Shown here: piece by piece, positions 1-32,339 of the stretch | How the letters are laid out: each line of letters starts with the position of its first letter | How positions within the stretch are numbered: the stretch's first letter is position 1 | Source of the DNA: Basidioascus undulatus | Taxonomy: Eukaryota | Assembly: GCA_000826855.1 (NCBI GenBank) | Contig: JTLS01000093.1 | Coordinates: 1 to 32,339 of the forward strand | Length of the DNA stretch: 32,339 nucleotides | Direction: 5' to 3' | The notes under the pieces: model-generated | Told to the model about the DNA's origin: nothing | The model's input: only the letters and a program-made list of their open reading frames with translations | The model's database searches: none | Position numbers and translations under genes: made by a program

Positions 1-985
1 CAGCCTACGGGCGTATGGCAGGACCTTGCCGGCCTCGCCGGGCCCCCCTCGACCTCCTCGTTCCAGCAGCCCAACTTCACGGGCGCTTCCTTCGTTTCCA
101 CCGCCTCGAGCGGCTCCGGGTACGCTCGCGCCCTGCGGTTTCTCAGCCCCCTCTGCGCAGCTCACATGCTTCTGTCCGCGCTGCAGGTCCAACAACCCCT
201 ATGCCCGCCCCGCATCCGCGAGGGCCCCGTTCGCGCAACAACCGCAAATGCAAGCGCAGCCGACGGGGTTCAACCCCTCCAACCCCTACCTCTCCCCCTC
301 CGCATCGACCTCCTCGACAAACCCCTACGCCACGTCCCTCTCCCCGTGCTCCGGCCAGCCGTCCTTCCTCCCCTCGCAGCCGACCGGCGCGTTCTCGGCC
401 TTCGGTGGCGCGCAGCAGCAGCAGCAGCAGCCGAGCAACGGCCTGTCGCAGTTCAGCGCACAGGCGCAGCCGACTGGCCTCCCCTTCCAGTCCCAACAAC
501 AACCGCCCTCCCAGTTCGCCGCCTCCCTGTCCCCCACGTCCCCCTTCGCCCAACAATCCCCGCTCTCCGCCCAACCAACCGGCGCCGTACGGCCCTTCCA
601 GCCCACATCCGCCTTCGGCCAAGCGTCCTTCTCCAACCCCTCCCAGTCTCCCTCCGCCCCGCCCTCCTCCTTCCCCAACACCCATGCACCCACGCGCTCC
701 TTCTCCCTCGCCGTCCCCACACCCACCTCGTATCAGCAGCAGCCGACGGGCCTGCCCCAGCGCTCCGTCAGCGCGGCAGGCGCGTTCTACGGCCAGGGCC
801 AGGGCCAGGCGCAGTCGCTCTCGCCCCAGCCAATGCAGATGCAGGGCAGCGCGAACCCCTACGCGGCGAGCTTGGGCGCGCAGCAGCAGATGCAGCAGGG
901 GTTCATGCCACTGCAAGGCGGTGCCGGGCAGCCCGTGCCGCAACAGGAGATGTGGGCTGCCGGGACGGGGCAGCAGTGGGGATGA
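1..985 (+). CDS. 3' part of a low-complexity Q/P/S-rich endocytosis/actin-patch-type protein with QPTG and NPY repeats (5' end outside the window). Exons <1-119 and 187-985
   Basis: Frame 1 reads QPTGVWQDLAG...SSGS. A 67-nt GTACGC...CTGCAG intron (120-186) joins it in phase to the 26..985 frame (SNNPYARP...GQQWG*). Six QPTG motifs and four NPY motifs, as in the Q-x-T-G repeat tails of Sla1/Pan1/epsin/ArfGAP-type adaptors. The exact gene cannot be named without the N-terminal domain. Confidence 0.7.
   Translation, partial: SLRAYGRTLPASPGPPRPPRSSSPTSRALPSFPPPRAAPGTLAPCGFSAPSAQLTCFCPRCRSNNPYARPASARAPFAQQPQMQAQPTGFNPSNPYLSPSASTSSTNPYATSLSPCSGQPSFLPSQPTGAFSAFGGAQQQQQQPSNGLSQFSAQAQPTGLPFQSQQQPPSQFAASLSPTSPFAQQSPLSAQPTGAVRPFQPTSAFGQASFSNPSQSPSAPPSSFPNTHAPTRSFSLAVPTPTSYQQQPTGLPQRSVSAAGAFYGQGQGQAQSLSPQPMQMQGSANPYAASLGAQQQMQQGFMPLQGGAGQPVPQQEMWAAGTGQQWG
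413..430 (+). repeat. (CAG)6 coding microsatellite (poly-Q)
   Basis: cagcagcagcagcagcag read directly, in frame with the QPTG protein. Confidence 0.85.
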
Positions 986-1498
986 CGTTGACGGTGGGGG
1001 AGGAGAGAGCGGTCCACGACGCTCATTTGACTTTTCTTTGCTGCATTTGCCATGGGGACGCGAGAATGTGGCGCGTTTGGGAAGGTTGCGAGGGTTACTT
1101 AATTGCTTATCACTCATTTTGCAACACTTTCTTGCTTGGTTAACGTTGTTGTTAAGCGACAGAGGAGCAACGACGGTGGAGAGGCACTTGAATCGCGGAG
1201 TTCGGGAAGCTTTCACAGCCGCACAACGATTTCAACTTCACTCTGTGGTATTACAAGAGCAGAGTGCAGTGCTGGTACCTTTGAACGCTTATCTTTTTCG
1301 GTCAGGACACCCAAGCATGCTCGGAGAAGTGGGCCCTTTTCCATCGGCTTATTTGGCGCCCACTGGACGCGCGCTCCAGGCGCCAGGCAAAATCCGTGCG
1401 ACTTGCTTTTGTCAGCTGGCCGCCCAAGAACTTCCCCCTGGTCGCCTGCCCCTGCCCTCCGGCTTCCTACCTTCGCCCCACACACACGCACGCTCACC

Positions 1499-3221
1499 AT
1501 GCCACGCACACCCGGCTCGATCTCCAAAAAGGCTTCCAAGAAGCTCGCGAAGTCCCCCGCGGCCGCGGCTGCGGCGCCCTCCCCTGTCCCGTCGACGGGC
1601 AAGACGCCCTCCAAGGCGCGCCTCGTACCCCTTCCGTCCTCGCCCCCGGAGGTTGCGGAGGCGGCCGAGGACGAGGGGAGCGAGGAAAGCGACGAGGAGG
1701 ACGATGATGGGGTCGATGAGGAGGGCTTGAAGCGCATCATGGAGCTCCTGGATGAGGACGACATCGACGAGCCTACCGCGGAGCTCTTGCAGCGGATGCG
1801 GGAGGAGATGGGGGAGGAGGACGACGAGGTGAGCCGGCCTTGGCTGGTTCTTATTTGGATGGGTGCGGAAGCTGATCGAGTGCGGTGATGGCAGGATGAG
1901 GAGGACGAGGAGTCGAGCGGCGAGGAGGACGAGGAGGAGGCGGACGGCGCCGCGGCCCTCAGTGACGAGTCGGAGAGCGATGAGGACGAGGATGAGGAGA
2001 TGGACGAGGCCGAGGCGGCGGCGATCCGTGCCATCGACGAGGCTGAGGCGGATGGCGACGAGTACGTGACTCTGTCCTGCCCCTCCTCAAACTGCAGCTG
2101 ACCACAGGCCGCCTTTGCAGTGACGAGGAGGAGGCAGTCGAGCTGGACGAGGCGTCCGATATCGATGTGGACGAGGACGCGGTGCGGAAGACGAAGGTGA
2201 CGGTGAACAACAAGGTGCGTCTGCTCTTGTTGCGTTGGATGAGAGGGAGACGAGGGGTTCGAAGAAGCTGACCGTATTGCGATGGGCGACTCCCAGACCG
2301 CCATTTCCCGCATCCTGAAATCCTTCGCCCTCGTCCCGCACCTCCCCTTCATCGAGCACCTCTCCGTATCGCACCCCCAGCCGCTCTCCGAGCTCGGCGT
2401 CACCGACCCGGAGGATGACCTCACGCGCGAGCTTGGCTTGTGCGTTTCTTCTCCTTGTCCTTCCCACCCCATCCCCAGCCACGTTTGTTGATACTCTCCT
2501 CTTCGCAGCTACAAGCAGGCCCTGCACGCCGTTGAGGCCGCCAAGCCGCAGATCATCGCGTCCGGCGTGCCGTTCAGCCGCCCGGCGGACTACTTCGCGG
2601 AGATGGTCAAGTCGGACGAGCACATGGAGCGCATCCGGCAGCGCCTGCTCGACGAGCGCGCGGGCATCCAGGCGAGTGAGAACGCGCGCAAGCAGCGCGA
2701 GCTCAAGAAGTTCGGGAAGAAGGTACAGACGGAGAAGCTGCAGGAGCGCGAGCGGAATAAGAAGGAGATGGTGGAGCGCGTTAAGGGCTTGAAGCGGAGT
2801 GCGTGCTTTCTCCTTCCCTACTATCTCCCGCTTCCCCTTCTGTGCTAGCCTGCTGACGCAACGGGACGACGCCACAGAGCGCAAGGACGCGCTCGAGACG
2901 GACGGCGGCGGTGACGACGACTTCGACGTGCAGCTCGAGTCCGCTCTGGACGGGGGCGAGTCCGACCGCCCCTCCAAGCGGGGCCGCGGCGGCGTGCGGG
3001 GCGCGCGGGGCGGGCTGTCGCGCAACAAGCGCGACCAGAAGTTCGGGTTCGGCGGCAAGAAGCGCAACTCCAAGGCCAACACGCGCGAATCGACGCACGA
3101 ATTTGGGGGCGGCGGCGAGCGCGGACGCGGGGGCGGCCGCGGAGGGCGCGGAGGGAAGAGGGGAGGGGGCGCGCAGAGGCCCGGGAAGAGCAAGAGGATG
3201 GCGGCGAGGGGGAGGGCGTGA
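1499..3221 (+). CDS. EBP2: rRNA-processing protein Ebp2 (60S biogenesis). Exons 1499-1828, 1895-2061, 2121-2214, 2297-2439, 2509-2798, 2878-3221
   Basis: Five phase-compatible GT-AG introns. Acidic D/E-rich N-terminus, then the Ebp2 signatures DDLTRELGFYKQAL, PFSRPADYFAEMVKSDEHMERIRQRL, RELKKFGKKVQ and RDQKFGFGGKKRNSKANTRES, ending in an RGG-rich tail with RPGKSKR. Confidence 0.95.
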
Positions 3222-3642
3222 GGAGATGGGGTTGGCGTTGGGCTGTCCATGTTCACGATCTTTTCATCGCATGGGTTTCATTGCGCTTTCCAGTCTTGGG
3301 TGTTTATTTTCTCGGGAAGGCATTATGTTCGCAGCGGTTGGGTTGGGTGCGAGATGTTTATGTTAAATGGTTCTTGCCTTCGGACGAACCGAAGGGTCGC
3401 TTCGTCCGTAGAAACAGTAATAGATAGCTGTTCCTGGTTATGTAAACGTTCAGTTCAATTATTAACACAAGAATCGTCCTACAAAATGTCGGTTCAAGCA
3501 GTAGTAGCGAGGGCACGCTTGCTCGGCATACTCAGTACTCCGTCTCAACCCTTCAGCACAGCTTCGCCTCCCACCCCCACCTCACAGCGTGCGCTTGTCT
3601 GCCGCTCCCCTTTCCAGTACTCAAGCATCTTCGGTCGACACC

Positions 3643-4422
3643 ATGTCGTCCGCACAGCCTCCACTGTCGGCCACATGCACCTTGACCGTACCGGTGCTCA
3701 CACTTGAACTAGCACCATGAACGTTCAGACTGATCTTCCGCGTGTAGACACCTTGAAATTGTCATTTTTCAAGGTGTCAAATCCGTCAAGGTGTGGTACC
3801 CTGAGTATCAGTGTGCTTTTCAGGGTGCCCACCATGGTTTCAACGACTACGTCCTTCCCGCGCTCGAGGCGTTTAGCACGACTACGGCGGTCTATCAATC
3901 ATCTGCCCGTTCGCGTCACCGCCCACCTGGACGGAAATTCTCTCGCAGCTGTGCGTCCCGTCCGCGCTCTTCCCGCTCTGTCTCCCGAAGGACGCGGGCG
4001 ACTACGCGTCTCAAGAAGAGATCTAGACGGCGTGGGAGGAAGGCGCTCCCGTCGAGGTGGCCGGCATAGCGCCGCCGCTTAGGTTGGTGGAGAAGTTTTT
4101 TTTTTTTGGCGGAAGGACGGCAGGGTGGTGTACGGGCAGAATATCCCGGGTACGCAGCAGTCGTGGCGTCCGGGAAGACGAAGCAGGCGGAACAGTGCGT
4201 CCCTCTCCCCCTGCTCCTTTTTCATTTCTCTGTGCGCCGCATCGACTAACAGGACATTGCATAGGATCGGAAGCGGTGGACAAGGTTCCTTATCATACGA
4301 AGTACATTATGGAGCGACGGACGTCAGCCGGCTTGTCGCCGCAAGCTGCGCGGCTTGAGCTGAAGGCGCGGCGCCGCAGTCGCACAATCGCAAAGCTGCA
4401 GGAGAATTTGCGTGTTGAATGA
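3643..4422 (+). pseudogene. possible decayed hypothetical gene
   Basis: Protein-like segments in changing frames (HLEIVIFQGVKSVKVWYPEYQ...; HDYGGLSIICPFASPPTWTEILSQL...DYASQEEI*TAWEEGAPVEVAGIAPPL; GSEAVDKVPYHTKYIMERR...LQENLRVE*), splice-like sites (CTGAT...TAG at 3747; CTAAC...TAG at 4264) and a 12-T run. No family recognised. Confidence 0.3.
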
Positions 4423-5038
4423 GTCCGAGACATGATGCATTGCATGGCTGTATACGTTTTTGCCGTTACGGGTTTGAAGCCTGCAAGCAACGAGACAGGA
4501 AAATGACAGACCATGCGAACGGGTGCCACGCGAACGGGCGGTGTTCCGCTCAAGCTCGGAAGCTTCTTCAGTCAGACTTGCACACACATCGCGCCACAGA
4601 AGCAAGCATTCAAGCTGAGACTGAACAAAGAAAGCGGGGAGGGAAGCAAAAGTGAAGGTAAGGGGGAGGAACGCGAAAGTCAAGAAGTGGAGGAAAGCGA
4701 CATCTAAGGGAGAGGATGGTGAAGTGTCCATAGGCGTTGGCGAGAGGTGACGTACGGAGAAGGAGGTCTGCATGGTGGGGGAGGGGGAGGGAAGGCTTAT
4801 GGATGGGTGGTCGATCGGGCCGCCCGGACGAATCAACGGAGGTAAGGCTACAGAGGAGTCAACGTAGTTGTCGAGTAAGGTCGGAGAGATGTCGAGAGGA
4901 TGGGGATGTGGGGGAGAAGGGGATGGGAGAGCGTCAGGATGGGATATAGGAAGGGGTGAGTATCGGTGGAAGACACGCACTGAAAAAGCCCATCCCAGTC
5001 TCGCCGGCCGTGGAAGCCTGCACCTTCCTCATCCGCCC

Positions 5039-5763
5039 ATGCACCGCATTCTGCACGTCATCGTCCCCATCCCCATCATTAGCCTTCAAGGCGACACGAT
5101 TGAAGGCGTGGCTTGTCGGCGGTCGTCGAGTGCGCGGTGGCCTGCTCTCCCGATCCGCGAGTCTGGCGTGCGCTCCTCCGCCTCACACCGAATCCCGCGT
5201 CCCTACACTTCTCCCCGCCGCTCGCGCTCGACATCCCTCCTCGGCCGAGCGTCCCGCCCGGCGACCTTCCTCCACAAGCCACCGCCATCACTTTCCTGCA
5301 TTCTATCGGAAACGGGCTCCAGGGCCGGCTGGTGCGACACGAAGGCGACTACTTCGGTTCGCCCGACCATCGCGCGTTGAACGACGTCCTCGAGAGACTG
5401 CCCGCGCTCGAGCGACTCTACATCTACGTCGAGGGCGCGGGCCACAGGCGCTTCTGGTGGGCCGAAGGCGGACTGAGGCTTCCGCACTTCCAAGCGCTGG
5501 CAGTGCGCAGCGACTCCATGACGACGGCACAGAGTCTACTCGAATGGTGCCCCAGGATCAGGCGCATTCGCATCATATCAGCTGCGGGGCAAGCGGGGAG
5601 CACGCCATGGTGGAAGCTGATTGAGGACAATGTGGAGTTGTTGGAACTTGTGGATGTGAATAGAAAGGTTTTAGGGCTTTGGCAGAGGAACGGGCGGGCA
5701 GGGCGAGCTGATGGTCATGAGCACGCGGTCGGCGAGGACGCTGTGGACTGGGAGGACTTCTGA
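5039..5763 (+). pseudogene. hypothetical LRR/F-box-associated-like protein, probably frameshifted near 5105-5113
   Basis: 216-codon GC3-rich frame (5113-5763) with LERLPALERLYIYV and LRLPHFQALAV leucine-repeat-like segments. It has no ATG near its start and an in-frame TGA at 5101, while an upstream frame (MHRILHVIVPIPIISLQGDTIEGVA) looks like its missing N-terminal part. Confidence 0.45.
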
Positions 5764-6178
5764 CCCTGTACACTGCACTGGTAGCAACTACATCTGGTGT
5801 TTACGGTCTATCGGACCCCAAAAGATATTTTGCCTGTAGTGTTGAGGTAGAGAGTGCTCGGTGCAGCAGTCGGAGGCCAAGTCAAAGCGGACCAGTACGT
5901 CTACACAGAGTCACGGTGGCAACTTGAGAACCACCTACAAGGATGCGCGGCATTTGTCCTTACAGAGACTGGTCGAAGATTGCCGCACTATGTATTATAT
6001 TCATATAATACTCAAAACCCCGTCAACAATTATAGCACGTCTACAGCAGTTTTCTCAGCACGGCTGGAAAGTCGCAAGTTAAGATCATCGGTTCGGAGCG
6101 TATTTAACTCAGCCAAAATTCCTAAAACTTCCTACAGCAAAACTATAAACCACCTCGGATTCCCTTAGGCTTTCTGTA

Positions 6179-7900
6179 TTACCTTGAGAGAAGGAGACAA
6201 GTTGCGTAGGCACAAACCCGGACTGGACATGTCGACCGCAGTCTTCTCTGCTCTCTCTCTCCCTCTCCCCCTTTTTCTTTGTCTTTTTGCCTATTTCTGG
6301 TCGGCAAATTGTGCCTTTTAATTGGTTCTACAGAACAGCAAGCTCCTGAAAGGGCTGACAGGAGTAAATATTGGAGTTGTGGAAGCCATCCGCTCTCTCC
6401 TATTCCTTTACGTTTCCCCTGCTTTGTGGCTATTCTATCGTCTCCGTCATCAAGTAACACTACAGAAGTAGCCAAATGGATGTCCCCTGGCACATACCAG
6501 TAATTCTGGCCAGGTGCATTCGTGCGTGTGCTGAGCTGGTCCGCTGAGCGCGAGCATTCAGCCTTCCGAGAGTAGGCATCTGATGATTGTCACTGGAGAC
6601 CAATCAGGGCTGTTTACGAGCGTATATGTCTCTCACTCTCTGTGTCAATGTTCCATAATTACGTTCAATGACCCGGCGAGTCTGGCAGCACGGGGATTGT
6701 AGCATGATTCGCATTCGTGCCCATTGCAGTCAATGGAACCACGGCTGCATTTGACGATCTTGGAACTCGTAGAACTGAGTGGCCCCGGGATTCCGTAAAT
6801 TTTGCACATACATCGTACTCTCAACTTCATTCTTACCTAAATGCAAACACCTTATCTCTCCAATTCCATCTGCAATGTGTATCATGCCTGAGTCTAGAGC
6901 AGATTTCAATTCACTGAGGAGCAATCGGTTTCCACGGCCTTCTGACGGCTCCTCACATCCAAACACCTTCATATGGGTGAAAGCGGTTCCGTCACTAGGT
7001 GATTGCAAAAGCCACTGCTTCGGCTGCAGGACGCCGGTGTGGGGCCAAAAATGATTTCCGGAATCAACGATGCGAGCTACAAACAAGGCTTCAAACTGCA
7101 TGCTGACGTCATACATCTGCCTCACTCTCTGCTCACACTTATGAGCAAAGATTCACTCTCCACGTCTCGATAGATTGAGGTCCAAGGAGTTTTCACAAAA
7201 GGCGACGTTCGTCAGTCGTAGGATAAGCTGCCGAGACAGATTGTCTGACACGTTCTAAGGGTCTGACCCCAAAGCCCCATGTCAATTTCCGAGCCAGCAA
7301 TGGTATTCTGTACTGTGCAAGAATCACATCCGAGATTGACATTTCGGTGTGGGAGACAAAGGAGACTGCTGCCTGTATAATTGCCTTGGGTTGTATGTAA
7401 GGGAAACGGCAGCCCCTGCGCTTAATGGCGACACTGTGGTCAAGCAGCCACAGGCCACAAAACTGATCCGACAGGAGTTTGGCTAAGTCTCTCATTGCGG
7501 ACACAGCAATGTCCAACGACTCGAAAGGTTGGGGCTCAAGAATTGCAGGAGTTTCACTTCAAGTGGCTATCAGTATTCCTGAAAAATCTCCGTCTATCGC
7601 TCTACTAGTAGGTAGACATAGAGAATCTGCGTTGGATCTCATTACCAAGGGCTCGCACCACTTCAAGATTCCCAAAGCTGCTGCGAAAGAGTGGGATATC
7701 TTCCGTCCAGACAAGATACTATTATGGTTCCTTGAGAATATCCAGAAATATGAAGTAAGCGTTGTTACCGGTACTGGCGACAGGGCAACAACCGCAATGC
7801 CCTGCAGTGTCGAGACTTGCGCAGTTCGTATATCCTTGACCTCATCACCGCAAAGTGCCCACGTTGAATTTGAGTGAGGAGGAATTTTCAAATGACAGCC
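6179..7900 (-). pseudogene. long intronless degenerate reading frame of unknown family, possibly transposon-derived
   Basis: ORFs 7559..8167 and 7193..7516 are in one frame split by TGA. A one-base shift near 7150 leads into 6730..7125, which continues past TGA (6730-6732) and TGA (6604-6606). Another shift near 6500 leads into 6179..6493. GC is visibly lower than in the flanking genes. Confidence 0.5.
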
Positions 7901-8409
7901 GCTTATGGAAGTAATCTTTCGCTGACTACGATGGGCACGCAGGCTACCACTAGGGCAGCGATCGTCGCTGCACGCGTAGGCGGTCATCGCCCTTCTCAAC
8001 AACGTTGGTCTGGAAACGGTCACACTGAGATTTTTCCTCGGAAATTCAAGTATAGAACGGTGCGGTTCCATCACGACAATGCATATGAATTCCACCACAA
8101 GACAAGGCCCTCCGTCTCCGTTTTGCCGCTGCACGCTACTGAGTCTGACTGTCCGACGCCTCCGCATTCTTCATTCGCTTGGCCCGCATTCCCCTCACCC
8201 CCCAACCTGCTCCAGCGGCTGCTCCCAACGACGCTTGTTCTCCAGGTTTCGACCAGGCTTTGATCCCCGGCGTCGCCCTTGCCGCCCCGACGCGGTCGGA
8301 GACAGGGAGGGAGGGTCGAGGGGATCGGCCGCGTCGGGCGGTGTCGTGGAAGGAGCGGCGGCGAGGGTGAGGGCTGTAAGGGAAGGGGATGAGATACAGG
8401 CGACAGTGG

Positions 8410-8610
8410 GGGCGCATGCTCGCCTGCGTGTGCGTCCGAGGTAGAGTCGGGGATGAACGTGGCGATCGGAATGGGAAGTGCCGGGAGAGGAGGTGCGGGA
8501 GGCGGCGGCTGCGCATGCGCGTCGGCGAACGGGCCGGAGGTAGAGCGGAGGGTGGGTTGGTCTACGGGAATGGAAAGTGTCGGGAGAGGTGTAGGCGGGA
8601 GAGGAGGGGT
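8410..8610. repeat. imperfect tandem duplication with a period of about 99 bp
   Basis: ggaatgggaagtgccgggagagg (8468-8490) vs ggaatggaaagtgtcgggagagg (8567-8589) match at 21 of 23 positions. gaggtagag (8438/8537) and gcgcatgc (8412/8511) recur at the same 99-bp offset. Confidence 0.7.
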
Positions 8611-8699
8611 GGGCGGTGGAGAGGCCCTGCGCGTGCGGTCGCCGGCGGGGTCGCATGTGCGCTAGGAGGAGAAGCCGGCGTCTCCGAAGCGGGGGTTTC

Positions 8700-9350
8700 G
8701 ACGACGTCGAGAGATGGGTGAGGCAGCTTGCGGAGGTGGGATGTGTACACAAGCCCGCACGACTGCTCATCAAGCTCCTCGAGGTTGTCGAGGCCGCGGA
8801 TCATCCGCTGAATAAAGGAGGGGTCGTCCGAACGAATGAGAGCGCTTTTGATGTTGAGGCGGAAGCTTCCGATGAACTCCTCTGCGCTCTCAAGGCATCC
8901 CCAGCCCCGATCTTCGATGACGAGGCGGGTGAGCTGGGGAAGCACCACCGCGCCAGCGTGCGCAGGATACGGCAGTATCCCGACACTCGATGGTCATGAC
9001 CAGCTCCCGCAAGCGCTCGCGTCGAAGATTCTCGACGGTCGTGTCATGCCAGAACCATTTGTCGTCGTCGACGTAAACGCGGACACCCAGTATCTTGAGG
9101 TCGCCAAATTCGAGATAAAGATGAGCCTCAACCAGCAGGTCGAGGCGAGGTGCCACTATGTCGAATAGACGGGTGTTGGGAAAAGGTACGTGGTTATCCA
9201 GGAGGTATAGTGACATGACTAAACCGCGATACGAAAGATGGCTCTGCACTGTCGGGAAGCGCGAAGGCCCATGGGTGCGTGATCGCGAATGTCAGGGTAG
9301 TGATATCCGCAAGATCGATCGAGTCGCCGCGGCGGTCCAGCATGTGACAG
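8700..9350 (-). pseudogene. frameshifted hypothetical LRR-like gene, apparent paralogue of 5039-5763
   Basis: Three overlapping frames chain into ...KILGVRVYVDDDKWFWHDTTVENLRRERLRELVMTIECRDTA / ILRTLARWC / PQLTRLVIEDRGWGCLESAEEFIGSFRLNIKSALIRSDDPSFIQRMIRGLDNLEELD, with two shifts at about 8940-8975. Ends are approximate. Confidence 0.5.
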
Positions 9351-11428
9351 TAGCTAGCTGGAGAGATCGGCTACGCATGCGAAGACAGGTTACCGATAGA
9401 TCAGGTCAAAGACGGTGTTCTGCAGGCCCGCCGAGCGATTCCCGTCAATACGTTACGTCGCACTCCCATAGCGAAACGAAACGGAAGACTTCGACTTTGA
9501 CTCGCCTTGAACGCCCAACAGACATCGAATAGCATCCGTTCATTCGTTTGCTCTCCAGAGCTTGCAGAAGACGAGTACGGGCGGTAGGGTCGGTGACAAG
9601 CCGGCCGAGGTAATCGATGTGCAGCTCGCGGGGAAAATCGAGTAGCTACATCGCGCGGGGGTCGAGATGTGGGGAGCTAGGCGTGTAATGAGCAACAGCA
9701 CGCCGTGTAAGAGGAAAATGGAGAGAGATGCATGGTGCGTTAATCTCTACCGTCGCCGGTTAAAGGCAGTCGTCTTGTCTCGGCCCTGTCCAACTGGAGG
9801 AGACGCATAGGGATTAGACCGCAGCCCTGCTCGGGGGGGACTTTGGTCTACACAAATCCGGAAGGCGTCTCAAAATTGCCGGCTTGGCTTAGGGATCTAT
9901 GCACCATCTGCCACGGGCTACACAGGTTCTACGGAGGCCTCAGAGAGCTGAAAGAAAGCGTTACCAAAGGTATCCGCATGTGGAAGACAGCTCTGACGGC
10001 GGAATGTTCTTAAGAGTGCTCTTTGCAAAGGGGCACAGGGGCATTGGTCATGCTTCCATCGCCACAAGCAGTGCCAGTTCTCATTCCTCGGCCGCCTTTG
10101 GTGATTTTGAGGCCGCGTGACATGTGTTGGAATTTTAGCCTGTCATGATAAGTTCCGGATACATCACGGTTTCACTGCGCTTTCGGTAGGCGGGTCCACT
10201 AGCCACAGCATGCCTCCCGCTATAAGGCCAGGTCTGGTCGTGTTTCCTCCTCCATTTCCCACATTCATCCCTGCACCTCCGGGTAGCCACCGCCACCAGC
10301 TCGCACAAAAAGAAACCTCGATCTTCTCTCCCGAGCGATCACGCCTGGCTAGGGCAAGACCAAGACCGACGCTCGTGCTCAACGCAAAGCCTTCGCATTT
10401 GCAGATGAGTCCTTTGTGTCCTTCGGTCCTTTCCACGTTGGAGTCTGGCACACCCCTTGGTGGGAATTGCCTATGGACACTGCTCTGGCTCGTGCCGAGT
10501 GTAGGGAAGGATCGACATTTATCTCCCCGCTTGGGCTGCCAACCCACTGTTTCCAGCGAGGATGCTTCTTCACGCGGACTATTGTACGGATATCTTCCAC
10601 TCCCCATAGTTCCCCGCTGTTGCAGGCTTCGTCATACGAAGTGTGCCTTGGCATCTTCCGTGGCTGGACAGTCCGACTCAAGCGCTGACTTGTACAATGG
10701 CGGGTGCTTTCAGAGCGCCGTCGCTCGCTTCCCAGTCCTCAGCTTCACGCCGGCCAAACGACCACATTTTTTGGAACTTGAACTAGAATTTATAGCTTCA
10801 GCTTTACTAGGGGGCGGTTCGGGCGTGGGCGAGGGGGAGGCGGATGGCGCGGCGTTGTCGTGGGCATTAGCTGTTCTGCAATCGTCGTTGAGTGGATGCA
10901 AGACGCTCGTCTGTACTCTTCCAGATTTGAAGACTTTCGTCATGCAACATCTGTCCTTCTTGAACTCTGTTATGGGCAACTGCACAGACTGGGCATACAG
11001 TAACAACCTACTCAAAGAGTCGACGATCAATGACGACCACTCAACGAGCTCTTGGCCGCGGCGTGCGGTTTCCGAACATGATAAATATACATAGATTGTT
11101 ACGTCCAAACCACTTTCTCTGTTTTCTTTATTGCTTCTTAATTTCGCACCTAAGGAACACGCCTTGCAATCAAAGCGGCACTGCTTGCACTGCGCCGATA
11201 CCCATCGGCTTTGAGTATTCATAGAAACGCGTCTATGCAGGCGGCGGATTGAGTTTCACGCGTCGCGGCCTTGCAGGTAGGCACTCACGCTGCTAGGCTG
11301 GACCTTGGCCTTCTCGCTCACCTCACACGCTCGTCTCTGCCTTCGCCCGTGCCCCCTTGCCCTCCTCCCCCTTGCGTTTACCGCCCTCCCCGCTGCCCAC
11401 CGTGCGGTACTCTCCAAGAAACGCCAAA

Positions 11429-13582
11429 ATGCGCGGCCTCGGCGGGTTCGTCGCCCGCAAGCTGCCCAGCATCGGCGCGCTTCTTATTGGCATCATGGTC
11501 GGCCTCATCTGGGCCCAATATTGGGGCGGCGGTCGGGTCTGTCGCTGTTTCTTGAGCTGGTGTAGTAGCTCGGCGGCTCATCTGTTGGAGGACCGGGATG
11601 TGGGTGCTTTGCTGGTGGACGTGGGGACAGACTGAGTCCGCGGCTTGGAGTGGTGCGCCTGCACGAGCACTACGACCAAATCCTCTTCGGTGCGCCCACC
11701 TTTCTTTCACAGTCCCATTTACCCTCTCCAATCTCGCCCTCATGCTAATGAAATCATTTCCCCGATCCCTTCCCGTCCCGCTTTACGCACCCTCTTCTTT
11801 CACGTCACCCGATCCCCCAATCTGTCCGCCCGCGCAGTTCCCTCGGCCGCTCCTCCCTACCTACTCCCTCCGAAGAACAGCGCTTCCGCGTCCTCGAGCT
11901 TCTCACGACCCTCTCCGCGCACCACACCAAGGAGTGCACCCGCGAGGCGCGCGCCTCCTACGGCAAGCAAGCGCACGAGCGTTACGCTCCCCTTGTCGGC
12001 CACCAGATCCCGCGTTCCAAGTCTTTCTTCAGCGGCTGGGGGTCCGGCGGGGCGCAGTCCGATGCGCGCTGGGGGTCCTCCTTCGGCGATGCAGACATGG
12101 TCTCTCGCGCGGTCGTCCGGCGCGACCTGTCGAACCAGCAGCACAAGTACTTCTTCGCGATAAACCTCTACAACTCGTTCGACGTCATCCCCGATCTCTT
12201 TGCGACCCTTTTCCGCGTCTCCGCTATCCTCGGCTACCACAACGTCTTCGTCTCGATCTACGAGAACGGCTCGACGGACCAGACCAAGGCCCTGCTCCGG
12301 CTCTTCGACGCGCTCGCCCGCTCAACCGGACTCCGCATCGTCATCCGCACGAGTATGCGCACTCGCGGCGCGTTCAACCACCGTATCGAGTACCTCGCGG
12401 AGGTGCGCAATGCTGCGATGCTGCCGCTGCATGAGCTCCGTGACTCGGAGGGGGAGGTCTTCGACACCGTCATCTTCATGAACGACATCTTGCCGTGCGT
12501 CGACGACGTCCTCGAGCTCATCTGGCAGTCGCGCCGCCAGAACGCGGGCATCACTTGTGCGTCCTTCATCTCCCATCGTAACTTACTGCCTTCGCTCCTG
12601 GCCCAAAACCCGTTCCTCCAACTCAGGCGCGGCCGACTACATGTTCCACGACGAGATTGGCGCGCCGGTCTTCTACGTGCGTCCCGCCTCTTCTTTCCTT
12701 GCTCCCCTCTCCCTCAGGCTCCTTTCCTCTTCCAGGACAACTGGGTCGCCCGCGACCTGAACGGCACGGCGCTAGAGAACGCGCCCTTCGAGGGCGTCTT
12801 CCGGCACGAGGGATCTTCGTACCGATTCCAGAAGCACCTGCCCATCCAGGTCCAGTCCTGCTGGAACGGCATCGCCATCCTCGACCCCGCGCCGCTCTAT
12901 GCGGCCCCGCACGTGCGCTTCCGCATGGCGAAGATCTCGGACGGCGAATGCTCGGCGTCCGAGTGTGGCCTTATCTGCAACGACTACTGGAATGCCGGGT
13001 ATGGACGGATCATCATGGTTCCGCGTGTCAAGTTGGCGTATGACAAGGTGAGGCTGCGCGGAGGGCAGGATGGGGAGGAGCGCTGGACGAGAGCGCTGAC
13101 GTTGCTTCATGAATCCTAACCGAGCAGAAAGTCTTCGACATCATCCACCCAGATCGCAAGAACCTGACCTCTATCCGGGGGTACAAGAAGATCGGCGGGA
13201 TCGCCGACGACCCGACGAGCGACCCTCAAGGTCCGTCCTCCTCCTCATGCTTCATTCCCGTCCCGCTTGCCTCTTTCTCACGCCCGTATGCATCCCCACA
13301 GACAAGTCGTGGTACGGCCCGCACGACCGCCTGTTCGTCGCGGAGGAGAGTGAGGAGATCAACTTCAAGCAGGGTCCTTCGCACGGTATGTCTCCGCATC
13401 GACCGTTCCTCTCTCCCTCTCCGGCGTTCTGATATGTCCGTCTGTGCAAAGTGTGGTGCTGGGGCTGGGACGGTGCCGGCGACCTGGATGGGCCGGACGT
13501 CGACCCCATCTGGGAGAAGGTTACCAACAACAGCGCCAAGCCCGAGGCGGTGCGCGTCCGGCACGATCGGAGCTTCCTTTGA
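11429..13582 (+). CDS. CAP59: CAP59-type alpha-1,3-mannosyltransferase (CAZy GT69). Exons 11429-11536, 11631-11689 (these two tentative), 11838-12556, 12627-12676, 12736-13047, 13128-13230, 13302-13385, 13452-13582
   Basis: The spliced product closely follows Cryptococcus Cap59 as I recall it: EQRFRVLELLTTLSAHHTKEC, HKYFFAINLYNSFDVIPD, VSIYENGSTDQTKALL, NHRIEYLAEVRNAAMLPL, FMNDILPCVDD, DNWVARDLNG, VQSCWNGIA, GECSASECGLICNDY, VWCWGWDGAGDLDGPDVDPIWE. There is an N-terminal transmembrane anchor (IGALLIGIMVGLIWA). Confidence 0.95.
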
Positions 13583-15249
13583 TCTCGCGTTCCCAATAAT
13601 CTCGTCTCTCTCTCTCATCGTTCTCATCGGTACCATCACATCATCTCTCGCAGTGCGCCCGCCCCATCCTCCTACCTTCTCCCTCCGTTCCACACAAGCT
13701 GACGCCGCGATGCGATGGATGGGGACAGTGATTCCGGCACGGCGCTCAAGGATGTTTGTTCCTTCTCGTTGATTCCCCCTTCGCATGTTCATTTCCCGTG
13801 TATCCCGATACCTCGCCTATCTATTCATCCCCTTTCTCGGGCTCCGCGTCGTCTCTTGGGCTGGATCGTCCCTTTCCACCTCTTCTGTACAGTTCTTCTT
13901 CTTTATTCCCCCGGCGCTCGCGTGTGGCACGGACTTTGCTGGGGCTTGGGCAGTTGTGCTTTACGATACACTGCATTGCACATGGCCTCCGCTTGGGATC
14001 GACGGGCTGTCTAGAATCAAGCCATGCCCGACCTTTTGCAGGAACTGACCACGCAGCACTCGACAGCCTGTTGCTTCTGTATCAATGACTGCACCTCTTG
14101 CCATCGAGCACGGCCAAATTGCACTCGTCGCCATGGGTACAAGGCAGTTCGACCGGCTCTTCCTGCGTCGCAAGCCTTGATGTTATGCGGTGCAGCCCGT
14201 CATCTCAAGTTCTCGCCCGTGCGTTGCTGGTGGGCGGCTGGTAATACCGCTCGGATGGCTTGCTTATTCAAACGGCCGGGCGATCTTCGCCAGCAGCGGT
14301 GTCCAGGGAACCGATGTTCATGACTGAGGATCAGCTACGACCTTTCAAGCCTACGAAAGCTAGATTGAGTTCGAAAATCATATCAACAAAGCCAAGTAAG
14401 CTCTCAGAACCCGTGGACCATATAACACCACTACCGCCGATCCCACGAATGCCGACAAAACGACCCCGAACCTGACGCCGACCTCCCGAAGACTCGAGCT
14501 TCAGCGGCGACCATTCGCGACGGTCCGTCGTTCCCACGCACGCCGAGTCCGCACATGCGCGTGGCTATACTTCCGGAACCGCCGCCCGATCTCCTGCGCG
14601 GATGGTATCCGCGTCCCTTTCGGACATACGACTTGTCGAAGATAGTGTAGGTGGACTGCGTGATGATAAGACTCAGTGAAGGTGCACTTTCAGATGTGGT
14701 ACGTCAGCGTCGATCGAAAGAAACGGCGGACAGGGGTGAGGCTCAGCAATTTCGCCAGGGGTGGACTTGTGCAAGACGTCTATATATTCACGTCGTGTTC
14801 GGAGAATCGAAGTCGACGATAGTGAGCGTAAAGGCAGAAGGCAAGCGCCCTGAGCGCGTCGAGGTCGCGTTTCAGCCGCAACGGATCCAGCGGCAGAGCA
14901 GCTGGACTCGCAGATCGCACGAGCTCGCAGAAAAGTTCTTGCACTCTACAGCCACCGCATAAAGGTGATATGCTCTTGTCTGTTAAGAAACTATTCAGCA
15001 GAGCGTGGGCATGGTCGAAGATTCAGGTACAACAGAATGTCGACGCGACAGGCGGAAAGGGTGCTGTTGGCGACGCTACACCATAAGGACAAACGAATAG
15101 AACGTCTCGTTGAATTTCTTTTTGCTGTGGGCCAATCATCAAGCTGATAGGCTTTGAACGTGATACTTCGACAGTGCGAGTGAGCGACGACAACGTTGCA
15201 CATTTCACAGTACTCATCACCACAAAATTGCATACAGTCGTACAGCTAC

Positions 15250-16595
15250 CTAAACTAGAAGAACATAGCTAACAGCATGATACTCAGTATCAAGGATGGC
15301 TCCAAGAAGAATAGAAGCGCAAGAGACAACATCACGATGAGAGGGTGTTTCAACAGCTGTCTTTCCTTCCTCGATCCCTCCCCAGTACGAGCGTCCCCGG
15401 ACGTCTTCTCTCCCACGACCAGGATTTCCATCCCTCTCACCACCCTCGTACATGCTACCACGTGCCTTCGCCGCACCAGGCACGTTCCAGACTTTAATGC
15501 GCCGCTACTTGCCGAAGCGGTACAGGAACTCCTCCTCGGACGGCGGCAGCGATTCATCGGGGTAGATGTAAGTCACGGTGTCGTTGCCGGACTCGAAGTA
15601 GTGGAGGAAGCGAGGATCTCTCCACCAGAGCAGCTTCGACTGCCGATCGAGGACGTACGCATAAGCGACTGGCGACAAAGAAAATGCGGTTCGCCGCACC
15701 TTGAAGTGGTTGGCGTATCGGCGGGCGGCCTCGGTACGCGCCTTCACGTTGGCCGCTTCCATAGCTTTGAAAATCCTCCCGGAAAGATCGGGTAGCCTGT
15801 TAGACCATCCTTAGGGGCATCGACTGCGGCGGAAAAAGAGTCCTCACCATCACCGTTTCTTGTTCTTCCCCTTGAACTCCGCTTACTGATGAACGTTCTC
15901 GAACTCGACGTTGCGCTCGGTGCTGAACGAGAGCCAGCTATTGTAGAAGTTGTGGGGTTCGAGGTGGAAAACTTGGGGCGAGGCTTCGGGTGGGGCTCGG
16001 ATGCCGAGTTGAGCGCGAAGATCCAGTCGAACGTCCGGGGATTATGCTATGTGATCCGAGGGTGCCCTGTTAGTTCAAGAAAGAGAGGAAGGCTTATACG
16101 CCGAGACGCACAGCGGTGATCGAGTAGCTTGTTGACCGTCGCAGCGCGCAGAGCACGGGTAGTAGCCTCGACAGATGCAGCCACGTCGGCCGTATGCACA
16201 CGCGGACGTGCTGTGAAAGGTCAGACATTGGGCCTCGTTCCACAGCTTCGGGATATATAAACAGAAAAATTTCCCCTTGTTCCCGTTCTACCCCAACCTC
16301 CCCCGCCTCCGCCCCTTGGCGGCTGTCCACTGAGCTTCGCGTCGTATTCCCTTGGGCTAGTCTCGTCCGTCAAGAAGTCATGCGATTCACGAACGCGGGT
16401 TAAGAGCACTGCGGACTCGGCCGCCCTGTCGGGGTCGGTCTGCTTGTCTGGGTGATAGCGGAGGGCGAGGGCGCGGAAGGCGGCCTGCGCAACCTCAAGC
16501 CAGTTGTTCAGACAGCATGATTGTAGGGCCAACGATACCTTGATCTCTGCTACATTCGCAGTGCGGTGCACTCACAGAACTTTGTAGTAATCCAT
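15250..16595 (-). pseudogene. J-domain co-chaperone pseudogene, Jjj1/DNAJC21-like
   Basis: MDYYKVL*VHRTANVAEIK, a 54-nt intron (16538-16485), then AAFRALALRYHPDK (HPD motif). Downstream are HNFYNSWLSFSTERN and MEAANVKARTEAARRY...RDPRF, which resemble Jjj1/DNAJC21 conserved blocks. In-frame stops: TGA 16574-16572, TAA 15885-15883, TAG 15507-15505, plus an apparent frameshift near 15970. Confidence 0.75.
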
Positions 16596-17863
16596 AAGCG
16601 CGTCGCGATTGGGAGGGGATGGGAGCAGGGAGGCAAGCGTCCACTGTTGAACTCGACCAGCCTCGTGTGATCTTCATCCGGTTCTCTGTCCTCCGTACGG
16701 GCCGCTGCGGTGAAATATGCGATTCTGTCGCAAGTTTTGGGACCCTGCATTACCGTCGCACATACCTTGCATCTGCAACCCTTTCCTGTTTGATCAGTTT
16801 TGTTTTCCAGGCTAAGAACCCTCCACTGCGACGGATGAACGAGCAGTCTCATGGTCAGCTCGCACGTCGGCGTAGCATCGTACGCTGCACAGGGAAGAGA
16901 TATTCTTTTTGCTTTAGTCTAGTCCTTGGAACGGCGGTATGCCCTTCTGGGAGCATCTGTGCAATTGCCAACTACTCCGATGCTCGTTGCTTGGGGATCC
17001 AAACCGTTTGTCCAAGCTTGTCCATGGAACGGAACCGGAAAAGTTGTTCGCCCAATCCGCCAAGCATACTAGTGTCTTATTAGAGTACCAAAGTAATCTT
17101 TGTACCGTATAGTCCATGGGATTGATTCTTAGCCTTTCAGCCCAGAGACTTGAGCAGCCGAGCCTTTCAGAGTCGGGACATGATAGAGCCGGCGCGTTCC
17201 ACGCAGAGTTCATATTTGCTCGGAAACTAAAATCTTTTAATTCGACAAGAAATCCTGCATCCAGTCCCCATAGGACGCGTGATGGTTCACTTCGTATTTC
17301 CCGAGCGCGAGCTTGCGAAGTATAATAGAAAGGCAGGTCGCCTGCACGACCACAACGCTAGTTGTGGTTATAGCGATTGTCTTGGAGGTGCTTTTATTTC
17401 CATCTAACGCACTCACTTCTGAAAGAAGGCCCCTATTAATTGTGTAAAGTGGTGGGTGTAAGCGGCCTTCGAATGTTTTGACACCTGACATTTCTGTCCG
17501 GCGTCCCGGTTGACGCAAGATCTAGGGGGCATTGTCTTCAGTGACACCGTCGCGTCGGTTGATGATTACAGGTAAACGAGTGCGACGCTGAAGATAGCTG
17601 ATTTATCTAATTGGAAGATTATTGTCGCCTTTGAATAGCAAAACCAGATATGAATATCAGCTGCAGTACTGGTGACATGCGACATTTGCACGTGCCTTCA
17701 ATGGCCTCGAAGACGCCTCGGGCGAGATGTCTTGCACCCTTCGCTCGATCTCACAGCTTGCCTTTTTCCCATCATCCTCGCCTTTGTCCTGACTGGCTAT
17801 ACCACCTTATAATAATCCAATTCTTATAATTATTGTCGCGGCCGGCTCTCAAATCTCGCTGTC

Positions 17864-20742
17864 ATGGCTATCCGCCTCGGAGGCGGCTCGACTACCCGCA
17901 TCGCGACCTACTGCGTTGGCACCCTCGGTCTCCTCTACATCCTCCTTGCAGTTCCCTACCACGCCTCCTCCACCACCTCCTTCGGTCCAATAACGCACCA
18001 CAGCCTATGGGACCTCACCGGCGCGGCCGGAAACCTCTTCGGCGGGTCGAGCCCTCCGTCTTCTTCATCAGAAGCCTGGCCCTATGCGCCGCATCATGTC
18101 CTGGACAACGGGCAGCTCAAGGTGGACGTGTCGAGCCGCCAACATCCGATACCCAAGTTGATGCACGAGGCGAAGGAGCGGTGGGACGCGCTGGTGACGA
18201 GGCAGAGCAAGACTCTGGATGAGGCGGTTGCGGAGTACAGGAGGCGGTACGACCGCAACCCTCCGAAGGGATTCGACAAGTGGTGAGTTGGTTTTTTTTT
18301 TTTTGGAACGAGTAACATGCAGATTCCAAATAGGTTATCTCGCTTGCGTAGGTTCGCGTTCGCGAAAGCCAATCATGTCGTCCTCGTCGATGAATTCGAT
18401 CAGATTCAGCGCGACGTCGAGCCTTTCCTCGGCCTAACCCCGACCGAGCTTCGTGCTCGGATCAGGGACATGGCCGAAAACCTCGAGCACTCCTTCACCT
18501 TCACCATCACGAACGGCAAGCTCAACATATCTGGCGTGGATGACGGGAAGGACGACCCTCGCGCCCCGGAGACGGCGCAGTTGCTGCAGCGGTTCACGGA
18601 GGATCTGCCGGACGTCACCCTGACATTCTCCAGACGTGAGTCGATTTCTAAGGAAATGCTAGGACTGGACGATCTGGAGCTGGAAGGAGGAAGGAGGCGC
18701 GGCTCGAGTAGAATGGGCGGGCATCGCTGGTCCTGGTTTCTGGCTTTCTCCGGGGCGCAGGACAGGCCGTTTGAAGCTGTGCAGAACGTTATCGCTGTCG
18801 CTCTTGAATTAAGAATTGACGCATATACTTGATACACAGATGATGGCCCAGGAGTCTTCTTCTTGTACGATGACATGGACATGCTCCTGGAGGCTGCGCG
18901 CGAGGGCACTCGTACGTCTTCTTTAGGAGCTCGCCGCAATGTAAAATGTAACCCCTCTTTTTGACACATACCTTCCCATTTGAGCCCCTCTTATGGCCGA
19001 TCGTGGTGGTTTCCCGCGCGGGTGGTACCGCGCGTGCGAGACGGCTCTGCGGCCGCCAGATGACGGTCACGAGGGTGCGCTGCCATTCTCCGTCCGTTCT
19101 AACGAGACAATGCGGGCTAATGCGACTTGGCTTAACTGCAGACGATCATACGCTCATCGTTGACCACCGCAGATCCAGCGATCTCTGCTTGAATCCGGAC
19201 ATTCAGCCGCTGCACGGGTTCACGAGCTGGGGCGGGCCGGTCCCTGGCAAGATCAACCCCGTGAGGTTTCCCTCTTAGCCATAGTATGAAAAGTCCTCTG
19301 ACTAACAGCACGCGTGCGTTCAGGTGTTCTGCATGTCCAAGACTTCGGTGCACGCCGATATCTTGGTCACTCCGCTGGAACAGTGCGTCGTCATGCTGCC
19401 CCCGCCTTGATCGGCATTCGCTCAAACTTACAGGAGGCTTGAGCAGGTATGGTAAGCCGACTGGCCCAGACCCCGCTTGGAACAAGAAGAAGCACAACAA
19501 GCTACTCTGGGTTCGTCGTTCCGGCACATCCGCACGCTCGCCTGGGGCTGACTTGTCATGCGAACAGCGCGGCTCGACCACCGGCGCTCGTATCGACATT
19601 GGCTTTCCTTGGGAAACGTCCCAGCGCTTCCGGCTGCACAACCTCGCGCACGCCAAGGTGGGCGAGCGGTCGGTGCTCATGCCGGATGGGAAGCGCGACG
19701 GGTACGCGGTCGAGCGGAGCGTGCCGGTCGAGACGCTTAACAAGCACTATCTCGATGTCTCCTTCGTGTGTTACTCTGACTTTTGTTCTGATCCGACGAT
19801 GTGCTGATCGCGTGGGAATAAATAGGCGGGCAAGATCACGCAGTGCTTCGCGGACGAGAAACAATGCGAGGAGTGGAACAGCCAGATCGACTTCGCCCCG
19901 CCCATGGACGCCACCGAGAACAACCACTACAAGTATGTTATCGATGGTACGTCTGAAGGGATTGTCAACGCTTACCGGGTCTGGACGACTGACATGGCGC
20001 GCCACAGTTGACGGCAATGGCTGGTCTGGGCGTTTCCACCGTCTCTTGACGACGCGGAGGTATATATGCCTTTCATGTCACGCTCGGAGACTCCTAGTAC
20101 TAACGCCATGAGCCCCTTAGTGTCGTCCTTAAGTCAACTATCTTCCCCGAGTGGTACCAAGACTGGATACAGCCTTGGTTGCACTACATAGTTTGTCTCC
20201 TTCTCCCGCCTTTATCCCTCTCCTCGTCATTCACGCTTGCCTCTTTACAGCCGGTCAAGGTCGACTACTCCGACATCTAGTTCGTCCTTCTGGGACTGTC
20301 CAGCTCGCCACAGCTGATCCCGCTTTCACAGCGACGTCATGGCCTTCTTCATCGGTCAGCCGGACGGGTCCGGCGCACACGACAAGGAGGCCGAGGAGAT
20401 CGGCGAAGCTGGCCGGCAATGGGCTGACAAGCACTGGCGGTTCCAAGATATGTGCGTCGTCCCATCTGTTCTCGTTCCTGTATCCGGCCGGGTCACTTAA
20501 TCGTACGATGATACGCCAGGGAGACGTACATGTACCGGTGAGCGCCGCCCGAGATGCCCTACAGTATGGTCGGACTTGCATTGACCGATGTTCTCTCCCG
20601 CAGTCTTTTGCTCGAATGGGCTCGCGCCAGCTCGCCCGATCGCGTTGCGGCCGAGTATGTTCACACCCCTTCAACACCCCGACCTCCGCCTGCACCCCAA
20701 ATACCAGCCGCGGCAGCCGCCGACGGGTTTGCGGGTCCTTGA
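17864..20742 (+). CDS. CAP10/CXT1-family glycosyltransferase (CAZy GT90, putative beta-1,2-xylosyltransferase). About 15 exons: 17864-18282, 18352-18635, 18840-18911, 18985-19074, 19142-19260, 19324-19382, 19447-19510, 19568-19765, 19826-19946, 20008-20059, 20121-20190, 20251-20279, 20332-20451, 20520-20537, 20604-20742
   Basis: N-terminal transmembrane anchor. Motifs HPIPKLM...QSKTLDEAVAEYRRRYDRNPPKGFDKWFAFAK, DEFDQIQRDVEPF, SKTSVHADIL, KLLWRGSTTG, YKYVIDVDGNGWSGRFHRLL, KSTIFPEWYQDWIQPWLHYIPVKVDYSDIYD and ETYMYRLLLEWAR. All junctions are phase-compatible; one needs a GAG acceptor. Confidence 0.92.
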
Positions 20743-21562
20743 CATGTTGTAAATCGAACGGGCCTTTCTCCCTTGGTCCGGTCCCTTTTCATTCTCCCGC
20801 ACGCTATGTATTTCGCCCTGGACGTCCTTTCGTCTCTTCCTCATTTCCCCCCTCTCGCACTAAGTTGGCAGATGGCTTTGATGTACTCGCATGCTTCTTC
20901 TTCACTGCATAGAACGGACCAATTTCGAATAATGTCTTGGGGTCAGCCTTGCAGTTTGGCCTCTAAATGAGGCAACGAGCAATTGCCTTCTGTTCTGAAT
21001 TTTGCTCGCAGTGTGCGCCTTGAAAGTGGCGCAGCCTTTGGCAATCTGCACTGCGAGCCAGCGTGAGGCCGACAACGTACTCAGCAGGTAAATCAAGGCA
21101 ACTGGAAGTTTCCCTTGCGTCGCTTGAGTTTTGTGAACCGCAGCCACAAGCTGCCGTTTTGATTGATGTATGGTTGATCGTACTGCCTTATCCCAGTCCT
21201 GTGAGCCCGAGTAACCAAGTGTTTGACCGCACAAAGCGCCTCCCACGAACTTCATGTACATGCTGTTTATCGATAGTCAAACGACATGCGGGTGGAACTA
21301 GAAAGGAGGCGGTGTCGTCTGACAACCCAGTACCGTCCCATCCGCCGAGGCAATCGACCGTAAGCAAATCCTTATTTCCTACTCCCCATGCCGACCTCCC
21401 AAGATCGACGGCACCGCCGAATTCCACCATCGTAATCTCCAGTCCTTCCGTCCCGTTAAAGTCCCTTCCCTTGCTTCGCCACCCTTCCCCTGCCATTCCC
21501 AGCTCCGTGCGGCGTCCGTGTTCTATTGACGCGTTCGCGATCAGGGGGATCGATATGTGGCT

Positions 21563-21929
21563 TCACCACCTGCGTCCCATCTTGTGATCGAGAACAATCA
21601 GGTCAGTTATAGCGCAAAGCCACATAGCATGCTCGAGCGAACTCACTGCCTTCTGCACACAGTCCTTGAACTTCGCAAACTCCTTCTCACACATCCCACG
21701 CTCAACGTCCTCGTAACGCTTGCCGATGCATGTGGCGTAGGCCGCGGCCTATGTACAGATTATTCAGTCAGTCATTCTCACCACATGAGGGAAGACGGCT
21801 GGAGATTGCGAAGGGTGCAAGAAGGGGGTGGCGCACCGTTCCCGAGCAAGATTGGGCGGCTTTGGCGAGGCGCTGCACGGGAGTAGGCCGGGCAGCCGAA
21901 GCGCTCGAAAGCGTACGTGTAGGATGCAT
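21563..21929 (-). CDS. 70-aa twin-CX9C mitochondrial protein, similar to complex I assembly factor NDUFAF8. Exons 21929-21837, 21748-21647, 21580-21563
   Basis: Spliced product MHPTRTLSSASAARPTPVQRLAKAAQSCSGT|AAAYATCIGKRYEDVERGMCEKEFAKFKDCVQKA|MGRRW*. Two phase-0 introns (GTGCGC...CTGAC...TAG; GTGAGT...CTGAC...AAG). Two exact C-x9-C motifs with the C...AAAY..C and C.KEF....C pattern of the NDUFAF8 family. Confidence 0.85.
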
Positions 21930-22288
21930 TATCGCCGTGCAAAGAGTGAAAGAAAGAGGCGCAGATGGTGAAGGAGAGAAGCAGAGCAAGCGAACGCGAA
22001 CTGCGACGGAAGGAACAGGTGCGTCTCGCCTGGGCTTGATGCGGCCACTCAGATTGGCAAACAGTGCGTGTCGATTCGCGTCTACATTTGGAATTTGTCT
22101 TTCTGGTGGGCAGTTGAAGAAAGTCACCTCAAGGGTTTCAGAGATGAACACGAGCTACCTAGATCTTCGGGTCAAGTCGGAAGGCAAACGCGAAACGAGA
22201 AAACGAGCACGGATGGTATCAAATGCAGAGGGAATGAACGAAACACAGTATTAAGAGTCAACAAGCAGGTGACGGGATAGCGATACTT

Positions 22289-25200
22289 TCAAACGAAGCC
22301 GACGAGATCCACGCCCAACGCCCGACGAGCCTGAACGATCGCAACAAGCCTGTCGAGCAAATGCCATCAGCTGCGGTGCGAGTGAACCTGACCTAGACAA
22401 ACAGAGACGCACTCCTTGATAGTCTCCTCGAGCACGACGACGTTGTCCAGCAGCTGCGAAAGCGAGACCTCGGGCAATGGCAACGGCGGCAGTGGCGCCT
22501 CAGTTGCGTCGCCGCCCACGTCCTCGGCATTCTCCTCTTCCCGCTCCTCCACAACCGACCAGAAGAGGTCCCTGCCGCCGCACCGCCTCTTCGGTGCGGG
22601 CGACCAGGGCCCTGCGCTGGGCGGAGGTACGACGACCGGGCGGACGCTGATGGCCTCGGTCTCGCGGTAGTGGTCGGCGAAGGGCGTCGTCGGCCCAGCG
22701 CGGGCGACAGGCGTTTCGGGCGCGGCCGACTCGCGCTTCTTGCGGGGAGTGAAGAACGACGCGAGCCCGCGAGTCTTGGCTTTGACGTGCGAGACCGGCG
22801 TCGGCGTCGCGGGCGTGTTGACCGGCGGTGGGGGAGGGGCCGTCCGGTGGGAGAGGGGAGTAGCGGGGAGGGGCTTGCGGTCGGGCGAGGAGCTGCTCGC
22901 GACGTCCGACTCGAACTGCGCGACGAGAAAGGAGCGGTCGTCGTCCGAGCTCGCGAGCGAACCGAGCGCGGCGAGCGCGTCGTTGAGGTTCTCGCGGAAG
23001 AGGAGGCCGCGGCGGCGCTCGCGCAGCAGGTTGTCGTACGCTTCGACCTGCTGCCGGTACGTCTCGAGCTGATTAACGAGCTCCTTGAGCGTGGCGAAGA
23101 CGACGGGCGTCGCTGCATCCTCGAAGCGGTCGAGCGAGGGTAGACGTTGACTAGAAGGAGCGTCGACGTTCGCAAGGGTCGCGTAGTCGTCGTCCACGGA
23201 GCGGTCGTCACCGTCGTCGTCTCCGTCCGCTGCAGACGTCTCACGCTCACGCGCCAGCAGTCCCGAAGCCGACGTACTCGCGGCGCCGTTCCCGAACACC
23301 AGCCAGCCTTCGAGCGACCGGCACGGATTCTGGGCGATACCAGCGAAGACGCCAGAGAGCGCGATGTTGTGCTCGGGCGAGTTGGAGAAGAAGCTGCGGA
23401 GCGAGGAGAGCAGGAGGCCGAGAAGACGATCGGAAGGGTCAAGGCGGTGGTTCGAGGACGCATTCGACTGGCGGTCGTCATCGGAGAGGAAGAAGTCGGG
23501 ATGTGCTTCGATCGCGGCCATGGCGTCCTCAAGGTATCGCTCGAAGCCGGTGCTCAGGATCTCGCGGTTCGGGGAGGTGTCGATGGAGCCGATGAGGGAG
23601 AGGTACAGTCCAAGTTCGCGAACTGTCGTGGACATGGGGCGGACATGCGCTGCAGGTGTCGTTGGTTCGACCTGCGGAGCAGGCGCAGGCTCGTCTTCTT
23701 CGGGGTATACGAAAGTGTCGGAGTCAGGCGTGGCGGGGCGAGGTGGAAGGACAGGGAGCGAGGGAGGGAGGAAGGGGAACGCCGTAGCGGCGGGATCGGG
23801 GATGAGGCAGAGTAGCTCGGGTCCTACGAGGCGGTGATGGCGGGAGAGCAGCGTGGAGAGCAGCTTGAGCGCGGCGACGGCGGAGGACTGGTTGCTCGAG
23901 GCGACGTTGGTGAGGATGAGGTCTTTGAGGGTGAAGCGTAGGGACGACGAGAAGTAGGCCGTTTCGTCGCCTCCGCGCGCTTTGCGCTGCTCGTTCTGCA
24001 AAAGCACCAGCGCAGTGCTCTTGCGGCGGCTGTGCTTCGTCGCGCGCGAGGCGCCCTTCTTCTCGCTGACCGGGTCTTCCTCCGCAACGAGGTACGACAG
24101 GAGCAGCTCCGTGAGAGGGCCTTCGCCGAGCGTTGCTAGCATAATCTCGAGGTAGCTTAGGACCGCGACCGCGCTCCCGTCGTTGTCGGAGCACTCGAGG
24201 ATGGACGGGTACAGCACGCTGCCGAGGAAGGTATTGCGAACGGCGGCGATGACTCCCTCGGCGATCGCGATGCCGAGGCGGGACGCGCTCGTGAACCCAC
24301 GCCGGACGATCTCGGCTGTGAACTCAAGCACGCTGAGGAAGACGCTGAGCTGCGCTTGGAAGACGGGGCTCGTGCACGTCTCGAGACCGTCCAGTTCGGC
24401 CGGGGTCGCGCCGATGCGCATGGCGGAGGTTGCGCCGGCGGTCGCGTCGTCCGATTCCGGGGGGAGGACAGCGAGGTGCGGAGGGAGAACCGAATAGACT
24501 GCGCCCAGACCGGCGGCGAGAACCTCGGCCAGGTCGCCGTCCAGGATGAATTCGGCGAGCGCGATCGAGACGTCGGCGGCCGATGAAGGATCTGATGACG
24601 AGGAAGAGCCCATAGCGACATCGAGGAGGAAGAGGATGCCGGCCCGCGCGAGATCGCCAGTGCGGCCCTCGCGGTGGACCCAGCGGAGGAGGAAGGTGAA
24701 GAGGAGACATTCGACTGTGCTTCCGGTCTTTCATCAGCGCATTCTCCGCGTTGAGAAGCAAAGACTGACATTCTGGTTTTGAGGAAGTCGCGCGGGAGGA
24801 TGTGATGGTGGACACGGAGAGCGCGGGCGAGGCGGCCCGGTCGGAGAGCTGCTCGGTTGCGTCGGAAGGCGTGCGGGCATGCGCGGAGCGTTGCGGGTTG
24901 CGCGCCCAGGCTTTGTCGAGGAAGAAGATGAGGAGAAGCGACGGCGAGGCCTTGATCTTGCTGCAAAGGATACACATGAGGTCGACCACTGCCACCCATT
25001 CATGGGCCTTCGTTTCAGCATCGCGCATGCCGTCCAAGCTACTATCCTCCACTCACCATGCTCCTCGTACTCAGCCGGCTGCACGACAGCCGCGGAACTC
25101 GCAGCGCCCAGCACCCTCTGCCCCTCTGCAGCCTCGTCGCCCGTGCACATCTGGAGCAAGCGCACGAGCGGCTTGTGCACGGGCGCCTGGACGAGAAAGC

Positions 25201-25829
25201 GGGACTCCATGGTGACGCAGAGGTTCGAGACAGCCTTGAGCACCTCCGCTTTGATCCCAGCAGGACGATCGGCTGCGTGTAGCATCGGATTGGATAAGTA
25301 CACCTGGAACGATTTGAAAGTCATGGACTCGTACGTTCGCACAGCTGGACGAGGGTCGCCAGCACGTCTGTTTCAACCTCATGGCGTGAGTCCCGGTCGC
25401 ACTGGCCCACCCAAGAGGTTCATTGAGCTCACCCTGAGTCAGAAACCAGTCCAACGCCGGCGGAGTCTCGTCCTCGCCCTCCGACCTGCCCGACTCCAGC
25501 ACCAGCTCGTCCACCATGCGCGATAGCCGCTTGGGCACGTCGGTTGCGCCGATGCCGCGCAGAAGCTGCCGCTCGTCGGGAGTTATGAGAGTGTTCTGTA
25601 GATTATTTCGAATAATTGAGATTCCGCTATGCAACATAAGAGTATAAACCGGGAATTGCCTGTATCGCCTGCCATGACCGGTCGAGCTCGGCGACCACAT
25701 CTTGCTGTTGGCGGCGTCCAGCCGTCAGCTCGGCCCCTCGCGTCAATCGGTTCGCCCGCTTACCGGAGAGCGGTCTGCTCGCGCCGGACCTGCCAGCGGC
25801 AAGCTTAACAGGGAAGTAAAGAAGTCCAT
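22289..25829 (-). CDS. FTS/Hook-interacting protein (FHIP/FAM160, retinoic acid induced 16-like family), multi-exon
   Basis: Starts MDFFTSLL at 25829. Spliced reading gives WQAIQNTLITPDERQLLRGIGATDVP, DVLATLVQLCEPDRPAGIKAEVLKAVSNL, VDLMCILCSKIKASPSLLLIFF, LFIFLLRWVHREGRTGDLARAGILFLLD, DLAEVLAAGLGAVYSVLP, FLGSVLYPSILECSDNDGSAVAVLSYL, SFFSNSPEHNIALSGV, and ends LSQLLDNVVVLEETIKELVAIVQARRALGVDLVGFV*. These are RAI16-like hallmarks. Confidence 0.9.
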
Positions 25830-26058
25830 CACGGAGAGATCATGGACGTTCAGCTGCAAGGGTACTCGTCTCCACTCGGCCTGAGAGCCCTCACGTGGCG
25901 GATCCTGCAGGACAAGCGCCAAGTAAGAAGAACCCTCACGGGAGTACAACCACATCTTTCAAGTCTTAGAAAGAGGAAAGTAGGAAAAAGTACGCAGACC
26001 AAGTTGATTCACATCGAATAAGCATTCCGTGATATGTAGTCGCCCGCCAGGCAATGGT

Positions 26059-27147
26059 CTATTTCTTCGCAGGCTTCCCCCATCCCTCTAGGCATCCCCT
26101 CCAGAACTCGTCCTCCCACCAAACACCCTCAACCTTCTTCGCAACAGTCCGACCCCTCTTTCCCACACCAGGCGTCCCCGGCTCGCACCGCTTGAGATAC
26201 CATAGCTCCTGCACGCCCTGCTTGCGGAGGTAGTCGTGCGTGCGCGCATAGTTGAGGCCGACGTTCGGAGGCGTGTGGGCGTCGTCCGAGAGCGTCATTC
26301 GTCCGCCGTGAGACAGAATTAGCTGGAAGCGACAGACACAGCAAAGTTAGCGAACGCAGAGTCATAAGTTCCGGCTGAGCACGAGCTCGGAAGATGCACG
26401 CACAGAGAGAACGTCAGAGGCCGGGTAAGGCGTAGACCATCCCTTCCTGATCGCGGCCGCGTTAAACTCAAACAGAGCGCCATATCCCACCCCGTATTTG
26501 ACGACCTCCTCCAGGATCTCACACGCCTTCCCGAACTCCTGTAGCTTGACCTCCGGCTCGTACAGCCGTATCAGGTCGATGTGCCCGATCACCTCGGGCT
26601 CGAACGCCTTGACGAGCTCAAGAAGGCGCGTGTAGTACTCCTCCAGAAGCGGAGCCCACCCGCCCGCCTTCGCTAGCGCATTCTGGAAGTTGGGGAGGTC
26701 GAAGTCGATGGGGACACAGAACGCATGGTGCACGCTGCCGACGAGGTATTCGACCGGGTGCGGCGAGGAGGTAAGGAGGGTTTCGAGAGAGGAGAGGTCG
26801 AGCGCTGTGATGGACTCGGTTTCGAGGCCGACGAGAAGCGAAATGCGCGAGGCGTGCTCGGCGCGGAGGGCGTGGGCGGTGGAAAGGTACGAGTGGAAGA
26901 TCGTCATGAGGTCGGCAGGCTCGAGGTCCTCCTACGGGCTAGGTTGTGAGGCTGACTGGATCTCTTCGAAAAGACTATATGGGCGTACTTCTTCAGGATA
27001 CAGGTCCTCCTTCCGGTACCTGGGGCAGTGCTCCGATAACCCGTACGTCTTGAATCCACGCGAGATCGCGGAATCGACCATCTCAGCGAGGGTACCCGAG
27101 GCATGCCGGCAGAATTGACCGGAATGCGAGTGATGCGAGAACGGCAT
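26059..27147 (-). CDS. HIS2: histidinol-phosphatase (PHP family). Exons 27147-26989, 26931-26404, 26322-26059
   Basis: MPFSHHSHSGQFCRHASGTL, YGLSEHCPRY...DLYPEE, LLVGLETE, YLVGSVHH...PIDFD, PEVIGHIDLIRL, FEFNAAAIRKGWSTPYP and TLSDDAH are the PHP metal-binding motifs of fungal His2. Two phase-0 GT-AG introns. Confidence 0.95.
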
Positions 27148-27551
27148 AACGGGCGCCTGCGTATATGAGCCGAAAGTGAGAAGCGTAAGGAGAAAGCCAG
27201 GAGAGCCAAGCGAGAGAGCCAGAAGACCGGGCTCGACGACTGGACTCCACTCGATTGCTCGTGGGGTTTGCTGATTCAGAGCAACGAGTGCAGACGCTCG
27301 ACGAAACGCTTTGTTCAGGTTGCGAAAGTTATGTCGTCATCGATATTCAACAACAAGGAAAAAGAGCTGGTGTCCATGTATCACACGCGCTCAACGACAC
27401 GCAAAGGGAGACGGGTGAAGGAAGAAATGAGAGAAGGAGCGAAAGAATCCAGATGGCCACAGCGGACCAAAATGCTACATAGCCCGTGACGGTATCAGGA
27501 AGCACAAAGAAAAAAGAAATAACAGCCCTTATCTTCCCATCGCAGACGTTC

Positions 27552-30500
27552 TCAAGCCGGCGTCTCCTTCCGCCTGACCCGCCGCGGGTTGGGCAGGGCA
27601 TGCTCGGGGTGGATGTACCGCGCCGTCGCAGCGATTCGGAAGCCTTGAGGGTGGACCGCGTGCTGCACACCAACGACAACGTGAGCACCTTCGAATAACG
27701 AAGAGGGAAAGAGGAGGTGCGAAGGTAAGAGGGGAAGCGAATCAAAAGCGTACCAGATAATGCTGCTGGATGCCCTCCCCCTCCATGACAATGCAGTCGC
27801 CATGTCCGATCCGGACACTCAGCACGTCCTTTGAGTTCCTCGGCTCGCCCTTGGCGCGCTTGACGCTTTCGCGTTTGCCCTTCCGGCGGTCCGGCTTCGT
27901 CTCAGCGCCGTGCTTCTTTGAGACCATGATCTGCTTCCGCTTGTCCTCCTGACGGCGGAAGCTCATGGTCGCGTCCGAGCCGAACGAGAGCGACGCGACA
28001 ACTGGGCCGAGCCCGTGCTCGCCATCGTCGTGAAAGTCCATCTTCTGCTGCTCCATATAGAGAACGCTGCAGTCAGGAACGCAACGGCGTCAGCGGAGGA
28101 AGGGAGGGCAGGTCAGCCGAGAGAGCGTACGAGAGCAACTCGTTGAAATCGATGTCCTTGAGGGACGAAGAATTGACAGCTTTCTTGGCGAGACGTGTGA
28201 TCCTGCCAGCAGCGATAAAGTCAGCAACGCAAAGCCTGTCTGGGTCTTCGCGACAGAACGTACAAGTCGAGCGCGTCGCGGATGACTGGCTGAGCTGCCT
28301 CGAAGGGAACAGTCTCCGCGTCGACGATGTACTGCATGTCCTCGATCAATTAGCAGCGAACGACATTGGCTCGAAAATTGGTCCGCTCTCACCTTGTACG
28401 GAGCGCCATGATTGGCCGTCCAATGCTGCACGAGCAGCCGACCCTCAATAGCGTGCTGTGCGTAGCCCTCGCGTCAGCCAATGTCTCTCCTCCGCAAAGG
28501 ACGAAACACGTACGCTCTTCATAGCTCGCCGCTGAAACAGCATGATAGGCACGTGAGCATCGCCGTCGCGGCCAAGGTATTTAAGCAGCATCTGGTCCGC
28601 CTGCTGTCGGATGTCGTCGTTCGCGACAATCTGGTGGACTGTCCCAATGCCATCCGGGAAAGTGTACGAAAGCACTTCGACGCCAGCGATGGTGCGCCTC
28701 TTGAAGACGATGCCGGCCGACTCGCGCACGAGGTTGAGCTCGAGCGAGGGTGCGTCGTTGCGTGTGAACGGAATGTCGCTGATCTTTTTCGAGATGAGGG
28801 AGAAACCGGCGTCGTGGCAGTGCTGGCGGAATTGAGAAATCAGATTGGTATGCAGCGGCGAGCAAAGACAAAGGGGTCTCCTTACGCCGCAGTGCCGGCA
28901 TTCCCATCGGTCGATGAACTCCCTGCGTGTCGATTGGATGAGCGTCGCTAACATGAACATCAAATCGAGATCCAGGAACGTACCTGCTCGACAGCCGCCC
29001 ACATTCAGGGCACCAATAGCCTCTCCAGCAGTCGCGGTCAAAGTACCGCTTCGCGGCGGCTGCGTCTGCTGCAGAAGGATGTGCCGGCGGCGCGATGTTG
29101 AATGGCACGTCGCGCGCAAGACTGTGCTCGGGGATACGCCGAAGGAAGTCGCGCGAGTAGGAGACCTCGCTCGGGAACTCGACCAGCGTGTTGTCGGCGG
29201 AGAGCATCTGTATCGTATTCATCGTTTCAAAGAGGACAGTACCCCGCCCCGCTAGACGCACCATGAAGAACACGCTGCATTCGGGTTCAAGACACGCCCA
29301 GCCCTCCGCATAGATCTGCACCGAACCTTGCCCGCAATGCTGGCAGGTCGTCCGCTTCCACGCGGTGGTGCTGTCGGCGTCACGTCAGCGCCTCGATCGT
29401 ACGCAAGGGGGATACTGCGCGCGTACGTGTCCCAGTCTTTCCGTGCTTCGCGTGCCTTCCGCAGCTCAGCGATAGGATCGACCGCGGGGATGATCGCCTT
29501 GCTCGTGGCCGTCGGTGCACTGCCAGATGTTGCGGCGCTCTCAGTGATAGCAGAAAGCGACGCTCTCGCGATGGAGATGTCAGCGAAGATGCCCCTGTGG
29601 AAATGCTAGTCAGCGCCGACGACAGGTTGACAACTAACGGGGCGAACCGCGCTAACTTACCGGCTCGGAAGTGCCGTCTGGTGACCGCGCGGGGAGCGCC
29701 GCAAGAAAGTCAGCAAGTCGAGAGTCGGCGGAGATAGAGATACATCAGCGGCGCCAGAAGACGGCCTGCCGGCGTCCAAAGATCAGAAAAGAACACCTGC
29801 TGAGAGATTCGGAACGCGACGTACCCAGTAATGGTAGCATTCATGGCCGGCTCGGGCAAGGTTTGCTCAGGGGCCGCAACGCTCGCATGCGGCATTGGCT
29901 TGCTAGGCAAGCATCGCAAGCCGAGAGGAGTACCAGACCGCCGACGAGATAACGTTGCAACAGCCGAAGGAGTTTGCGACGGCAAACTGAAAATACTAAA
30001 TCATCAGGAGATAGCTGCTAACCAAAGGCCGCAAGAACGGGACGCACGGAAGGACGACGCCCTTGTCTTTACGCGGCAACCGAGCTGTCGTCTGGGAGCT
30101 GGCGGAGTGTACCAACGGCGAAACGACCGTGGGAGCAAAGCTGGCCTGCTCGACGTCGATCGCGTCGTCCTTCGCAATCGCAATCGACTGCTGCCAATTC
30201 AGACCCACGACCGCATAAGCATACGCGCTTTAGATGAAGACGAGGTATCGGCCTACCAGCTTCGCTTCCTTCCCAAGCTGGTGGTAGGCGCGCACGGAAG
30301 CTTCCGTATCAGCCGAAGCGCTCCGAGGCTCGCGACTGCCCGCTACACCATCAGCACGAAGAGTCGCGGCGTTGAATGAAGACAGTCACGTACTCAGCGG
30401 GCAGAGCTAACCCATGATTGCGGGGCGGCCGCCGCGGCATACCCAGCATTGAAACAAGTCTACGAGCGCATGTCCGCATCAGCAAACTAGAATGCAAGCC

Positions 30501-32339
30501 AGACGGAGTACTCACGCCTCCATTGCAGCTTCCTCGGCCAAGTTTACTGTGGCATCGGGCGTCCGGACTTCGTCCTCACCACTACTCGAGCCCGAGTCGG
30601 GAACGAGAGCGGGCACCGGTGCCGACGGGGGCTCCTCAAGCTCCCGAATGCGCTTGCTCCTGTGCACGCCGGGTATCGGTACGGTCGCCGGCGGAGGGAC
30701 GAGAGGCCGGGGCACAGGCTTATGCGTGGGGTTGCGGGCGTCCCATCCGGAAGGCTCGTATTGCGCCTCCCTCTCGCCCAGCCACCACGGAGGCCCTTGC
30801 GATTCCTGCGACGTACATTGTGGGTCAGATACGAGGGGATTCGGGAGAATGAAAGCGAAAGTGAGAGCGCACCATGTACTGGAAAAGGAGCTTCACGCGC
30901 TTGAAGTAGTTACGTTGACGACCGGTCTCAATCGCGCTGTCCACGAACTCCGCCTCGACCCAAGCGTGGGAGATCTATAAACGTCGAGAAATTCAGATGT
31001 TTCAGCTTCGCAGACAAGACGAAACAGGCTGTAACTGTAGCTTACGAAGTACCAGCCTGCACCCGAGCCAACTGTCAGTTGGACTGAAATTGTGCGTTGA
31101 GTTAGCCTGCGTTCACAGTAGGCACTGACCGAGAATTGCGAACCGACAGCCGAGCTTGAACGGAAGCTGCTGGTACTTGCTGTAGCGTTCGCAAATCAGT
31201 TCACCGCTTCCAGAGCGAAAAACAAAGACAGTCGCTCACGATCCGGCGAGCAAGATGATGGGCTGCTTGCTCCTGTACGCGCCAAGCAGCGCGCTCACCC
31301 GCTGTTCATGCCGGTCCATCTTCCACTTCAGTCATCTCATCCACCGCCTTCAGCGCGCAGTGGAGAATGAAAGCGCAGCCTCACAGCGTCCTCCTCCTTC
31401 TGGTCCGCGCCTAGCGCAAACTGCCTCATGACCGGCGCTTTCTTCTTCTTCCTCTTCTGCTTCTTCGCTCCAGCACCCCAGCTCTCCTGATCTTCAGGTT
31501 CCCCTTCTGCTTCTGGTTCTTGCTGGTCGGCCGCCTCAATGTCCGTAACGTCCACCATCTTGCCGCCTCTGCTTATCACGCCAACGTGCAGCCCACACAC
31601 TCAGAGTTAGCCCTCCGGACAGCGAGGGGGGTATGAGAGACCAAATGCATGACTGCGCGGGGTCGGGTAGGGACAGGGACAGGGACAATCAGGTGACAGA
31701 CCCGTGCGAGATGATAAGCCGCCCGCCTTCCGCAAACACGTCACGGCTGCCCATCAACCGTCCGAGGGCGTAGTGAGCTGCTCGAACTCGGGGAAGGGGG
31801 TGAGAAGGGCGGGGTGGCATACGGGCTGGGATAGCCCTGCGACGTCCCAACACATTCAAGGTCAGACTCGCTCTTTCCGAAGGTGCAGGCCAAGCCGCTC
31901 GTTAACTCACATCGACCAGGTACCCAATCGGTAGCTTATCCTTCATGTCTGTTCAACCAAACAGGAAAGTCAGCAAAATAAACGGCAAAATGAGCGGATC
32001 AGATCGCACACAGTCCGCTATGAAACGCCCGATAATGCGGCAGACTCTCGCACAGCTCTTGGCGAGTCTGCACACAAAAGAACCGCTCATCAGCTCACGC
32101 CGCTCGCGACCCAAAAGGGAAAGGTAAATAGAACGGCAAGACACACCTCAGCCCACACTTTCGGCGGACGCGGCGGCCCAGCGGTCGGCGGGGGCGGATC
32201 GCCCCCAGCCAAGGTGGGGTTGACTGCCTTGCGCGACGCGCGCTTCGCATCGGGCTGGACGAGGAGGGACGGCGACGGGTGCTGCTGCTGCTGCTGTTGC
32301 GGATACATCGACGCAGCGTCGAACGGCGACGAAGCCTGG
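27552..32339 (-). CDS. large fungal AlkB-like 2OG-Fe(II) dioxygenase with an N-terminal SRA/SAD-like region and Cys clusters. About 20 exons; the start is ATG 32308 or lies beyond the window
   Basis: 5' exons splice in phase to PKVWAE|TRQELCESLPHYRAFHSGLY|MKDKLPIGYLVD|GYPSP|RDVFAEGGRLIISHG|GGK...LGADQKEEDA|RVSALLGAYRSKQPIILLAGS|KYQQLPFKLGCRFAILG|WYF|ISHAWVEAE...KLLFQYM|ESQGPPWW. Middle: CQHCGQGSVQIYAEGWACLEPECSVFF, YWCPECGRLSSR, WECRHC. C-terminus: QHWTANHGAPYK, FNELLSVLYMEQQKMDFHDDGEHGLGPVVASLSFGSDATMSFR, HGDCIVMEG...QQHYL|HAVHPQGFRIAATARYI, giving the HxD...H iron triad and R-x5-R. Exons in the 29600-30500 linker are uncertain. Confidence 0.88.
31670..31687. repeat. (GGGACA)3 intronic microsatellite
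   Basis: gggacagggacagggaca, inside the 31701-31569 intron of the dioxygenase gene. Confidence 0.8.

What the first reader, a model, noticed from the sequence alone, without database searches (positions are those of the whole stretch)
27552..32339. SRA-like reader, Cys clusters and AlkB dioxygenase in one gene: candidate nucleic-acid base-modification enzyme
Seen: fragments scattered over 4.8 kb splice into one protein. It has an N-terminal block with IISHGGGK...ADQ...VSALL...PIILLAG...ILGWYFISHAW, a KKQKRKKKK NLS-like insert, four Cys pairs, and a complete catalytic set (HDD near 28032-28024, distal H, RIAATAR). Known: SRA/SAD domains flip out and read modified cytosines (motif order GG...DQ...AL...P+R+), AlkB enzymes oxidatively demethylate bases, and comparative genomics has predicted a fungal AlkB subfamily fused to SAD/SRA and Cys clusters. 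I know of no biochemical characterisation of it. Inference: a single-chain reader plus eraser or modifier of methylated DNA or RNA. It is the best candidate here for uncharacterised biology, and the window also shows signs of CpG-type decay.
Basis: partly seen in the sequence, partly recalled or inferred. Interest (0 to 1): 0.7.

Follow-up and report, generated by a model that had tools for sequence, protein, structure and literature searches.

The report
Fungal SRA–zinc ribbon–AlkB fusion gene
An intron-rich fungal gene encodes one protein joining an SRA-type domain that flips out modified bases, two zinc ribbons and an AlkB-type oxidative demethylase; this family was predicted years ago, and I found no bench test of it.

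Summary
On the minus strand, 25 exons joined by 24 GT-AG introns (54-133 nt) give an open 1045-codon chain ending at a TGA at 27554-27552. The chain runs off the window at 32339, so the "N-terminal block" is really mid-protein. The chain matches a profile of 21 fungal homologues in one piece (E 5e-202). The upstream block hits 78 of 151 proteins retrieved with the AlkB core, so the fusion is the usual form. A model of the block from a 45%-identical homologue (pLDDT 85) matches only SRA domains at the top: KRYPTONITE Z 14.3, SUVH5 13.8, TagI 13.5, UHRF1 13.3. Sequence membership in SAD_SRA is sub-threshold, and the motif Tyr-Thr is Ser-His here. The four Cys pairs form two generic zinc ribbons. 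The AlkB core passes Pfam, sits closest to ALKBH3, and keeps HxD, the distal His and RxxxxxR. No RNA data could be obtained. One transcript is inferred from collinearity and from five minus-strand intron-like elements in the linker (0 of 200 shuffles reach five). The CpG-decay remark fails (CpG o/e 1.10). Iyer and Aravind predicted this architecture (2009, 2015). Relatives occur across Basidiomycota, Ascomycota and Mucoromycota, and all named ones are "hypothetical". This is a new member of a known but uncharacterised kind.

The parts
27552..32338 (-). Whole gene as far as the window holds it. It has 25 exons and 24 GT-AG introns and gives 1045 codons plus a TGA stop at 27554-27552. The 5' end is open at the window edge. 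Exons (high-low): 32338-32147, 32067-32010, 31948-31911, 31836-31823, 31746-31702, 31568-31385, 31301-31240, 31179-31130, 31056-31046, 30974-30873, 30805-30516, 30459-30394, 30335-30257, 30190-30048, 29986-29825, 29765-29661, 29594-29427, 29370-29262, 29207-28984, 28922-28514, 28455-28393, 28331-28264, 28202-28131, 28066-27754, 27662-27552.
   Evidence: The model was built by hand, guided by homologues, and checked (no internal stop, all introns GT..AG). It matches the family profile in one domain at E 5.1e-202. Three points stay uncertain: the exact linker exons, an optional in-frame 63-nt intron at 28885-28823, and the acceptor of the intron ending at 31569.
32147..32338 (-). First exon held by the window. 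It encodes a low-complexity Q/P-rich stretch that precedes the SRA-like domain. The true N-terminus lies beyond the window.
   Evidence: The frame is open to the window edge. BLASTP alignments to homologues reach model residues 1-14, matched to homologue residues 235-417.
30776..32170 (-). SRA-like (SAD/SRA-fold) domain, model residues about 57-262, spread over 10 exons that include micro-exons of 14 nt (31836-31823) and 11 nt (31056-31046).
   Evidence: The block hits 78 of 151 AlkB-retrieved proteins, best E 1.2e-55. Residues encoded by the micro-exons align without gaps to homologue residues. The window keeps 19 of 20 invariant columns. The fold of the 45%-identical homologue block matches SRA domains.
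31439..31558 (-). Lineage-specific insert of about 33-40 residues (an acidic run, then KKQKRKKKK at 31465-31439). It sits in the loop between ISHGGGK and ADQ. A possible NLS or extra DNA contact.
   Evidence: The alignment shows the insert is absent from most of the 19 homologues shown and shorter in three of them. The NLS reading is inference only.
29371..30775 (-). Non-conserved linker, model residues about 263-590, with six predicted short introns.
   Evidence: An open path exists. Five strict intron-like elements lie on the minus strand against 0 on the plus strand, and 0 of 200 shuffles reach five. The codon-position signal is weak, GC3 0.66. There is no conservation against a profile of nine homologues, eight tremellomycete and one Mrakia.
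29277..29345 (-). Zinc ribbon 1, C-x2-C-x13-C-x4-C.
   Evidence: All four Cys are invariant in 12 of 12 homologue modules and are kept in the window. Only weak matches to known zinc ribbons were found.
28889..29012 (-). Zinc ribbon 2, C-x2-C-G-x13-C-x2-C, split by the intron at 28983-28923.
   Evidence: All four Cys are invariant in 12 of 12. The weak best matches are eL43/L37Ae-type ribbons.
27552..28888 (-). AlkB-type Fe(II)/2-oxoglutarate dioxygenase domain with its N-terminal extension. HxD lies at 28032-28024, the distal His at 27662-27660 and RxxxxxR at 27638-27618.
   Evidence: Pfam PF13532 gives E 1.6e-12 on the core exon. The best solved relative is ALKBH3, E 0.0045 for the window exon and 4.1e-7 for homologue P0045, with HxD aligned. 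The family consensus YeHtV...RiAaTaR aligns to the last exon.

Best explanation
This is one nuclear gene for a multi-domain nucleic-acid oxidative demethylase.

Shown here:
- A mid-protein domain has the SRA fold, the beta-barrel that in UHRF1, SUVH proteins and modification-dependent restriction enzymes holds a base flipped out of duplex DNA.
- After a long disordered linker come two zinc ribbons and an ALKBH3-like AlkB domain with a full Fe(II)/2-oxoglutarate site.

Inferred:
- The SRA-like module and the zinc ribbons dock the protein on DNA at a modified or damaged base.
- The tethered AlkB domain then hydroxylates an N-methyl group nearby or on the opposite strand. The likely substrates are 1-methyladenine or 3-methylcytosine lesions, or N6-methyladenine. 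The product decays to formaldehyde and the unmodified base.
- The SRA module may give an ALKBH3-type enzyme, which I recall prefers single strands, access to duplex DNA without a helicase.
- The remodelled motif (Ser-His where SRA has Tyr-Thr) argues that the base read is not ordinary 5-methylcytosine.
For: Gene structure:
- There is an open 25-exon chain with 24 GT-AG introns.
- A profile of 21 homologues aligns collinearly (profile positions 257-831) along 32070-27594.
- The spliced chain matches the profile in one domain, E 5.1e-202.
- 18 of 150 homologues give tblastn hits in both blocks in the same order.
- The linker holds 5 minus-strand intron-like elements against 0 on the plus strand, and 0 of 200 shuffles reach 5.

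Fusion is the norm:
- The block hits 78 of 151 AlkB-retrieved proteins.
- All 36 proteins found with the block of P0045 are 665-1462 aa long, and 33 of 36 carry PF13532.
- These include CNAG_08028 of Cryptococcus neoformans H99.

SRA fold:
- The AF2 model of the P0045 block has pLDDT 85.4 and pTM 0.81.
- Foldseek gives 57 matches at E<=1e-3. Every row I could name is an SRA-type domain: TagI 3.4e-8, then UHRF1/NP95, SUVH5, UHRF2 and KRYPTONITE.
- The independent VIA search ranks 13 SRA-fold chains first (Z 14.3 down to 7.3), then drops to 5.6.
- The profile of the block against PDB sequences has SUVH6 as top hit, E 0.019.
- SAD_SRA is the only recurrent second Pfam family, in 15 of 49 members, best E 3.3e-5.

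AlkB domain.

Intactness: the window keeps 19/20, 11/12 and 14/15 invariant columns, and the one full-length miss is the start Met, which lies off the window.

Chromatin or DNA context in relatives: AT-hooks occur in 3 of 49 members and a PHD finger in P0038.

Literature: passages of PMC4738411 predict this fusion and place SRA fusions in the AlkBH3 clade.
Against: - No transcript evidence exists for the exon chain.
- The linker has a weak codon-position signal (third-position GC 0.66, against 0.65 and 0.59 in the other frames).
- The linker is not conserved.
- The model needs two micro-exons of 14 and 11 nt.
- The fold was shown on a homologue 45% identical in the block, not on the window's own spliced product, which could not be handed to the folding tool.
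- Pfam SAD_SRA never reaches its cut-off. The best hit listed with a score is 21 bits against 30.7, and the best E-value among the 49 members is 3.3e-5.
- Two base-flipping modules in one chain cannot hold the same base at once, so their cooperation is conjecture.
- Substrate, strand and DNA-versus-RNA are all untested.
- ALKBH3, the nearest solved relative, also acts on RNA (recalled).
Confidence: 0.6

Rival explanations
1. It acts on RNA rather than DNA. Under this reading the protein is an m1A, m3C or m6A demethylase for tRNA or mRNA, and the SRA-like barrel works as a PUA-like RNA-base reader.
For: The nearest solved enzyme is ALKBH3, which I recall also demethylates RNA and tRNA. PMC4738411 (passages) allows 'm6A in RNA or DNA'. 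The motif differs from the SRA form.
Against: All 13 top structural neighbours are DNA-binding SRA domains. No YTH, EVE, ASCH or PUA chain appears among the 17 rows with Z of 5 or more. Some relatives carry AT-hooks or a PHD finger.
Confidence: 0.12
2. It is a canonical 5-methylcytosine reader coupled to oxidation of 5mC, so it acts as a TET-like eraser at methylated CpG.
For: The domain has the SRA fold. Orthologues exist in Cryptococcus and Kwoniella, lineages that I recall carry DNMT5-dependent 5mC. I also recall that AlkB enzymes can oxidise 5mC weakly in vitro.
Against: In the alignment to SUVH6, the Tyr-Thr of the SRA YTGxGG motif is Ser-His, and the Ser is invariant in 12 of 12. I recall that this Tyr stacks on the flipped 5mC. 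The family spans Ascomycota, Ustilaginomycetes and Mucoromycota, including groups I recall as having little or no 5mC. The window shows no CpG depletion, though that is weak evidence. PMC4738411 also argues against 5mC.
Confidence: 0.1
3. In this genome the locus is two adjacent genes on the same strand: an SRA-only protein that ends near 30514, and a zinc-ribbon-AlkB protein that starts in the linker.
For: If the intron at 30515 is not spliced, the frame stops at a TGA that overlaps the donor (read). In-frame ATGs exist in the linker. Linker coding signal is weak and the linker is not conserved. At about 335 residues, the linker is longer than in relatives, which have about 100-240.
Against: The linker is packed with five well-formed minus-strand introns 48-75 nt long, separated by exons of 66-162 nt. 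That leaves no room for a terminator and a promoter. Every relative with the block is a fused protein.
Confidence: 0.07
4. It hydroxylates or demethylates a protein such as a histone, and the SRA-like and zinc modules serve only as chromatin anchors.
For: I recall that some AlkB homologues (ALKBH1, ALKBH4) have been reported with protein substrates. Chromatin-type domains occur in some relatives.
Against: The closest solved relative is the nucleic-acid enzyme ALKBH3. Nothing here points to a protein substrate.
Confidence: 0.05
5. The copy in this window is a decaying pseudogene.
For: The model needs two micro-exons, and the linker looks poorly coding.
Against: There is no stop or frameshift in any conserved exon. 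The window keeps 19/20, 11/12 and 14/15 invariant residues. Both micro-exons have proper AG and GT flanks and encode residues that align to homologues. GC3 is 0.73-0.77 in the conserved domains against 0.55 GC in introns.
Confidence: 0.03

Closest known systems
Fungal SAD(SRA)-AlkB fusion proteins predicted by Iyer, Tahiliani, Rao and Aravind 2009 (Cell Cycle; seen only as reference 90; the paper is not held) and by Iyer, Zhang and Aravind 2015 (PMC4738411; passages seen)
   Same: The architecture is the same: a divergent SRA domain fused to an AlkB dioxygenase of the AlkBH3 clade, found in fungi, and proposed to act on methylated bases.
   Different: Nothing of kind differs; this is a member.
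Human ALKBH3 (PDB 2iuw and others)
   Same: It is the best solved sequence relative of the catalytic domain (E 4.1e-7 for P0045, 0.0045 for the window exon). The HxD motif, the distal His and the fold family are shared.
   Different: ALKBH3 is a single-domain protein (solved chains 232-250 residues). Here the domain sits at the end of a protein of more than 1045 residues, behind an SRA-like domain and two zinc ribbons. It also carries a basic insert of roughly 40-45 residues inside the core.
SRA domains of UHRF1/NP95, SUVH5, SUVH6 and KRYPTONITE
   Same: They share the fold (Z 11.9-14.3 over 127-153 aligned residues; Foldseek E 1e-5 to 3e-7). The order of motifs is also the same: GG, DQ, AL, a buried P-hydrophobic strand, and G-aromatic...W.E.
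   Different: Sequence identity is only 14-23%, and Pfam SAD_SRA stays below its cut-off. Ser-His replaces the Tyr-Thr of YTGxGG. The fusion partner is a dioxygenase, not a RING or SET domain.
SRA-like domains of modification-dependent restriction enzymes (TagI, MspJI, AspBHI, LpnPI, ScoMcrA, SauUSI)
   Same: They share the fold (TagI is the Foldseek top hit at 3.4e-8 and has Z 13.5). The logic is also shared: a base-flipping reader is fused to an enzyme that acts on the nucleic acid.
   Different: Their partner is a nuclease and they are prokaryotic. Here the partner is an oxidative demethylase in fungi.
Characterised fungal demethylases Dmt1 (Mucor, NMAD-1-like AlkB) and CcTet (Coprinopsis), as listed in the 2026 review PMC13297926 (passages)
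   Same: They are Fe(II)/2OG dioxygenases proposed or shown to remove methyl marks from fungal DNA.
   Different: They belong to different clades (the ALKBH4/NMAD-1 type and TET/JBP). In the passages I saw, neither is described as fused to an SRA domain.

Membership tests
AlkB family (Pfam 2OG-FeII_Oxy_2, PF13532) | The sequence matches the family model above the curated cut-off. | tested here: met
   The window exon 27742-28089(-) scores 48.5 bits against a cut-off of 31.2, E 1.6e-12. All 49 aligned homologues match.
AlkB family (Pfam 2OG-FeII_Oxy_2, PF13532) | The Fe(II) facial triad HxD...H is present. | tested here: met
   FHDDGE at 28035-28018 aligns to WHSDDE of ALKBH3. The His of YLHAV aligns to the family YeHtV, and in homologue P0045 to WQHRV of ALKBH3. 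H991, D993 and H1049 are invariant and H1066 is nearly so in the 49 sequences, and the window keeps them.
AlkB family (Pfam 2OG-FeII_Oxy_2, PF13532) | The Arg pair RxxxxxR that holds 2-oxoglutarate is present. The role of this pair is recalled, not tested. | tested here: met
   RIAATAR at 27638-27618 aligns to the family consensus RiAaTaR.
AlkB family (Pfam 2OG-FeII_Oxy_2, PF13532) | The protein shows oxidative demethylation activity on nucleic acid. | not testable with these tools
   This needs enzyme assays.
SAD/SRA domain (Pfam PF02182) | The domain has the SRA beta-barrel fold. | tested here: met
   This was shown on the block of homologue P0045, 45% identical to the window block. The model has pLDDT 85.4. 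Thirteen SRA-fold chains rank first at Z 14.3-7.3, and the next row is 5.6. Foldseek gives 57 matches at E<=1e-3.
SAD/SRA domain (Pfam PF02182) | The sequence matches the Pfam model above the curated cut-off of 30.7 bits. | tested here: not met
   No window piece matches. Among homologues, 2 of 27 and 15 of 49 match only below the cut-off. The best hit listed with a score is 21 bits, and the best E-value is 3.3e-5.
SAD/SRA domain (Pfam PF02182) | The base-pocket residues of 5mC-reading SRA domains are kept, for example the Tyr of YTGxGG. The role of this Tyr is recalled. | tested here: not met
   The profile alignment to SUVH6 places the family's iiSHG.GG under vLTYTGqGG. The Ser is invariant and the His nearly so in 12 sequences. 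The N-terminal half of the pocket could not be aligned residue by residue.
SAD/SRA domain (Pfam PF02182) | The domain binds a flipped modified base in DNA. | not testable with these tools
   This needs binding assays or a complex structure.
Predicted fungal SAD(SRA)-AlkB fusion family (Iyer et al.) | A divergent SRA domain and an AlkB domain lie in one polypeptide, in fungi. | tested here: met
   The match to fused homologues is collinear. The named relatives checked are all fungal. A single transcript in this genome is inferred, not observed.
GRF-type zinc finger (considered for zinc ribbon 1) | The module matches the zf-GRF model or solved GRF fingers. | tested here: inconclusive
   The idea came from a recalled motif resemblance. 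zf-GRF is not among the 25 families listed for the 49 members. No GRF chain appears among the 18 weak PDB profile hits. Foldseek gives nothing at E<=1e-3 and VIA gives nothing above Z 2.5.

The most novel reading that the evidence does not exclude
The SRA-like barrel of this pan-fungal family may have a rebuilt pocket (Ser-His in place of Tyr-Thr). Under this reading it reads an N-methylated base in duplex DNA, either 6mA or a 1mA/3mC lesion, and passes the site to its own tethered ALKBH3-type oxidase. That would make a self-contained flip-read-erase machine that needs no helicase. It could be the missing DNA 6mA eraser, or a new duplex alkylation-repair route, of Dikarya.
Probability: 0.25. 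Interest if true: 0.75.

Novelty: new member of a known kind. Interest (0 to 1): 0.5.

Why it matters
SRA domains are the classic readers of methylated cytosine, and AlkB enzymes are the classic oxidative erasers of N-methyl bases. A natural single-chain fusion of the two, kept across three fungal phyla, suggests a reader-guided erasure or repair step that has not been tested. In my searches no relative carries a functional name. A 2026 review lists only two characterised fungal demethylases, and neither belongs to this family. The gene has an orthologue in Cryptococcus neoformans H99 (CNAG_08028) and in other sequenced yeasts such as Rhodotorula toruloides. The idea that a remodelled SRA pocket reads something other than 5mC should therefore be testable with standard binding, LC-MS and knockout experiments. 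For this particular window the result is more modest: it is a well-preserved orthologue of an already predicted family.

Tried and rejected
- **Own genome.** None is held, so co-occurrence with DNMT or 6mA methyltransferases could not be profiled.
- **RNA support.** No RNA holder was listed for 27400-32339.
- **Word-index protein searches.** With window exons they gave nothing or one hit. The HMMER scan of representatives supplied the homologues.
- **First automatic splice model.** It was wrong in the SRA block and missed the last intron. It was replaced by the homology-guided model.
- **GRF zinc finger idea for ribbon 1.** This rested on a recalled resemblance and found no support. Both modules are left as generic zinc ribbons.
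- **Conservation of the linker.** None was seen against a profile of nine homologues, eight tremellomycete and one Mrakia or against 28 further relatives.
- **No close orthologue.** The best relatives are 40-45% identical in the SRA block and about 35% in the C-terminal half. The organism was not identified.
- **Residue-level mapping of the whole SRA pocket.** The fold tools return ranges only, so just the YTGxGG region could be compared.
- **Earlier findings of this scan.** Nothing was returned.
- **Literature.** Searches found no bench study of the family and no paper naming CNAG_08028. The 2009 Cell Cycle paper is not held. CpALKBH (PMC11708048, passages) is a 350-aa protein found with ALKBH5, so it is not this family. 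Fusarium 'ALKBH2' (933 aa, PMC10826363, passages) may be a member, but I did not verify it. Supplements of these papers were not opened.

Full report
**What is in the sequence**

The region 27552-32339 carries no long ORF. Instead it holds many short open stretches on the minus strand. Read on that strand, the stretches are separated by short segments that start with GT, carry a CTRAY-like branch and end in YAG. This is the pattern of an intron-rich fungal gene.

Of 16 stop-to-stop pieces scanned against Pfam, only 27742-28089(-) gave a significant hit. That hit was 2OG-FeII_Oxy_2 (PF13532), E 1.6e-12, 48.5 bits against a cut-off of 31.2. No whole genome is held for the window, and no RNA run was listed. 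The gene model therefore rests on sequence signals and homologues.

**Homologues and gene model**

A full HMMER scan with the AlkB core exon found 510 proteins at E<=1e-3. Many of the best 150 are 650-1900 residues long and match the query in their C-terminal part.

- tblastn of these 150 against the window gave hits in the AlkB exons and the Cys-cluster exons.
- For 18 of the 150 it also gave hits in the upstream block at 32127-30740, always in the same order.
- A profile of 21 such proteins aligned to the three minus-strand frames in 11 collinear pieces, profile positions 257-831 along 32070-27594.

A first automatic model was wrong in places. A hand model guided by these alignments gives 25 exons and 24 GT-AG introns of 54-133 nt. 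It has no internal stop and 1045 codons, and ends at a TGA at 27554-27552. The spliced product matches the family profile as one domain, E 5.1e-202, profile 235-830 against model residues 46-1031.

The model needs micro-exons of 14 nt (31836-31823) and 11 nt (31056-31046). Both have proper AG and GT flanks. The residues they encode (GYPSP, GWYF) align without gaps to AFPAP and GWYW of homologues.

The frame is open to the window edge. Homologues have about 235-417 more residues upstream of the matching point.

About 415 bases downstream, on the same strand, a PHP-domain gene begins. This fixes the 3' limit.

**One gene or two**

The stretch between the two conserved parts (30775-29371, about 328 codons in my model) is not conserved. 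Its codon-position signal is weak: third-position GC is 0.66, against 0.65 and 0.59 in the other frames and 0.73-0.77 in the conserved domains. An unspliced reading would stop at a TGA that overlaps the donor at 30515.

Against a split, this stretch holds five strict intron-like elements on the minus strand, each with a donor GT[AG]NG[TC], a CTRAY branch, a YAG and a length of 48-75 nt. The plus strand holds none. The mean is 0.21 in 200 dinucleotide shuffles, and none reaches five. The predicted exons between them are 66-162 nt, which leaves no room for an intergenic spacer.

Every relative that has the block is a fused protein:

- The block hits 78 of the 151 proteins retrieved with the AlkB core.
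- All 36 proteins found with the block of P0045 are 665-1462 aa long, and 33 of them carry PF13532.

I rate a single gene at about 0.9, but it is inferred, not observed.

**The upstream block is an SRA-fold domain**

The window's spliced product could not be handed to the folding tool. I therefore aligned 12 homologue blocks (A1) and folded the one nearest to the window. That was P0045 residues 335-530, from Kwoniella shandongensis, 45% identical to the window block over 204 columns. The model has pLDDT 85.4 and pTM 0.81.

- **Foldseek against the PDB.** It gave 57 matches at E<=1e-3. Every listed row I could name is an SRA-type domain: TagI 3.4e-8, then NP95/UHRF1, SUVH5, UHRF2, KRYPTONITE and SUVH9.
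- **VIA search of 48,161 representative chains.** This search is independent of Foldseek. It ranked 13 SRA-fold chains first:
  - KRYPTONITE Z 14.3 (rmsd 2.9, 142 aligned)
  - SUVH5 13.8
  - TagI 13.5
  - UHRF1 13.3 and 12.9
  - SUVH6 11.9
  - SUVH9 10.8
  - ScoMcrA 9.9 and 9.4
  - AspBHI 8.6
  - LpnPI 8.5
  - SauUSI 7.8
  - MspJI 7.3

  It then dropped to 5.6 for phage tail proteins.
- **Sequence level.** The evidence is weaker but points the same way. The A1 profile has SUVH6 as its best PDB match (E 0.019, 2 matches in all at E<=10). SAD_SRA is the only recurrent second Pfam family, in 15 of 49 members, best E 3.3e-5, always below the cut-off.

In the SUVH6 alignment the family's invariant ISHGGG lies under vLTYTGqGG. 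The Tyr-Thr of the SRA motif is therefore Ser-His here. I recall, but did not test, that this Tyr stacks on the flipped 5mC in UHRF1. The change fits the statement in PMC4738411 that this version "has distinct features" and may read something other than 5mC (passage).

The window keeps 19 of the 20 columns that are invariant in A1. It also carries its own insert of about 33-40 residues, an acidic run followed by KKQKRKKKK at 31465-31439. The insert sits in the loop between ISHGGGK and ADQ. I recall this loop as the place of the SRA finger.

**Cys clusters**

The four Cys pairs form two modules: C-x2-C-x13-C-x4-C at 29345-29277 and C-x2-C-G-x13-C-x2-C at 29012-28889. All eight Cys are invariant in 12 of 12 homologue modules (A3).

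The modules look like ordinary zinc ribbons:

- Profile matches to the PDB are weak: HVO-2753-like 0.025, Pol alpha C-terminal zinc module 0.078, eL43/L37Ae 0.08-0.5.
- The AF2 model is moderate, pLDDT 75.
- Foldseek finds nothing at E<=1e-3, and its best match is eL43 at 0.25 over 30 residues.
- VIA finds nothing above Z 2.5.

A GRF-finger resemblance that I recalled found no support.

**AlkB domain**

The nearest solved structure is human ALKBH3, E 4.1e-7 for P0045 and 0.0045 for the window exon. FHDDGE aligns to WHSDDE. The distal His (YLHAV, first codon of the last exon) and RIAATAR align to the family consensus YeHtV...RiAaTaR.

The window keeps 14 of the 15 invariant columns of the 49-sequence full-length alignment. 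The one miss is the start Met, which lies off the window. PMC4738411 also places the SRA fusions in the AlkBH3 clade (passage).

**Who has it, and what is known**

Named relatives come from three phyla:

- Tremellomycetes: Kwoniella, Cryptococcus including C. neoformans H99 CNAG_08028, Tremella, Naematelia, Kockovaella, Cutaneotrichosporon, Vanrija, Cryptotrichosporon and Mrakia.
- Agaricomycetes: Suillus and Mycena.
- Ustilaginomycetes: Pseudozyma.
- Microbotryomycetes: Rhodotorula, Rhodosporidiobolus, Microbotryum, Sporobolomyces and Phenoliferia.
- Ascomycota: Aspergillus, Apiosordaria, Clathrospora and Phlyctema.
- Mucoromycota: Jimgerdemannia.

Every name given is 'hypothetical', 'uncharacterized', 'unnamed protein product', a bare locus tag or a plain domain label. 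None is closer to the window than about 45% in the block or about 35% in the C-terminal half.

Some members add AT-hooks (3 of 49) or a PHD finger (P0038), which suggests a chromatin setting.

Four literature searches found no bench study of the family and no paper naming CNAG_08028. A 2026 review lists Dmt1 and CcTet as the first characterised fungal demethylases (passages).

**How it most likely works**

Shown here: an SRA-fold domain, two zinc ribbons and a complete ALKBH3-like catalytic domain in one conserved chain.

Inferred: the SRA-like barrel and the ribbons hold the enzyme on nucleic acid, most likely duplex DNA, at a flipped modified base. The AlkB domain hydroxylates an N-methyl group nearby, and the product decays to formaldehyde and the repaired base. 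Two flipping modules cannot hold the same base at once. The last option would explain why a single-strand-type AlkB is fused to a duplex base-flipper.

The substrate is open. I favour alkylation lesions or 6mA in DNA over RNA marks or 5mC, for the reasons given under the rivals.

**Verdict**

The function remains a prediction that others made before. The locus is a well-preserved new member of a known but uncharacterised family. The side remark on CpG decay is wrong: CpG o/e is 1.10.

Noticed in passing
window 26362-27336 (-): A PHP-domain gene (histidinol-phosphatase-like) starts about 415 bases downstream of the stop of the AlkB gene, on the same strand. Pfam PHP gives E 4.9e-10 and 4.3e-7 on two adjacent ORF pieces, so this gene is also split by an intron or a frame change.
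   Followed up: partly
window 11752-13119 (+): An ORF has a full-length match to CAP59_mtransfer (Cryptococcal mannosyltransferase 1, PF11735), E 4.9e-61.
   Followed up: no
window 22367-24730 (-): A 787-codon open stretch matches RAI16-like (E 2.5e-35) and DUF5917 (E 3.1e-9).
   Followed up: no
window 31836-31823 and 31056-31046 (-): Two micro-exons of 14 and 11 nt are needed to keep the SRA-like domain in frame. Both have canonical flanks and encode residues conserved in homologues.
   Followed up: partly
whole window: CpG is not depleted. CpG o/e is 1.10 overall and 0.93-1.20 in 4-kb bins. TpG+CpA o/e is about 1.0. The first kilobase is unusually GC-rich (0.70).
   Followed up: yes
related proteins P0038, P0177 and 3 of the 49 in alignment A2: Some family members carry extra domains. 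P0038 (Phenoliferia) has a PHD finger, three members have AT-hooks, and P0177 (Cutaneotrichosporon oleaginosum) has a Zn2Cys6 domain, which may be a merged gene model.
   Followed up: no
clusters of P0166 and P0167 (Cryptococcus neoformans and the gattii complex): Deposited models of the orthologue vary widely in length among strains: 742, 665, 664, 566, 544 and 409 aa in C. neoformans, and 760-604 and 240 aa in the gattii complex. This suggests differing gene calls or truncations.
   Followed up: no
window 27837-27960 (-), inside the AlkB core exon: A basic insert of roughly 40-45 residues, rich in K and R, lies between the HxD strand and the following conserved strand. It is longer than in ALKBH3 and in most homologues.
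   Followed up: no
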